The position numbers and the translations under genes were made by a program. Of a DNA stretch of 64,000 nucleotides, positions 1 through 64,000 are shown piece after piece (the stretch's first letter is position 1; every line of letters begins with the position of its first letter). The stretch is from Sumerlaeia bacterium (GTDB taxonomy: Bacteria; Sumerlaeota; Sumerlaeia; SLMS01; JAHLLQ01): the NCBI GenBank assembly GCA_040219255.1, contig JAVJSW010000068.1, forward strand, positions 96,001 through 160,000, in the 5' to 3' direction. Below the pieces are notes generated by a model. That model saw only the letters and a list, made by a program, of their open reading frames with translations, made no database searches and was not told the origin of the DNA.

Positions 1-2
1 AC

Positions 3-290
3 AAGGGCACCGCGTCCTGGTACGCCGACCCCTTCACCGGCCGGCCCACGGCCAGCGGCGAGCGCTTCAACCCCAACGACCTGACCGCCGCCCACGCCCA
101 TTACCCCTTCGGCACACGGCTCAAGGTCACGAACCTCGACAACGGCAAGAGCGTCATCGTTCGCGTCAACGACCGCTTTCCCGGCACCAAAGGCCGCGTC
201 ATCGACCTCTCGAAAGCCGCCTTCGCCCGCATCGCCCACCCGGATCAGGGCCTGGCGCGGGTGCGGATTCAGGTGGTGTCGGGGCCGTAA
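3..290 (+). CDS. rlpA: Septal ring lytic transglycosylase RlpA family (5'-truncated by window edge)
   Basis: Own translation: KGTASWYADPFTGRPTASGERFNPNDLTAAH...VRVNDRFPG..GRVIDLSKAAF, the RlpA DPBB motifs; TAA at 288-290. Confidence 0.9.
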   Translation, partial: KGTASWYADPFTGRPTASGERFNPNDLTAAHAHYPFGTRLKVTNLDNGKSVIVRVNDRFPGTKGRVIDLSKAAFARIAHPDQGLARVRIQVVSGP

Positions 291-361
291 TTTCCTTACG
301 GTGGGCGTGCCGCCCGTGGACCCGCCAGCCATAGCCCACGCCCGGGTGGCGAAAGCTTCCG

Positions 362-1666
362 ATGACCGTTCGCAGCGCCCATAGGAGCCACCTCCACGAA
401 TACGCCTACGACGGCTTTGGCCGGCGGGCCGAGAAGACCGTGGACTCGGGCGGCGCGAACGAGGAGCACACGCTCTTCCTCTATGACGGCCACCACGTCA
501 TCGAAGAGCGCGACGGCGCCACGGGCAGTCTGCTCGCCAGCTACGTCCACGGCCTCGGCATCGACAACGTGCTGACGATGCAGCGCGATGTGGATGGCAA
601 CGGCACGGCGGAGGACTACTTCTACGTGCAGGACGACATGGGCAGTCCGGTGCTCCTGGTGGACGCTGCGGGGGCCATCGTCGAACGCTATGACTACGTC
701 GATTACGGCCGGGCCATCGTGATGAACCCGGGCGGGGTCGAGACGGGCACCGAGTCGCAGTTCGGCAACCCGTACCTCTTCGTCGGCCGGCGGTGGGACG
801 GCGAACTGGGCATGTACTGGAACCGCACGCGTCATCTCCATCCGCTGCTGGGCCGCTTCACGACGCGCGATCCGCTGGGGATTTGGGGGGACGCGTCGGC
901 CTGGGGGAATGGGTACACCTACGCGGGGAATAATCCGTGGACGTATTTTGATCCGTTCGGATTGGAGAAGGAGGAGGTGGATAAGAGTAGGGGGCTGCAT
1001 TGGGATGAGCCATTTAATGACGCTATGGAAAGACTTCGAGAGCACTCTACTTACTATGGCAGTATTATTGAGCACTTGGAAAACAGTGAAAACAAGCATT
1101 CCATCCACAGTCGTGGGAGACGGCGGGGGCTATTCAATAAACCAAATGACGACATAGGAATTCATGTGCATGGCGAGGGTGGAGGTGACGGAAGTGGGAC
1201 ATCTTCGCAGATATTCATACCTAAAAAGTACTTGGAGGGTTTGTCTGAAGATGAGCTAGCACTTGTCTTGGGAAATGAGTTGTACCATGCCTTTGAAGCA
1301 GACCTTGGGGTGTTGACAGAGTCCACCTTGTCCAACCGAGTGGACATTATTGATAAGGGAAGATCTAAGTACGGCGGTGCAACTGGTACTAGGGGTGGTC
1401 ATAAGAATGAGACTGGAAACGTTTATCATTGGGGTGAGTTTAGATCGGATATAGCAGAGCAGGTGGTAAGAAGGGATCTGAAGATTGATAAAGAACTGCT
1501 GCAAAAGCCGTTTATTTTCCCAACATATCCCCATTACACAAGAGAGCAAAGGGCTCTCACCAACGTATGGGACGATGACAGATCTCAGCTTGCGACCGTT
1601 ACAAACGATCCGGCGCCAAATATCGATTCGCTGGCGTCCGTTGACCCCAATATCAAAGAGGATTAA
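362..1666 (+). CDS. Orphan Rhs core C-terminus plus C-terminal toxin domain
   Basis: YD repeats (YAYDGFGRR, YDYVDYG), Rhs core motifs NPYLFVGRRWD, GRFTTRDPLG and NPWTYFDPFGL; abrupt drop in GC right after DPFGL (~964). Confidence 0.9.
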   Translation: MTVRSAHRSHLHEYAYDGFGRRAEKTVDSGGANEEHTLFLYDGHHVIEERDGATGSLLASYVHGLGIDNVLTMQRDVDGNGTAEDYFYVQDDMGSPVLLVDAAGAIVERYDYVDYGRAIVMNPGGVETGTESQFGNPYLFVGRRWDGELGMYWNRTRHLHPLLGRFTTRDPLGIWGDASAWGNGYTYAGNNPWTYFDPFGLEKEEVDKSRGLHWDEPFNDAMERLREHSTYYGSIIEHLENSENKHSIHSRGRRRGLFNKPNDDIGIHVHGEGGGDGSGTSSQIFIPKKYLEGLSEDELALVLGNELYHAFEADLGVLTESTLSNRVDIIDKGRSKYGGATGTRGGHKNETGNVYHWGEFRSDIAEQVVRRDLKIDKELLQKPFIFPTYPHYTREQRALTNVWDDDRSQLATVTNDPAPNIDSLASVDPNIKED

Positions 1667-1670
1667 ATAA

Positions 1671-2246
1671 ATGTTGACAAAGCGCAATGAGAGCACTCTA
1701 AACTTTGGGTGGTTGAATTGGTCTAAGCTACAGGTGATTCTTGTCGCTGCGGGAGCAGCCGTCCTTATTTCTTGTGAGGCTCGTCGCGATTATCAACTTG
1801 TGAATGTTGGAGAATACAATCCATATGTAAGCAACAGAGTTGAAACGGATCGCATGGCAGTAGATCGGCTCGGCTTGGGGGAGACGCTGGACAAGATTGA
1901 TCTAAACAAGAAGTATTTGTACGTCTTCGAAAACTATGGCTATGGTTGGTCTTTCTCGGGCAAGGTGTCTCTTGAAAGCCTTGGTTTTGAACTTGGCCAG
2001 AGGGAGGAATTCTTGATTGAATTGAGAAATGATTCTGTTTTGATTGCAAGTGATACGCCTTCTGATTACGTTGATATGTACGTTGCCGTGGCTGTGTTTG
2101 GGGATGACTACCTAGTTGTAAATTGGCAGTCACCTTGTAGCATGCTCGATGAGTCCGCGAAATATGCGCACGACAGCATGAGATACAGCTTTCCTGTTAA
2201 GATACTGGAGCTTCTCAACAATAATTTGCGTGCAGACTGTGACTAG
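1671..2246 (+). CDS. Putative immunity lipoprotein 1 for the Rhs toxin
   Basis: Starts 4 nt after toxin stop, AT-rich, lipobox-like LISC after a hydrophobic stretch. Confidence 0.65.
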   Translation: MLTKRNESTLNFGWLNWSKLQVILVAAGAAVLISCEARRDYQLVNVGEYNPYVSNRVETDRMAVDRLGLGETLDKIDLNKKYLYVFENYGYGWSFSGKVSLESLGFELGQREEFLIELRNDSVLIASDTPSDYVDMYVAVAVFGDDYLVVNWQSPCSMLDESAKYAHDSMRYSFPVKILELLNNNLRADCD

Positions 2247-2368
2247 CTATGGGCCGAGACTTATTGCGAGATTCTCAAGTTCTTCTAAATGGAAGTGGCT
2301 ACGAATGACAAAACATTTTCTATTCGCACTGTTAATCGGAACGGCGGCCGACCATGTCATCGCCGCCG

Positions 2369-2464
2369 ACTTCCACTACCTCCTGGAAGACCACGCCGAC
2401 CCCTCCGCTCCCGTCATCGAGCGGCGGGGGCGGGGGACGGCAAGCGGTGAGGTGTTGCATCCGG
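2369..2464 (+). repeat. 96-bp direct repeat, copy 1
   Basis: ACTTCCACTACCTCCTGGAAGACC...GCATCCGG matches 3300-3395 with 3 mismatches. Confidence 0.95.
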
Positions 2465-2553
2465 TCGAGAGGGATCGCCAAGCCAGAATAAGACGCACTA
2501 TTCGCGGCTTCACGAGCCACTTTACAATCCCTTGCCTGCGGAGTAAATCAACA

Positions 2554-3141
2554 ATGCCAACCTTTCGTTTCTTAGCCTGCACTTTGGCAATCACACTATA
2601 CCTTTTGGGATGTGCCGCTCCTAATCAAGTGCGACTTGTGAGGATTGGTCCATACAACCTGGGGTTCGACAAACGGGTGGAGGAATTGCAATTAAGTGAT
2701 TTTGAGAAAGAGTTCCTGAACGAGAACTCTGATAGAGAATATGAAAAATCAAATCATGTAGCTGTCTATCAAAGAATTTCTGGAAACATTATCTACTCAG
2801 GGACCATAAATTTTAAAGAGCTTCGAATGACCGAGGAATATCTTCGAGAACAACTTGAGGCAGTGCGCGACGAGGCGGTCTACTCTGAGCCAGATGAAAG
2901 CCAGTGGAAGAACCAGCATCTATATATTGCCATTTTCAAAAAACGGGTCAAAGGCGAGATATATGTCTTGATTTGGCATGAGCCGTGCAAGTTGTTATTA
3001 GGAGAAGTAAGTTACGTTCATTGGACCATGGATGTGAGTCGATCGCAATGGCTTCTTGAAGATCTGGACAAAATAATTCCCGTCATGTGTCCCAGTGACC
3101 ATGTAGATCCCGAGGATGGTCGTGATGCGAAAGTCAAATAA
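2554..3141 (+). CDS. Putative immunity lipoprotein 2 (paralog of 1671-2246)
   Basis: ATG 2554 with GGAG upstream; signal peptide and lipobox LLGC; shares GxYN..RVE, SG and WxxPCxxL..YxHxxM motifs with the upstream lipoprotein. Confidence 0.65.
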   Translation: MPTFRFLACTLAITLYLLGCAAPNQVRLVRIGPYNLGFDKRVEELQLSDFEKEFLNENSDREYEKSNHVAVYQRISGNIIYSGTINFKELRMTEEYLREQLEAVRDEAVYSEPDESQWKNQHLYIAIFKKRVKGEIYVLIWHEPCKLLLGEVSYVHWTMDVSRSQWLLEDLDKIIPVMCPSDHVDPEDGRDAKVK

Positions 3142-3299
3142 AATCTCGACGAGAGTATATAATAGAAAATGTCTTGGTCTGAACGTGATTGCCTCCGATA
3201 TGTTGGCAATTTCGGTCCATTTGCGGCTGTATGCGCAAGGTTTCCAATGGACGATATTTTTTTTCATACTTGTCGTATGCTCATCACTTCAAGCCGTCA

Positions 3300-3395
3300 A
3301 CTTCCACTACCTCCTGGAAGACCACGCCGACCCCTCCGCTCCCGTGATCGAGCGGCGGGGGCGGGGGACGGCGAGCGGTGAGGTCTTGCATCCGG
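3300..3395 (+). repeat. 96-bp direct repeat, copy 2
   Basis: Near-identical to 2369-2464. Confidence 0.95.
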
Positions 3396-3691
3396 CGGGT
3401 TTGATTCTGCCGGCGGACCGGCTGTTTCGCGAGTTCGTGCTGGATGCGGAGACGCTTCAGGTCGGGTACGCCGACTTTGTCTCGCCAGCCGTCGGCCTCA
3501 GCATGGAGCTGCCGACGTTCGATCTGGGTCCGGACCCGTGGGGCGACGCCGATGGCGACGGCCTCGGGGGCATGGGCGAGTACATCGTGGGCACCGATCC
3601 TTCGCAGTGGGATACCGACGGAGAGGGTGTGTCCGATGCGGCCGAGGTGCGCCAAGGCACGAACCCGACGGATGGCATGGGCAACCTTTAG
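3300..3691 (+). pseudogene. Remnant of a large surface protein with DxDxDG calcium-binding repeats
   Basis: GC-rich frame beginning at the repeat with no credible start; DADGDGLG..EY.VGTDP..WDTDGEGVSDAAE..GTNP repeat; ends abruptly. Confidence 0.55.
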
Positions 3692-3711
3692 GGAGAGAAA
3701 GCGCCGCCGGA

Positions 3712-3734
3712 CATGGGCGAGACGCCCAGGCTAC
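3712..3734 (-). repeat. REP-like palindrome
   Basis: Reverse complement GTAGCCTGGGCGTCTCGCCCATG: GTAG foot plus GC hairpin; related copies at 28509, 61996, 62118. Confidence 0.7.
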
Positions 3735-3739
3735 ACGGA

Positions 3740-5509
3740 TTAGTCAAAATCCAGATCGTCAAAGCCCGAGTCGAACACGTCCGAGTCGCTTTCCTGGCGT
3801 TTGAGGACGATCAGGGTGAAGTCGTCGAACTGGTCGGCTTCGCCGCGGTGGCGGACGCAGGACTGGTAGATCGCGTTGCGGATTTCCTCGGCGCGTTTTT
3901 GCCGGTTTTCCCGCAGAATGGTGAAGAGCCGTTCCTCGCCAAAGATTTCGCCCTGGGTGTTTTGAATGTCCGTGACGCCGTCGGTCGAGAGCAGCAGCAC
4001 GCCGCCTTTGGGGAAATCGATGGTTTCCGCTTCGTAGTCCACTTCCGCGCTGATTCCCAGGAACAGGCCGCCCTTGTCCAGGAACGTCATCGTCCCATCG
4101 GGCTTGAGCAGCACCGGATGGCAATGGCCGGCGTTGACGTACTGTAATTGGTCGTCTTCGGGTTTCAGGATCGTGTACACCATCGTGACATACATATCGT
4201 TCGTCACGTCGCGATAGACCATGCGGTTCATGCGGGCGACGGCTTCGACGATGTTGGTGCTGGGGCGTTCGCTTTCGCCCTGGAGGTAACTGCGCGTGGT
4301 CGCCGTCAGGATGGCCGCCGGGACGCCCTTGCCCGACACGTCGGCCACGGCGAAGACGAAGCGGTCGTCGGGCAGTTCGAGGAAGTCGTAGTAATCGCCG
4401 CCCACCTGCTTGGCCGGCAGCGACATCGCCGACACATCGTATCCGGGCACGTTGGGGTACACCTTGGGCAGCAGGTTCATCTGGATCGTGCGGGCGATTT
4501 CCATCTCGCGGGCCAGTTTGTACTGCTCGACCAGTTGGCTGTGCAGCCGCGCGTTGATGATACCGAGCGCCGCCTGGTTCGTCAGACCCGTCAGCAGCTC
4601 CAGCTCCTCGCGGCTGTAGGGCATCATCCGCGTCCGGGTGTCCACATAGACCACGCCGAGCGCCTCGTCCTGATACACGATGGGGGCCACCATGGCGGTG
4701 CGGATGCGATTGAGGATGATGGACTCGCTGCTGGCGAAGCGCTGGTCCTGGGCCGCGTCCGACACCAGCATCGACACCCGGTCGGCCATACACTTATCCA
4801 CGATGGAGCTGGACAGCTTGACTTCCTGATCTTCGCCATCGCGGGCCCGTACCACGCGCGGTTCCAGCTCGTTGGTTTCCGGATTCTTGATGAGCAGATA
4901 GGAGATGTCCGGCTTCAGGATTTCCTGAATCAGCTCGACCACCTTCTCCAACACCTGGTCCAGGTCCAGGAGCGAGCGCATCGCCTCGCTGATCTGGTAG
5001 AGGATTTCCAGGCGCTTGGACGCGTCTTTGAGCGCCATGCCGTGATTGGTGTCGATATTGACGGTCTGGGCGGGTCGGACGCCGGCGCGCACTTCGCCGC
5101 GGGTCGATCCCCACTGGTTTTCGTCCACCACCTTGTAGCTTTGGTTCGGCCGGCCCACGGGCGGCGTGCCCATGAAGGTCTGGCCCGAGGACACGCTGTC
5201 CATCGCGTCGGCGATGCTGTCCTCTTCGAAGAGCAGCGTGGTGTCGCCGATCTGCAAAATGTCGCCGCTGCGCAACTGAGTGGGGCCGCCGATGGTCGCG
5301 CCGTTGAGCTGCGAGCCGTTCTTGCTGCCCAGATCCCGCATGAAATAGTGCTTGTCTTCCTCGTACACCTCGGCGTGGTTGCGGCTCATGCGCCGGTCCA
5401 CAACTTGCAGTTCGTTGTTTACGCTTCGGCCCACGCTGATGCGCCGGCCAGCTCCGAGCTGGATCACGCGGCCTTGTTGCTCGCCGGATTGGATGATCAG
5501 TTTGGGCAT
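3740..5509 (-). CDS. FHA-GAF-SpoIIE (PP2C/RsbU-like) serine phosphatase
   Basis: FHA (VGRS..SRNHA..DLGSKNG), GAF, then GGDYYD, ADVSGKG, NAGH, TDG, DD motifs. Confidence 0.92.
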   Translation of the reverse strand: MPKLIIQSGEQQGRVIQLGAGRRISVGRSVNNELQVVDRRMSRNHAEVYEEDKHYFMRDLGSKNGSQLNGATIGGPTQLRSGDILQIGDTTLLFEEDSIADAMDSVSSGQTFMGTPPVGRPNQSYKVVDENQWGSTRGEVRAGVRPAQTVNIDTNHGMALKDASKRLEILYQISEAMRSLLDLDQVLEKVVELIQEILKPDISYLLIKNPETNELEPRVVRARDGEDQEVKLSSSIVDKCMADRVSMLVSDAAQDQRFASSESIILNRIRTAMVAPIVYQDEALGVVYVDTRTRMMPYSREELELLTGLTNQAALGIINARLHSQLVEQYKLAREMEIARTIQMNLLPKVYPNVPGYDVSAMSLPAKQVGGDYYDFLELPDDRFVFAVADVSGKGVPAAILTATTRSYLQGESERPSTNIVEAVARMNRMVYRDVTNDMYVTMVYTILKPEDDQLQYVNAGHCHPVLLKPDGTMTFLDKGGLFLGISAEVDYEAETIDFPKGGVLLLSTDGVTDIQNTQGEIFGEERLFTILRENRQKRAEEIRNAIYQSCVRHRGEADQFDDFTLIVLKRQESDSDVFDSGFDDLDFD

Positions 5510-5749
5510 GGCGTCGTCGGTGGCCGGGCTGGGGGCGCTCCACAGGAAGATTTATCCGGTGAGGACAGCAGTTAGGGTTGTCCCGCTTCGACTCAGAGGG
5601 CAAGACCATTTGGGTTGACAGATCAAGGGTCGGCGGAGATATAGCGAAACCTCGTGTTCTGCCTCGACAGCACGGGCGCCGCAAAGCCAGCCGCACTCCA
5701 TACGGTCGCGTCGGCGCCCGCCCCGGGCGGAAACAGAAAGGCCTCGAAT

Positions 5750-7243
5750 ATGCGCATTGGAAATCGCGAACGCATCGTCATCGGAGTGATCGCCGCTTTG
5801 GCCGTCATCGGCGGATTGCATTGGTTTGTCTTCCGGGAACGGGCCCGGGAATTCGAGGACGCCAGGAACCAGTACAACAGCCTTAAGAGCCAGCTCGAAT
5901 CCCAGGGCAACGCCCGCGCCTGGGACGAAATCTATCGCTTCCAATTCCGGACCATCAACGCCGAGAGAGACCTCTTCGAGGTCTTCCGCGACAGCCGCCT
6001 CCCCATTCCCAAGGAATACATCAAGGGCGGCGAGACCGAGGAAGAGAAAGCCCTCTTCAAGCGTCTCCAGAAGGAAAATATCTGGCAGCAGCTCGAGCGC
6101 CTTCAGACCCGCGCCGCCAACCGCGACGCCAACCCCCGCCTGACCTTTGTCGAGGCGCGCGTCCAGGCCCCCAGTCCCTTCATCGAAGGCCGCCCCGTCG
6201 ATCAAAACGACGCCTTCCGCTGGGGCCTGCAAAGCGCTCCCCCGCCAGTCGTCCAGCGTGGCGCCGATCCGGGCGACCTCATTCGCCGCCTCCGCGACAC
6301 CGACGTCGTGATTTCCCAGCTTCCCGACAACAGCGACCTTCTCCGGCAGAAGGAAACCGAGTACGAGCGCATGCTCACCGCCCTCGGATACAACCCCGAG
6401 TTCAAGGACTTCCTCGAGGAGCGTTTCGGCGAAACCACCGGCCTGCTCTACCACCTCAGCGCAGTCGACCAATTCAAAGAAATCCTGCCCAAGGACACCT
6501 TGCTCGAGCAGCGCGAACGCCAGATCAGCGACGAGGAATTCGAGCGGCGCCTGAGCGATCTCTTCCGCCTCGAATGGCCCAAGTCGCTCCTGACCGTCTA
6601 CAAGCAGATCGACGCCCTGCTCGACATCGTCGAAATCGCCGAGCAGAACGGCATCGAAGAAATCTCCTACGTCGACCTCGTCGACATGACCCTGATCAAG
6701 TGGCCTCCGCCCGAGAAGAAGAAGGCGGACGAAACGGAAAGCCAGACCGACACCAGCGCGGCCAGCCAGGAAGCCCTCCTTTACGAGCAGTACTACGGCG
6801 GCGGGGCCGGATACCCCGGCGCCGGCGGTGGCTATCCGGGCGCCGGCGGCTACGGCCCCGGTGCGCTGGGCGCACCCGCGGAGACAGGCGAAAAGAAAGA
6901 CACCGTGGCCGCGTCCGTTCCCATCGAGATCGAATTCTCAGGCACGAACTCGAACGTGATGGCCTTTCTTCACGACCTGACCCACAAGAAGCGGCTGTAT
7001 GAGGTTGACGCCTTGAAGATGCAATCCAATCCTCGCAGAGAAGGTCAGGTGATCGTTCGCGCTTACATCAACGTGATCAGTCACTTCGCTTTCCCGGATT
7101 TCCTCCTGACGGAAGAGGGCGTTCAGGAAAAGCTTGCCGCTCTGGAAACCCGCAAAGCGGAAGTCGCTCAGAAACCCGGCGCGAAAGATCTGGCGGAGCA
7201 GGAAGGTTACACCCCTGCCGCCAACACCACGCCCAACACCTGA
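5750..7243 (+). CDS. PilO/GspM-like bitopic membrane protein
   Basis: N-terminal RER plus TM helix, coiled coil, C-terminal PIEIEFSGT..VMAFLHDL..RLYEVD ferredoxin-like motif; GYPGAGG repeats. Confidence 0.55.
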   Translation: MRIGNRERIVIGVIAALAVIGGLHWFVFRERAREFEDARNQYNSLKSQLESQGNARAWDEIYRFQFRTINAERDLFEVFRDSRLPIPKEYIKGGETEEEKALFKRLQKENIWQQLERLQTRAANRDANPRLTFVEARVQAPSPFIEGRPVDQNDAFRWGLQSAPPPVVQRGADPGDLIRRLRDTDVVISQLPDNSDLLRQKETEYERMLTALGYNPEFKDFLEERFGETTGLLYHLSAVDQFKEILPKDTLLEQRERQISDEEFERRLSDLFRLEWPKSLLTVYKQIDALLDIVEIAEQNGIEEISYVDLVDMTLIKWPPPEKKKADETESQTDTSAASQEALLYEQYYGGGAGYPGAGGGYPGAGGYGPGALGAPAETGEKKDTVAASVPIEIEFSGTNSNVMAFLHDLTHKKRLYEVDALKMQSNPRREGQVIVRAYINVISHFAFPDFLLTEEGVQEKLAALETRKAEVAQKPGAKDLAEQEGYTPAANTTPNT

Positions 7244-7315
7244 GAACCGGGCTGACCGAGTCGCAAAGGTCCGCTCCACGAGCGCAAATCACAAGAGGTC
7301 CTGCTTCACACAAAG

Positions 7316-8062
7316 ATGGATATTCAAATCTATCAAAATTCCGACAAGATCCTCGTTCAGCTCTCGGGCCGCGTCGTCCTCGACGAGTGTGATCGCCTCA
7401 AGAGCGCCGTCGTCCCGCGCATCGTCCCGGGTGTGGCCCAGGTGAACCTCGACCTCTCGAAAGTCGAATTCATCGACAGTGCCGGCCTCGGCGTCCTCGT
7501 CGGCATGAAGGTCTCCTCCAACAAGAGCCGCTCCCGCCTCGCTCTCGTCTCCCCCTCCAAGAGCGTCAGCGACATCCTTACCGTCTCCAAACTCGACGCC
7601 ATCTTCGACATCCTCACCGGCGCCGAAGCCAAAGCCGTCCTCCAGTCCCTCGCCCGCCCCGAATTCAAGGCCGATGGCACCGCCGGCGATACCTCCGGTC
7701 CCCCCGCTCCGCCTTCTTCCCCCACCTTCCATGCGCCCCCGCCGACCCAACCCACGGTGGGCCCCGACGCCTCCACCCTGAGCCCGAAGGAAATGATCGA
7801 CCGCTACTGCAAAGACGCCGTCGATTTCATGCGCCAGCGCGACTATGAGAACGCCGCCGCGTGCTACAAGAAAGCCCTCGGCATCGACGAGCAGTACCTG
7901 CCGGCGCACAACAACCTCGCCATCGTCTACGAGAAAAACCCCGCCACGCACCAACAAGCCATCGAACAGTGGAAGCGGGTCCTGGAAATCAGCCGGTCCC
8001 GCAACGACGACAAGCACGTCGACCGCGCCCAGAAGCACTTGGAGGCTCTCGGGGGGGTCTGA
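7316..8062 (+). CDS. STAS (anti-sigma factor antagonist) domain plus TPR protein
   Basis: DLSKVEFIDSAGLGVL with the phosphorylatable Ser; Pro-rich linker; TPR repeats (YKKAL, AHNNLAIVY). Confidence 0.88.
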   Translation: MDIQIYQNSDKILVQLSGRVVLDECDRLKSAVVPRIVPGVAQVNLDLSKVEFIDSAGLGVLVGMKVSSNKSRSRLALVSPSKSVSDILTVSKLDAIFDILTGAEAKAVLQSLARPEFKADGTAGDTSGPPAPPSSPTFHAPPPTQPTVGPDASTLSPKEMIDRYCKDAVDFMRQRDYENAAACYKKALGIDEQYLPAHNNLAIVYEKNPATHQQAIEQWKRVLEISRSRNDDKHVDRAQKHLEALGGV

Positions 8063-8124
8063 ATTTCCCCGGCCATTCTCCGCGAAGCACTCCCCCTCAG
8101 AGATCTTCGCTCCCACCCGTACCC

Positions 8125-9096
8125 ATGGCCCGCTCTGACAAGCCGACCCTTTCCCACCGGTCCGAATACATCGCCACCCTGGCCCTCTCGAACCTGCTGG
8201 GGCACTTGCCTCCAGCGCTGGCGCTGAATCTCGGCGCCTTCTTCGGCGCAATGGCCGGTCGGATTGCACCCGTGCGGCGAAGCGTCGTCCTCGAAAACCT
8301 CCAAATCGCCTTCGGCGGCGACATCAGCTCCGGCGAACGCTCACGCCTCGCGCGCGAAGCCTACACCAGCCTCGGTCTACTCGGCGCCCAAAGCCTCTGC
8401 CTGCGCGTTTGGGACCGCCCCACCACCCAGGCCCGCGTCGTCGAAGTCGAAGGCCAGGAGCATGTCGACCTCCTGCGGAGCACCGGTTGGCCTCCCATCG
8501 CCGTCACCGCTCACTTCGGAGATTGGGAACTGCTCGGCGCCGCCATGAGCCAGCGCTACCCCGTCACCGTCGTATCCAAGCCCCTGCACAACCCGTTGCT
8601 TCAACGCGACGTCGAGCGGTGGCGCCGCAAGGACGGTCTGGAAATCCTCTGGACCGACGAGGATTCCCTGCCGCGCCGCATCATTTCCGCCGTCAAGAAC
8701 CAGCGCGTCGTCACCTTTTTCCCCGATCAGGACATGCGCACCCATGGCGTCTTTGTCCCCTTCTTCCACCAACAGGCCTCCACGACCCCCGCGCCCGCGG
8801 TGTTCGCGCTGCGTCTCGGCCGGCCCCTGCTGCCCGCCTATCTGGTCCGTCTCGGGCCCACGCGCCACCGCCTTGTCTTCCGGCCTCCCATCTGGCCCGC
8901 CGAGGCCCAAGGCGCCACCCGCGACGAGCAGGTCCTCGACCTCACCCGGCGCCACGTCGCCGTGCTCGAGGACATGATCCGCCTCTATCCGGCCCAGTAC
9001 TTCTGGTTCCACCGGCGCTGGAAAACCACTCCGGAGGCCGCTGAGAAACGACAGGCCACCATCCGAAAACGGCGCAAAATCGCGGAAGAAGACTAA
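8125..9096 (+). CDS. Lipid A acyltransferase (LpxL/HtrB family)
   Basis: TAHFGDWE, PDQD, VPFF, YPAQYFWFHRRWK motifs. Confidence 0.88.
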   Translation: MARSDKPTLSHRSEYIATLALSNLLGHLPPALALNLGAFFGAMAGRIAPVRRSVVLENLQIAFGGDISSGERSRLAREAYTSLGLLGAQSLCLRVWDRPTTQARVVEVEGQEHVDLLRSTGWPPIAVTAHFGDWELLGAAMSQRYPVTVVSKPLHNPLLQRDVERWRRKDGLEILWTDEDSLPRRIISAVKNQRVVTFFPDQDMRTHGVFVPFFHQQASTTPAPAVFALRLGRPLLPAYLVRLGPTRHRLVFRPPIWPAEAQGATRDEQVLDLTRRHVAVLEDMIRLYPAQYFWFHRRWKTTPEAAEKRQATIRKRRKIAEED

Positions 9097-9097
9097 C

Positions 9098-11344
9098 TTA
9101 CGATTTGGCCTCGCGGAGCCGCTTGTGTTCTTGCAGGCGCCCCTTCAGTTCGCGCAGCGCCTCCTTGCTCCCCGCACTCTCGCCGCCATAGCGCCATTGC
9201 TCGTAGCGCCGCTCCGCCTCACCGACGATCGCGGCGGGCGCGCCGCCCACCGCACCCGCTTTCCGGATCAGTTGTTGGGGCGTCATATGGGTCCAGCTCT
9301 CCGGCGCGGGAAGCCGTTCCGAGCCCTCCAGTGCCAGCCCCTTCACCAACTCCACCAGCGCTTGCGGCGGTGCCGGGATTGGAGACTCATCGGCCCGCGC
9401 CGCGGGCCGGCGCCGTTTTCTCCCCGACCAATGCTTTTCGATCCAGTAGGCCCCGCCATTGATCAGCAGGAGCGCCACAAACGCCAAGACCACCCGGGGC
9501 TTCGCCGCATTCTCTTCGATGCGGTTCCATGTCCTCGGCAGCAGACCCCGCTCGAACGCGCCCAGAGTTCCGGCCACTCGGTTCTTCGCCGTGCGCAGCA
9601 ACGTCTGCTGATAGTCCGCGTCGTAGCTCAGGAACCGCTGCCGCAGCCCGTCCCTCAGGGCTCCAATGGCCGCCCCGGTCTGCGCCAGAAGCGGTTGCGT
9701 CGCCGTCAGGGTCGACACCGGCGCGCTCGGCGTCGGATCGAACGCCACCCAGCCTTCCCCCTCCAGGAAGATCTCGACCCAGGCGTGGGCGTCCGCGTGG
9801 TGGAAAACCAACTCACCCCGCGCCGCGTCGAAGTCGCCTCCGTGATAGCCCACCACAACCCGCGACGGCAGATCGAGGCTTCGGGCAAGAATAGCCATCG
9901 AACTCGCGAAGAGTTCGCAATGGCCCTCCATCGAACCGCTCAGGAACCGCAGCACCGCGTCCGGCGCTTCCGATTCTCCGCCGCTCTGGCGCAGCGATCT
10001 CAAGTCCGTCGTGTAGCGCCCGTTACGATGGAAAAACGCCGTCAGCGCCGCCGCCTTCTCCCGGTCCGTCGAGGCCGTTCCCACCGCCTGACGCGCGAAA
10101 CCCAGCAGGTGGCGCTGCGGAAAATGAGCGGGCAGCTCACGGTGCGACGCCAGGGGAAGCGCCATGTTGCGCGCGTTCTCCCGCGGCGTTGTCGTGACCT
10201 CCAGGGTTCGGGGATAGGAGCCGCCTTCCGGCAGCCGCACACTGCCGTCGCGCTCGGCGAAGGCGCCCTGGCTACCCAGACCCCCGATCGTTACCGTTCC
10301 TTCCGGCAGGGGCAGGAACGGCATCGGCAAATGCGACAGCATCAGTCCGTAGGTCTCCCGTCCCGCTTCCGGGGCCTCGCTTTCGCCTGGAAGGCGGACG
10401 ATCCGCTGAGGCGACTCCTCCAGCCGCACGGCGCATTCCGTCAATTTCGGGTCCCGATACCAGCGGTCGCCGCGGAATTCCGACAGCGACATCGTCCGGA
10501 TGCGCAGGCCGCTCAGCCGCGGAGCCGGCCCTTCCCCCGTCCGCAGACGCATCGCCACGCCCGGCATGGCCTTCAGTTGGCTGAGGGAACGCAGGTCCAT
10601 CGAGGCGCTGCCAAAGACCTGCTCCAGCGCCACGGCACGCCTCTGGGCCATGCCCATCTGCGCCAGCCAGCCGCTCTGCTCTTCCCCATTCGAACGGGGT
10701 AAAATCAGAAAAATCAGTGTGCTGAGGAGCGCGCCCGCCATCGCCAAGGGAAATTTCGGATGGGCCGCCAAGCGGGGGTTCGCGGATCGAAGATTTTCCA
10801 CCGCCGCTCGATTGGGGGCTGCCGCCAGCCTCTCCGGCGGCGCGCTTCCCAAAGCCAAAAACGCCCCCAAAGACAAAACGCCCCAGAGGAGAGTCAGCAG
10901 CATGAGCGTCAGCGTCGCCCCGCCCATCGCCGAAAAGGCCAGCAGCGCGGACGCCAGAAGCCACGTCTGCAAAAGGCCCCGGCGCACCGAGCGCACCGGC
11001 AGCGAGAGGGATCTCAGCAGAAGGAACGACCCGCAAAGCAGGCAGATGTGGAGCGGCGAATAGCCCGAATGCACCACCGATTCGGTGATCGCCAGCACCA
11101 GGAAGAGGCCCGTGGCCCAGTTCCAGGCGGAGCGGTAGGCGGCCGGAAGCCGCAAATGGCTCAGCACATGGCCCGGCAGGGCCAGCACCCCCGCCAGAAT
11201 GACCCCCAGCGGCGGACCATAAGCCACCGCCGCCGCCGCGACGAACCCTAAAGCGGCCAGCGCCAGCCGATAGCGCCCCAGCCCACGGCCGAAGGCCTGG
11301 CCCAACGAGGGCTCAGTAGCGCACGATGGTGATGATGTCGCCAT
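9098..11344 (-). CDS. Membrane transglutaminase-like protein (TgpA/DUF3488 type)
   Basis: Multiple TM helices; GHCELFAS, HAWVE, FDPTP Cys-His-Asp triad; true start may be a few codons downstream. Confidence 0.85.
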   Translation of the reverse strand: MATSSPSCATEPSLGQAFGRGLGRYRLALAALGFVAAAAVAYGPPLGVILAGVLALPGHVLSHLRLPAAYRSAWNWATGLFLVLAITESVVHSGYSPLHICLLCGSFLLLRSLSLPVRSVRRGLLQTWLLASALLAFSAMGGATLTLMLLTLLWGVLSLGAFLALGSAPPERLAAAPNRAAVENLRSANPRLAAHPKFPLAMAGALLSTLIFLILPRSNGEEQSGWLAQMGMAQRRAVALEQVFGSASMDLRSLSQLKAMPGVAMRLRTGEGPAPRLSGLRIRTMSLSEFRGDRWYRDPKLTECAVRLEESPQRIVRLPGESEAPEAGRETYGLMLSHLPMPFLPLPEGTVTIGGLGSQGAFAERDGSVRLPEGGSYPRTLEVTTTPRENARNMALPLASHRELPAHFPQRHLLGFARQAVGTASTDREKAAALTAFFHRNGRYTTDLRSLRQSGGESEAPDAVLRFLSGSMEGHCELFASSMAILARSLDLPSRVVVGYHGGDFDAARGELVFHHADAHAWVEIFLEGEGWVAFDPTPSAPVSTLTATQPLLAQTGAAIGALRDGLRQRFLSYDADYQQTLLRTAKNRVAGTLGAFERGLLPRTWNRIEENAAKPRVVLAFVALLLINGGAYWIEKHWSGRKRRRPAARADESPIPAPPQALVELVKGLALEGSERLPAPESWTHMTPQQLIRKAGAVGGAPAAIVGEAERRYEQWRYGGESAGSKEALRELKGRLQEHKRLREAKS

Positions 11345-12059
11345 CGGTCTCCGTGGACGTCGGGGTCCAGTTGCGAGTCTTCATGTAGCGTTGCAGCTTC
11401 TCATTCATTTCCCGTTGCCGATTGTAGGCCCGTTCCTGCGCCAGTTGGATTTTCTGCTCCGCCGTCAGGGGAGCGATCAGTCCCAGCCGCTCCATCTCTT
11501 CGGGCTCCAGCGCGCCGCTCGAACCGGTCTCTCCCACCTCCGCATCGCTCTCCGAAACCGACAGGGCGGCCGATTCCACAGCCATCGGGTTCAGATCCGA
11601 GTTGCCCCCACCCAGCGAACCAACCCCTGGACGAGCCGGAACGAGGCCGATCGCCTCCGCCAGATCGCGAGGCAAATCGTAATCCCCGTCGGGCCCTTGA
11701 CTGATCAGCACGAAGGCGACCCCGGGAATCTTCGGCCGCAGATAGACGTAAGAGGCGTTTCCCGGCTGGGAAGCGAAGGGGTCTTCCGGCAGCGAACCGA
11801 TGTAGGCGGTGGGGCGTTCGAGCGATTCCAGGTGGACGTCTCCCGGAAGGGCCGAGTAATCCATGCGGTAGTTTTCCAGGGCGCGGGTCAGCACCCGGTG
11901 ATCTTCCTTCACCTTGCTGTACTTCGTGCGATTCACCAGGGCGCCGGTGGAGAAGACCGCTAAAACGGCGAGAACGGCCGCGACGGTGACGACGACGGCC
12001 AGTTCGAAGAGCGTCATGGCTCGGGCGTGGAAGCGGTGGTTGGGTAAGCGGCGACTCAT
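11313..12059 (-). CDS. Type II secretion GspG-like pseudopilin
   Basis: Prepilin site A|MTLFELAVVV, ALENYRMD, PEDPF, SQGPDGD; GGAGG upstream of ATG 12059. Confidence 0.8.
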   Translation of the reverse strand: MSRRLPNHRFHARAMTLFELAVVVTVAAVLAVLAVFSTGALVNRTKYSKVKEDHRVLTRALENYRMDYSALPGDVHLESLERPTAYIGSLPEDPFASQPGNASYVYLRPKIPGVAFVLISQGPDGDYDLPRDLAEAIGLVPARPGVGSLGGGNSDLNPMAVESAALSVSESDAEVGETGSSGALEPEEMERLGLIAPLTAEQKIQLAQERAYNRQREMNEKLQRYMKTRNWTPTSTETDGDIITIVRY

Positions 12060-12179
12060 GGGGCCTCCGGGCCATGACAACGGATCGTGGGCAAGACGCC
12101 CCTTGCATCACAAGCGCTTGCCGGAAAATGACTGTTGCCGGTCGCCTCGGGACCCATGCTTTTCGGAAATTTCAGGGCC

Positions 12180-12983
12180 ATGCTTTCACTGTTCCAGAAT
12201 ACATTTGTCGAGACGCTCGGCCGACTTACCATGCGATTGATGCGGGAAACAGGCACGTTTGCACGCTTCGTCTTGCAATCTTGGGGCCGATCCCTCTCCC
12301 CCCCGTGGAATATTCGCCTCATCCTCGACCAGATGGGCGCCATCGGCGTCAATTCCCTCCCCATCGCCCTGCTCACCAGCATTTTCGTCGGCCTCGTCAT
12401 GGTGCTTCAGATGGGATGGCAGCTGATCAAGTTCGGCTCGAAGAACTACGTCCCCGGCATCTCCTTCATCGCCAACGCCCGCGAACTCGTCCCCGTCTTC
12501 ACCGCCTTCGTCGTCGGCGCCCGCGTCGCCAGCAGCATCGCCGCCGAACTCGGCACCATGCGCGTCACCGAGCAGATCGACGCTATGGACATCCTCAACG
12601 TGGACCCGATGCGCTACTTGGTGGCGCCCCGGGTCATCGCCGCCACGGTCATGCTGCCCATTATCAGCGCTCTGTGCCTGCTGGGCGGTTTTTTCGGCGG
12701 CATGGCGGTGGCCGCCGGTCCGCTCAACATCAGCCCCGCCGAGTACTACATCATCACCACCAAGTTCGCCTACCTGGAGGACGTCTTCTCCGGCCTCTTC
12801 AAGACCATCGTCTTTGGCAACGTCATCGCTTTAGTCGGGTGCTATTTTGGGTACAGCACCCGGGGCGGGGCGGAGGGCGTCGGCAGGGCCACCACAACGG
12901 CGGTGGTCATCACCCTGCTACTGATCCTGGTGTGGGATTTCTTGCTGACTCAGGGGATTCTCTTGGTTATGGGTCGGCTTTGA
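12180..12983 (+). CDS. mlaE: MlaE-family ABC transporter permease
   Basis: RELVPV, AAELGTMRVTEQIDAM, PRVIA, GGAEGVGRATT. Confidence 0.9.
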   Translation: MLSLFQNTFVETLGRLTMRLMRETGTFARFVLQSWGRSLSPPWNIRLILDQMGAIGVNSLPIALLTSIFVGLVMVLQMGWQLIKFGSKNYVPGISFIANARELVPVFTAFVVGARVASSIAAELGTMRVTEQIDAMDILNVDPMRYLVAPRVIAATVMLPIISALCLLGGFFGGMAVAAGPLNISPAEYYIITTKFAYLEDVFSGLFKTIVFGNVIALVGCYFGYSTRGGAEGVGRATTTAVVITLLLILVWDFLLTQGILLVMGRL

Positions 12984-13234
12984 TATCTTTTCTAATTGCG
13001 TCACACCCTCCCCTCTCCCTACCTTCCACCGTCCCTGGGGCACGACTCTTGATCGGCCCTAGGTAGGATTTTACCTACCTCGGTGGAGGATTTCCCTCGG
13101 AACGTGGCAAAGGTGCATCCTTCAACCCCCCGCTCCGTCCCCGGACGGTGTACTTGGGAAGATCAAAGAAAGGCTTGGAAGGGGAAGACAGATGATATCG
13201 CTTCGAATCCAAATCCGCGAAGGCGGTGAATCTC

Positions 13235-13921
13235 ATGGCTAGAACGGCACGCGTCATTGCGGTGCGGTATCCGCACCACGTGTTGCAGCGCGGGAATTTT
13301 GGCGCGCCGGTGTTCATGAATGACGAAGATCGTTCGACTTATCTTGAGCGCCTGCGGACTTGTGCCAAGGAAAACAAACTCGAGGTGCTGGCTTATTGCC
13401 TCATGCAGAACCACATCCACATCGTGGCTGTGCCCAAGCAGGAGGAAAGCTTGGCGATGGCCTTGCGCCGCACCCACAGCTTCTACAGCCGCTACCTCAA
13501 CTCCCGGCTCGACCGCGTGGGGCACGTCTGGCAGAACCGCTTCTACTCCTGTCCCGTCGACAAAGACAAGGTCTGGCCGCTCGTCAAGTACGTCGAGCAG
13601 AACCCAGTCCGCGCCGGACTCGTCAAGGACCCGTGGGAGTACCGCTGGAGCAGCGCTCCGGCCCACTGCGGGCTTACCGACGATCCGCTCCTCGCCAAGA
13701 ACTGGCCTCCCAAGGGAGCCGTCGAGGACTGGAAGGCGTTCTTGAAGACCGACTTGCCCGAGGACGAAGTCGAAGCGGTACGCCGCTCGACCATCCGGGG
13801 TCAGGTGTGGGGCGGCAAAGCGTTCATCGAACGCCTCGAGAAGAAACTGGAACGTCCCGTGGGGCCTCGCCGCATCGGCCGGCCGCCCAAAGCGGACAAG
13901 AGCAAGCGCCCGAGTCCTTGA
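13235..13921 (+). mobile_element. Y1 HUH transposase, REP-associated (RAYT)/IS200-like
   Basis: PHHVLQRGN, YCLMQNHIH (HUH), YVEQNPVRAG, YRWSS; upstream hairpin AGGTAGG/CCTACCT at 13061-13080. Confidence 0.88.
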
Positions 13922-13970
13922 CCGGTTCGGCCGCTCCGGGTCCTCCCGGGGACTCTGGCACTGACTGACA

Positions 13971-14005
13971 AACAGCCCTGGAACCGTTCCGGTTCCAGGG
14001 CTGTT
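13971..14005. terminator. Bidirectional terminator-like hairpin
   Basis: Perfect 15-bp stem AACAGCCCTGGAACC / GGTTCCAGGGCTGTT between convergent genes. Confidence 0.75.
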
Positions 14006-14047
14006 CTCATATCCCGCGGCGTCTTTCGCAGCGCTTCGCCGCCGGGG

Positions 14048-14764
14048 TCAGGACTCGCCGGCCATCGTGGCGATGATGGCGTTCACTTCCGGCAAAACCG
14101 CTTCCACCGCTTCTTCCTGGCCGGTCATTTTGAAGAAGACCGAGCCTCGCGGGCCACCTTCGATGACGGCGCCGTAAAGCGCCGAGCCCGGCACCGGCGA
14201 GTTCGACCCGCCCGCCATGGGCATGCGCGATGGCAACAGCGTTCCCCGCGCCATCACCGTTGTCACCGTCAGACCGCCCACCTCGGCGGTCCCTGTCCGC
14301 GGCTCGCCGCTGACCTCCATCTGGCCGATCCAGCGGTCGATGTTGGCTTGCGCGGTGCCGCCCTGGCCAGGGCCGAAGTAGTAGATCACCAGCGTGGGCC
14401 CTTCGCCTTCGCCTTCCGGGGCGGGGGCGTGGAACTCCGCGGCGCGCATGGGCCCCAGCTCATCCTGGGGCGTGGCGGTCCAGCCTTCCGGCAGGGGAAT
14501 CTCGAAACCGGCCACATTCGCCCCGGCTGGCGCGTCGGCCGTGGCGCGCACGGTTTGCGTGCCGGGCGTGGGCGAAGGCGTCGGTTCGGGAGTTGCCGTG
14601 GCCACCGCCTCGGCGGCGCCGGTCTGGCGGTTGACGTACTGCTCGGCTTCTTCGCCTTCGAGTTCGTAGTAAACCTGTTCGTCCTTGCAGGACGCCAGCG
14701 GCAGCATGAGCGCCGCCAGGGCCAGCAGGCTGACAACACGGGGCATGGGGGGTAGAGTCATCAT
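14048..14764 (-). CDS. Hypothetical lipoprotein
   Basis: Lipobox LASC, Pro/Thr linker, globular domain with GG..QANIDRW; ATGA overlap with upstream gene. Confidence 0.75.
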   Translation of the reverse strand: MMTLPPMPRVVSLLALAALMLPLASCKDEQVYYELEGEEAEQYVNRQTGAAEAVATATPEPTPSPTPGTQTVRATADAPAGANVAGFEIPLPEGWTATPQDELGPMRAAEFHAPAPEGEGEGPTLVIYYFGPGQGGTAQANIDRWIGQMEVSGEPRTGTAEVGGLTVTTVMARGTLLPSRMPMAGGSNSPVPGSALYGAVIEGGPRGSVFFKMTGQEEAVEAVLPEVNAIIATMAGES

Positions 14765-15867
14765 TCGGGGTCGTCTCCTCGTCGTTCGAATCCGGGAATT
14801 GGCAGGCCCTCGAGCGAACTGCGCCGGCGCGTGTCGTTCGCCAGGAATTCGGCCACGACAGGTTGGTGGGGCGAAACCCGTTCCCAGGTTTCCGGCGGCA
14901 GCCCGGGGCCGATACGCACCGATTCGGGAACGTATTCCCGAACCATGTTGCGGTTTGGCATCAGGTATTGGCGATGCAGAGGCGAGGTGGTGGGGTCGTC
15001 GCTGGTTTGCAGCAAATCGAAAAAGGCCACGCCGCCGGTGGCGCCCCGCAGCCGCTGCACCTCGTCGCTGCCCGGGCGCGCTCCCAGATCGCCCGCCACG
15101 ATGATGTTCGCGCGCCGGCGCTCGCGCAGAAACCGCGAAGCCTGGGCCTGAATCAGGTCCACCTGACCGGCGCGGATTCCTTGATTGCGGGGGCCGTCGC
15201 CTTCGCGAAGGCGGGCGCCGAACAACGTGAACTCATAGTCCTTGTTCACGAAAACATCCACCGCCCAGAGTTGACTGTTGTCCTGGCGCTGGTACGATGG
15301 CGTGAAGCCGTCCTCCTCGATGAACCCGTCGATCGGCGTCGTCACATCGCGATAGGAATAGAAAACGCCGAGGGGAACCCGGCTCGCCAGGACCGTATTG
15401 CGGTCCGTGTCGAGAGACTTGGAACTGGTGAAGTACCGGTAGCCGGTGTTCGGGAAAAGCTCTTCGGCCAATTCGCGCAGGTAAATCGGGCTCTCGAAGC
15501 CCTGTAAAATCAGCACGTCCGCCTCCAGGGCGCGCACGCCTTCGGCGAATGCACCCAGGCGTTCCGAGTCCAGTCCCCGTGCGTCTCGGCCCCGGGGCAC
15601 CCATTGGGTGGTGCCATCGTCGAGTTCGCTCTCGATGTAGGGATCGTCGAATTCGTCGACGAAGACACCCACGTTCCAGGTGGCGATTCGAAAGGTCGGT
15701 CCCGGGATGAATTCCTGATCGGGGGGGACGCGGACCATGGCGCGATCGAGCCGTAACGGCAGCACTCTGCGCGTGGTGTTCTGGCATCCGGCGGCCAGCG
15801 CGCTCAACGCAAGCACGCAGAGAGGGAAAGCTTTCAGGAGGCGGCGGCGGAGAGTTGCGGAGGTCAA
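14761..15867 (-). CDS. Endonuclease/exonuclease/phosphatase-fold lipoprotein with degenerate active site
   Basis: RIATWNV, DVLILQG, AGDLG, SPHQPV mark the EEP fold; lipobox AAGC. Confidence 0.75.
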   Translation of the reverse strand: MTSATLRRRLLKAFPLCVLALSALAAGCQNTTRRVLPLRLDRAMVRVPPDQEFIPGPTFRIATWNVGVFVDEFDDPYIESELDDGTTQWVPRGRDARGLDSERLGAFAEGVRALEADVLILQGFESPIYLRELAEELFPNTGYRYFTSSKSLDTDRNTVLASRVPLGVFYSYRDVTTPIDGFIEEDGFTPSYQRQDNSQLWAVDVFVNKDYEFTLFGARLREGDGPRNQGIRAGQVDLIQAQASRFLRERRRANIIVAGDLGARPGSDEVQRLRGATGGVAFFDLLQTSDDPTTSPLHRQYLMPNRNMVREYVPESVRIGPGLPPETWERVSPHQPVVAEFLANDTRRRSSLEGLPIPGFERRGDDPE

Positions 15868-15968
15868 ATCGGAAGAGGCCGTCTGGTGAGCGGTTCGCCG
15901 GAACGGTAAAGTCCCACTGGCGGGAGCGATGCCCTACTTTGGTTCGGTCGCCAGGACAAGGCTCATCC

Positions 15969-17075
15969 TCACAACGCGATTTCGCGAGCCCGGAATGTGG
16001 AACTCTGGGGCGGATCGGGCGGATCCGCGGGAGGTTTCCCCGGGTCGGCGGATGTGGTCTTCGCGCCGTCTCGCGCCGGGAAGGACGTGTCCGCCGGCAA
16101 CGTGGCGCAAAGTTCGGTCCGGTTTCCCGTCAGCGCCACCGAAACCGAACCCGCCGGGCCCTCCAGAGACTTGCGATACCCCAGCAGTTCCAGCAATCTG
16201 TCGATCTCGGCGAGCATTTCCGCCGCGCTCTGAAACCGCGCCCCCGGGTCCTTGGCGAGAGCCTTCAGGAGAAAGGCCTCGATTTCCTCAGGCAGGTCCG
16301 GAGCCAGACTGCGCGGCTTCGGTGGCCTGGCGTGCAGGTGCATCTGAGCCGTCTCGAAACCCGAGTCGCTCATGAACGGCGGCCGGCCGCACAGAAGCTG
16401 GAAAATCAAAACCCCCAGCGAATACAAATCCGCCCGGTGATCGACGGCGGGATCGGCCAGCACAACCTCTGGAGCCATGTACAGAGGGGTGCCCACGCGG
16501 CTGCATCCGGCCGGATTGAGTCCCATCTCGCCCATGCGGAAAGCCACGCCGAAGTCCATGATCTTCAGCGTTCCGCGCCGGTTGACCATCAGGTTGGCGG
16601 GCTTGATGTCGCGGTGCACGACGCCCTCCGAGTGGACGTGGCGCAGACCCCGGGCAACCTGCCGGGCGAGTCCGAGGCTCTGGACCCAGGTAGGCAGACC
16701 CGTTTCCTGGAGCAAGTTGCGAAGGCTGTCTCCCTCGACGAACTCGAAGACGAGAGCCTGATTGCCCCAGATGTCCCAAGCCATCGCGTGAACCTGCAAA
16801 ACGTTTCCGTGAGGCGACAGCGAAGCCAGCAGCTTACCTTCGAAGGCCAATTGCTTCAGCCGCTCCTTACGCGTTTGCTCGTCAAAAAAGCCGGCCGGAA
16901 TCGTTTTGATCGCCACCGGTCTGTCCAGGCATTGCTGAGTGGCCCGGTAGACCACCCCCATCGATCCCCGGCCGATTTCCAGAAAGTCCTGAAAACCGGG
17001 GAGAGCCAACGGGTAAGCTGGCTTTCCAGAGGGCTTCGGTGCGGACCTTTGGGTGAGTCTCGCGGACTGGGACAT
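15969..17075 (-). CDS. Hanks-type Ser/Thr protein kinase (cytoplasmic)
   Basis: IGRGSMGVVY, VAIK, HRDIKPAN, DFG, GTPLYMAPE, DLYSLG. Confidence 0.93.
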   Translation of the reverse strand: MSQSARLTQRSAPKPSGKPAYPLALPGFQDFLEIGRGSMGVVYRATQQCLDRPVAIKTIPAGFFDEQTRKERLKQLAFEGKLLASLSPHGNVLQVHAMAWDIWGNQALVFEFVEGDSLRNLLQETGLPTWVQSLGLARQVARGLRHVHSEGVVHRDIKPANLMVNRRGTLKIMDFGVAFRMGEMGLNPAGCSRVGTPLYMAPEVVLADPAVDHRADLYSLGVLIFQLLCGRPPFMSDSGFETAQMHLHARPPKPRSLAPDLPEEIEAFLLKALAKDPGARFQSAAEMLAEIDRLLELLGYRKSLEGPAGSVSVALTGNRTELCATLPADTSFPARDGAKTTSADPGKPPADPPDPPQSSTFRAREIAL

Positions 17076-17291
17076 GGATCAAACTCATTGCAATGGAATT
17101 GTTGCATGATGGCGAATAGCTCGCCTCAAGACGAGAATACTGGACAAAGCACGGCGTATGCCCGAAAGTTTTTTTCGATCAAAACGTTTCCACTTCCGTT
17201 TTCCGCCGGAGCGGATCAGGCAGGGGTTGACCTTCTGTGTGATTCCTTGGGATTGCAGCGCCTATCCCGGCTCTAAGGGCTTTCCCGCCGC

Positions 17292-20200
17292 ATGGTTTCC
17301 GTTCCCTCCCCGCCTCCCTTCCTGCCCTGCCTCGTCCGGTCCGATTACGCGCCGGGCGGACAAAGCCTGGCGCGATTGGAGGACATTTTCCGCCGTGCGG
17401 CGCAATTGGGCCTCACCACTCTGGCGCTGGCCGATCCCATGTCCCTGGCCCAGGTGCCGGACGCCGACGCGGCGGCCCGCCGGTGGGGCATCACGCCGAT
17501 TTTTGGGCTCGAAATCCGGGTCACTCCCTTTATGGACCGCGAGGGTGGCGAGGACGCTTCCCCCGCCTGGCTTTACGCCGCCGACACGGCCGGTTGGCAA
17601 CGGCTCGTCGCCCTGCTGAACGACGCCCGGGGCCGCGCCACCCAGGGCAAACCGCCGGTGCTTTCCTGGGCCGATGTGTTCCGCGAGCCCCGGGGATTGG
17701 TGCTTCTCCTCGGAGGCGAGCGGGGCGAATTGACACAGGCCGCCTGTGAGAAGCGTGACAAACACGTCGAAGCGTTGATCGCCACCGCCCTGCGCGCCTT
17801 CGGCAAGCGCCGCCTCGGCCTCGCCCTGCCGCGGCCTGTGGACGCCGGGAGCGTGCGGGCCGCGCGGGCTCTGTGGACCCTGGCCCAGAACCGCGAGCTG
17901 CTGGCCATCGCGGCTCCGCCGGTGCGGTGCGCCCTGCCGGAAGACGACCTCGCCTGGAACGCCATCCGCCGTGGCCGGCGCGGCGAGCAGCCGACCACGC
18001 TCAGCGATCTCGCCCGGCCCCTGCGCGAGCGCGAGCACCTGCCGTCCCTGCGCGAAGCCGCCGAACTCTACGCCGATTTCCCCGGCGCCGTCGAGAATTC
18101 CGGCAAGCTCTTCACCCTCTGCCGCCCCATCGCGCCGGACGGTGGCGCTCCCCGCTTCGCCCGCCGCTTTCCCCGCCTTGTCTTCGAGCGCGGCGTGGAT
18201 GCCGACTCCTGGGTCTGGAACACGGTGTTCGAGCGCGCCGCCGAGCGCTACGGCGACCTGCCGGCGCGCTGGCGCGAGCGCCTCGACGAGGAGTTCCGCG
18301 CCTTTGCCGAAGCCAGCCTGATGGAAGGTCTCGCCTGTATGGCGCGCCTCGCTCAGGCCTTCGACCAGCGCGAAATCCCCCGCGGCCCCGGCGCCGGCTT
18401 TCTAACCGACAGCCTGGTGGCCGCGCTGCTGGGCATTACCCGGGTCGATCCGCTCCGCCACGATTTACCCTTCGCCCTGCCCGCCGACGTGGCGCAGCGC
18501 CCCTTCCGCCTGGATGTGCCTTCCGGGGCGCTTGTGGAGGCCGAGCGCATCCTGCGGGGCCTTTTTCCCGGGTTTCACTGCGAGGTCGGCCGCTGGATGC
18601 GCTGGACGCCCGCGCTCGCGCTCGATCGGCTCCGCCATGCGCTCAAACTCGATTCGCCAAGGATGCCATCGCCAGAGGACCTGCGCACCGCCCGCGAGTC
18701 CGACGCCATCGCCCGCGAGGAATCCGCCGGCGACCCCGATCTCTCCCTCGGCCTCGACGATCCCCGGGGCATGGCGTGGCTGCTGGCGCGGCTCGAGGAC
18801 CGGCCCCGCCTCCTCGAACCGGTGCGCGGGCTCTACGCCCTGACGGCGGAGAGCGCCGTCTCGGCGGTGCCGCTGGCGGCGGGAACGCTGGCCGAGTGGG
18901 ACCGCGACGCCATGATGCGCGTGGGCGCCGGGCTGATCGGCGTACAGAGCGACGATCTGCTGGACCTGGCGGAGGAAGGGGCGGAATGGCTGCGGCGCAC
19001 GGGCCGGCGCTCTTTCCGCGCCGAGGCCACCGCCCTCGATGACCCGGAAGCCTTCGCCATCGTGCGCGAGGGCGCCACCTCGGGCATCGGGCCGCTCGAT
19101 TCGCCGGTGCTCAAGCGCACGCTGCGGGCTCTCCAGCCCACCGATTTCCCCAGTCTGCAACGCGCCATCGACCGAGACAGCGCCGCGCCGGACCGCGAGC
19201 CCGTCGCTTTCGACCGCCTGCGCCTGGGGCTGGAATGCGCGGCGGTGCGGGGGCGGGACGGAGCCTGCTTCTACGCGGCGGCGCTGTCCCAGGCTCAGGG
19301 CGACCCGCGGCGGGTGGCGATGCTGCTGGCCGAGGCGCGCCGCGAGGGCCTGGAAATCGCCCCGCCGGACGTCAATCTTTCCCAATGGCGCTGGTCGCCC
19401 GAAGGCCGCGGCCTGCGCGTGGGGCTGATGGTGGTCAAGGGCTTCCCCCGCAGCGCCTATCGCGAAGTGGCCGACATCCGCCGCTCCATGCTCTTCGCCG
19501 ACACGGCGGATCTTCTGCGGCGGACGAACCCCGCGGCGGTGCGGCGGCTCCATATCGAAGCCCTGGCCCGGGCGGGGGCCCTGGACGGCATCGCGCCGGG
19601 GCGGGCGGCGATCCTGAGTCTCCTGCCGCGTCTCTTCGATCACCTCAGGCCCGAGGAAACCCGCGATACCCAGGCCATGAGCTTTTTCGGCCAGGACCCG
19701 CAATGGCTCCTGGAGCAGCAGGACCCGGCCCTGATCGCCGCCCAGGCCTCCGGCGCCCCGGCGGACCCGCCCGACTCCTGGGAATCGCTGGCGGAGCTGG
19801 ACTTCGCCGCCACCGGTGTGGTGTTTTCCCTGACCCCCGAGGAGCGATACACCGACTTCCTGAAAGTCGCCCAGGTCAAGACGTCCGCCTCCCTCGACAT
19901 GCGCGACCGCGATCAGGTCGTCTCGCTTCTCGGCCACATCGTCGGTGCCGAACCCGACCCGCAAAGCGACACCGGCCGCTGGCTGGCCGATTGCGGCGGC
20001 TTTTTCGCCGAACTGGACGAGCACCGGACCGAATTCGCCCGCGACAGCCGCAACGCCCTCGAACCCGTTCTGGTCACCGGTGAGTTGCGCCGTGAAGGCT
20101 TCTCCTGGATCGTCCGGGCCCGCCGCATGGAGCGCCTCTCGGAAGCCGATCGACAAGCCCGCCGCGCCGACCGCCTGGAGGTGGACATCGGCCGGCTGGA

Positions 20201-20477
20201 TCAGAAGAATCTGAAACGCCTGATGGAGGTCCTGAAAGCCTTTCCCGGCAATGTACCGGTCATGCTGAACGAGGCCCCGGCGGAGAAATCACGCCTCCTC
20301 AACCGCCTCGCCGCCCGGCGCGTCATGCCCTGCCCGTTGCTCGAGGTGCGGCTCAACATGGTGCTCAACAATCGCGGCTGGCGGCTCTACGTCGACGGCG
20401 TGGCGCGGCCGCTGCGTGTCGTCCTCAACCACGATTCGAGCGACACCACGGAGCGCCGGGTGGCGAGTTCGCTGTGA
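17292..20477 (+). CDS. DnaE (Pol III alpha) paralog, predicted catalytically inactive
   Basis: PHP-palm-HhH-OB-CTD order recognisable (SLVAALLGITRVDPL, PPDVNLS, GLMVVKG, ALARAGALD) but catalytic motifs substituted. Confidence 0.85.
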   Translation: MVSVPSPPPFLPCLVRSDYAPGGQSLARLEDIFRRAAQLGLTTLALADPMSLAQVPDADAAARRWGITPIFGLEIRVTPFMDREGGEDASPAWLYAADTAGWQRLVALLNDARGRATQGKPPVLSWADVFREPRGLVLLLGGERGELTQAACEKRDKHVEALIATALRAFGKRRLGLALPRPVDAGSVRAARALWTLAQNRELLAIAAPPVRCALPEDDLAWNAIRRGRRGEQPTTLSDLARPLREREHLPSLREAAELYADFPGAVENSGKLFTLCRPIAPDGGAPRFARRFPRLVFERGVDADSWVWNTVFERAAERYGDLPARWRERLDEEFRAFAEASLMEGLACMARLAQAFDQREIPRGPGAGFLTDSLVAALLGITRVDPLRHDLPFALPADVAQRPFRLDVPSGALVEAERILRGLFPGFHCEVGRWMRWTPALALDRLRHALKLDSPRMPSPEDLRTARESDAIAREESAGDPDLSLGLDDPRGMAWLLARLEDRPRLLEPVRGLYALTAESAVSAVPLAAGTLAEWDRDAMMRVGAGLIGVQSDDLLDLAEEGAEWLRRTGRRSFRAEATALDDPEAFAIVREGATSGIGPLDSPVLKRTLRALQPTDFPSLQRAIDRDSAAPDREPVAFDRLRLGLECAAVRGRDGACFYAAALSQAQGDPRRVAMLLAEARREGLEIAPPDVNLSQWRWSPEGRGLRVGLMVVKGFPRSAYREVADIRRSMLFADTADLLRRTNPAAVRRLHIEALARAGALDGIAPGRAAILSLLPRLFDHLRPEETRDTQAMSFFGQDPQWLLEQQDPALIAAQASGAPADPPDSWESLAELDFAATGVVFSLTPEERYTDFLKVAQVKTSASLDMRDRDQVVSLLGHIVGAEPDPQSDTGRWLADCGGFFAELDEHRTEFARDSRNALEPVLVTGELRREGFSWIVRARRMERLSEADRQARRADRLEVDIGRLDQKNLKRLMEVLKAFPGNVPVMLNEAPAEKSRLLNRLAARRVMPCPLLEVRLNMVLNNRGWRLYVDGVARPLRVVLNHDSSDTTERRVASSL

Positions 20478-20633
20478 CCGCGATTCCTCGGGAATCCACT
20501 ATCGAGTCGATGTCTTCCGTGAGAACGCAGTCCTCCGCGGAATCCGCGGTTGAGGGAACGTGGACCGGTACCCGACCGGCTTGGGGTTTGCTTGCCTGAT
20601 CGGCCCAGCATTCCATCAGCGAGCCCAGCGCCA

Positions 20634-21701
20634 ATGCCCCCCCTCACCGACACCACCCCCCTCGGCTCCACCGCCCCCGGCGCGTGGGAACTGGCCTCGA
20701 TCCCCGGCTGTGAGGTCGAGGCGATTGGCGCCTCGCGCGAGGGGCGGGCGCTCTATGGGCTTCGGGCGGGCCGGGGGGCCGTGCGGGTTTCGATCACGGC
20801 GGGGGCGCACGCCGACGAGCCGGTCGGCCCCCGGACGGCGGTTCGGCTGGCGGTGGCGCTGGCGCGGAGCGAGGAGCCCTGGGCGCGTGAGCTGGCGCAA
20901 GCCTGCACGTTCCGCCTCTGCCCCCACGTGAACCCCGACGGCGACGCCCACAACGCGGCGTGGCAGGCCCAACGGGGCGACGCGCGCGCCTACCTGGAGC
21001 ACGTGACGCGCGAGGCGCCCGGCGACGACGTGGAGTTCAACTATCCCCGCTCGGCCGACGATCGCGGCACCCGGCCGGAGAACCTCGCCGTGGCGGATTT
21101 CCTACGCGCCGAAGGCGAACCCTACGCCCTGCACGCCTCGCTGCACAGCATGGGCGTGGCCGAGGGCGCGTGGTTTCTGGTGTGCCGGGAATGGGCGGAT
21201 CGCTGCCGGACCGCCGGGATGTTCGAGCGCCTGGCCAACGCGGCGGGCCGGTCCGGGCTGGGCCTCCACGATATGGAGCGCCACGGCGAGAAGGGCTTCC
21301 ACAGGCTGGCCCCGGGATTTTGTACGACCCCGCGATCGGACGCCATGCGCCAGTTCTTTCTGGACCGCGACGACGCGCAGATGGCGGCGCTGTTCCGCCC
21401 CAGCTCCATGGAGTTCATACAGAGCCTGGGCGGCGATCCGCTCTGTCTTGTGAGCGAACTCCCGCACTTCGAGCTGACGGCGGCCCACGGCGACCCGGCG
21501 CCGCTGGACGCGCGGCCCTATGGCCGGCTGCGCGACCGGCTGCCAGAGATCAAGGCGGCGCTGGCGGCGGGAAATGAAAAACCGCTCCGGGACGCGGAGC
21601 GGGAGTTTGGCCTGAGGCCGGTGACTTGGGAAACGCACAGCGATTTGCAACTCGCGTTTCTGCGGGAAGGACTTCGCGCCGTCCGGGGGACTGCTGCCTA
21701 A
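20634..21701 (+). CDS. M14 zinc carboxypeptidase family protein
   Basis: GAHADEP (HxxE), NPDG, SLHS, SELP. Confidence 0.8.
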   Translation: MPPLTDTTPLGSTAPGAWELASIPGCEVEAIGASREGRALYGLRAGRGAVRVSITAGAHADEPVGPRTAVRLAVALARSEEPWARELAQACTFRLCPHVNPDGDAHNAAWQAQRGDARAYLEHVTREAPGDDVEFNYPRSADDRGTRPENLAVADFLRAEGEPYALHASLHSMGVAEGAWFLVCREWADRCRTAGMFERLANAAGRSGLGLHDMERHGEKGFHRLAPGFCTTPRSDAMRQFFLDRDDAQMAALFRPSSMEFIQSLGGDPLCLVSELPHFELTAAHGDPAPLDARPYGRLRDRLPEIKAALAAGNEKPLRDAEREFGLRPVTWETHSDLQLAFLREGLRAVRGTAA

Positions 21702-22901
21702 TCAGCCCCCCACGTTAGGGGTGGGGTCGAGGAACTTCTGGACATCGGCCCAGGACGTGGCGTTGGGAATGACGGTGAGGCGGCGCTGCTCTTTGCCGTC
21801 GCTTCCGAGAATCAGCATCGTGGGGATGCGGTAGATTTCGAACTTCTGCGACAGCCGGCTGCCGTGGAGCTGATTGGCATCGATGCGCAGCAGCACATAA
21901 TTCTGCAACTGGGCGGCCGCGGCGGGGTCCTGAAGGGCCAGGTGCTCGAGGTACTTCACCGGTTCGAGGCGCGGCATGTAGAAGAGGATCAGCATGGGGC
22001 GGCGGTCGCGGCGCGAAGCCTGCCAAGCCGAGTTGGGGTCTTCGTACCAAAAGATGGTGGCGGGATCGAAGGGGCTGCCGGTGCTGGCTTCCTGGACCGT
22101 GGGGCGGATCCAGGGCGAGTCCGGCAGGGGCGACTCGGTAGGGGTCCACTGCACGGAGAGGTTATCCACCAGCACCGGTGGCGGAGCATCGCCGGGCTCG
22201 ATGTCGCTGGGAACGGTCACCATGACGCCAGCCGCCAGTTTGGTCAGGCCCGCGTCGCGAATGGGCGAGAAATTGCTCATCTGGCGATTGATGGCGCAGT
22301 AGATGGTGTCGGGGCCCTGGAAGATGATCTGGAGGCGGTTCCAGCCCGGGCGCTGGATGGGGAACTGCGCGACCGGCTGCTGGAGAAAGATCTGGGGGTT
22401 AGGCTCGACGCCGTCGGCGTAGGAGAAGAAGACGCGCTCGTTCTGGATGCCGAAGCGGTACATGGCGTAGTTGGAACCCTCCATCGGCTGGCGGGCCAGC
22501 AGAGCGACAAAGGGAGTCGGTTCGCCTTCGGCGGGCAGATAGAAATCGGCCTGATAGAGAGCCTGGCCGCGCTCGCCGAGGCGGGAGCGATCCATCGTGG
22601 TATCGAGCGTCGCGCTCAGGTGGGGAGTGCCGCTGCTGGGGGCCATGAGGAGGCCGAACTTGCCGCATTCGAGAGCGGCCTGGCGGGCCGTGATGGGATT
22701 GGCCTGGCCAAAGCTGTCGAAGGAACGGATCAAAACGTTCGAGTTGTTGGCGTTGTGTCCCAGGTTGAGAGCGGCCGGGAAGAGTCCCTGCTCGAAATTC
22801 TCCCAAGAGTGAATCTGATAAAGAGCCGGCAAGCGGGCCGGCAGCAGTCCCACCGTCAGTGCGCAGAGCAGCGGGAGGAACCAGGGTGTCTTGACGATCA
22901 T
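21702..22901 (-). CDS. Secreted protein: ConA/LamG-like beta domain plus C-terminal thioredoxin-like domain lacking CxxC
   Basis: Signal peptide; GWNRLQIIF strand; C-terminal PMLILFY...LLRIDAN...YRIPT...DGKE. Confidence 0.6.
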   Translation of the reverse strand: MIVKTPWFLPLLCALTVGLLPARLPALYQIHSWENFEQGLFPAALNLGHNANNSNVLIRSFDSFGQANPITARQAALECGKFGLLMAPSSGTPHLSATLDTTMDRSRLGERGQALYQADFYLPAEGEPTPFVALLARQPMEGSNYAMYRFGIQNERVFFSYADGVEPNPQIFLQQPVAQFPIQRPGWNRLQIIFQGPDTIYCAINRQMSNFSPIRDAGLTKLAAGVMVTVPSDIEPGDAPPPVLVDNLSVQWTPTESPLPDSPWIRPTVQEASTGSPFDPATIFWYEDPNSAWQASRRDRRPMLILFYMPRLEPVKYLEHLALQDPAAAAQLQNYVLLRIDANQLHGSRLSQKFEIYRIPTMLILGSDGKEQRRLTVIPNATSWADVQKFLDPTPNVGG

Positions 22902-23248
22902 TTCAGTCCTTTCAATCCGATTTATGCGGAAAGGCCGATCGAATCTCTGGAGCGCATGGGAAATGAGTCGCCTGTCCGGATCGGTGGTGAAGTCATTTCA
23001 ACCGTAATCCAAGGAAACGCTATCTCGGGGCGGACTCGACAGTCCTCATGTACTCCGACAGGAAGGGTCGAGTCGGCGCGGCAGGGATGTCAATAGTTGA
23101 CGTCACCTCATTGCAAGAAATGCTGGGTTTCGTCTCCCGAATCCGCGCCGATTTTTTGGCGCGGAATACTGAGTGAAAAAGAGTTAGTTGTGAAGTCACA
23201 AGAAAAGCCGTCTGAAAGCGCCCTCCATCCGGTCCTCCCCCCTCACTC

Positions 23249-25126
23249 CTACTCCTCGTCCTCAAGGGAATGGCTGTCCGAGAACCAGTCCCTGCGGCCT
23301 CGCGTCACCGCCAACGCCGCCCAGCCTCCCCACATGTCGTTCTTTTCCGTGGAGGCGGTGGAGGTGTCGGAGGAGTCGCCCATGACGGTGACACTGACGG
23401 CGATGGTGGCGTACCCGGCGCGGACGGGACCAAGGGGCAGCGAGTAGAAGTGCCAGCGCCTCGAATCGGGATCGAGGGACTGGATCAGGACCTTGCGGAA
23501 AATCCGGAACGCCCGGCCTTCCTGCTCCACCTTGATGGAGAACGTGAGCGGCGAGCGGGTCCGCAGGCCAGGCAGTGCCGGTTCGCTGAGAACGCCAAAA
23601 TTGATATGCGCGTCCTCTGGCAATTCCACCGTCCAGCGACTCTCCGTCGGAACCCGCAGCTCGAGCACGTCGTGTCCGATGCCGTTGGCGCAGTAGTGCC
23701 CGAGGCGCAGGGAGTGGGCGCGGGGCGAGCGGACCTGGATTTTCTCGAGCATTTGAACGAGATCGAGTTCGGGGTTTTCGACCGGCTGGCGGAAGCCCCT
23801 CTTGCGCCCCAGCAGATCGACGCGGCGGATGGCGTCGAGGGCTTGATTGCGGGCCATGTCGCGGGCCGCTTCCTCGCGGGTGCGGGGCCGGGGCGTGTCC
23901 CAGGAGCCGGGCGCGGGGGAAGACTCGACCCCTTGTTTGCCGGCAATGGCGAGCCGTGGCACATCGGTGTCTGACCAGCTCGTTTTGCGGGGCCAACGCA
24001 CGAAGCGATGAAGGTGCACCTCCTGAGGGTCCAGGCGCCGGGCTTCCTCGGCGGTCGCTTCCAGGTCTTCCTCCGCCAGCGAGTCGAGACCGTTGCGGTC
24101 GAATCCCTCGATCAGGTGAAGAGCCACGCCGACACCGGCGCCATGGGCGATTTCCACGGCGCGTTTCACTTTGTCGCTCGACAGGTTGCGCTCCGCCACG
24201 ATGCGGCGGGCGCGCTCGGGGGCCGTTTCCAGGCCCAGTTCGACGCACCGGCCGCCCGCTTTCGCCAGCAGCGCCATGCGCTCGGCGGTGATGTGTTCCG
24301 CGCAGGAGGTCCAGCGGAAGGGCCGGTGCACGCGCTCGCGCCACAAGCCGGCGAATTCCTCGATCCAGGCGTCGTCGGAAGGAAACAGGTCGTCACAGAA
24401 ATAAAAGGCGTTGGCCTCGTGATCGCCCTTCAAGTCCGCCGCGATTTCCACCAGCCGGGCCGGGGAATGGCAGCGCTGCTTTCTCGTCGGCAACTCCAGC
24501 TCGCGCAGCCGCGGCACATGACAGAAGGAGCAGGAGAACGGGCAACCGCGGCTCGCCCGGATGGGAACCGTGCGGCCGTTGACGCGCAGCAGAGCGTCGA
24601 AGGGCATGCCTTCGAAATCGGGGGCCGGATTCCGGTCCAGGTCCTCGGCCGGCAGGCGGGGGGACTCGATGTTCCAGCCGCCGGGGCCGCGCCACCACAC
24701 ATTGGGAACGCCGAGGCCGTCGCTGTGGCTGGCCAGCCGGATCGCCAGGTCCCGCAGGGCCGGTTGCCATTCGCCGAGCACGATGGCGTGAACCGCCGGG
24801 TTGTTGGTGAAGACATCGCTGCCCAGAGTGCCCATGGGCCCGCCCACGGCGACCGCGCAGGCGAGCGCGTGGCGGCGCAGGCGCAGCAGGAACTCATCCG
24901 CTTCCTCAAGCCGTTCCCGGCCGATCAGGAGAAACAGCAGGGCGGGCGGCGCGGCGCGGAGGCGCTTCTCCAGCAGGTCCCTCTGTTTGCTGGACTTGGC
25001 GACAGCGGCCTCGGCGTCGAAGCCCGCTTCGCGCAAAGCGGCCAGACCTTCCGCGACTTCCAGCCAGTCGTTCAAAGCCACGCCGTGGCCTTGCTCGAGC
25101 AGAACGATCAGCGTATGGGGCTTCAC
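23249..25126 (-). CDS. Class B (B12-binding) radical SAM protein with extra C-terminal beta domain
   Basis: SRGCPFSCSFC, FCDDLF, GLET; N-terminal VGGP/GE motifs; GTG start at 25126 after GGAAGG. Confidence 0.85.
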   Translation of the reverse strand: MKPHTLIVLLEQGHGVALNDWLEVAEGLAALREAGFDAEAAVAKSSKQRDLLEKRLRAAPPALLFLLIGRERLEEADEFLLRLRRHALACAVAVGGPMGTLGSDVFTNNPAVHAIVLGEWQPALRDLAIRLASHSDGLGVPNVWWRGPGGWNIESPRLPAEDLDRNPAPDFEGMPFDALLRVNGRTVPIRASRGCPFSCSFCHVPRLRELELPTRKQRCHSPARLVEIAADLKGDHEANAFYFCDDLFPSDDAWIEEFAGLWRERVHRPFRWTSCAEHITAERMALLAKAGGRCVELGLETAPERARRIVAERNLSSDKVKRAVEIAHGAGVGVALHLIEGFDRNGLDSLAEEDLEATAEEARRLDPQEVHLHRFVRWPRKTSWSDTDVPRLAIAGKQGVESSPAPGSWDTPRPRTREEAARDMARNQALDAIRRVDLLGRKRGFRQPVENPELDLVQMLEKIQVRSPRAHSLRLGHYCANGIGHDVLELRVPTESRWTVELPEDAHINFGVLSEPALPGLRTRSPLTFSIKVEQEGRAFRIFRKVLIQSLDPDSRRWHFYSLPLGPVRAGYATIAVSVTVMGDSSDTSTASTEKNDMWGGWAALAVTRGRRDWFSDSHSLEDEE

Positions 25127-25225
25127 GGCGAACCCTTCCCAGAAACCGAATCTCGGATGAAGACGCGAGGGGATAGCAAAGAGATTTTGGGAGGGCAAGC
25201 AAAGCTCGCCAGGATTCGATGAGCT

Positions 25226-25268
25226 AAAAAAGGGTGTCCCCCGAAGTGCCTGCTCCACTTCGGGGGAC
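25226..25268 (-). terminator. Intrinsic terminator
   Basis: 13-bp stem GTCCCCCGAAGTG/CACTTCGGGGGAC with a T6 run 5 nt downstream on the minus strand. Confidence 0.85.
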
Positions 25269-25388
25269 GGTTGCGTGCCGGCGAAAAGAAAAACCGTGCT
25301 CGCGTTTCCGGTGTTCGCCCACAGACGAGACCAGCTAACTGAAAGAAAGGTTAGCTAGGCCGGTAGTTCACCGGTGTTGATCCGGCTG
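25226..25388 (-). ncRNA. Candidate structured small RNA (unassigned)
   Basis: Intergenic; stacked hairpins CCGGT-GAACT-ACCGG and CTAGCTAAC..GTTAGCTGG, TAGATT -10-like box upstream, terminator at 3' end. Confidence 0.45.
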
Positions 25389-25586
25389 GAAAATCTACTC
25401 GCAAATCTGGAGCGCCGGATCAACGGGAAACTCAGAGCAATGACATCTTTTTCTAACCTGGGATCGCTCTAACAGGAAAATCGTTTGTCTTCTCCCCATT
25501 GCATGCCCACCATGCGCCCATCCCGGGGGGGAATGCGGACGGCCTGCGCCATCCGGGGGCCCCTCCTTTTCGAGAGGTCTTGACCC

Positions 25587-27116
25587 ATGCATCCGTTTTT
25601 CAAAAGCCGCCACCTGCTCTTCGGCGGCCTCCTTGCCGCCAGCGGCGCCTGCGTCTCCAGCGCCCCGGCCCAGCTTATCATCAGCCAGGTGATGTTCAAT
25701 TCCGCCGCCGCTACGGAAACTAACTGGGAATTCGTCGAGGTTTACAACACCACCGGCACCCCCGTCGACATGAGCGGCTGGGTCCTGGCCGACGACGATG
25801 TCGCCCCCTCCGGCGCCAACATCGCCTCGGGCACCGTGCCCGCCAACGGTGTGGCTTACCTCTTCAACGCCGCCCAGACCGAAGCGCAGTGGGAAGCCGC
25901 CTGGGCCGATGTGAACGCCATCGCCGTAACCGAATTCCCCGCACTGGGCAACAACGGTGACTTGGTTGCCATTTACAGCTCCTTCGCGAACTTCACTGGT
26001 ATGACGCCGGTCAACTCCATCGACTACTCCACCGGTTTCCCGAGCGAAGGCAACGGCGAGGCCATCTACCTCACCGATGTGAACCTTGACAATACCGACG
26101 GCGCCAATTGGGACGTTGTCGAAGCGGGCGACGTCGGCAACACCAACAGCAACGGCACCAGCGGCACCTTCCGCCAGAGCGTGGACGCCAACGGCAACGG
26201 CGGCAACGACTTTGCCTCCCTCGTTATCACCGGCAACACCCCCCCTTCGGTCTCAAACGCGGGCATCGATCCGCTGCCCTCCGGCGGCGAGTCCATCACC
26301 TTCAGCGTGGACGCCACCGATGACGACGGCTCCATCGCCGCCGTCCGCCTCTTCACCAGCATCGACAGCGACACCGGCCCCTTCACGGAAACGGCCATGA
26401 CGCTCAGCAGCGGCGACACCTACACGGCCTCCATCACCGCCGCCCCCACGGGCCAGTTCACCTACTTCTACATCGAAGTGGAAGACAGCAGCGGCGGCAT
26501 CGTCAACGTCGGCACCGAGCCCCAGCCGCGCCGCGTTTACTCCAACGCGAACCGCGCTCCCCTGGGCGAAATCGTCATCAACGAAATCATGTACAACACC
26601 GGCCTGTCTCAGCCCGCCGACGAAGGCGGCGAGTGGATCGAACTGCTCAACACCGGCAGCTCCAGCTACGACCTGTCCTACTTCGTCCTGGCCGACGACG
26701 GCGGCAACACCTCCACCCTGCCCATGGGCACCACCATCGGCGCCAACGGCTACCTGGTGCTGGCGGACAACGCCACCACCTTCACCAGCTACGGCCCCTG
26801 GGCCGCCAGCGCCGGCTCCACCCCCATCGTGGAATTCGGCCCCGATCCCGCCCTCAACAACGGAGGCGACAGCGTCATCCTCTACGCCGACGATTTCCTG
26901 ACCGAGTACGACCGCGTCGATTACAGCGATGTCGCTCCCTGGGATCCGAATGCCGACGGCACCGGCGCCAGCCTGGAGCTGATCGATCCCAGCATGGACA
27001 ATAACGTCGCGTCGAACTGGACCGCCTCGGACGCCAGCAACGTCGACGGCTCGCCGGGCGCCCCGAACCTGGGCATCGAGCCGGCCAGCGCCACCGGCTG
27101 GGACCGCTACCAGTAA
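25587..27116 (+). CDS. Secreted lamin-tail-domain (LTD x2) protein
   Basis: Signal peptide; IISQVMFN..EFVEVYN..DMSGW and VINEIMYN..EWIELLN..LNNGGD; GSPGAPN; C-terminal ASATGWDRYQ. Confidence 0.88.
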   Translation: MHPFFKSRHLLFGGLLAASGACVSSAPAQLIISQVMFNSAAATETNWEFVEVYNTTGTPVDMSGWVLADDDVAPSGANIASGTVPANGVAYLFNAAQTEAQWEAAWADVNAIAVTEFPALGNNGDLVAIYSSFANFTGMTPVNSIDYSTGFPSEGNGEAIYLTDVNLDNTDGANWDVVEAGDVGNTNSNGTSGTFRQSVDANGNGGNDFASLVITGNTPPSVSNAGIDPLPSGGESITFSVDATDDDGSIAAVRLFTSIDSDTGPFTETAMTLSSGDTYTASITAAPTGQFTYFYIEVEDSSGGIVNVGTEPQPRRVYSNANRAPLGEIVINEIMYNTGLSQPADEGGEWIELLNTGSSSYDLSYFVLADDGGNTSTLPMGTTIGANGYLVLADNATTFTSYGPWAASAGSTPIVEFGPDPALNNGGDSVILYADDFLTEYDRVDYSDVAPWDPNADGTGASLELIDPSMDNNVASNWTASDASNVDGSPGAPNLGIEPASATGWDRYQ

Positions 27117-27159
27117 ACCCGGCCCCGCCGGCCTCCAACCCGTCCACCCCAACGCACAA

Positions 27160-27205
27160 CGCCCCCGCCAGACAGCGAACCGTCCGGCGGGGGCGCTTTC
27201 GTTTT
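27160..27205 (+). terminator. Intrinsic terminator
   Basis: CGCCCCCGCC...GGCGGGGGCG stem followed by CTTTCGTTTT. Confidence 0.7.
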
Positions 27206-27230
27206 CAAGGACCTGCCGACGCCCGGGACG

Positions 27231-27452
27231 CTAGATCTTCCCCTCGATCACCCAGCAGATCGCCGCCAGCACCCCGACGAAAAACACCGCCATGACGCCG
27301 CACATCAGCGCCGCAAAGCTGGGGCAGTGGCGCCCCACGCTCTCCAGCGTCCGAACGCAGAAGCAATCGAACGGATGGGCCGGCTTGCCCTCGCGGGCCG
27401 CGTCGGCGGCGGTCAAATCGGCGAGTTGCGGAGAACGGCGCGAAAACAACAT
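27231..27452 (-). CDS. Small membrane protein
   Basis: AGGAGG upstream of ATG 27452; C-terminal hydrophobic helix; four Cys plus His near the membrane segment. Confidence 0.6.
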   Translation of the reverse strand: MLFSRRSPQLADLTAADAAREGKPAHPFDCFCVRTLESVGRHCPSFAALMCGVMAVFFVGVLAAICWVIEGKI

Positions 27453-27638
27453 GAGGGGGTTCCTCCTGGGGCTTAAGGGACAGTCAATGTGTAAACGGTA
27501 GTTCACCTTCTCCCGCTCCGTCAAGTGAAAACCCGAGCGCTCCAAAGCTTTGTTCGTGTCAATATCACACTTTATCCTTGCGCTCTCGTCCCCCCTCCCC
27601 TACCGTCGTGCCATCGCTCACCGAACGGGAGGCCCGCC

Positions 27639-28442
27639 ATGACACCCGCCGCCGACACGATGCTCCTCATCATCGACCCGCAACGCGATTTCTGCCACCC
27701 GCGAGGCAGCCTTTTCGTCCCCGGCGCGCCCGAAGACCTGGAGCGCCTCACCGCCCTTCTCGACCGCCGCGGCGCGGACATCGACACGGTCGCCGTGACG
27801 CTCGACAGCCACCAACTCCTCGACGTCGGACACCCGCTCTTCTGGCGCGACCCCCTCGGCAATCGGCCCGAGCCCTTCACCACCATCCGCCACGAAGACG
27901 TGGCCGAAGGACGCTGGACCCCCTACGATCCGGCCCTGCGCCCCCGCATGCTGGAGTACACGCGGCTTCTGAAGACTCACGGCCGCTACGACCTGACGAT
28001 CTGGCCGCCCCACTGCCTGATCGGCACGGAAGGCCACGCCATCGCCGAACCGCTGCAGGGCGCCCTGCGCCGCTGGGTCGAGGCCCGCCAGCGCCCCATC
28101 ACCTTCATCCCCAAAGGCGCCAACATCCACACCGAGCATTACAGTGCCATCCAGGCCGACGTGCCCGATCCAGCGGATCCGGCGACGGGGCGGAACACGG
28201 CGCTGCTGGAGGCGATCCGCGCGGCGGGATCCGTCGCCATCGCGGGTCAGGCGCTGAGCCACTGCGTCGCCAACACGGTGCGCGACATCGTGGGGGCCTT
28301 GCCCGCCGAAGAGCATGGCAAGCTGCACCTGCTCCGCGACACGACAAGCCCGGTTCCGGGCTTCGACGCGCAGGCGGAATGGTTCCTGGGCGAGGCGGCC
28401 GCCGCCGGGGTCCGAGTCGTGACGGCGGCCGATTGGCCCTAA
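27639..28442 (+). CDS. Nicotinamidase/isochorismatase family cysteine hydrolase
   Basis: IDPQRDF, LDSH, WPPHC, KG, GQALSHCV. Confidence 0.88.
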   Translation: MTPAADTMLLIIDPQRDFCHPRGSLFVPGAPEDLERLTALLDRRGADIDTVAVTLDSHQLLDVGHPLFWRDPLGNRPEPFTTIRHEDVAEGRWTPYDPALRPRMLEYTRLLKTHGRYDLTIWPPHCLIGTEGHAIAEPLQGALRRWVEARQRPITFIPKGANIHTEHYSAIQADVPDPADPATGRNTALLEAIRAAGSVAIAGQALSHCVANTVRDIVGALPAEEHGKLHLLRDTTSPVPGFDAQAEWFLGEAAAAGVRVVTAADWP

Positions 28443-28451
28443 GGGGGCACA

Positions 28452-28531
28452 AGGCTGGAGAGCCCTCGCTACATAACCTTGTTTTTGCGCGACTTATGCG
28501 TTGGAAAGGTCGCACGGGCGTCTCGCCCGTG
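28452..28531. repeat. Pair of REP-like palindromes
   Basis: 28452-28472 (rc GTAGCGAGGGCTCTCCAGCCT) and 28509-28531 GTCGCACGGGCGTCTCGCCCGTG in an intergenic gap. Confidence 0.65.
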
Positions 28532-28658
28532 ACCCGCCAGCCTTAGCCGACGCCCGTGAGCCGCTGCATCGAGGAGGCTTTCGGGAGAGCGGGAGGAAGG
28601 CTGGCTCTGGGAGGAAAAGCGCCGCCGGACGCGGCTCGGAAGACCGTCCAACACAGAG

Positions 28659-29744
28659 TTACGGCGTCGAATCCGCCGCCTGGGCCGCCGCTCCCGCCAG
28701 TTCGCCCTTCAGGTGCTCGAATGGGCCGACGATGGCGCCGGCTTCCACGGCGGCGCCTTCGACCACGGCGTGGCGGACGCGGACGCAGTGTTCGAGGGTG
28801 GCGTCGATCAGGGTGGCGTGGGGGCCGATGATGCAGCCTTCGCCGACGACCGATTGGCCCCGGATGATAGTAAAGGGCTGAAGAATCGTCTCGCGCCCGA
28901 TCACCGCCGTGCGATCGACGTAGGTGGTTTCCGGGTCGATGACGGTGACGCCGCTGTCCATGAGGGCGTTGAGCACGCGGCGCCGCAGGATGGCTTCGGC
29001 GTTGGCCAATTCCTGGCGGCTGTTGACGCCGACGACTTCGCTGGGGTCGGGGCAGACGCTGGCTTCCACGCCCCGGTGATCGCGGCGCAGGACTTTGACG
29101 GTGTCGGTCAGGTAGTACTCGCCCTGGACGTTGTCGTTGTCGAGGTGATCGAGGGCGGTGAGGAGGGCCTGCGCGTCGAAAGCGTAAATGCCGGTGTTGA
29201 TTTCCTTGATGGCGCGCTGGGCTTCGGTGGCGTCCTTGTGTTCGACGATGCCGCGGACGGCGCCGTATTCGTCGCGCTGGATGCGGCCATAGCCGGTCGG
29301 GTCCTGGAGATGGGTGGTCAGGACGGCGCAGGCGCAGGTCATTTCGCGGCGGCGCTCGACCAGAGCGCTCAGCGTTTCCGTGCGCAGCAGCGGCCCATCG
29401 CCGTTCAGCACCAGCACATCCACCCCGTCCGGGTTAGCGGCCACGAGATCGCGCAACGGCCCGGCCGCCATCATGACGGCGTGGCCGGTGCCAAGTTGCT
29501 TCTCCTGGAGGACGCAGGTGGCGCGGGCGCCGATGTGGGCCTCGACGTCGTCGGCGCGGTGGCCGACGACGACAAAGGCACCCTGGGGCCCGAGGGGCTC
29601 GACGGCGTCGAGCACGCAATCGATCATGGCCCGGCCGCCAACCTGGTGCAGCACCTTGGGCAGTTCGGTTTTCATCCGCGAGCCCTTGCCGGCGGCGAGG
29701 ATCACGACGGCGAGCTTGCGATTGGACGGGGGGATCTGAGTCAT
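28659..29744 (-). CDS. glmU: GlmU-like uridyltransferase with shortened beta-helix (361 aa)
   Basis: LAAGKGSRMK..PKVLH, QLGTGHAV, GYGRI, EINTGIY, EYYLTD, GVNSR; ends soon after GPF. Confidence 0.85.
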   Translation of the reverse strand: MTQIPPSNRKLAVVILAAGKGSRMKTELPKVLHQVGGRAMIDCVLDAVEPLGPQGAFVVVGHRADDVEAHIGARATCVLQEKQLGTGHAVMMAAGPLRDLVAANPDGVDVLVLNGDGPLLRTETLSALVERRREMTCACAVLTTHLQDPTGYGRIQRDEYGAVRGIVEHKDATEAQRAIKEINTGIYAFDAQALLTALDHLDNDNVQGEYYLTDTVKVLRRDHRGVEASVCPDPSEVVGVNSRQELANAEAILRRRVLNALMDSGVTVIDPETTYVDRTAVIGRETILQPFTIIRGQSVVGEGCIIGPHATLIDATLEHCVRVRHAVVEGAAVEAGAIVGPFEHLKGELAGAAAQAADSTP

Positions 29745-29889
29745 GAGGGGTTCGGTCACTTTCCTGAGCGGCCCGGCGGACAGGGCCGAAACCGGGGTCG
29801 AATGCGATGCGGACGTTAGTTGGAACGGGGAATGAAGGGCAAAAGGAAAACGGCGGACTGACACAGTGGCACGCGGCGGGGCCTGAATA

Positions 29890-30008
29890 GCCACGGATGG
29901 AGACGGATAGAGCAACGAATCGGAGAGTAGCCAGAACCGCGTGGGAACCGGCCTTGGTGAGGAGAATCTTGAAAAATATCCGAAGTCTTATCCGTGAAAA
30001 TCCGTGGC
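29890..30008. repeat. Short element with imperfect terminal inverted repeats
   Basis: GCCACGGATGGAGACGGAT at 29890-29908 and ATCCGTGAAAATCCGTGGC at 29990-30008. Confidence 0.55.
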
Positions 30009-30117
30009 CACCTTTTCCGGGGCGTCCACCCTGGCGCCCGATTCCGCTTTCGCTCCGCCATTGCGCGCCCGCACAGTTCTCCACAGTCCCAACTTCCGCG
30101 AAGCGAAAGCCCCATCC

Positions 30118-31260
30118 ATGTCCGACCCAACTCTGTCCCTCATACCTGGCCGCGCGTCCGAGGCCGGTACGCAAGGGTTCGCCACCCGCCACGACGCGCT
30201 CAAGAAGGCCGGTGCCTATCGCGAGTGGCGGGGGCTGTGCGTCTCGACGGTCGGCATGGGGACGTACCTGGGCGAGGCCACGGCGGAGGACCGGGCAGCC
30301 TATCGCGGGGCGGCGAAGACGGCGCTGTCGCTGGGCGTGAACGTCTTCGACACGGCGATCAATTACCGCCATCAAGCCAGCGAACGCGACATCGGCGCGG
30401 CCCTGGGCGCGGCCTTCGACGCGGGAACCGCCTCCCGCGAGGAAGTCTTCGTCAGCACCAAGGGCGGGTTCCTGCCCTTCGATTGCGACGACAACGAGGG
30501 CGATCCGCGGGCCTATCTGGCAAAGGTTTACCTGAAATCCGAGCTGTGTCCGCCGGACGAAATCGTGGCCGGTTGCCAATGCCTGGCGCCCGCCTACCTG
30601 ACCGATCAGATCGCCCGCAGCCGGCGCAATCTGGGGCTCGAAACGCTGGACTTATACTACCTGCACAACCCGGAAATGCAGCTTGGCGAAGTGCGCCGTC
30701 CCGAGTTCCTACGCCGCATCCGGGGGGCTTTCGAGGCCCTGGCCCGAGCCCGCGCCGACGGCCACATCGGCATCTATGGCGTGGCCACCTGGGATGGGTT
30801 GCGCCAGGTCCCGGACGCGAGCGATGGGCGCCTGCTCCTCGAAGACTTGCGCCGAGCCGCCATCGAGGTCGAAGGCTCGCAACACGGCTTCCGCGCGATC
30901 CAGTTGCCGCTGAACCTGGGCATGACCGAGGCGCTCTGCGTCGAGCACGACCCCCGCAACCACCCGGGCCGCACGGTGCTCGAGGTGGCGGAGGCCCTGG
31001 GCTTGATGGTCATGACCAGCGCGTCGCTGCTGCAAGGGCGCCTGGCGAGTGGCCTTCCGGCCCAGTTCGCCCGCCTCTTTCCCGGCTGCGAGACGGACGC
31101 CGAGCGGGCCCTGCAACACACGCGCTCGGCGCCGGGCGTGACCACGGCGCTAGTGGGCATGAAGACGGAGGCCCACGTGCGCGAGAACGCCGGGCTCCTG
31201 GCCAAACCGCGCATGCGGCCGGAAATCATCGCCAAGCTCTATGCCGGGGCGCGGGGCTGA
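30118..31260 (+). CDS. Aldo/keto reductase
   Basis: GMGTY, FDTAINY, VSTKGG, DLYYLHNPE, IQLP. Confidence 0.88.
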   Translation: MSDPTLSLIPGRASEAGTQGFATRHDALKKAGAYREWRGLCVSTVGMGTYLGEATAEDRAAYRGAAKTALSLGVNVFDTAINYRHQASERDIGAALGAAFDAGTASREEVFVSTKGGFLPFDCDDNEGDPRAYLAKVYLKSELCPPDEIVAGCQCLAPAYLTDQIARSRRNLGLETLDLYYLHNPEMQLGEVRRPEFLRRIRGAFEALARARADGHIGIYGVATWDGLRQVPDASDGRLLLEDLRRAAIEVEGSQHGFRAIQLPLNLGMTEALCVEHDPRNHPGRTVLEVAEALGLMVMTSASLLQGRLASGLPAQFARLFPGCETDAERALQHTRSAPGVTTALVGMKTEAHVRENAGLLAKPRMRPEIIAKLYAGARG

Positions 31261-31278
31261 ATCGTCCATCGAGCCATT

Positions 31279-32343
31279 TCAGCGCCGCCGCAGGCCATGG
31301 CCGGGGCGCTTGAGATCGGGGCGGAGGACGCCGTTTTCGTCAGGCTGCGGGGCGCCGTCAAAGCACTCGCGTTCGATACGCACGTGGTCGTGAAACCATT
31401 CGAGGTGGCGCAGCATGGGGCTGGCGCAGGCCACCGGCAGGTGCAGCGCCGGCGCGCAATGGCACGACAGCGGGACCTTGAACGCCTCGGCCAGCGCCGC
31501 CACCCGCAGAAAGCCCGTGTAGCCCCCGCAGCGCGTCACGTCGGCCTGTAAGACATCGACGGCTCCGGCCTGCAAAATCTTCAGGAAATCGGCGGGGCGC
31601 CAACCGTACTCGCCACTGGAGACTTCCATGGCGGCGGGGGCGCGGGCGCGGACTTCGGCCATGCCGGCCAGGTCGCGATGATCGACCGGCTGCTCCATCC
31701 AACGCACATCGTGGCGGGCGAAGGCCTCCATGTGGCGGAGCGCTTCCTTGGGCGTCCAGGCTTCGTTGGCGTCCAAAAAGAGCTGCACGTCCGGGCCGAT
31801 GGCGCCGCGGGCGGCGGCCACGCGCTCGGCGTCCGAGGCGGCATCGCGGCCCACTTTCATCTTCACGGCGGGCAGGCCCGCGCGGGCCCAGCCGCCGAGC
31901 TGATCGCGCAGTTCCTCCACGGATTGGGACGTGAAGCCTCCGCTGCCATAGACCGGCACGCCATCGCGGGCGAGGCCGAAGAGCCGCGCCAACGCCATCC
32001 CCAGCCGCCGCGCCTTGCCATCCCAGAGCGCGATATCGACCGCCGAAATCGCCATCGCCGACAAGCCCCCAAGGCCGTTGTTGCGCAGCTTGCCGTGCAT
32101 GAGCGCCGAGAGGCGCGGGATGTCGTCGGCGGGCTGGCCCGTGAGAAGCGGCGCCAGCGTGTCGCTGATGACTTGGGCGACGGCGCCGTGGGCGTAGGTC
32201 CAGCCCAAGCCAGTCTCTCCCCCGGCGTCGATTTCGACCAGGACCACGGTGGTATGATCCCACACCAGGGTCCCGTCGCTCTCGGCGCCGCCCTGGGTGG
32301 GGATGGTGAGGGTTTCGATGCGGAGAGATTCAATGGGTGGCAT
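31279..32343 (-). CDS. Enolase superfamily (mandelate racemase-like) protein
   Basis: SAVDIALWD, KMKVG, LDAN, MEQP, GEY, QADVT, CH. Confidence 0.88.
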   Translation of the reverse strand: MPPIESLRIETLTIPTQGGAESDGTLVWDHTTVVLVEIDAGGETGLGWTYAHGAVAQVISDTLAPLLTGQPADDIPRLSALMHGKLRNNGLGGLSAMAISAVDIALWDGKARRLGMALARLFGLARDGVPVYGSGGFTSQSVEELRDQLGGWARAGLPAVKMKVGRDAASDAERVAAARGAIGPDVQLFLDANEAWTPKEALRHMEAFARHDVRWMEQPVDHRDLAGMAEVRARAPAAMEVSSGEYGWRPADFLKILQAGAVDVLQADVTRCGGYTGFLRVAALAEAFKVPLSCHCAPALHLPVACASPMLRHLEWFHDHVRIERECFDGAPQPDENGVLRPDLKRPGHGLRRR

Positions 32344-32408
32344 GGCGGTAAGCTGGGAAGGTGGAGAGACTTTTCCGCCTGAAGGCGAGACGACGAACGG
32401 ACGTGATC

Positions 32409-34199
32409 TTAGCCCTGCGGCGTGATACCTTCCCACATGGCCTTCACGCTTTGCATGACGATGCCTTTTTGGCGCGAGTCGCCCTGGAGCAGGGCGCTGG
32501 CGAAGCTCTTGACCTGCTCGAACTTGATGTGGGGCGGGATGGTCTGCACGTCGGGATCGACAAAGGCCTCAATCAGGGTCGGGCGGTCGGCGTGGAAGGC
32601 TTCGTGCCAGGCGCCGGCGATGTCGTCCTTGTTGTCCAGGTAGATGCCCTTGAAGCCCAGCAGCTCGGCGTACTTGGAGTAGCTGATGTCGGGAATGACC
32701 TGGGTGGTATCGACGCGCGGGTGGCCTTCCATGACGCGCTGCTCCCAGGAAACCTGGCTCAGATCGCGGTTGTTCAGAACCAGGATTACGAAGCGCGGGT
32801 CGTCCCATTGCTTCCAGTACTTCGCCAGGGTCACCAGTTCGCTGTTGCCGCACATCTGCATGGCGCCGTCGCCGACGAGGGCGAGGATCGGGCGATCGGG
32901 GAAGCAGAACTTGGCCGCGATGGCATAAGGCACACCCGGCCCCATGGTGGCGAGATTGCCGCTGCCGCTGGCCATCATGCCTTTGCGTAGACGCAAGTCG
33001 CGGCCGTACCAGTTCGAGGCGGTTCCGGTGTCGCAGGCGATGATGACATCGTCGGGGAGCTGCTTGTTCAGTTCCCAATAGATCGCGGCGGGGTTGAGCG
33101 GATTGGCGTCGAGCCCGGCGATGCTCTCGATGGACTTCCACCAGTGATCGATCTGGCCCATCAGCTTCTCCTGCCAGGAGCGGTCTTCCTTGCGGTCGAT
33201 CAGGGGCAGCAGGGCGCGGACCGTTTCCTTGGCGTCGCCGTTGAGGGGGACCTCGGCCGGGTAGCGCATCGAGAGGCGGCGTCCGTCGATGTCGATCTGC
33301 ACGCAACGGGCTTGGCCTTCCTCGGGCAGGAACTCGGCGTAGGGGAAGCTGGTGCCGATCATCAGCAGCGTGTCGCAGTCCTTCATCAGGGTCCAGCTCG
33401 GCTTGGTGCCGAGAAGGCCGATGGAGCCGGTGACGAAGGGAATCTCGTCGGGGATGACGGCTTTGCCGAGCCAGGCCTTGGCGATGCCGGCGCCGAGCTT
33501 GTCGGCCAGTTCGATGACTTCGTCGGCGGCGCCCTGAGCGCCGGCGCCGACCAGCATAGCGACCTTCTTGCCCTCGTTGAGAACCTGGGCCGCACGCACC
33601 AGTTCTTCGCGCGCCGGAACGGTCAGCGGAATGTGATGGCCCACGCCGGTGTAGGAGCACCCGTGCTTGCGGGGGGCTTCCGAGAAATCCTCGTCCTGAA
33701 TGTCGTTCGGTACGATGATGGCCGTGACGGTGCGCTGATCCTTGGCGATGCGGAAGGCGCGATCGACCAGGGAACGGGCCTGGGCCGGGTGCATCAGGGT
33801 CTGCACGAATTCGCTGGCCACGTCCTTATACAACGTTTGCAGGTCGATTTCCTGCTGATAGTCGGTGCCGAGGGAAAAGCGCGCCTGCTGGCCCACGATG
33901 GCGACCACCGGCTGATGGTCCTTCTTGGCGTCGTAGAGACCATTCAGCAGATGCACGGCGCCGGGGCCGCTGGTGGCCAGGCAGACGCCGACTTCGCCGG
34001 TGTATTTCGCGTGGGCACAGGCCATGAAGGCGGCCATTTCCTCGTGCCGGGCCTGCACGAATTCCAGGTGGCCATCCTTGACCGATTGCTCCATCGCGAT
34101 GGTCAAACCATTGATGCCGTCTCCGGGATAACCGTAGATGCGGGTTACGCCCCATTGCAGCATGCGCTTCATCATATATTCGCTGACGTTCTGTGCCAT
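32409..34199 (-). CDS. TPP-dependent enzyme, pyruvate oxidase/PoxB-like
   Basis: GYPGDG, RHEEMAAFMA, TSGPG, GDGAMQM..LNN TPP motif. Confidence 0.9.
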   Translation of the reverse strand: MAQNVSEYMMKRMLQWGVTRIYGYPGDGINGLTIAMEQSVKDGHLEFVQARHEEMAAFMACAHAKYTGEVGVCLATSGPGAVHLLNGLYDAKKDHQPVVAIVGQQARFSLGTDYQQEIDLQTLYKDVASEFVQTLMHPAQARSLVDRAFRIAKDQRTVTAIIVPNDIQDEDFSEAPRKHGCSYTGVGHHIPLTVPAREELVRAAQVLNEGKKVAMLVGAGAQGAADEVIELADKLGAGIAKAWLGKAVIPDEIPFVTGSIGLLGTKPSWTLMKDCDTLLMIGTSFPYAEFLPEEGQARCVQIDIDGRRLSMRYPAEVPLNGDAKETVRALLPLIDRKEDRSWQEKLMGQIDHWWKSIESIAGLDANPLNPAAIYWELNKQLPDDVIIACDTGTASNWYGRDLRLRKGMMASGSGNLATMGPGVPYAIAAKFCFPDRPILALVGDGAMQMCGNSELVTLAKYWKQWDDPRFVILVLNNRDLSQVSWEQRVMEGHPRVDTTQVIPDISYSKYAELLGFKGIYLDNKDDIAGAWHEAFHADRPTLIEAFVDPDVQTIPPHIKFEQVKSFASALLQGDSRQKGIVMQSVKAMWEGITPQG

Positions 34200-34324
34200 G
34201 TGTAAGTCCTCCGGAAGTGATCGATAAGGGGTGCTTGGTTGGTGATTGACGGGTGCTTGGGATTGCGGCTTCGCGCCGCGCCGATCTTTCCTGAAAAGGG
34301 CGCAAGAACCAATCCAGGGGCCGG

Positions 34325-37318
34325 TCACGCGGCGCTCATGACCTCGTCGAGGAGTTCGGCGATGTGGAGCGGGCGCCGACCGGTGCCGTCGAGGATCTGC
34401 TTGCGGCAACTGAACCCGTCGGCCAGCAGCAGCGCGTCCTCGGGCGATTCACGCACGGAGGGCAGCAAGTGGCGCTCGCCGACCTGCATGCTGAAGTCGT
34501 GCTTTTCGGCCTCGAAGCCAAAAGCTCCCGCGAGACCGCAGCAACTCGGTTCCGGCTCGGTCGCTTCGATGCCGAGCTGGTCGAGGAGGCGATGGAGCGA
34601 GTCCATGCCGAGGGAGGCTTTCTGGTGGCAGTGGCCGTGGAGGAGCGCCTTGCCGCCGGGCCGGGGCAGCTCGACGTCGTCGTTCGCAAGGAGTTCGGTG
34701 AAGAGGAAGCTGCACTTGGCGAGGCGCTTGGCGTCGAGATCGTGGGGGAAGAGCTTGACCAGTTCGTCGCGGTAAACCGAAACGGTGCTGGGTTCGAGGC
34801 CGACAATAGGAATACCGAGGCGGATTTCTTCCTTCAGGTCGCGGATGACGGCGTGGAGCTGGCGCTGGGCGCGGTTCAACATGCCGAAGTGAATGAGGGG
34901 ACGGACGGCGGGGAGCCGTCTTTTCGGCAATTCCACCCGGTAGCCGAGACGCACCAGGACGTTCTTCGCCGCCCAGAGCGTCCCGGGAAAGAAGTGGTCG
35001 TTATAGATGTCGGGAAAGATCAGGACCCGCTTACCGTCCTCGGGCCCGGCGAAGCGGCCGCCGTGCTCGCGGCGAAAGCGTTGGCGGAAGGTTTCCTTGG
35101 CGAAGCGCGGCACGGAGCGCTCGGTGGTGATGCCGCCGATTTTCTGGAGCAGCGTCGAGAACGGCTTGGTTTGGCCGAAGAAGTTGGCTACGCCCGGGGC
35201 GATGCTGGCGAGGCGGCTCCAGGTGCCGATGAACCCCATGGCGTAATGCGCCCGGGGGCGGATCAGGCCGTAGTGATGGGCCAGGAACTCGGACTTGTAG
35301 GTCGCCATGTCGACGTTCACCGGGCAATCCGTCAGGCAGCCCTTGCAGGAGAGGCAGAGGTCGAGCGTTTCCTTGACCGCTTTGCTTTTCCAGCGGTCCT
35401 TGATGATGCCGCCGTGGATCATTTCGAAGAGGGCGCGGGCGCGGCCCCGGGTCGAGTCCTTCTCGTTCCGGCTGACCTGATAGCTGGGGCACATGAAGGC
35501 GTTGTCTTCGCGGCGGCATTTGCCCACGCCGACGCAGCGCGTGGCGGCGCGCGAGAAACTGCCCTGGTCTTCGGCGTAATCGAAGTACGTGTCGGGCTCC
35601 CAGGGCTGGAATTCCGTGCCCAGTCGCAGGTTTTCGTTGGGCGGCATGGCGTCCACGGCCTTGCCCGGGTTCATTTTGCCCTGCGGGTCCCAGAGCGTCT
35701 TGAACTTGCGGAAGGCCTCCATCAGGCGCGGGCCGTACAGCTCCTCCAGATAGCCGCCGCGGGCCTGGCCGTCGCCGTGCTCGCCCGACATGACGCCGCC
35801 GTACTTTTTCACCAGAGCGACCACGCCCTCGGAGAAGGAGAGGAACGTGTCGATGCCGTGCTTGGTATAGAGATCGAAGGGCAGGCGGCAGTGGACAAGG
35901 CCCTGACCGAAGTGGCCGTAGAGGGCGGCGTCGTATCGGTGCCGATCCATCAGCGCCTGGAATTCGCGCAGGTAGTCGCCGAGGCGCTCCGGCTCGACGG
36001 CGGTGTCTTCCCAGCCCGGCCAGGTGTCGGGGTTGAAGCTGACCCAGGCGGTGGCGGCGAGGCCGGACTCGCGCAGGGTCCAGATGGCTTCCTGCTCGCC
36101 GGGATCGCTGTAGATTTTCGTGAAGGTGGGTTTCGTGCCCTTGGAGTGGGCGAGGACGTCCTCGCAGGCTTCCTGGGCGCGGCGGTCCGCTTCCTCCTGG
36201 GTGTCGCCGCCGAATTCGACGAGCAGCCAGCCTCCGGCGGCGGGCAGTATGGGGCGGTGTTCGGGATGCAGGTGTTTGACCTTCATGTACTCCATCAGGA
36301 GCGAGTCGAGGCCTTCGACGCCCATGGCGCCGCGTCCGACCATTTCGGCGGCGTGATCGCCGCAATCGAAGACCGTGCCGTAACCGAGGACAAGAAGCGA
36401 GCGATTGGGTGGCCGGTGGATCAGGTTCACTTCGGCTTCGAGGAACGTGACGAGGGTTCCTTCGGACCCGGCGAGGGCGCGGGCGACGTTGCAGCCGTTC
36501 TCTGGCAGCAGATCGTCGAGGTTGTAGCCGGAAACGCGGCGGGGGATTTTGGGAAAGAGGCGGCGGATGTCGTCGCCGTATTCGTCGCGGATTTCGCGGA
36601 TGCCGCGATAGATTTCGCCGACCCGGCCTTCTTCACGGCAGAGGCGTTCCAGGTCCTTATCGCTGGTGGGGCCGACGGTGAGGCGCACGCCGTCGTAGGT
36701 GAGGACCTCCATCGACTGCACGTTGTCCGAGGTCCGGCCGCCCATCACGGAGTGAATGCCGCAGGAGTTGTTGCCGATCATGCCGCCGATGGAGCAGTGG
36801 GAGTGGGTGGACGGGTCGGCGCAGAAGAACAGGTCGTGGGGCTTGGCTTGGTCCTGGAGGCGATCGAGGACGCAGCCGGGTTCGACGCGGGCGAGGCGCG
36901 CCGCCGGGTCGATATCGAGGACGTAATGCAGTTCGTTGCTGAAATCGAGCACGACGGCGGCGTTGCAGCCCTGGCCGGCGAGACTGGTGCCGGCGCCCCG
37001 GGTGAGGAGCGGAGCGCCATGGCGATGGGCGATGCGGACGGCCTCGGCGGCGGCTTCTTTGGTGCGTGGGATGACGACCGCGAGGGGGACCTGGCGGTAA
37101 TTCGATCCGTCCGTCGAGTAGATGGCGCGGCGCGTTTCGTCCTGGTGGACGATGGCGTCGATGCCATCGCGCAGGTCGCGGCAGAGGGCGTCGATGTCGG
37201 CTTCGATGGCCGGCCCCGAGCCATGGGTGCGGCCGTTCGGGCTGTAGGGAACGACGTCGCGGGTGGGGCTGCGGCGGATCTGCCTGGAGCTGGGAGGTTG
37301 ATGGTATTTGATGGCCAT
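34325..37318 (-). CDS. FAD-linked oxidase plus Fe-S/CCG domain protein (YdiJ/GlcDF-like)
   Basis: GAGTSLAGQ, GGMIGNNSCG, GEHGDG, CVGVGKC, CLSCKGC..CP, HGHCH, CCGLAG. Confidence 0.9.
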   Translation of the reverse strand: MAIKYHQPPSSRQIRRSPTRDVVPYSPNGRTHGSGPAIEADIDALCRDLRDGIDAIVHQDETRRAIYSTDGSNYRQVPLAVVIPRTKEAAAEAVRIAHRHGAPLLTRGAGTSLAGQGCNAAVVLDFSNELHYVLDIDPAARLARVEPGCVLDRLQDQAKPHDLFFCADPSTHSHCSIGGMIGNNSCGIHSVMGGRTSDNVQSMEVLTYDGVRLTVGPTSDKDLERLCREEGRVGEIYRGIREIRDEYGDDIRRLFPKIPRRVSGYNLDDLLPENGCNVARALAGSEGTLVTFLEAEVNLIHRPPNRSLLVLGYGTVFDCGDHAAEMVGRGAMGVEGLDSLLMEYMKVKHLHPEHRPILPAAGGWLLVEFGGDTQEEADRRAQEACEDVLAHSKGTKPTFTKIYSDPGEQEAIWTLRESGLAATAWVSFNPDTWPGWEDTAVEPERLGDYLREFQALMDRHRYDAALYGHFGQGLVHCRLPFDLYTKHGIDTFLSFSEGVVALVKKYGGVMSGEHGDGQARGGYLEELYGPRLMEAFRKFKTLWDPQGKMNPGKAVDAMPPNENLRLGTEFQPWEPDTYFDYAEDQGSFSRAATRCVGVGKCRREDNAFMCPSYQVSRNEKDSTRGRARALFEMIHGGIIKDRWKSKAVKETLDLCLSCKGCLTDCPVNVDMATYKSEFLAHHYGLIRPRAHYAMGFIGTWSRLASIAPGVANFFGQTKPFSTLLQKIGGITTERSVPRFAKETFRQRFRREHGGRFAGPEDGKRVLIFPDIYNDHFFPGTLWAAKNVLVRLGYRVELPKRRLPAVRPLIHFGMLNRAQRQLHAVIRDLKEEIRLGIPIVGLEPSTVSVYRDELVKLFPHDLDAKRLAKCSFLFTELLANDDVELPRPGGKALLHGHCHQKASLGMDSLHRLLDQLGIEATEPEPSCCGLAGAFGFEAEKHDFSMQVGERHLLPSVRESPEDALLLADGFSCRKQILDGTGRRPLHIAELLDEVMSAA

Positions 37319-37498
37319 GAATGCGCGACCCGGCGGTGAAATGGTGAGGGGCAAGGCTGAATGAGCCGCCGCGCCGGAGAGCTGCGGCGCCGAAGCGGCG
37401 GCTGCGTCCTTCGCACGTTGCAAGGGCGGTTCCAGGGGCTCGGGGGCGGCGGGGGCGGCTCGGCCATTGCGTGGGGCTGAGGGGACAGGAGGCCCATC

Positions 37499-38755
37499 AT
37501 GGCTGTTGTTCCTCAAACCAACGCGTTCGATTCCACCCCGGCGTTGCTCCGGGAAGGCTACCGGTTCGTTTCGAACCGGTGTGAAGCCTTGAATACAGAC
37601 ATCTTCCGCACGCGGCTGATGCTGAAGCAGGCCGTCTGCATGCGGGGCGAGGAAGCGGCGCGCGTGTTCTATGAACCGGGACGGATGACCCGGCGCAAAG
37701 CGATGCCACCGACGGCGCTGATGCTGTTGCAGGATTTCGGCAGCGTTCAGACGCTCGATGGCGAGGCGCACCGCCATCGCAAGGAGATGTTCATGGCGTT
37801 GATGACGCCGGAGAGCATGGGAGCCCTGACGGATGGGGTGGAGGAGACGTGGCGGAGGCGGCTGCGGGATTGCCAGGAAGCCGGGCGGGTTGAGCTGCAT
37901 TGGGAATTCCAATCGATCCTGTGCGAGGCGGTGTGTGCGTGGGCGGGGTTGCCGCTGGACGAGGGGGAACGCGAACGGCGAACGCGTGAGTTCGCCGCCA
38001 TGATCGGCGGTGCGGGAGCCTTCGGGCCGAAGAATTGGCACGCGATGGCGTTGAGGCGGCGGTGCGAGCTATGGACTCGGCGCCAGATCGCGGCCATCCG
38101 CGCGGGGCGGCGGGCGGTTCCGGGGGGCAGTGCGGCGGATCTTGTGGCCGCGCATCAGGACCTGGACGGGCGGCCGCTGGACGAGAAGATCGCGGCGGTG
38201 GAGCTGGTGAATCTGCTGCGGCCGACGGTGGCGGTGGCGCGCTATCTGGTGTTCGTGGCGATGGCGCTGGAGCGCGAACCGGCCGCCCGCGAGAAGCTGC
38301 GGGGGCCCGGCGCGGAGGACTACGAGACGTGGTTCGTGCAGGAAGTGCGGCGCTTCTACCCGTACTTTCCCATCATCGCGGGGCGCGTGCGCGAGCCCTT
38401 CATCTGGCGCGATCACGAATTCGGCAAAGACGACTGGGTGGTGCTGGACCTCTACGGCACGAACCACGACCCGCGGACGTGGGAGGACCCGGACGTCTTC
38501 CGGCCCGAGCGCTTCGCGAATTGGGACGGCAGCCCCTTCGGCCTGATCCCGCAGGGCGGCGGCGACCACCACACGGGGCACCGGTGCGCGGGCGAGTGGG
38601 TGACGATCGAGCTGATGAAGCGGGGCCTGCGGCGGCTGGGGCGCGAGCTGCGTTACCGGGTGCCGGAGCAGGACCTGACGCTGGCGATGTCGCGCATGCC
38701 GGCGATTCCGCCGGGAGGCTTTGTGATCGAGGACGTGCGACCGGCGGAGGATTGA
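37499..38755 (+). CDS. Cytochrome P450 fatty-acid peroxygenase (CYP152)
   Basis: NLLRPTVAV (Arg-Pro), QEVRRFYP, LDLYGTNHD, PQGGG..GHRCAGE. Confidence 0.92.
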   Translation: MAVVPQTNAFDSTPALLREGYRFVSNRCEALNTDIFRTRLMLKQAVCMRGEEAARVFYEPGRMTRRKAMPPTALMLLQDFGSVQTLDGEAHRHRKEMFMALMTPESMGALTDGVEETWRRRLRDCQEAGRVELHWEFQSILCEAVCAWAGLPLDEGERERRTREFAAMIGGAGAFGPKNWHAMALRRRCELWTRRQIAAIRAGRRAVPGGSAADLVAAHQDLDGRPLDEKIAAVELVNLLRPTVAVARYLVFVAMALEREPAAREKLRGPGAEDYETWFVQEVRRFYPYFPIIAGRVREPFIWRDHEFGKDDWVVLDLYGTNHDPRTWEDPDVFRPERFANWDGSPFGLIPQGGGDHHTGHRCAGEWVTIELMKRGLRRLGRELRYRVPEQDLTLAMSRMPAIPPGGFVIEDVRPAED

Positions 38756-39251
38756 GGCGGTGGGGGCGGTTTGAACGAACATGGTGTCGGGTCCCGTGGA
38801 AGAAGATGGGACCATCCCACCACAGGCCGCGCCGTTTGTCCCTTCTTGTCGCACTAAAGGAACAAGAAAGACAAAATACACTAAACAGACAACGGGTGAG
38901 GCGGAGATCGATCGCCGGGCGCCGGGACGAAAAGGGGGGACCATGATTCTTCAAGAAATCGCCGGAGGGGCGCGGCGAACGCACAGATGCTTGGTGCGTT
39001 TGAAGTTGACCGGAATAAACGTCATGCCCCGGATCCTGGCCGGGTGTCTGGGATATTGCAGGCCGTTCTGTTGAGACAGGAGTGGACTCAGCTCAACAGA
39101 CCATCCATTCTTGCGACTCGTTTCGAATGCACACTGTGGAACCTCTGTCCTCGGTGTCCTCTGTGATGAAGGATCGCGGAGGGGAGAGCGAGGGCGAGAG
39201 GACGCAAAGGGCTTGTCTCCCGGGCGGGGGCGGTGCGAACGGTGGGGGGTT

Positions 39252-40268
39252 ATGAGCATCCGGGTCCTTCACATCGGCGATTTCCATTTCTGGCGGTTTC
39301 CGCTCAATCCCGTGCACTACGTGGGCAAGCGCCTGCTGGGGGTGGGGAACCTGGCGGTGCGGCGGGCGCGGTCGTTCCGCATCAGCCGGGCGCCATCGCT
39401 GGTCGAGCGCATCGGCCAGCTGGAGCCGGACTGGGTGGCGCTGAGCGGCGATTTCACGACGACGTCGCTGCCGGGGGAGTTCAGCCGCGCCCGGGTGGCG
39501 TTGAACCCGGTGGTGGCGACGCAGGGCCTGGCGGACCGGGTTCGGGCCGTGCCGGGCAACCATGATCGCTACACGCCCACGGCGACGCGGTCTCTGCGTT
39601 TCGAGGGTACCTTCGCCGACTGGTGCCAGGGCGGGCGCTGGCCCTATATCGAGGACCTGGGCGAAGGGGTGCGGCTTCTGGGCATCGACGCCACGACGCC
39701 AAACGGCATGGGCAGCCACGGCCAGATGACCTCGGAGATCCTGGGGCGGGCGAAGGAATTGTGGGAGGCGCACCGGGACGGGGCGGAAGAGCTTTGGATT
39801 CTGTGCCACTTTCCCGCCGAGGACCCGCCGGGCGCGGTGGCGACGGACCGGGGCATTCAGCTTCGCGGCGCCGGGCCGATGGTCAAATGGGTGGAGGCGC
39901 TGGGCGTTCGGACGTTTTACCTGCACGGGCACCATCATTACCGTTGGCTGTTCACGAGCGAACGGGCGCCGAACCTGACGTATGTGAACGCGGGGGCTCC
40001 GTTCCTGCGCCACGGGCGGATCGAGCCGGACCTGGGTTTGATGGCGCTGGAGCGCGAGGCGGGGGGCCAGACACGGCTGACGCTGCACACCGCCGAGCTG
40101 ATGCAGGGCGCGCAATGGCACACCGCCGAGGTGCCGTTGCCGCGGCCGGGACATTACATCAACCTGCAGAAGGACGCGCGCAAAGTGGCGGAAGAAATGG
40201 CCGAGGGACTGCGCGACAGCGCGACGCTGGGGACGCTGGCGAGCCGGCAGGCGAGTCTGAGCCGATGA
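39252..40268 (+). CDS. Metallophosphoesterase (calcineurin-like)
   Basis: GDFH, SGD, PGNHD, CHFP, HGHHH. Confidence 0.88.
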
Positions 40269-40579
40269 GTGTGCTCGGGATGTTCAAACGCAAGCGGGCC
40301 GAGGCGCTGCGCAAGGCCGCGCCGCCGCGCCGCATCCGCATTCACAGCGTGACGCCCCAGCCCGCGGGCGCCGCCCGGCCCGTGTATTTCCGCGTGGCGT
40401 TCGAGTTCCTGGACCCGCCGGGGCCGTGGACGTTGCAGTTTTTCGAGGTCGGCGGCGATCAGGCGTCAACCTTGCAGGGGCTGGAACCGGGGGCGGAAAC
40501 GCGGTTCTGGGAATCGGACGACGAAGCCCGGACGCGCGTGATGGAAACCCCGGAGGGAGAGGCGCTGTGGCCACGATGA
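40265..40579 (+). CDS. Small hypothetical protein
   Basis: ATGA overlaps with both neighbours; host-like codon use. Confidence 0.6.
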
Positions 40580-42414
40580 AGTCTTTGAGGAACGCGATGC
40601 TGGGATTGGGCCTGGGGGTGCTGATGGGGGCATGGCCGGGGCGGGCGGGGGCGCAGGGGCTGACGGAGCCCATCGTGCTCGACGAGGAACTGGGCAACAG
40701 CTCGGGGGCGCTGGAACTGGTGGTGCGGCGCGGCATGGAAGGGTCGTCCCGGGCGGGGGTCGTTTACGTGGCCTATCGCGTGGGGAACACGATCAACCTC
40801 CAGATCGAAACCGCTGCGGGTTCGGGCGTCTTCAATGGGCCGTTCGTGGTGTCGGACCGGCCGCGAACGCCGAGCAACCTGGACATGGCGGTCGGCTTCG
40901 ATGGCCGGACACACATCGTCTGGCAGGAGCCGAACCCCAACCAGACGGATGTGTTCTACGCCACCACATCGAGCGCCGGTTCCAATCCGAGCGTTCAGGA
41001 GGTCCGCGAATCGGAGGACGTGCCGGAGACCGAGCCGTCGGTGGCGCTGCTGCGCTTCAATGGCACGGAGACGCCCTTTGTGGCCCTGATCGGCAAGGAG
41101 TTCCCCGCGTCGCTGGAAACGGACCGGGACGTTTTGCTGTTCCGGCGGATCAATGGGAGTTCGTTCAATCGGGACCTGAACATCAGCGAAATCCGCGAAG
41201 ACGCCGAGGAACAGACGTTTCTCGAGTCGCGCCCGATTCTCCGCTCGGCCCGCAGCGCCCAAGGTGGTACGACGCTCTATCAGGGCGCCCTGGTTTGGCA
41301 GGAAGGGCAAAAGCTGTACTGCTCCTACCCGAACGCCGCGCTGGAGTTCGCGGACCCGGTCGCGCTCTTTGAGGAAGGATCGGCCGAAACGTCGCGGCGC
41401 CATGTGCTGGCGATCCAGCCTTACTTCCAGACGAACGTGGAGGACGAGTGGGTGGGGCATTTGGCCTACGTTTCGAGCGCGGGGGGAACGGAGCGGGTCA
41501 AATACCTCCAGTTTTCTCCCCTGGCGAAGACAGGGAATTTCGCCATCGAGCCACCCATCGCCGTCGATCCGCTCGCCACGCTGTCGGGGGTCGAGACACT
41601 CAGCATCGGCGTGGAACTGGTGCGCGACATCGAAGACATCTATCGAACGCAAGTCGGCATCGGCGCGATCGCCAGTTTCGGAGGATTCAGCAACGTCCTG
41701 GCCGTTGCCGAGAACCAGGGCGGCTTGTCCTCCCTGTTCGAAGAGCCAGTCATCGGGATTTCCCCCGTCAGCCCGACAGGTTTCGAGTCCGTCGAGCAGC
41801 TTTTCGGTGGCAGCTTTGTCGGCCGTCCGTCGAACTTCCTGGCTTACAGCCCCAACGGCACGGGCGACGAGCAATATCTGCGGGTGGGGTACTTCGACAC
41901 GCCCGGGACGGCGATCCAATACAGTCTGCTGTTGGCCAACGAGCAAGGCCTGCTCACGCCCACTCCAACGCCAACCCCGACCGACACCCCCACTCCGACC
42001 CCGACCCCCACACCGACGATGACCCCGACGGTGACGAACACGCCGACGCCTTCGCCGACCATGACGGATACGCCGACACCGTCTCCGACGATGACCCCAA
42101 CGCCCACGCCCATCCCGACAGTGACCGGGACAGTGACACCAACGCCGACGTCCAATCCGACGGTGACGCCGACGCGCACGCCCCAGCCCACGCCGACGCC
42201 GTTCCCGACGCCAACCGAGACGGCGACTTCCGGGCCGACTCCGACGCCAACCGCAACGCCCACTCCCCCGCCGCCGGGGTTCCTGAGGACGCGTAATCAC
42301 GTGCTGGGCGTGCTGCTGCTGACGGGCGAGGAACTGGAGGAGGCGAACACGAACGATGGCTTGATTCTGGACATCGCGGACATCGTCGCGCACTACGCGG
42401 CGGGCCGGCCGTAG
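40576..42414 (+). CDS. Secreted beta-rich protein with Pro/Thr linker and dockerin-like tail
   Basis: Signal peptide; long (TP)n linker; C-terminal NHVLG...[15 protein letters not shown]. Confidence 0.75.
41956..42276 (+). repeat. Low-complexity Thr-Pro codon repeat
   Basis: ACG/CCG-type repeats encoding TPTPTP. Confidence 0.85.
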
Positions 42415-42501
42415 GGGGATTTTCCTCGAACCAGGCATGAATAAGGCCGCGCATTCGGGCGTATCGGAATTGCAGGCCCCGAATTCAGAAAGGCGGTCCC
42501 G

Positions 42502-43776
42502 ATGGTTTCCGCAAAGACCTTTGTCGCCAGTTTGTCAATTCTTTGTCTGATTCCTACGATGGCGGGAGCGCTGCCGCCGTGCGTGGAGGACTCGGGGGAC
42601 CGGGTGGTTCTGCGGGGCAAAGATTGCGTCCAGCCGCCCGCCTATCTGGTGGGAGCCCGCGACGGGCGGGCTTTCTATCGAGACGCCGCGATGACAGACG
42701 ACCACCTGACCGCCACCGTCTGGGAAGTCGATGCCAAGACCGGAGAGCAAACCGCGGAAGTCTCGATGCGGATGACCTGGAAGCCGATGGGCGATGGGCG
42801 GGTGGGCGAAATCGCCACGCCCGCGGGCGAAATCCTGCCGATTCTGGTCTTTCCCGAGCAGCCCGTTTATGGCGGCGAACCCTGGACGTTCACTCAGTGG
42901 GGCGATACGCTGGTGTTTTCGCTCGAAGGAATGACATACCCGCCGAAGAATGGAAACACCATGCGTGAATACGTCGTGGTCTTCGATTTGGCCGGGCGGC
43001 CGCCCGCCGTGCGCGAGGTGGGGCTGCTGCCGGCCGGCTGGCATAACTACGCGCCCATCCCCGGAGGCGATGGCGATGGGCTGGTGTCGTACTCCGATGG
43101 CTCGGTAACCGACTCGTTGCTGATGCGCATCCGGGACGAAGATCGGTCCGTGGTCTGGGAAGCCGGCGGCCTCCAGTTTTTCCGGCCTGTGATGTCAGAG
43201 GACGGATCGGCGGCATTCACGCTGGCGCCGGACGGGGTGAGTCTGGTGGAAGTGGACCTTGAGACGGGCGAGACCCGGCGGTTCGCTTGGAAGGCGCCTT
43301 TATCGTTCGAGGAGGACCCGTTGGCGTTGGCGGTTTTCCCCCGGTCGGTGGTCAGCCCCGATGGCGGGCGGACGCTGTACTACATGATCGATCAGCCCGG
43401 CATCGGCAACGACGCGGCGCTGGTGCGGGCGGACCGGAAGGCGGGGACTCTGGAACCGGTAATGGGTGTGGCGTCGGACCTGGGCTGGCTGCAGGCGGTG
43501 GATGAGGACACGCTGCTGGTAACCAGCTACCGAGGCGGTATGAGGATGGCTTTGGTGGATCTGGGGTCCAGCGAAGTCCATCCGGTGGAGGACCTGTTGG
43601 TGGGCTGCTCGGCCATTCAGCATGGCGTCATTTCCGCCGAGCCGGTTTGGAATTTCGCGGACCGGCTGGGTTCGGTGAAGGCGGAAGGGGGCAAGGCCAA
43701 GGCTTCCGTGCGCGAACGGCTGTGGGATTTCGACATCGAGACGTGGCGAAACAGGGCGGTGGCGAGCGAGCGGTAG
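42502..43776 (+). CDS. Secreted beta-propeller-like protein
   Basis: Signal peptide; repeated VDxxTGE and SPDG/SEDG blade motifs. Confidence 0.6.
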   Translation: MVSAKTFVASLSILCLIPTMAGALPPCVEDSGDRVVLRGKDCVQPPAYLVGARDGRAFYRDAAMTDDHLTATVWEVDAKTGEQTAEVSMRMTWKPMGDGRVGEIATPAGEILPILVFPEQPVYGGEPWTFTQWGDTLVFSLEGMTYPPKNGNTMREYVVVFDLAGRPPAVREVGLLPAGWHNYAPIPGGDGDGLVSYSDGSVTDSLLMRIRDEDRSVVWEAGGLQFFRPVMSEDGSAAFTLAPDGVSLVEVDLETGETRRFAWKAPLSFEEDPLALAVFPRSVVSPDGGRTLYYMIDQPGIGNDAALVRADRKAGTLEPVMGVASDLGWLQAVDEDTLLVTSYRGGMRMALVDLGSSEVHPVEDLLVGCSAIQHGVISAEPVWNFADRLGSVKAEGGKAKASVRERLWDFDIETWRNRAVASER

Positions 43777-43931
43777 CGCTCCAAAAAGCCTTTTATCCCT
43801 CTAAGGCCGCTTTCGTTCCCTCAAAGGCGTTGACCGAAGTGAGATTCGTGTGGGAAGACTTTAGTCTCGGAACCTACGCGCTACGAGCACGCGGGTTCCG
43901 CAGTTCTGCGCGCATCGAAAGCGAGGTCATT

Positions 43932-45032
43932 GTGGCTCTGACAACGGACGCCTCTCCCCAGATCACCCCAGCCGCGACGGAGGCCAACGCCCCCCGTCGA
44001 CGAGGCCGGTTGGTGTTGAAAGACGGCTCGATTTTCGAGGGTTACGGCTTCGGCGCTATCCGCCCGGTGAAGGGCGAAGTGGTCTTCAACACCGGCATGG
44101 TCGGCTATCCCGAGTCCTTCACGGACCCGTCTTACCGCGGGGAAATCCTGTGCCTGACGTACCCGCTGATCGGCAACTACGGCATCGCGGGGGAACTCCA
44201 GTACTTCGAGAGCGACCGCGCCCAGATCAGCGGTCTGGTGATCGCGGAATACAGCGAAGATTTCAGCCACTGGACCGCCAAGAAAAGCCTGGGCGATTGG
44301 CTGGCCGAGCACAACGTTCCCGGCCTGACGGGCGTGGATACGCGGGCGCTGACGAAGCGGCTGCGCGAAACCGGCACCATGGCCGGTCATATCGAATTCG
44401 ACGACATCGCCGAGGAGCCGGTGGCCTTTGGCGACGCGCCGGTGCGCGATGTGTCGCCCCGCGAGGCCAAGCTCTTTGGCAAAGGCACGAAACGCGTGGC
44501 GCTGCTGAACTGCGGCTGCAAAGGCAACATCCTCCAGAGCCTCGTGAACCGCGGCGTGGAGGTGCTGGACCTGCCCTGGAACCACGACATCGCCAAGGAA
44601 GCCTTCGACGGTCTGCTGCTGTCCAACGGCCCCGGGGATCCGAAGGCCAACGGCGAGGCGATCCTGAAGGTGCGCGGGGCGCTGAAGCGCGAAACGCCGG
44701 TCTTCGGCATTTGCCTCGGGCACCAGTTGCTGGCGCTCGCCATCGGCGCGGACACGTACAAGCTCAAGTACGGCCATCGCAGCCAGAACCAGCCGGTGCG
44801 CCTGAAGGGCACGAACCGCTGCTTCGTCACGAGCCAGAACCACGGCTTCGCGGTGGATGCGCGGACGTTGCCGGAGGGCTGGCACGAGTGGTTCACGAAC
44901 CTGAACGACGGCACGAACGAGGGCATCCGCCACGAGAACGGCCTCTGGCGCAGCGTCCAGTTCCACCCGGAAGCCCGCCCGGGCCCGGTGGATACAGGGC
45001 ATCTGTTCGATGAGTTCGTGGAGCAGTTGTAA
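43932..45032 (+). CDS. carA: Carbamoyl-phosphate synthase small subunit
   Basis: GEVVFNTGMVGY, TDPSY, LSNGPGDP, GICLGHQ, SQNHGF, QFHPE. Confidence 0.96.
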   Translation: MALTTDASPQITPAATEANAPRRRGRLVLKDGSIFEGYGFGAIRPVKGEVVFNTGMVGYPESFTDPSYRGEILCLTYPLIGNYGIAGELQYFESDRAQISGLVIAEYSEDFSHWTAKKSLGDWLAEHNVPGLTGVDTRALTKRLRETGTMAGHIEFDDIAEEPVAFGDAPVRDVSPREAKLFGKGTKRVALLNCGCKGNILQSLVNRGVEVLDLPWNHDIAKEAFDGLLLSNGPGDPKANGEAILKVRGALKRETPVFGICLGHQLLALAIGADTYKLKYGHRSQNQPVRLKGTNRCFVTSQNHGFAVDARTLPEGWHEWFTNLNDGTNEGIRHENGLWRSVQFHPEARPGPVDTGHLFDEFVEQL

Positions 45033-45033
45033 G

Positions 45034-45303
45034 ATGGCCAGAATCGTAAAGGCTGACTTGCCAGATATTGTATACTCAGCAATCCAAGAACTTGGTGGAG
45101 ACGCTGAAATCTGGGAGATCTGCAAGAAAATCTGGGATACACATGAACTTGATCTGCGCGAGTCAGGGGAGCTTTTCTACACTTGGCAATACGAAATGAG
45201 ATGGGCTGGAGAGTACCTCTCGAAAGAAGGGAAAATAGGACGTACGAGGGGTAAGGGTCACAAAGGTCGCTGGTATATAACACACGCATCCAACCAACTG
45301 TGA
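45034..45303 (+). CDS. Small winged-helix (Mrr_N-like) protein in an AT-rich insert
   Basis: IQELGG...YTWQYEMRWA..LSKEG..GRW pattern; composition differs from car genes. Confidence 0.55.
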   Translation: MARIVKADLPDIVYSAIQELGGDAEIWEICKKIWDTHELDLRESGELFYTWQYEMRWAGEYLSKEGKIGRTRGKGHKGRWYITHASNQL

Positions 45304-45348
45304 TCCGCGAGTAAGGCTAAGGATCTGAAAGATCTGAAGGAACAGCCT

Positions 45349-45531
45349 TCATGTCTCAGGATCGAGGTCATACCCTGGCAAGCGCTGCATGGTCCATAGA
45401 TCGAATTTTTGTAGGAGCTCATCGAACGGGTCTTCATGAGTCTCTATCCATCCCTCGCGCTTGGCTTTTTCAAAAGCCATTATCCACTCTCGGCCATAGG
45501 GATGGAAATCTTCCTCGGGATTTCGATACAT
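45349..45531 (-). CDS. Small hypothetical protein or gene remnant
   Basis: 60-aa ORF with protein-like composition in the same AT-rich insert. Confidence 0.3.
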   Translation of the reverse strand: MYRNPEEDFHPYGREWIMAFEKAKREGWIETHEDPFDELLQKFDLWTMQRLPGYDLDPET

Positions 45532-45623
45532 CTGCCATCTCCAACAAAGTGAAATCTAGTTTACTTAACCAATTCTCCGCCTACCCGGCAACCCAAACCA
45601 AACCCCACCAAAGGCCACCACAA

Positions 45624-48600
45624 ATGACCGCACTGCAGGAAGCCCCCACCATCGAGAAGCCCAACACGGTGCTTATTCTCGGGTCCTCCGCCCTCAAAAT
45701 CGGCGAGGCGGGCGAGTTCGATTATTCGGGAAGCCAGGCCATCAAGGCTCTGCGCGAAGAGGGCATTCGAACGATCGTCATCAACCCGAACATCGCCACC
45801 ACGCAGACCAGCGAAGGGCTGGCGGACGAGATTTATTTCCTGCCGGTGACGCCGTATTTCGCCGAGAAGGTGATCGCCAAGGAACGGCCCGACGGCATTC
45901 TGCTGTCCTGTGGCGGCCAGACGGCGCTGAACTGCGGCGTGGCGCTCTACGAGGCGGGGGTTCTGGAGAAGTACAACGTGCGGGTGCTGGGCACTCCGGT
46001 GCCGGTGATCCAGGACACGGAAGATCGCGACCTGTTCTCGCGCAAGCTGGCGGAAATCGGCGTTCCCACCCCCCGCAGCCACGCCGCCACGGGCACCCAG
46101 CAGGCGGTCGCCATCGCCGAGGAGTTGGGTTATCCGGTGATGGTGCGCATCGCCTACGCGCTCGGTGGCCTGGGCAGCGGCATTTGCCGCGACGAAGCTC
46201 AGCTCCGCGAGCGTGCCGACAAGGCCTTCAAGCACACCAAGCAAATCCTGGTGGAGGAGTACCTGACGGGCTGGAAGGAAATCGAGTACGAGGTCGTGCG
46301 CGACCGCCATGGCAACGGCATCACGGTCTGTAACATGGAGAACTTCGACCCGCTGGGTATCCACACCGGCGAGTCTATCGTGGTGGCGCCGAGCCAGACG
46401 CTCTCCAACCAGGACTACCATCACCTGCGCGAGGTGGCTCTGAAGACGATCAACCACCTGGGCATCGTGGGCGAGTGCAACATCCAGTACGCCGTGGACC
46501 CGCACAGCGACGAGTTCCGCGTGATCGAGGTCAACGCGCGCCTGTCGCGTTCGTCGGCGCTGGCCAGCAAAGCCACGGGCTATCCGCTGGCATTCGTATC
46601 GACCAAGCTGGCTCTTGGCTACGGCCTGTTCGAGCTGCCGAATTCGATCACCAAGACGACCGGGGCGTTTTTCGAACCGGCGCTGGATTACTGCGTGGTG
46701 AAGGTGCCGCGGTGGGACCTGAAGAAGTTCCGCAACGTGAGCCGGCGCCTGGGTTCGGGCATGAAGTCCGTGGGCGAAGTGATGGCTATCGGCCGGCGCT
46801 TCGAGGAAGCCTTGCAGAAGGCGCTGCGGATGCTCGACATCGGCGCCATGGGCCTGACCGGTAACGATCAGGAATTCAAGGACCTGGACGAGGAGCTGCG
46901 CTATCCCACGGACCGCCGCGTATTCGCCATCGCGGCCGCCATGGAGCAGGGCTACACGATCGAGCAACTGCACGACATCACGCACATCGACCGCTGGTTC
47001 CTGGCGAAAATCGCGGCGGTGCTCAAGCTCGATCGGCAGCTCGCCGCGGCGGGCAAGACGATCCCGGAGCCGCTGCTGCTGGAGGCCAAGAAGAGCGGTT
47101 TCAGCGACGAGCAGATCGGCGCCACCACCGGCCAGAGCGCCGAGGACGTGCGCCTTCAGCGCGAACGCCTTCACCTGCACCCCATCGTGCGCCAGATCGA
47201 TACGCTGGCCGGCGAATATCCCGCCCAGACCAACTACCTCTACCTGACCTACAACGGGATCGCCGACGATGTGGAGTTCACCGAATTCAACACCGTCCTG
47301 ATCCTCGGCTCCGGCGCCTACCGCATCGGGTGCTCCGTCGAGTTCGACTGGTGCTGCGTCACCACGGGCAAGACGATGCAGGAACTGGGTTATTCGACGG
47401 CGATGCTGAACTGTAACCCGGAAACGGTTTCGACGGATTACGATGAATTCGACCGGTTGTTCTTCGACGAAATCACGGCGGAAAGTGTCCTGGAAGTCGT
47501 GCGCAAGATCAACCCGCTGGGCGTCGTGGTCAGCATGGGCGGCCAGGTGCCGAACACGCTGGCTCCGAAACTGCACAAGGCTGGTGTGACCCTGCTGGGC
47601 ACGGCGGCGGAGAACATCGACCGGGCGGAAGACCGGCACAAGTTCAGCTCGCTCCTCGACCGCATTGGCGTGGACCAGCCGGCCTGGGCCGAGTTGCGGA
47701 CGACGAGCGAGGCGCTCGAGTTCGCCAACCGCGTCGGCTACCCGGTGCTGGTGCGGCCCAGCTATGTGCTCTCCGGCGCGGCGATGGCCGTGGCGACAGG
47801 CGACGCCGAGCTGACCAAGTTCCTCTCCGCCGCGGAAGATGTCAGCAAAGACCATCCGGTGGTGATCTCGAAGTTTCTGGAGAACGCCAAGGAGATCGAA
47901 TTCGACGCGGTGGCGCGCAAGGGCGAAATCCTGTGCTACGCCATCAGCGAGCACGTGGAAAACGCCGGCGTCCACAGCGGCGACGCGACCCTGGTGCTGC
48001 CGCCGCAGCGCACATACCTGGAGACGATCCGCCAGATCCGCGCGGCGGCGGAGGAAATCGCCAAGGAGCTGGACATCAACGGCCCCTTCAACATCCAGTT
48101 CATCGCCAAAAACAATTCGGTGAAGGTGATCGAGTGCAACCTGCGGGCGTCGCGTTCCTTCCCGTTCGTCAGCAAAATTCTGCGGACGAATCTGGCGGAG
48201 CTGGCGGCCAAAGTTCTCGTCGGCCGGCCCGTCGAGAAAGTGGAGCGGAGCCACTTCGACATCGACTTCGTGGGCGTCAAGGCGCCGCAATTCAGCTTCG
48301 CCCGCCTCGAAGGGGCGGACCCGACGCTGGGCGTGGAAATGGCCTCGACGGGCGAGGTCGCCTGCCTGGGCAAGGACTTCTACGAAGCGTTCCTGAAGGC
48401 CCTCATTTCCGTCGGCTATAAGATGCCGGTGAAGCGCGTTCTGCTTTCGACGGGGCCGAAGGAAACGAAGGCGGAAATGCTCGAAGCGCTGCGGATGATG
48501 GCCGACCAGGGCATCGAGTTCTACGCCACCTGGGGCACGGCGGACTTCCTGGAGGAGCACGGGCTCAAGGCGAAGCGGCTCCACTGGCCGCTGACCAAGC

Positions 48601-48887
48601 AGTCGCCCCATTGCGTGGAGGCGATCCAGAGCGGCGAAATCGACTTGGTGATCAACATCCCGAAGAACTACCAGGAAGAAGAGCTGACGAACGACTACCT
48701 GATCCGGCGGGCGGCGGTGGATTACAACGTGCCGCTGATCACGAACCGCCAGATCGCGATGCGCATGGCGGAGGCGCTTTCCGCCAAGAGCCTCGACGAC
48801 CTGAAGATCATGTCCTGGCGGGACTATCGGCCGGAGCTGGGCAAGAAGAAGGAGTCGGGGATCAAACCGGCCCCGGCGTCGCGCTGA
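45624..48887 (+). CDS. carB: Carbamoyl-phosphate synthase large subunit
   Basis: IGEAGEFDYSG, GIHTGES, IEVNARLSRSSALASKATG, NCNPETVSTDYD, VRPSYVLSG, MGS domain. Confidence 0.97.
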   Translation: MTALQEAPTIEKPNTVLILGSSALKIGEAGEFDYSGSQAIKALREEGIRTIVINPNIATTQTSEGLADEIYFLPVTPYFAEKVIAKERPDGILLSCGGQTALNCGVALYEAGVLEKYNVRVLGTPVPVIQDTEDRDLFSRKLAEIGVPTPRSHAATGTQQAVAIAEELGYPVMVRIAYALGGLGSGICRDEAQLRERADKAFKHTKQILVEEYLTGWKEIEYEVVRDRHGNGITVCNMENFDPLGIHTGESIVVAPSQTLSNQDYHHLREVALKTINHLGIVGECNIQYAVDPHSDEFRVIEVNARLSRSSALASKATGYPLAFVSTKLALGYGLFELPNSITKTTGAFFEPALDYCVVKVPRWDLKKFRNVSRRLGSGMKSVGEVMAIGRRFEEALQKALRMLDIGAMGLTGNDQEFKDLDEELRYPTDRRVFAIAAAMEQGYTIEQLHDITHIDRWFLAKIAAVLKLDRQLAAAGKTIPEPLLLEAKKSGFSDEQIGATTGQSAEDVRLQRERLHLHPIVRQIDTLAGEYPAQTNYLYLTYNGIADDVEFTEFNTVLILGSGAYRIGCSVEFDWCCVTTGKTMQELGYSTAMLNCNPETVSTDYDEFDRLFFDEITAESVLEVVRKINPLGVVVSMGGQVPNTLAPKLHKAGVTLLGTAAENIDRAEDRHKFSSLLDRIGVDQPAWAELRTTSEALEFANRVGYPVLVRPSYVLSGAAMAVATGDAELTKFLSAAEDVSKDHPVVISKFLENAKEIEFDAVARKGEILCYAISEHVENAGVHSGDATLVLPPQRTYLETIRQIRAAAEEIAKELDINGPFNIQFIAKNNSVKVIECNLRASRSFPFVSKILRTNLAELAAKVLVGRPVEKVERSHFDIDFVGVKAPQFSFARLEGADPTLGVEMASTGEVACLGKDFYEAFLKALISVGYKMPVKRVLLSTGPKETKAEMLEALRMMADQGIEFYATWGTADFLEEHGLKAKRLHWPLTKQSPHCVEAIQSGEIDLVINIPKNYQEEELTNDYLIRRAAVDYNVPLITNRQIAMRMAEALSAKSLDDLKIMSWRDYRPELGKKKESGIKPAPASR

Positions 48888-48895
48888 TGGCTCTG

Positions 48896-48927
48896 CCGGT
48901 GGGCCGCGGACCGGCGCGGCCCGCCGG
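48896..48927. terminator. GC hairpin between convergent genes
   Basis: CCGGTGGGCCGCG / CGCGGCCCGCCGG stem; no U-tract. Confidence 0.5.
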
Positions 48928-48935
48928 TCGACCCG

Positions 48936-50429
48936 CTATTGATTCACCAGCGATTTGACTTCGTGAATGAATTCGTTGATATCGCCGGTGTAGTTGACGC
49001 GGCCGATTTCCCGGCCGTTGGCGTCGAAGCGAACGGCGGTGGGAAGACGCACGATCAGGTACTTCCTCGCTGTCTCGGAATTGCGCCCCACGTTGGTCAT
49101 GGCGAAGTTGACGTCCCTCAGGGTCCGTTGACCATCGACCGAATAAACCCAGTCGATGGTGGCTTCGCTCGGTTCGGTGAAGAGGGTGTAGAAGAACCGG
49201 ATCGCGGGGGCGTTTTTCTTGGCGATCAGTTCATTGACGTCCTGGGGCTGGCGGGGAGGCGTGAAGAGCGGCCAGGGGTCCTTCTTGTTGTCCATTTCCT
49301 TGATGCGGCCGTCTTCGATGGTGAAGATGCCATTCTTGTCGTCGTCGTTCGGCAGGTAACGCAGGTCGGGCGATTCCCATTGGTACGTGCCGTCGACGCA
49401 GTATTTGAAGCGGTAGGTGTCGGGCGGCAGGAAAAGGGTCTTGCTGAAGTAGCCGCCGCCGAGGCTTTCCATCTTGCAGACCTCGTTGGTGATGGAGCCA
49501 TCGACGTGGTTGCCCCAGCCGTTGAATTCGCCGGGCAGGTAGAGGGTGGTGGCGGTTGGGTGATAGACGGCGAACTGGACGCCGTGCCCGGTGACGCGGG
49601 GTGGAAAATAGAAAGCGTCGGGCGAGGCGGTGGGGGGGCTGCCCGCATCGAGGGCGGCGGGAGTGTTGGTGGGACCGGGGGTTGGCGTCGGCGGGGTCAG
49701 GGGAACGACGAAGGCGCGGCGGCCCTGGGCGTTGAGGGGAAGTTCCTCCGCGCCGTGGAGCCAGCGGTCGGCCCGCTGGTCGAGATTGATCATGTAGCTG
49801 TATTCGCCCGGTTCGAGGCGGACGACCTTGACGAAGTCGCCACCCTTCACGCGGAACATTTTGTGGGCGTAGTCCGTGATGACGCCGTCCTTGACATTGC
49901 CCCAGTTGTTGAAGCTTCCGGCGAGGAAGGCGGTGTCGGAATTGGGGGCGTAGAGGCGGAATTCGACGCCGTGATGGAGAAACCGGGGCATGTAGACGTA
50001 GGGAGTTCCCTCCAGGTCCAGGCTGCCGCTCTCGCGCACGCGCAGGATGTTTTCACCCTCGGGCGTGCAGGGCAGGCGGTCGGGATCGATCGGGAGGCGC
50101 GCCTGCCACTCGCCATCGACGACGAAGCGGAAGCGATGGGTGCCGGGGCCGAGCGGCACAATCAGGCGAAAGACGCCGTCCGAGCCTTTGTCCATCAGAG
50201 CGTCGGGGGAAGGCTGATCGCCGCCCGGGCGCGAACCCCAGTTGTTGAATGAACCGGCGAGTTGAACCTGGCGGGCGTTGGGGGCGAGAATCGAGAAGAT
50301 GATTCCCTGGGAGGAGGATTGAGGAATCAGCGGTGTGGGATCGGACTGCGCGCGCGCCGGACCGGACAAAGCCAGCGACAGCGCGAGCACCGCGAGAATA
50401 GACCAAAGCGCAGAAGAGCGAACGTTCAC
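48936..50429 (-). CDS. Secreted protein with three CBM48/AMPK-like glycogen-binding domains and a CxxC-less thioredoxin-like tail
   Basis: Three (A/P)G(S/E)FN(N/G)WG repeats, two with F.VDG-type ends; C-terminal IVRLPT..DANGREIGR. Confidence 0.78.
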   Translation of the reverse strand: MNVRSSALWSILAVLALSLALSGPARAQSDPTPLIPQSSSQGIIFSILAPNARQVQLAGSFNNWGSRPGGDQPSPDALMDKGSDGVFRLIVPLGPGTHRFRFVVDGEWQARLPIDPDRLPCTPEGENILRVRESGSLDLEGTPYVYMPRFLHHGVEFRLYAPNSDTAFLAGSFNNWGNVKDGVITDYAHKMFRVKGGDFVKVVRLEPGEYSYMINLDQRADRWLHGAEELPLNAQGRRAFVVPLTPPTPTPGPTNTPAALDAGSPPTASPDAFYFPPRVTGHGVQFAVYHPTATTLYLPGEFNGWGNHVDGSITNEVCKMESLGGGYFSKTLFLPPDTYRFKYCVDGTYQWESPDLRYLPNDDDKNGIFTIEDGRIKEMDNKKDPWPLFTPPRQPQDVNELIAKKNAPAIRFFYTLFTEPSEATIDWVYSVDGQRTLRDVNFAMTNVGRNSETARKYLIVRLPTAVRFDANGREIGRVNYTGDINEFIHEVKSLVNQ

Positions 50430-50913
50430 CGATCGGATATCCTTAGGGTTTTCGAGGAGTTGTGGACACAAAATAGGAGCGGATTGCAACGGTCAAAAAT
50501 GCCCGCCGGACACAGCTTGGAGCAATGCTTTTCAAACCAGGGCGGCAAGCCGGGGGGAGGGCGGCTGGGTGCGGGGCAGACGGTCCGCCCGAAGAAAGCC
50601 TCGCGTCAAAGTCCAGACAGCGCCTTTTATTTGGTCATACAAACGAAAGGTCTTTGATTATTCGGCCTTTCATTCTTTTTTCCGATGTTTTCAGCACACC
50701 CGGGGACTCCATCCTCCAGGGCGCTGGGCGAGGCCTTTTTCGGATTCCTTTCCCATCCGGCCCGGGCGATCGCCAGCTTTTGGAACGGCCCCTACTAAAA
50801 CCCATCCACCGTTGGCATTTCACGGGGGAACCTCACGCCTTGACCACTGGGCGGGGGATCGCGGATAGGGATGGGTCTTGACCACCTCATTGCCGCGAAG
50901 GGCCCCCCTCGTC

Positions 50914-53478
50914 ATGTCCAGTGAATACCTTCCCATACCCGCCAACGATGGGCCCGCCGGCGAGCGCCGTTACCTGTGCATCCACGCCCACCTCTATCAG
51001 CCCCCCCGCGAGAACCCCTGGCTGGAGACGATCGAGGAGCAGCCCAGCGCCGGCCCCTTCCACGACTGGAACGCCCGCATCACGTCGGAGTGCTACGGCC
51101 CCAACACGGCGGCGCGCATCACGGACCATCAGGCTCGCATCCTGGATATCCGCAACAACTACGAGCAGATCAGCTTCAACATCGGGCCGACGCTCTTTTC
51201 CTGGCTGGAAGAACACGCCCCGATGTTCTACGAGGAGATCCTGGCCGCCGACGCCCGCAGCGCCGAGCGCCGCGGCGGCCACGGCAACGCCGTGGCCCAG
51301 GTCTACAACCATGTCATCATGCCGCTGCAAACGGCTCGCGACAAGCACACGCAAATCCTGTGGGGGATGGAGGATTTCCGCGCCCGGTTCCGCCGCGACC
51401 CGGAAGGCATGTGGCTGGCCGAAACGGCGGCCGACACGGACTCGCTGGAGGCTCTGGCGGACAACGGCATCAAATACACGATCCTTGCCCCACGCCAAGC
51501 CAAGGCCTGGCGCGAGTTGGACGGCACGGGGGGCTGGCGCCGCGGCGGCATCGATCCCACGCGGCCTTATCTGTGCTCGCTGCCGAGCGGCCGCAGCATC
51601 GTGCTCTTCTTCTACGATGGTCCGATCAGCCAGGGCGTGGCCTTCGAGGGGCTTCTGAACAACGGCGAAGCCTTCGCCGACCGCCTCGCCAGCGGCTTCA
51701 GCCGCGCCCGCCGCTGGCCCCAGCTGATGCACATCGCCACCGACGGCGAGTCCTATGGCCACCACCACCGCCACGGCGAAATGGCGCTCGCCTACGCGCT
51801 CCACAATATCGAGAAGCGCAATCTGGCGGCGCTGACGAACTACGGCGAGTATCTGTCACTGGTGACGCCGACCTGCGAAGCGCAAATCTGGGAGGAGTCG
51901 TCCTGGTCCTGCGTCCATGGGGTCGAGCGCTGGCGCAGCGACTGCGGCTGCAACAGCGGCGGCCGGCCGGGCTGGAATCAGGCTTGGCGCGGCCCGCTGC
52001 GGGCGGCCTACGACATCGTCAAGGAGAAGGCCGACGAGGTGTTCGGCCGCGAAGGAGAACGCTACTTCGACGACCCGTGGAAAGCCCGCGACGCCTACAT
52101 CAACGTGCTGCTGGACCGCGACCGGGTGCGGGTGAAGGAATTCCTGGCGACGCACACGGCGGAGGCGCTGGACGCGCCGGAGCGCAAGCTGGCGCTGCGG
52201 CTGCTGGAAATGCAGCGCCACTCGATGCTGATGTACACGAGTTGCGCGTGGTTCTTCGATGAAGTGAGCGGGCTGGAAACGACGCAAACGATGAAGTACG
52301 CTTCACGGGTGCTTCAGTTGATCGCGCCTTACGAACCGGATCTGGAAGACGAATTTCTGGCGGAGCTTGCCAAAGCGCCCAGCAACATCCCGGAATACGG
52401 AAACGGCGGCGAGGTCTACCAGCGCTTCATCAAGCCGCAGGAGGTGGACCTGTCGCGCGTGGCGGCGAACTACGCGCTGATGAATTTCGACCAGCAGGAG
52501 GCGGAGGCGACACGGCAATACTGCTTCGACATCGTCGAGTCGGAACCGGCTCTGGCGTGGCACGGCAACGCGCGGATCAAGATGAGCCGCCTGAGCGTGC
52601 GCAACCGCACCGACGGCGACATGTTGGACGCGGTGGCGTGTGTGCTGCACTATGGCGGCCACGACTTCCAATGCGCGCTGGCGACACCCTTCAGCTCTCA
52701 CGACTACAAGCATATCCGCGAGGAGATCTTCCAGAAGTTCCAGCGCGGTTCGCTGGCGGAGGTGTTGCGAACGCTCGATCACTACTTCGGCGGCCGGGAT
52801 TACAAGATGAGCGACATGTTCGGCGAATGCCAGCGCGAGCTGCTCGCCCGCGTGACCCAGGAAGGCTTCGTGCGGTTCGACTCGGCCCTGGCCCACATGT
52901 ACGACGACAACCGCAAACTGATGGGCTACCTGCTCGAGGTCGGCGCCCCCACGCCCAAGGGCTTCCTGGCGGTGGCGGAATACGTGCTGCGCTCGCGCCT
53001 GCGTGATGAGCTTGAGCAGTTCACCGTCACGGAAAACCCCGCCCGCGCCATGGAACTGGCGGAGGAAGCGCAGCGGCTGGGAACCGTCCATGTGGTGGAC
53101 GAGACGCTCTTGAGTCAATTGACGCACATTCTCGATCAGGTCTTTCGCCGCGTGGCGATGGCGCCGCTCGAGGAGAACTGCCGGCTGGCGAACCAGGTGC
53201 TCGATATCGTCGAGCTGCTCAACGCGCCGCTCGATCTGTGGGAGCCGCAGAACATCGTCTTCGCTCTGGTGCACGACCGCGTGTTGCCGGTGCGCATCCA
53301 ACGCCAGAAGGCGGAAGCGACCAGCGACCGGAACCTGCGGGACTTGTTCGACTCGATGGAGAGCGGTGGCCGACCGAGGGTGATGCCTGAGTTGCGGGCG
53401 CTGGCGGACCGGCTGAAGATCGCGGAGGCGCCACTGCGCCGGGAGCCGGCGAAAAAGCGCGAGGTGGTGCTTAGCTAG
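50914..53478 (+). CDS. GH57 family / DUF3536 alpha-glucan-active protein
   Basis: HAHLYQPPRENPW, GMWLAET, ATDGESYGHH, SWSCVHGVERW, MYTSCAWFF. Confidence 0.9.
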   Translation: MSSEYLPIPANDGPAGERRYLCIHAHLYQPPRENPWLETIEEQPSAGPFHDWNARITSECYGPNTAARITDHQARILDIRNNYEQISFNIGPTLFSWLEEHAPMFYEEILAADARSAERRGGHGNAVAQVYNHVIMPLQTARDKHTQILWGMEDFRARFRRDPEGMWLAETAADTDSLEALADNGIKYTILAPRQAKAWRELDGTGGWRRGGIDPTRPYLCSLPSGRSIVLFFYDGPISQGVAFEGLLNNGEAFADRLASGFSRARRWPQLMHIATDGESYGHHHRHGEMALAYALHNIEKRNLAALTNYGEYLSLVTPTCEAQIWEESSWSCVHGVERWRSDCGCNSGGRPGWNQAWRGPLRAAYDIVKEKADEVFGREGERYFDDPWKARDAYINVLLDRDRVRVKEFLATHTAEALDAPERKLALRLLEMQRHSMLMYTSCAWFFDEVSGLETTQTMKYASRVLQLIAPYEPDLEDEFLAELAKAPSNIPEYGNGGEVYQRFIKPQEVDLSRVAANYALMNFDQQEAEATRQYCFDIVESEPALAWHGNARIKMSRLSVRNRTDGDMLDAVACVLHYGGHDFQCALATPFSSHDYKHIREEIFQKFQRGSLAEVLRTLDHYFGGRDYKMSDMFGECQRELLARVTQEGFVRFDSALAHMYDDNRKLMGYLLEVGAPTPKGFLAVAEYVLRSRLRDELEQFTVTENPARAMELAEEAQRLGTVHVVDETLLSQLTHILDQVFRRVAMAPLEENCRLANQVLDIVELLNAPLDLWEPQNIVFALVHDRVLPVRIQRQKAEATSDRNLRDLFDSMESGGRPRVMPELRALADRLKIAEAPLRREPAKKREVVLS

Positions 53479-53545
53479 GAGCGGCCCTTCTTCGCGCCGC
53501 GTTGACGGTGAAAAGGCCCGGGTCCAGCTCAACGCCAGTGTCTTC

Positions 53546-54388
53546 CTACCTCATCTCCGCCGTATCGAGGAGAATGGACATGGCGAGCGCGGCGCGGCGG
53601 TCCATGTGGCGGGCGGGATCGCCGGAGAGGTCGAGGACGTACTCGTCGATGAGGGTGAGTTTGCGGTTGTAGACTCCGAAGACGGTGCCGTCGCCGTGCT
53701 CGAAATTGAAGTTCGTGCGCAGGAGGCCATAGAGAGTCCCGAGGTAGCGGCGCAGGGCGGCGCGGACCCAGGAGTCCTCGCGGCAGCGGAAGAGGAAGTC
53801 GCCGTTGGGGGCTTCGGCGAGCCATTCGCGGCGGATGATGGATCGGATGGTGTCGCGCCGCAAGACGGCGACCTTCCCGCCGAGGCAATCCCAGAGGGTG
53901 TACTGACGATAGAGGCCCATTTTGTTGTCCTGGGTGATCGCCATGACGCGCCAGGCGAGGGATTCGTCGGTGTAGATGTCGATGTCGCGATAGGGCGCCA
54001 TCAGGGTGGCGGCGACGCCGAGGAAGAAATTCGAAATGAAGAGCAACAGGAGCGGAATGAGCAGGCTGCCAGTCGCCGAAATCAGATAGAAGGCACCGAT
54101 GAAGATGGCCAGCCGGACGACGGTCAGGAAGAGCCCGAGGACGATGTTGATGGCGAGCCTGGGGGGGCGGACGACGAAGAAGCGGGGATACCCCTGGCCG
54201 TCGGAGATTGTGTACTTTTGCGCCAGGGTGAGGACCTTCTGCCGCACGTGCAGTTCGTCGTAGGAGAAAAGCCACTGGAGGTAGGCGAGCAGGGATGGGT
54301 CCAGGCCAGCGGGGGCGGGGCTCGTCTCCGGCTCCGGGTTGGCGGCGGGGGCGGGTTGTGCTTCGGCGGGGGCGGCGGGATCGGTCAT
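53546..54388 (-). CDS. LURP-one/scramblase-like membrane protein
   Basis: VRQKVLTLAQKYTI.D..G, RKLTLIDEYVLD..DRR; two TM helices inserted. Confidence 0.6.
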   Translation of the reverse strand: MTDPAAPAEAQPAPAANPEPETSPAPAGLDPSLLAYLQWLFSYDELHVRQKVLTLAQKYTISDGQGYPRFFVVRPPRLAINIVLGLFLTVVRLAIFIGAFYLISATGSLLIPLLLLFISNFFLGVAATLMAPYRDIDIYTDESLAWRVMAITQDNKMGLYRQYTLWDCLGGKVAVLRRDTIRSIIRREWLAEAPNGDFLFRCREDSWVRAALRRYLGTLYGLLRTNFNFEHGDGTVFGVYNRKLTLIDEYVLDLSGDPARHMDRRAALAMSILLDTAEMR

Positions 54389-54469
54389 GGGAGAAGAGGT
54401 TGGCGGAGGCGCTCGATCAGGGTGGGTTGCCTGAAACCGGAGCAAATCCCTCGCCCGGCCCGCGAGCCT

Positions 54470-55444
54470 TTATTGGCGGGGTGGGGCGGTTTCGCCCGGT
54501 CCGGGGGGAACGGGCGATTCGAGCAGGTCGGCGTTTCTAGGGAGGGCGTCGCCGCTGGCGGCGGCGTAGATGGCTTCCACTTCGGCCCGGCCGGCGACCT
54601 TCATGCGGATCGCGTCGCGGAAGGGGTGGGGCTGGAACTGAAAGGCTTCGCGGGCGGGGGCGATGTCGAAGGTCTTGTCCTCGCGCATGCGGCGGATCAT
54701 ATCGGGATGGACGCCAGGAAGGACCTTGGCGGCCAGAACCCCGAGCGGTACGGGGACGGTCATCAGGCGCACGTCCCGGTCGAGGGCCTGGACGATTTCC
54801 TCGATGAACTGGCGGTAGGTCAGTGGCTGGGGCCCGGCGAGGTTGAAGTCGCGTTTGGCGGTATCGCGCGGCGAGCGCAACACTGCGACGAGAGCGTCCA
54901 CCAGGTCCTCGACATAGATGGGTTGCACCTGATTCTTGCCGCCGCCAAAAAGCGGGAACCAGTTCTTGCGCGAGAGCCAGCGCACGAGGCGCTCCACATT
55001 CTGGTCGCGCTTGCCGCCGAAAATCATCGTCGGCCGCAGAAGCGTCCAATCCAGCCCCGACTCGGTCACCGGCAGTTCGGCGTTGATGACGGCAACGGCG
55101 GTGGGGTCCTTCAGGCTGGAGAAGCGGCGGGTCGAAGAGGTGAGGACGAGGCGCTCGATCGAGAAGCGATGGCAGGCTTGAACCAGCGCCGGGGAATAGC
55201 GGATATGGGCGGTGGAGACGAGGGCTTCGCAGCCCTCGAGGGCTTCCCAGAGCGTCCAGCGGCGAAGGCAATCGCCCTCGCGGATGTCGATCCCGGCGAG
55301 AGCGAGGCGCTTGGCCACGGGCGAGGCGGGATCGCGGGTGAGGCCGCGGACCTCGACACCGAGGCGCGAGAGGCGCAGCGCGAGGCGCTCGCCGGTGTGG
55401 CTGGTGCAGCCCACGTGCAGGATGCGGCGCGGGAGGAGGATCAT
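54470..55444 (-). CDS. Atypical SDR / NAD(P)-binding epimerase family
   Basis: Rossmann start, SGLDWTLLRPTMIFG, QPIYVEDL. Confidence 0.85.
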   Translation of the reverse strand: MILLPRRILHVGCTSHTGERLALRLSRLGVEVRGLTRDPASPVAKRLALAGIDIREGDCLRRWTLWEALEGCEALVSTAHIRYSPALVQACHRFSIERLVLTSSTRRFSSLKDPTAVAVINAELPVTESGLDWTLLRPTMIFGGKRDQNVERLVRWLSRKNWFPLFGGGKNQVQPIYVEDLVDALVAVLRSPRDTAKRDFNLAGPQPLTYRQFIEEIVQALDRDVRLMTVPVPLGVLAAKVLPGVHPDMIRRMREDKTFDIAPAREAFQFQPHPFRDAIRMKVAGRAEVEAIYAAASGDALPRNADLLESPVPPGPGETAPPRQ

Positions 55445-56679
55445 GCCCAGCCCCCTTCTTTGTAGGGTTCCGGGGGCAGGATCTGGCGGACTCGAAGATA
55501 GCGCTCGTAGAGCTGCCACTGGCGGCGTAGATTGAGGGCGAGGGAGTATTCGTCGATGGCGCGCATCCGACCGGCGGCGCCCATCTTCTGGGCGATTTCC
55601 CGGTGGCGCAGCAGGTAGCTGACGGCGCTCGCCAGCTCCTCATGACTTCCCACATCGATCAGGAATCCCGTGGAGCCGTCGACCACTTCTTCGCGGCAGC
55701 CGCGGATCCGGGTCGTGACGACCGGGACCGAGAGAATCATGGCCTCGATGATGGAGACGGGCATGCCTTCGCGGTAGCTCGGCAGGGTGAAAACGTCGCT
55801 GGCGACCATGAGTTCGGGGACATCGTCGCGCATTCCGAGGAGGTGCATGCGGCCCTGGAGTTCCGGGGCTTTGGCGAGCTTTTCGAGCTTCTGGCGGATG
55901 CGGTCGCGTTCGCTCTTGAGGGCGTCGCCGATGACCAGGAAATGGGCGTTGGGCACTTGCTTGAGGATCAGGGGCGCGGCGCGGAAGAATTCGAAGAAGC
56001 CCTTCTCGCGGGTCATGCGGCCCATGATGGCCATCACGGGCGCGTCCTGCGGAATTCCCAGTTCCTGGCGCACCTGGGGCCGGCGGACTTGCAGCCGGTG
56101 CAGGTTGAAGCGGGCTTCGTCGACGCCGTTGGGAATGACGTGGATGTTTTCCGGCCTTTCGATGCGTTCGCTTTCCGCGGTGCGGGCGTCCTCCGGGCTG
56201 ACGCAAATCAGGGCGTCCTGGAACTTGGCGAAGAGGCGCTCGAGACCGATGTGGATCCGGCGTTTCCAGGGCGCCATGCGGTCGTGGAAGTAGAACCCGT
56301 GGGCCGTATGGAGAATCACTTTGCGCCGGCAAAGCCAAGCCACGAGACGCCCCAGCAAGGCCGCGATCGGTGTATGCACATGGACGACATCGTACTCTCC
56401 GCGCAGGATGACCCAGGCCAGCCGCAGGGCGCTGAAGGGGTGCAGGGGCGAAAGAGCGCTGCGGGAAATGCGCACCGGCACCATGGTCAGCCCCGATTCC
56501 TTCAGCTCTTTCCAGTACGGGCCGGGCGTGCAGGCGATGTGGGCCTCGCAGCCGTGCTTGTCCAGCATGCGGGCGATGGGGGCCAGGAACTGTTTCACCG
56601 TGAAGTCCACGGCGCAAAGGATCAGGACCTTGGGTTTCTTGGGTTCGGGCTGGGATTCGCCGGTCTTTTGCTCCGTCAT
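55441..56679 (-). CDS. Glycosyltransferase family 4
   Basis: HVHTP, HTAHGF, PNGVD, LPSYREGMP..IIEAM. Confidence 0.92.
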   Translation of the reverse strand: MTEQKTGESQPEPKKPKVLILCAVDFTVKQFLAPIARMLDKHGCEAHIACTPGPYWKELKESGLTMVPVRISRSALSPLHPFSALRLAWVILRGEYDVVHVHTPIAALLGRLVAWLCRRKVILHTAHGFYFHDRMAPWKRRIHIGLERLFAKFQDALICVSPEDARTAESERIERPENIHVIPNGVDEARFNLHRLQVRRPQVRQELGIPQDAPVMAIMGRMTREKGFFEFFRAAPLILKQVPNAHFLVIGDALKSERDRIRQKLEKLAKAPELQGRMHLLGMRDDVPELMVASDVFTLPSYREGMPVSIIEAMILSVPVVTTRIRGCREEVVDGSTGFLIDVGSHEELASAVSYLLRHREIAQKMGAAGRMRAIDEYSLALNLRRQWQLYERYLRVRQILPPEPYKEGGWA

Positions 56680-56775
56680 GACTGTGGGCTTCCGTAGGTC
56701 GTCCGCTTTGGCGGCGCGAGAGAAGGAGTTATCCCGGCCGGCGGGAGCGTCGTCAAGCTCTCGGAAGAGTCGGGC

Positions 56776-58245
56776 TCATTGTTCAAGAGCATCGAAATAG
56801 ACCGGGTCGGTAGCCATCCAGACATCCACGGCGTCGCCGGCGCGGCGGAGGCGCAGCGTCCGGCCTTCGCCGCTCCAGACCGCCGTTTCGCCGTCGGCGG
56901 GCATGGGACGTCCGGCGCTCCAGAGTTTTTCGAAGGCGGAAAGGGAACGAAAGCGGCGCTCGAGCATTTCCAGGAATTCCGCCGCGTCGTCCTCCGAGTC
57001 CCACACGGTGGCCCAGGCCAGGACCCAGGCTTCTCGCTTCTCGTCGTGGGCCAGCATCATCTCGTCGCCGCCCCATCCCGCCGCGCCGCGAAAGGCCGCC
57101 GAGTTGCCGCGCATGGCTTCCGGCAGGAGGGCCTGATTGACTTCGCCTGGCAGGGAAAGGGTCAGCCGGATGCCCCACTCGCCCCAAGTGTCGCGGTAGC
57201 GCTCGGTCAGGCCGTGGCGGCCTTCAGGCCAGGAGGGGGCGCTCACCGGGCGGGGAGCTTCCATGCGGGGGTAGTATTTTTCCGGGTGGAGGATTTGCTC
57301 GGTGCTTTGCGGCGGCACGCGGAAGGGCAGCATGCGCCAGAAGGGGAAGTTTTCCTGCTTCAGGTGCGCCATGAATTCCAGGCCGGCGGAATAGGGGAAG
57401 TAGGACGTGACGCCCATGGAGGGCGGCGCGGAGGCCTTGAAGGTGCGGAATTCGGGGGCGAGCCACATGTCGGCGGGAAGGCTCGATTCGGCCAGCGCCG
57501 AACGCCCCCCGCCGGCCATCGCCATGCTGCGGCCGAAAGCCTCCTGCCATTCGTTTTCCGAGAGTTCGGCGTCGCCTTCCACCACGGCCCGGCGCGCCAG
57601 TTTCGTGTCGGCGTTCAGTCCGTCGGTTTCGTAAACCATGGCGTTCAGGTCGAAGTGCTGGTCCTGCAGGGCGTGGGTGATTTCGTGGGCCAGGACCTGC
57701 TGGCCGAAAGGCGACAGCGGATCGGTCTTGGTGAGGACCGAGAGGAACTTGGACTCGGGGTCGTAGAACCCGGCGATGGGCGGCACGGTGCGCATTCGCA
57801 TGAGGAGCAGGACGTCGGTGTCTTCCGGGATGACGCCCAGGGCCTTGGAGGCGAGGCCGTCGGCAAGAGCTTCGTCTTCGTCGCCGATCAGCTTTTCGCG
57901 CTGGGTTTCGACCCAGCCGACGACTTCCGGGTCGCTCATGAGGCGGGTTTCGACCGCGTGTTTGAGGGGCAGTTCGCGGGTCTTGACGACCTGCTGGCTG
58001 ATGGTTTCGACGACGTCGCGATAGACCGCTTCCGCCTCGCCGCGGGTGAGGGCGGGCTGGTTGCCCTGGCTCCAGGAGGTGAGGATGTCGGCGAGGTCGG
58101 ATTCGGCGCTCTGGCCGTGCAGAGCGTTCCCCGCCCCGGCCCAGAGGACGGCGAGACAGGCCAGGATTGGAGTGGTAAGGCGGAGGATGATCGGACGCTG
58201 CAAGACGGGCTCCCGGAAGCACGATGGACCCAGAGGGTAGTTCAT
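56776..58245 (-). CDS. Secreted zinc metalloprotease-like protein (HExxH)
   Basis: AGFYDP, LAHEITHALQDQHF, EGDA, FPY..G, PPQSTEQILHPEKY, GWGGD. Confidence 0.75.
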   Translation of the reverse strand: MNYPLGPSCFREPVLQRPIILRLTTPILACLAVLWAGAGNALHGQSAESDLADILTSWSQGNQPALTRGEAEAVYRDVVETISQQVVKTRELPLKHAVETRLMSDPEVVGWVETQREKLIGDEDEALADGLASKALGVIPEDTDVLLLMRMRTVPPIAGFYDPESKFLSVLTKTDPLSPFGQQVLAHEITHALQDQHFDLNAMVYETDGLNADTKLARRAVVEGDAELSENEWQEAFGRSMAMAGGGRSALAESSLPADMWLAPEFRTFKASAPPSMGVTSYFPYSAGLEFMAHLKQENFPFWRMLPFRVPPQSTEQILHPEKYYPRMEAPRPVSAPSWPEGRHGLTERYRDTWGEWGIRLTLSLPGEVNQALLPEAMRGNSAAFRGAAGWGGDEMMLAHDEKREAWVLAWATVWDSEDDAAEFLEMLERRFRSLSAFEKLWSAGRPMPADGETAVWSGEGRTLRLRRAGDAVDVWMATDPVYFDALEQ

Positions 58246-58280
58246 GCGCCGGGACTCGGCAAAGGGAATGCGCGAGGGCG

Positions 58281-58799
58281 CTAGTTTTGCCTCCAGAGAT
58301 GCGGCGGTTCGGCGGGCTCGACCTGGCTCAGGGGCTTGTTTTCCGGCCAGATGTAGACCCAGGCGACGCGCGAGCCCTCGCGCCCGGCGCGGGCCAGGAC
58401 GCGATGGTAGTTCGAGGCGCCGGGGGGGCGGCCGGGATGGAACTCCTCGAGCGCGTCGAGGCGGGGCAGAATTTCGCGGCCGTCGCGGTAGGTGTAGAGT
58501 TCACCCTCGACGGCGAAGCGCTCCGCGCCGTCGGGCGCCGCGCGCAGGCCCCCCAGGGTTTCCATCGAACGGCCGATTCGAGCCTGTAACTCAAGGTCTG
58601 CCAAGGGGTCGGCGCTGCCATAGGCCAGAATGTCGGCCCGGGCGATGCGCAGGTAGGGATAGGCCCGATGGGCGGGAATGAGTAACCCTCCGACGACCAC
58701 GCAGTCCTCGACGGCGGCGTAGCCTTCCATGAGATGATGATTGGCGAAGCCGCGCTTGAGCGTGCCGTAGACGAAGATTTTAAGAGCGGGAAGGACCAT
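58281..58799 (-). CDS. Gamma-glutamylcyclotransferase family
   Basis: FVYGTLKRG..NH, GELY, LDALE, AWVY. Confidence 0.88.
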   Translation of the reverse strand: MVLPALKIFVYGTLKRGFANHHLMEGYAAVEDCVVVGGLLIPAHRAYPYLRIARADILAYGSADPLADLELQARIGRSMETLGGLRAAPDGAERFAVEGELYTYRDGREILPRLDALEEFHPGRPPGASNYHRVLARAGREGSRVAWVYIWPENKPLSQVEPAEPPHLWRQN

Positions 58800-59037
58800 G
58801 TCGGGCGAATCTTCTGTCAGGAAGGGTTTACGGCGGCGGATTCTTTATGGCGGAACAATAGCTCAGTCGCAAGGGCGAGGCATGCTAAGATTGTGTCAGA
58901 GACGCTCCAACACGCGGCGTGGCGCGAGAACGGGCCGGGCGGGTAATTCAAACTTGACGGTCTCTTACGCTTGTCATTGAACCGGGGGGGCGGTAAAGTT
59001 CCCCTTGAAGATTTTGGACGGTCAGTACCTCACGATC

Positions 59038-60042
59038 ATGAACCCTTACGAGAATCTCGGCGAAGAAAACGCTCCCAAGGACAGCCCTCTGGGGCGCGAT
59101 CCTTTGGGAGAAGATCAGTTCATGGATCGCCCCCCGCGCCCGCCCGGCGTGCCGGCGAAGAAACCCTATGAGGACGACCCCGCGGAGGCGATGCAGAGCA
59201 ACGATCCCTACGCCCATCTCGGCACCGACGAATACAGCGGTTCGAAACAGGAAGAGGCCCGACCGGAGAATCGCAGTGTCGCGGCGCAGTATGGCGGCAA
59301 TTCCACGGGGCGCGACGAGATGCTGGCGGAGATGCTCGGCGGCGGCTCGCTGATGGACGAACTGTACGGCGATCAGGGCGGCGGCACCGGCCCGGCGGCC
59401 CCCACCGACGACCTGGCCGCCATGTACGGCGGTGGAGGCGGCGTTCCCCGCGAGGACCGCAAGGCCGGCGAAGTACACGACATGACCCAGCAGGCTGGTC
59501 TTCCGGCGCTCCAGAAGGAAAGCGTCAGCCGTACGCCGCTGATCGTGCTGGCGATCTTGCTGCTTCTGATTCTGGCTGGCGTGGGCGCGCTCTTCCTTAC
59601 CAAGAAGACGGTTTACGACCGCCTGACGGGCGAAGCGGAGAAAATCTCGACGGCGGCCTATTTGGTCGATCTGTTGAGCATGCCGGCGGCGGACCGCGAT
59701 TTCCAGGGTTACAGCGAGTTGGAACGAGCCTACCTGCTGACCGACGACCGCATCGGAATCGTCCACAGCTATGCGGTGGATTTCTACAACAGCACCGGCG
59801 TCAGCCCCTCGGGCTCGGCCGAACTTTTCGAAGCCTACCAGGATATGCGCGAGTACGAGCAGGTCGATGGCTGGGGCAACGTCTTCTCCATCTTGGCGCG
59901 AGGCGGTTCGGTGTCGGTCCGCAGCAGCGGCGAAGACGGTCTGCTGAACACCAGCGACGACTTCGTGTACGATGAAAATGGCCTCCGAGCCCCCGGTGGA
60001 TACCAGGATTTCCTGCTCTTGCAGGGCATGTCGGAGAACTGA
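59038..60042 (+). CDS. Membrane protein with disordered acidic N-terminus and GspG-like C-terminal motif
   Basis: Single TM; DGWGN...VRSSGEDG..NTSDDF. Confidence 0.6.
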   Translation: MNPYENLGEENAPKDSPLGRDPLGEDQFMDRPPRPPGVPAKKPYEDDPAEAMQSNDPYAHLGTDEYSGSKQEEARPENRSVAAQYGGNSTGRDEMLAEMLGGGSLMDELYGDQGGGTGPAAPTDDLAAMYGGGGGVPREDRKAGEVHDMTQQAGLPALQKESVSRTPLIVLAILLLLILAGVGALFLTKKTVYDRLTGEAEKISTAAYLVDLLSMPAADRDFQGYSELERAYLLTDDRIGIVHSYAVDFYNSTGVSPSGSAELFEAYQDMREYEQVDGWGNVFSILARGGSVSVRSSGEDGLLNTSDDFVYDENGLRAPGGYQDFLLLQGMSEN

Positions 60043-60156
60043 ACGTCACGAACATGGTAGCGGCGGGGCATCCGGCCCGGCCTTTGCCTTACCCCCCTGT
60101 CAACCAGCCCATTCCCCCCAGGAATGTGCGTCAATTTGACGAGGGGAGGCGCCCGC

Positions 60157-61329
60157 ATGCCTCATGTTCGCGCCCAAATCAGGAAAAACGTCCTGTTCGC
60201 CGGTGTTCTGTTCATCGGTTGTTTGATGGGGAGTTTCCTGGCCGCCAGCCGTGATGGCGCGGTTGGCTCTGGGATTTCCACGGCTGCGCAGGCCCAGACC
60301 GGCCCCGCCGTGGCCATCGCCCCGGTCGAGCCGCCACGCTCCAAAGCCGCCGCCGTTTATCGCGACGTCGCCGAATCGGTGGTCAGCATCGGCGCCATCA
60401 AGAGCGCCATCGTCTACGATTACGACCCCTATCGCGACTTCTTTCGCAACTTCATGTCGCGGCCCCAGCGCATCCAGCAGCGCACGCCCTACATGGGCAG
60501 CGGCTTTCTGATCGATAAAGAGGGCCACGTCCTGACCAACTTCCACGTGATCGAGGACAGCGACGAAGTCTTCGTGACCCTGATCGACGGCCGCGAAGTG
60601 CCCGCCAAGGTCCTCGACGCGGATCGGTTCATCGACGTGGCGCTGTTGAAGGTGGACGTGCCTTCGGTGGACCTGCCGCAGCCGTTGCCGCTCGGCGACA
60701 GCGACGACCTGCAGATCGGCGAAACGGCGATGGCTCTCGGCAATCCCTTCGGCAATCTGATCGACGACCCACGCCCCACCATCACCCGTGGCGTGGTCAG
60801 CGCCCTGAACCGCACCTTCCGCCCCGACGTGGAGAACATGCGCGTCTACCGCGACATGATCCAGACCGACGCGGCCATCAACCCGGGTAACAGCGGCGGC
60901 CCTCTGGTGAACGACCAAGGCGAGGCGATCGGGGTGAACTCGTTCATCTTCACCCGCGGCGGGGGCAGCAACGGCATCGGCTTCGCCATCCCCATCAACC
61001 GGGTGCGGCAGTTCGTCGACGAGGTTCTGGAATTCGGCCGCATCCGGCCGCTGTCCATCGACTTCAAGGTCGTCGCCGTGCGCAGCCGCGACACGCAGGG
61101 CGTGGCCGTGGTGGACATCGTCCCGGGTGGCGCCGCCGAGGGCGTTGGCCTGGTGGAAGGCGACGTCATTGTGGCGGTGGACGATCAGCGGGTCCTGAGC
61201 ACACGCGATTTTCTGCTACTCCTCGCGGCGCATCAGGTGGGCGACCGGGTGCTCTTCGATGTCTGGAATCAGGGCGAAGTGCGCCAGATCGAGTACACCA
61301 TCACCGAGTACATCGCCCGCCGCGGCTAA
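60157..61329 (+). CDS. HtrA/DegP-like serine protease with PDZ
   Basis: GSGF, TNFHVI, DVALLK, QTDAAINPGNSGG, PDZ. Confidence 0.93.
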   Translation: MPHVRAQIRKNVLFAGVLFIGCLMGSFLAASRDGAVGSGISTAAQAQTGPAVAIAPVEPPRSKAAAVYRDVAESVVSIGAIKSAIVYDYDPYRDFFRNFMSRPQRIQQRTPYMGSGFLIDKEGHVLTNFHVIEDSDEVFVTLIDGREVPAKVLDADRFIDVALLKVDVPSVDLPQPLPLGDSDDLQIGETAMALGNPFGNLIDDPRPTITRGVVSALNRTFRPDVENMRVYRDMIQTDAAINPGNSGGPLVNDQGEAIGVNSFIFTRGGGSNGIGFAIPINRVRQFVDEVLEFGRIRPLSIDFKVVAVRSRDTQGVAVVDIVPGGAAEGVGLVEGDVIVAVDDQRVLSTRDFLLLLAAHQVGDRVLFDVWNQGEVRQIEYTITEYIARRG

Positions 61330-61961
61330 GCGCGCCCCCGCGGTCCGGTCCAGACGAAATCCTGGAACTGGTGCTCGATGCCGAGCTGATCGAGCACCTT
61401 CATCACCATGAAATCGACGATGTCGCCGAGAGACTTGGGTTGGTGGTAGAACCCCGGCATGGCGGGGACGATGCGGGCTCCGGCTTCCGCCAGCAGAGTC
61501 AGGTTGCGCAGGTGGATCAGCGAGAGCGGCGTCTCGCGCGGGACCACGATCAGTCGGCGCCCTTCCTTCAGAAAACAATCGGCGCATCGCGTCAGCAAGT
61601 TGTCCGCGTAGCCATGAGCCATGGCGGCCACGGTCTTCATGCTGGCGGGGATGACGACCATGCCGTGGCTCTTGAAGGTGCCCGAAGCCGGCGCGGCGGC
61701 GATGTCGCGCACGTTGTAAACGCGCACCCGGGCATCGATTTCTTCCTGCGAGAGCGCCAGCCACTCCTTCATTGGCGTCGAAGGGCTGACGCCCTCGATG
61801 CCCAGTTCGGCGGCCATGACCTTCCAGGTGCTCGGCGAGACGAAGAGGTGAACCTCGAAATCCATGCGGACGAGGACCTCGATCAGCCGCGTACCATACA
61901 CGGTGCCCGAGGCTCCGGAAAGTCCGACGACGACGCGTTTGTCTGTGGAGAAATCGGCCAT
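61326..61961 (-). CDS. ubiX: Flavin prenyltransferase
   Basis: GLSGASG, ASG, PASMKT, LKEGRRL..PRETPL, PAMPGFYHQP. Confidence 0.93.
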   Translation of the reverse strand: MADFSTDKRVVVGLSGASGTVYGTRLIEVLVRMDFEVHLFVSPSTWKVMAAELGIEGVSPSTPMKEWLALSQEEIDARVRVYNVRDIAAAPASGTFKSHGMVVIPASMKTVAAMAHGYADNLLTRCADCFLKEGRRLIVVPRETPLSLIHLRNLTLLAEAGARIVPAMPGFYHQPKSLGDIVDFMVMKVLDQLGIEHQFQDFVWTGPRGRA

Positions 61962-61995
61962 GGAGGTGCCTTTCTGTGTCGCACGGGCATTCTGT

Positions 61996-62140
61996 GTAGC
62001 ATGGCCGTCTCGGCCATGACCAGCGACGCTTCCACTCCCGGAGCCGCCGCTTGGTCCCCGCTCTGCTGAGAGCCGCGCTCCGCAATGGGAAACCGGCGTG
62101 GGACGGAGGTGGCGGGTCACGGCCGGGACGGCCGCGCTCC
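61996..62140. repeat. Inverted pair of REP-like palindromes (REPIN-like)
   Basis: GTAGCATGGCCGTCTCGGCCATG (61996-62018) and rc GGAGCGCGGCCGTCCCGGCCGTG (62118-62140). Confidence 0.7.
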
Positions 62141-62237
62141 CTTCAGGCTCCGCGCCTTGAAGCCGAGGAGCAAGCGCCGAGCCTAAGAATGCCGGATGGA
62201 CTTGAGCCCGTTCTTTCTTCACCGCAGACTCCGCCTC

Positions 62238-62879
62238 ATGTCGATCTTTCGCTCCGGCCAGCCTTCCAATCCGTTCGCGACCCGCCATTGGGGGCCGGGG
62301 AATGTGACGTTCCTGTTTCCCGAGGGCGAGTCACTCGACGGCCTCCTGGCGCGGCTGGACGAGGCGGGCTGGCACGCCGAGCTGGTCGGCGATCATGGCG
62401 TCGGGAAATCGACGTTGCTGGCGACCTTGCGCGAAGCGGCGGAGGCGCGGGGTTGGCCCGTGCTGTGGTGCAAGATGCGCCAGGTCTCGCCCCGCCTGCC
62501 CTGGGGCTGGCAGTGGCGGTGGAGGCGGGCGCGGGTGGTTTTTCTCGACAGCGGCGAATTGCTGCCCGGCCGGCAGTGGCGGGCGCTGGCGCGCTGGGCG
62601 ACGCGCGGAGGGCGGGGGTTGGTGGTGACGCTGCACGCGCCGAAGGACTGGGGGCTGCGGGTGGATCTGGCGCCGCGGGCGGAGACCTTCGCGGCGCTTC
62701 TCAGCCACCTCCTCCGGCGACCCATTGCCCAGCAAGCCGCCGCCCGGTGGCTCGAAAAACACGCCACGCCGCGTCAGGCTTTGTTTGCGCTCTATGAGGC
62801 CTATGAGGAGGATGCTGCCGTGACCTTGGCGGATTTGACCGCACCGAGACCGCACCGAGAGGAGCCCCCGACGCCATGA
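62238..62879 (+). CDS. Small P-loop NTPase
   Basis: Walker A GDHGVGKST, Walker B-like VVFLDSGE; N-terminal NPFATR. Confidence 0.75.
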   Translation: MSIFRSGQPSNPFATRHWGPGNVTFLFPEGESLDGLLARLDEAGWHAELVGDHGVGKSTLLATLREAAEARGWPVLWCKMRQVSPRLPWGWQWRWRRARVVFLDSGELLPGRQWRALARWATRGGRGLVVTLHAPKDWGLRVDLAPRAETFAALLSHLLRRPIAQQAAARWLEKHATPRQALFALYEAYEEDAAVTLADLTAPRPHREEPPTP

Positions 62880-63355
62880 CGCCGAACGATACTTTGCTGG
62901 AAGCCGCCCGTAGTGGCGACATCGGGGCGTTGCGCGCGGCCCTGGCCCAGGGCGCCAACCGGGTGGTACTGAACGCGGCGAAGAGCATCGCCATCGAACA
63001 CGGCCACGGCTTGGCGGTGGAATACCTGCTCGAGCACGGAGCGGAATTGCAGCAGAACGATCTGTTCCTGATTTCGCTGCTGGGGGACGAAGAGGCGGCC
63101 TGCGAGGTGGCGCGGGCGGTCCTGCGGGCGGGGGGGGATATCAACCGCTCCTTCGACGGCCACCCGCGCACGGCGCTGCACGCGGCGGTGGTGGCGGATA
63201 AGCCGGTGCTGGCGAAGTTCCTCCTGGAGAACGGCGCCGACATCCGCCCCGGCACGGAGCACGCGGCCGAACTGATGCGCCTGACCTCGCCGAAATCCGA
63301 GCTGCGAGCCATCCTGCTGGACGCGATGGAATCGGAGGCCGCCGGGTCCCCATGA
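62876..63355 (+). CDS. Ankyrin repeat protein
   Basis: LLEAARSG..LAQGAN, VEYLLEHGA, TALHAA..FLLENGAD; ATGA overlaps on both sides. Confidence 0.88.
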   Translation: MTPNDTLLEAARSGDIGALRAALAQGANRVVLNAAKSIAIEHGHGLAVEYLLEHGAELQQNDLFLISLLGDEEAACEVARAVLRAGGDINRSFDGHPRTALHAAVVADKPVLAKFLLENGADIRPGTEHAAELMRLTSPKSELRAILLDAMESEAAGSP

Positions 63356-64000
63356 AGCCCATCCGCAAACGCCGCCCACCCGAAGATTTCGCCGAGAGGC
63401 GCGGCGATCATCCCCATGTGGAATGGGAAAGCCGCGCCTTCAAGACGAAGGTGAAACGTTCCCTGCGGCACAAACTGGTCGAGGAGCAGGGCTTCATCTG
63501 CTGCTACTGCAACGGCCGCATCACCGAGGCGACGAGCCACGTGGAGCACCTGAAGCCCCGCAGCCTGTTTCCCGAACTGGACTTGTCGTACTGGAACCTG
63601 CTGGCGTCCTGCGGCGGATCGCGGTCCGAGCAGGGGCTGAAGAACGCGCCCATTCATTGTGGTCCGGCCAAGGGCAACTGGTACGACGAGGAGCAGTTCG
63701 TCTCGCCCCTGATGCGCGATTGCCGGCGGTATTTCCGGTTCCTGGCCTCGGGCCAGATCGAACCCGCACCAGGCCTCTCGCCGGAGGAAAAATCCCGCGC
63801 CGCCACGACGATCGAAATCCTGCGGCTGAATCATCCCTCCCTGGTGCGGCGGCGGGGCGAGGCGCTGCGGGTGCTGACGATGATGGCGAGGGACGTGATG
63901 CGGGGCAAGCTGACGGCGGAGGAGCTGGCGCGGCGGGCCTCGCTCTGGACCAAGCGCGACCGCCAGGGGCGCTACGCGGAATTCACCACGGCGCTCGTGT
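63352..64000 (+). CDS. HNH endonuclease, TIGR02646/PtuB-like (3'-truncated by window edge; absent from ORF track)
   Basis: Own translation MKPIRK...EEQGFICCYC...HVEHLKP...WNLLASC...HCGPAK...TIEILRLN...RR; no stop before 64000. Confidence 0.88.
   Translation, partial: MKPIRKRRPPEDFAERRGDHPHVEWESRAFKTKVKRSLRHKLVEEQGFICCYCNGRITEATSHVEHLKPRSLFPELDLSYWNLLASCGGSRSEQGLKNAPIHCGPAKGNWYDEEQFVSPLMRDCRRYFRFLASGQIEPAPGLSPEEKSRAATTIEILRLNHPSLVRRRGEALRVLTMMARDVMRGKLTAEELARRASLWTKRDRQGRYAEFTTALV

Follow-up and report, generated by a model that had tools for sequence, protein, structure and literature searches.

A DnaE-type polymerase paralog without catalytic residues, conserved across Candidatus Sumerlaeota, and its possible role at the sliding clamp

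The analysed window, a 64,000-nt stretch of DNA from a Sumerlaeia bacterium, contains a gene for a DnaE-like protein of 1061 aa (P0001). According to the ORF list and the translation, the reading frame starts with ATG and contains no internal stop in its 1061 codons, as had been read from the DNA in the original prediction. The host-like codon usage noted there was also found, with a codon-usage distance of 0.059 (12th percentile among 1112 long ORFs) and a GC3 of 0.857, versus 0.871 for the canonical dnaE. The overall GC content of the gene lies in the 99th percentile, and the composition of the protein is unusually rich in GC-coded residues. A canonical dnaE of 1204 aa, with every motif present, is indeed found elsewhere in the same genome, on contig C1 (P0033; G000:C1:367-3981). 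The genome contains only two PF07733 matches and one match to Y-family polymerases. The features of the locus are listed below.

17227..17255, + strand: promoter-like element of putative function, TTGACC + 17 nt + GGATTG, starting 65 nt 5' of the ATG
17292..20477, + strand: whole gene of the DnaE-like pseudo-polymerase, 1061 aa, stop codon included (stop-free translated ORF)
17292..18146, + strand: PHP-like domain, residues 1-285 (Pfam PHP 24-179, above cut-off; 1/9 metal ligands left)
18147..18491, + strand: N-terminal palm segment with the glycine-rich loop GPGAGF, residues 286-400 (alignment)
18492..18971, + strand: rest of palm and thumb, residues 401-560 (Asp positions gap/R/G)
18972..19271, + strand: fingers remnant, residues 561-660 (~110 residues missing after ~residue 634)
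19272..19658, + strand: helix-hairpin-helix (beta-binding) domain, residues 661-789 (Pfam HHH_6, E 1e-17, residues 686-773, above cut-off)
19671..19688, + strand: clamp-binding-type motif QAMSFF, residues 794-799 (low-confidence loop)
19872..20141, + strand: OB-fold domain, residues 861-950 (model strands 876-948, pLDDT ~90)
20142..20417, + strand: DnaE1-type C-terminal domain, residues 951-1042, with LKAFPGNVPV at 981-990 (HMMER, hhalign, model)

Among the proteins encoded by neighbouring genes are a Ser/Thr kinase and an M14 peptidase. Neither imuA nor imuB is adjacent, hence this is not the dnaE2 cassette, a point on which the original prediction was correct. When 13 loci were compared with ~7 kb flanks, the pseudo-polymerase gene was the only one common to all of them (the best unrelated cluster was present in 3), and among 37 loci a single downstream ORF was shared by 7, all within one taxonomic family. 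Upstream of the chosen start, TTGAC[AC] occurs in 17/17 near-clade loci, at a distance of 61-94 nt in 16 of them, and the exact word TCTTGACA is present in 12 of these 17 loci (shuffle maximum, 6). The lack of a conserved neighbour and the conserved promoter-like element suggest that the gene may form its own transcription unit. The upstream word TCTTGACAYKGT, considered as a regulon marker, gave 8 matches versus 7 control matches in 5 relatives, and therefore no regulon is claimed.

The protein has the fold and the domain order of DnaE1 (PHP, palm, thumb, fingers, helix-hairpin-helix, OB and C-terminal domain), the fingers being reduced to a remnant. Its AlphaFold2 model (pLDDT 89.1, pTM 0.85) retrieved Pol III alpha structures as the top Foldseek matches (E 1e-48 for 2hpi, from T. 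aquaticus), and was aligned by VIA-align with E. coli alpha (2hnh) over 749 residues, with a Z score of 34.6 and an rmsd of 5.6. In this alignment model residues 5-787 span residues 1-910 of E. coli alpha, consistent with the gap in the fingers. Moreover, the comparison with the genome's own DnaE by hhalign gave a probability of 100 (E 5e-77, 1002 columns). At the level of single domains, the PHP-like domain matches that of E. coli alpha (4gx8; Z 30.7), while residues 859-950 match the OB folds of MCM N-terminal domains (Z ~10).

What has been lost is the catalytic apparatus. The motifs were compared in an alignment of P0001 with the canonical DnaE of the same genome, P0033, in which every substitution listed in the original prediction can be seen. 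Thus, HLHVHSEFS of the PHP domain is replaced by PCLVRSDYA, SNDAHY of the same domain by APPVRC, the glycine-rich loop GPGRGSAAGS by GPGAGFLTDS, the region of the Asp pair, FERF..MPDIDVDF, by FALP..RPFRLDV, SIHAAG by EPVRGL, and the region of the third Asp, LLKMDFLG, by AGLIGVQS. The predicted absence of the fingers segment (YQEQ, RRAMGKK, FNKSH) also holds, as the block YRPGP..YQEQ..RKAMGKK..FNKSH corresponds to a gap of ~110 residues, in this alignment as well as in the profile alignment. The same motifs (YRPGP, YQEQ, RKAMGKK and FNKSH) fall in a gap in 37/37 genome-derived and 47/47 library sequences of the family. The three palm Asp positions of P0001 are occupied by a gap, R and G, none of them acidic, and the Asp triad is present in none of the 84 family rows, while the Asp pair occurs in 19/19 canonical rows examined and DDD in the 4 canonical rows read at all three positions. 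Where canonical DnaE has its second Asp, most family members, though not P0001, carry a Glu, and P0001 has Asp408 in the same strand. In the glycine-rich loop of the near clade, the Arg is replaced by Ala and the Ser by a hydrophobic residue.

Domain models give a similar picture. Pfam DNA_pol3_alpha matches P0001 only over model positions 3-91 of 260, and the finger model only over positions 15-67 of 166 (16.5 bits, cut-off 22). None of the 14 NCBIfam matches reaches its curated cut-off: the best of them, PRK05673, scores 209.7 bits versus a cut-off of 1002, short of the DnaE1 equivalog score, and PRK05672 scores 131.5 bits versus 939, short of that for DnaE2. Judged from these alignments, P0001 is without the three catalytic carboxylates, from which its palm cleft appears to be free, as well as without the Arg and Ser for triphosphate binding and without the nucleotide-holding part of the fingers. 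This supports the view that it cannot be a conventional polymerase.

The metal site of the PHP domain has fared no better in this protein. The nine ligand columns read LRQPEPGPR, versus HHDHEHCDH in the genome's own DnaE, so that of the set HHDHEH[C/H]DH only the Glu remains, within a retained PHP fold. The single His that close orthologs retain (FVHLGxRSD) is neither of the two HxH ligands. The whole clade of P0001 keeps 4 or fewer of the 9 ligands. Among the 76 rows of the family, 7-9 ligands are kept in 12, some of them distant members, and one sequence (L024) has the strict set HHDHEHCDH intact. Because so few rows keep at least 7 ligands, and because this state needs at least 7 changes on the family tree, PHP chemistry does not seem to be the conserved function; the ligands, as read from the aligned sequences, erode repeatedly within the family.

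Conservation is distributed unevenly along the protein. The N-terminal palm has the highest mean pairwise identity among 9 segments (0.60; 19 near-clade rows), and family and canonical DnaE share 27 conserved positions among its 115, as compared with 8/160 in the palm remainder and thumb. This best conserved segment of the near clade, together with the glycine-rich loop, is not obviously needed by a pure clamp adaptor, and could mark an unassigned ligand or partner site. In the helix-hairpin-helix domain 30/129 positions are conserved jointly with canonical DnaE, and they include the DNA-binding signature residues D693, N695, S697, R709, G711, R730, F735, R744, D765 and R771.

The clamp-type motif QAMSFF, whose position (19671-19688) had been given correctly in the original prediction, is conserved too: F798 is kept in 19/19 and F799 in 18/19 near-clade rows, and at the same two positions other clades have L in 16/20 and F in 18/20 rows. 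It lies in a loop (residues 790-798) predicted with a pLDDT below 50 and corresponds in the alignment to the part of E. coli alpha that carries the internal clamp motif, which suggests a conserved clamp-binding-type motif, comparable to the short hydrophobic QL[SD]LF type, and a putative ligand of the DnaN cleft. Pfam matches, conservation and the AlphaFold2 model thus agree with the original view that the helix-hairpin-helix, the clamp-type motif and the OB region have been retained. Both DnaN (P0179) and tau (P0181) were identified in the genome. An extra DnaN (P0180) was rejected as a partner, since it is absent from 74 other genomes and sits in a phage-like module.

The C-terminal domain presents a more complex case. 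P0001 residues 658-1014 align with residues 780-1139 of E. coli alpha (HMMER), and the family aligns as far as canonical residue 1151 (hhalign), while the three DnaE2 sequences in the alignment stop before this domain. Of its 92 positions, only 2 are conserved jointly with canonical DnaE and 14 just within the family; therefore, the tau-contacting surface is not visibly preserved and the partner may be other than tau. Of the tau-binding-like C-terminus that had been proposed, the domain itself is present and folded in the model, but the label is weakened.

A paralog-type match beside the canonical dnaE was found in 70 of the 75 genomes of the phylum (Candidatus Sumerlaeota by source names), the 5 genomes without it being 66-87% complete. 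Full-length orthologs, with 21-42% identity, are present in genomes spanning the families of the phylum. In three genome pairs the dN/dS of the paralog is 0.42, 0.09 and 0.10, versus 0.28, 0.06 and 0.10 for canonical dnaE, ratios that are rough given a nearly saturated dS (0.8-2.1); in all three pairs pS exceeds pN by a wide margin. The amino-acid identity in the same pairs is 60, 73 and 84% for the paralog versus 74, 88 and 90% for canonical dnaE, the paralog evolving ~2 times faster, and this rate, together with the GC-coded composition, may be taken as a sign of weaker constraint. A dead DnaE paralog is thus conserved phylum-wide under purifying selection, the opposite of the missing orthologs or the dN/dS near 1 by which the original prediction would have recognized a decaying pseudogene.

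In two trees the family is monophyletic (support 100) and is set apart as a clade of its own by a long branch. Holding it together with the canonical DnaE of the phylum costs 41.7 log-likelihood units and is not rejected (p-AU 0.09). A grouping of the family with DnaE2, with a support of 94.9 in an unrooted tree, is tentative. Source names, and one divergent library member that maps back into the phylum, suggest that the family is limited to Candidatus Sumerlaeota.

An intact paralog that is without catalytic residues and fingers, and is nevertheless kept across a candidate phylum, suggests a task on DNA other than catalysis, performed probably at the sliding clamp. With moderate confidence, we consider the gene to encode a functional protein, descended from a DnaE-type Pol III alpha but non-catalytic, that acts as a clamp-tethered DNA-binding adaptor. 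In this protein the polymerase shell (PHP-like domain, palm and thumb scaffold, helix-hairpin-helix, OB fold and C-terminal domain) is kept. The conserved [D/Q]-x-L-x-F-F loop would dock it on the beta sliding clamp, and the helix-hairpin-helix and OB domains would then seat it on duplex or primer-template DNA, so that its role at clamp-bound DNA ends may be that of an adaptor, a placeholder or a competitor and not that of an enzyme. The idea of a pseudo-polymerase that keeps its interaction surfaces stands as regards the intact DnaE paralog, its dead active site and the domains kept, and is weakened as regards the surface for tau.

A role centred on tau is nonetheless conceivable, if unlikely. 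The dead alpha could be a structural subunit of the replisome that fills, via its DnaE1-type C-terminal domain, one of the arms by which the tau-containing clamp loader binds alpha, thereby setting the number of active polymerases or recruiting another factor to the fork. The adaptor reading is in part the same, but here tau and not the clamp would be the key contact. It would account for a C-terminal domain that is kept, well folded and alignable with the C-terminal part of E. coli alpha, although absent from the aligned DnaE2 sequences. The paralog co-occurs with canonical DnaE in the genome pairs examined, and the DnaX of the genome is matched in 71/75 genomes of the phylum, a DnaX frame having been obtained at 20 of 29 relatives' loci examined, most of them ending in a conserved mini-domain. 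The poor joint conservation of the C-terminal domain, with its larger set of family-only positions, argues in the other direction. An enzymatic function other than polymerization, i.e. a PHP-type 3'-5' exonuclease or phosphoesterase recruited to clamp-bound DNA ends, or a novel activity or ligand-binding site at the glycine-rich palm loop, seems to us improbable. The members with nearly complete PHP ligand sets, L024 in particular, would fit such an enzyme, as would the strong conservation of the N-terminal palm in the clade of P0001, and there is a parallel in PolX proteins, considered below. However, the protein stayed conserved through the repeated ligand losses, P0001 has only the Glu left and its clade at most 4 ligands, and the near-clade loop has exchanged its Arg and Ser.

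Two further explanations carry very little weight. The faster evolution and the GC-coded composition might indicate a decaying pseudogene or an annotation artefact that merely happens to be still open, and in one relative (G020) the gene is found in two frames, and three matches contain one in-frame stop each. The 1061 open codons, the full-length orthologs at such low identity across the families, the excess of pS over pN, the confident model and the domain-specific conservation of motifs make this hardly credible. Equally hard to sustain is an active polymerase whose re-arranged active site was missed by the alignments. The Glu at the second-Asp position of most members, Asp408 of P0001 and the preservation of a glycine-rich loop might be cited for it, but the first two Asp positions are both acidic only in scattered cases, the triad occurs in none, and the fingers segment is deleted in every member examined.

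The adaptor reading can be tested directly in vitro, since the protein is a single chain that looks soluble and both of the partners predicted for it, DnaN and tau, are encoded in the same genome. The family would also be an experiment of nature from which one could learn what surfaces of Pol III alpha are important beyond catalysis (e.g. the helix-hairpin-helix, the clamp motif and the N-terminal palm).

Among known systems, P0001 is closest in architecture to DnaE1 (2hnh, E. coli; 2hpi/3e0d/4iqj, T. aquaticus; 7pu7, M. tuberculosis), with which it shares the fold, the domain order from PHP to the C-terminal domain, the helix-hairpin-helix signature residues and the site of the clamp-type motif. 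It differs in the missing Asp triad, the altered GRGS, the ~110 lost finger residues and the loss of PHP ligands in its clade. DnaE2 (ImuC) is likewise a second, presumably non-essential paralog beside the sole replicase DnaE1 and has a degenerate PHP site. Yet its Asp triad and fingers are intact and it is without the C-terminal domain, P0001 being the reverse, and it is an error-prone enzyme encoded in the imuA-imuB-dnaE2 cassette, whereas P0001 has neither imuA/imuB nor any conserved neighbour.

ImuB is described in PMC12926913 as a catalytically inactive Y-family polymerase and clamp-binding adaptor. The logic is the same as in P0001, a polymerase fold without catalytic residues in which a clamp-binding motif is kept, although the polymerase families are unrelated and ImuB belongs to a three-gene mutasome, while P0001 has no linked partner gene. 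PolX proteins with an inactivated polymerase site retain PHP exonuclease activity, as cited in the same source (PMC12926913, its reference 46). They are comparable to the minority of the family with 7-9 PHP ligands, but belong to family X, not C, and the PHP site has also been lost in the clade of P0001. The inactivated polymerase module of Pol epsilon in eukaryotes and the inactivated B-family polymerases of archaea are non-catalytic parts of the replication machinery. They resemble P0001 as dead polymerase paralogs that have been kept, but represent the B family of eukaryotes and archaea, and we know of no bacterial counterpart of their helicase-assembly role. As far as the accessible text of two broad surveys of bacterial C-family polymerases goes, only PolC and DnaE1-3, all active, are distinguished; our search of the published literature, these partly accessible surveys included, returned no non-catalytic C-family group like that of P0001.

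It is quite possible, although we put this forward tentatively, that the family constitutes a fifth, non-catalytic C-family branch, older than the radiation of the Sumerlaeota-like phylum and retained by practically all members as a permanent clamp-bound (possibly tau-bound) component of DNA replication or repair. If so, the repeated erosion of the PHP site would represent a transition from enzyme to scaffold that is still in progress. Dead polymerase paralogs acting as scaffolds are known from the Y family (ImuB), the B family (the Pol epsilon module) and the X family (PolX). A dead DnaE conserved throughout a phylum would represent a further class of partner for the replisome or the clamp, and the fifth branch would correspond, in the bacterial C family, to ImuB or to the dead Pol epsilon module.

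The reading of P0001, the DnaE-like paralog encoded in the window, as a pseudo-polymerase is well supported: the aspartate triad and the fingers are lost, the fold is kept and the family is under constraint. Its gene starts with ATG and, as originally described, forms a single uninterrupted open frame within the following region.

13226-13921, + strand: IS200-like Y1 transposase-domain ORF, 231 aa (Pfam, E 4.7e-13)
15969-17075, - strand: Ser/Thr protein kinase (Pfam Pkinase, E 3e-50), divergent from the P0001 gene, with 216 nt between the two
17227-17232 (TTGACC) and 17250-17255 (GGATTG), 17 nt apart, upstream of the P0001 gene: promoter-like element with a conserved -35-like word
17292-20477, + strand: DnaE-like pseudo-polymerase gene (P0001), 1061 codons
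Near the P0001 gene: M14 peptidase, thioredoxin-like protein, radical SAM protein and endonuclease/exonuclease/phosphatase-family protein

For the motif comparison we used as reference the genome's own canonical DnaE, P0033 (1204 aa; contig C1, 367-3981), whose presence elsewhere in the genome had been anticipated. The alignment reproduced every substitution listed in the original prediction, and the observation made on this gene is confirmed. The PHP motifs HLHVHSEFS and SNDAHY of P0033 are replaced in P0001 by PCLVRSDYA and APPVRC, the glycine loop GPGRGS by GPGAGF, the catalytic Asp-pair region FERF..PDIDVDF by FALP..PFRLDV, HAAG by VRGL, and the third-Asp region KMDFLG by LIGVQS. The fingers block, with YRPGP, YQEQ, RKAMGKK and FNKSH, is indeed absent, appearing as a gap of ~110 residues in both the pairwise and the profile alignments. 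Pfam detects a PHP domain (residues 24-179) and a complete HHH_6 domain (686-773) in P0001; the Pol III alpha catalytic model is matched only over profile positions 3-91 of 260 (residues 308-395), and the piece of the finger model (positions 15-67 of 166) is sub-threshold. None of the 14 NCBIfam matches (DnaE/PolC models and one PHP phosphatase) reaches its cut-off, the top one, PRK05673, scoring 209.7 bits vs 1002. In a search of solved structures, blocks 6-395, 570-622 and 658-1014 aligned with residues 2-389, 579-631 and 780-1139 of E. coli alpha, leaving the palm catalytic strands and most of the fingers unmatched. Judged from its sequence, P0001 is incapable of two-metal nucleotidyl transfer in the DnaE manner; the absence of carboxylates from the palm cleft rests on the alignments.

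The protein is nevertheless folded, conserved and constrained. Its AlphaFold2 model, built from a 39-row alignment, has a mean pLDDT of 89.1 and a pTM of 0.85, with low confidence only at residues 1-4, 790-798 and 1043-1061. The top Foldseek match was Pol III alpha of T. aquaticus (E 1e-48), followed by M. tuberculosis and E. coli alpha and by PolC. VIA-align gave Z 34.6 against E. coli alpha; since model residues 5-787 cover chain residues 1-910, P0001 is ~125 residues shorter over the matched span. The alignment to T. aquaticus alpha extends to model residue 983 (chain residue 1164), and residues 859-950 resemble OB folds, as expected from the OB-like region noticed earlier. By hhalign, the family matches P0033 (probability 100, E 5e-77, 1002 columns) up to canonical residue 1151 of 1204; the C-terminal domain, missing from the three aligned DnaE2 sequences, is therefore present in P0001.

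Codon use of the gene is host-like, in agreement with the first impression (its codon-usage distance of 0.059 falls at the 12th percentile among 1112 long ORFs), and its GC3 (0.857) is comparable with that of canonical dnaE (0.871). Its overall GC content (0.712) lies at the 99th percentile of long ORFs owing to raised codon positions 1 and 2 (GC1 0.76 and GC2 0.52 vs 0.62 and 0.38 in canonical dnaE), i.e. to an abundance of amino acids with GC-rich codons. This drift towards Ala, Arg, Gly and Pro is consistent with weaker constraint than that acting on the replicase.

The paralog is widespread in the phylum. A word-indexed search recovered seven full-length relatives (36-41% identity to P0001), which, where named, belong to Candidatus Sumerlaeota or Sumerlaeia. 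A six-frame search with P0001 of 75 species genomes of the phylum gave some match in 74. Among the matches listed, beyond which there were 92 more, a single row of more than 750 query residues with an open frame of ~1040-1140 aa was present in at least 56 genomes (a few frames ending at a contig edge), the paralog was fragmented or cut by a contig end in at least 13, and a paralog-type match, the window's own genome included, was found in 70 of 75. The five genomes without such a match among those listed are only 66-87% complete, and so the paralog is present in all 43 high-quality genomes. Canonical dnaE frames of ~1150-1240 aa accompany it in the same genomes. In one genome (G020, contig C14) the paralog is split over two adjacent frames of 454 and 511 aa, and three other matches (in G026, G010 and G067) carry one in-frame stop each, which could reflect local pseudogenisation or assembly errors.

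Neither the Asp pair nor the third Asp nor any of the fingers block is present in the 36 fetched paralog genes or in P0001. In a search of 1.84 billion representative proteins with a 39-member profile, full-length single-stretch matches headed the list, followed by ordinary DnaE matched in two stretches. Motif counts, made on the 66 new identifiers P0034-P0099 out of rows P0034-P0178, showed the Asp pair and the fingers to be missing in 47 and both present in 19. DDD occurs at the three Asp positions in 0/84 family rows, a set in which some sequences are duplicated between two sources. Among the library members, one of the most divergent has a 75% identity match inside the window's own taxonomic family, and Candidatus Sumerlaeota is the commonest known phylum in a protein-atlas cluster of 109 members. 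From the searches of the phylum and of protein libraries, we infer that the family is confined to the window's phylum.

The family forms one clade, with support of 100, in both the FastTree (87 rows) and IQ-TREE (40 rows) analyses. Its long branch falls outside the sampled DnaE1 and DnaE2, and the phylum's canonical DnaE is nested in DnaE1. A constraint placing the family with this canonical DnaE was not rejected (p-AU 0.09), and support for a family-DnaE2 grouping in the unrooted tree was not strong. The presence of the C-terminal domain favours a DnaE1-like ancestor.

The kinase-paralog pairing is unconserved in relatives, and no conserved gene neighbour was found across the relatives' loci compared. 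Neither imuA nor imuB is among the neighbours of the P0001 gene, as had been stated; in its genome PF07733 is matched only twice and Y-family polymerases once. Upstream of the paralog start, TTGAC[AC] is present in each of the 17 window-clade loci (the nearest relatives of P0001), in 16 of them at 61-94 nt, often with a GGATGC-like hexamer 17 nt after it. The exact word TCTTGACA occurs upstream in 12/17 loci (shuffle maximum, 6) and is not a frequent word genome-wide (37 observed vs ~68 expected). A wider upstream-pattern search in five relatives stayed at chance level (8 matches vs 7 controls). Other exact upstream-word matches in relatives precede ftsZ-like and murA-like ORFs, but in numbers expected by chance. 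We read the element as a putative promoter of the paralog itself, and no more.

Several explanations of this gene have to be weighed. The original prediction held that a lack of orthologs and a dN/dS near 1 would indicate a decaying pseudogene; the outcome was the opposite, i.e. a family with dN/dS of 0.09-0.42. In three within-genus pairs of relatives (P0001 itself has none within its genus), Nei-Gojobori dN/dS was 0.42, 0.09 and 0.10 for the paralog vs 0.28, 0.06 and 0.10 for canonical dnaE, ratios that are rough since dS (0.8-2.1) is near saturation; amino-acid identities were 60, 73 and 84% vs 74, 88 and 90%. The paralog changes at roughly twice the rate of the replicase, yet is clearly constrained. 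The terminal branch of P0001 is long (0.94), and its ratio to the canonical gene's branch resembles that of the relatives. A pseudogene is very improbable, being contradicted by pN well under pS in 3/3 paralog pairs, and we give just as little credence to a cryptic polymerase, which would have to work with the catalytic motifs and fingers gone.

Residual non-polymerase activity, or a ligand site, is an unlikely though somewhat better candidate. The N-terminal palm (residues 286-400; nt 18147-18491) is the best conserved segment in the window's clade (mean identity 0.60 over 19 rows), followed by the helix-hairpin-helix domain (0.46), the OB fold (0.27) and the linker (0.25) being the poorest; the conserved palm of this catalytically dead protein may be an unrecognised interface or ligand site. 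RGVDADS, RWRERLxxEF and GPGAGF sit in this segment. As for the PHP site, its nine ligand columns read HHDHEHCDH in P0033 vs LRQPEPGPR in P0001. The window's clade has at most 4 ligands throughout; family-wide, at least 7 are found in 12/76 rows and at most 4 in 59/76, and the strict set is complete in one (L024) of the 63 rows that have no gap in the nine columns. The high-ligand state undergoes at least 7 changes on a tree built without PHP columns, which points to an ancestral site that probably worked and was then lost repeatedly while the protein was retained. PHP chemistry is not the function under selection across the family.

A replisome subunit held by tau is a more serious contender, albeit still a doubtful one. 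The genome has a single DnaX (tau) of 636-652 aa (contig C23, locus L071, 1414-3372, + strand), matched in 71/75 phylum genomes, and 20 of 29 loci examined in relatives yielded a DnaX frame. The genome's DnaX has a short mini-domain at its C-terminal end, ..YPEFREACE.VE..G..P..FNG.., which most of the 20 frames keep. In P0001 the DnaE C-terminal domain is present as predicted, but the label tau-binding-like is weak: only 2/92 of its positions are conserved in both the family (39 rows) and canonical DnaE (31 rows), and 14 are family-only. By the same count, the helix-hairpin-helix domain, rightly listed as retained, shares 30/129 positions (among them D693, N695, S697, R709, G711, R730, F735, R744, D765 and R771), the N-terminal palm 27/115, including the GxGxG loop glycines, and the remaining palm and thumb 8/160.

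The reading that we favour, at slightly better than even odds, is a non-catalytic adaptor, placeholder or competitor docked on clamp and DNA. P0001 has in common with the replicase a duplex-binding helix-hairpin-helix domain, a clamp-type motif and the palm scaffold. Clamp-binding motifs have a consensus of the QL[SD]LF type. The P0001 motif lies in a low-confidence loop aligned with the internal clamp motif region of E. coli alpha; its sequence within the window's clade is [D/Q]-[P/E]-L-x-F-F-[G/D] (F798 in 19/19 rows, F799 in 18/19), and in other clades x-x-[T/S]-L-F-D (L in 16/20, F in 18/20). The family motif appears to fit the consensus, and the clamp-binding-like motif first noticed here holds as a sequence feature. 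P0001 would dock on the beta clamp and DNA and act through occupancy or recruitment at clamp-bound ends; a function as clamp or replisome adaptor is plausible. The remaining probability belongs to an explanation that we have not thought of.

The genome encodes one canonical DnaN, P0179. A second DnaN, P0180 (409 aa, sharing 30% identity with P0179; contig C78, ~47337-48563, - strand, locus L117, outside the window), was considered as part of the finding and set aside as most likely unrelated: it was found in 0/74 other phylum genomes and adjoins SSB, MazG, dCTP deaminase-like and ThyX genes where its contig ends, and is thus most likely part of a phage-borne or mobile replication/nucleotide module.

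The passages available from two surveys (PMC12926913, 2026; PMC3919608, 2014) divide bacterial C-family polymerases into PolC, DnaE1, DnaE2 and DnaE3; they treat inactive PHP domains and inactive Y-family and X-family members, and an inactive C-family polymerase is absent from their discussion. According to those passages, PMC12926913 is based on complete reference genomes, and a dead DnaE of the Sumerlaeota type may therefore have been dropped or unsampled. In our full-text literature search, no paper was found to describe a C-family paralog devoid of catalytic activity, and none to link Sumerlaeota to DNA polymerase III. The Y, B and X families are known to include dead polymerase paralogs; the P0001 family, with its phylum-wide distribution, would be the first of the C family.
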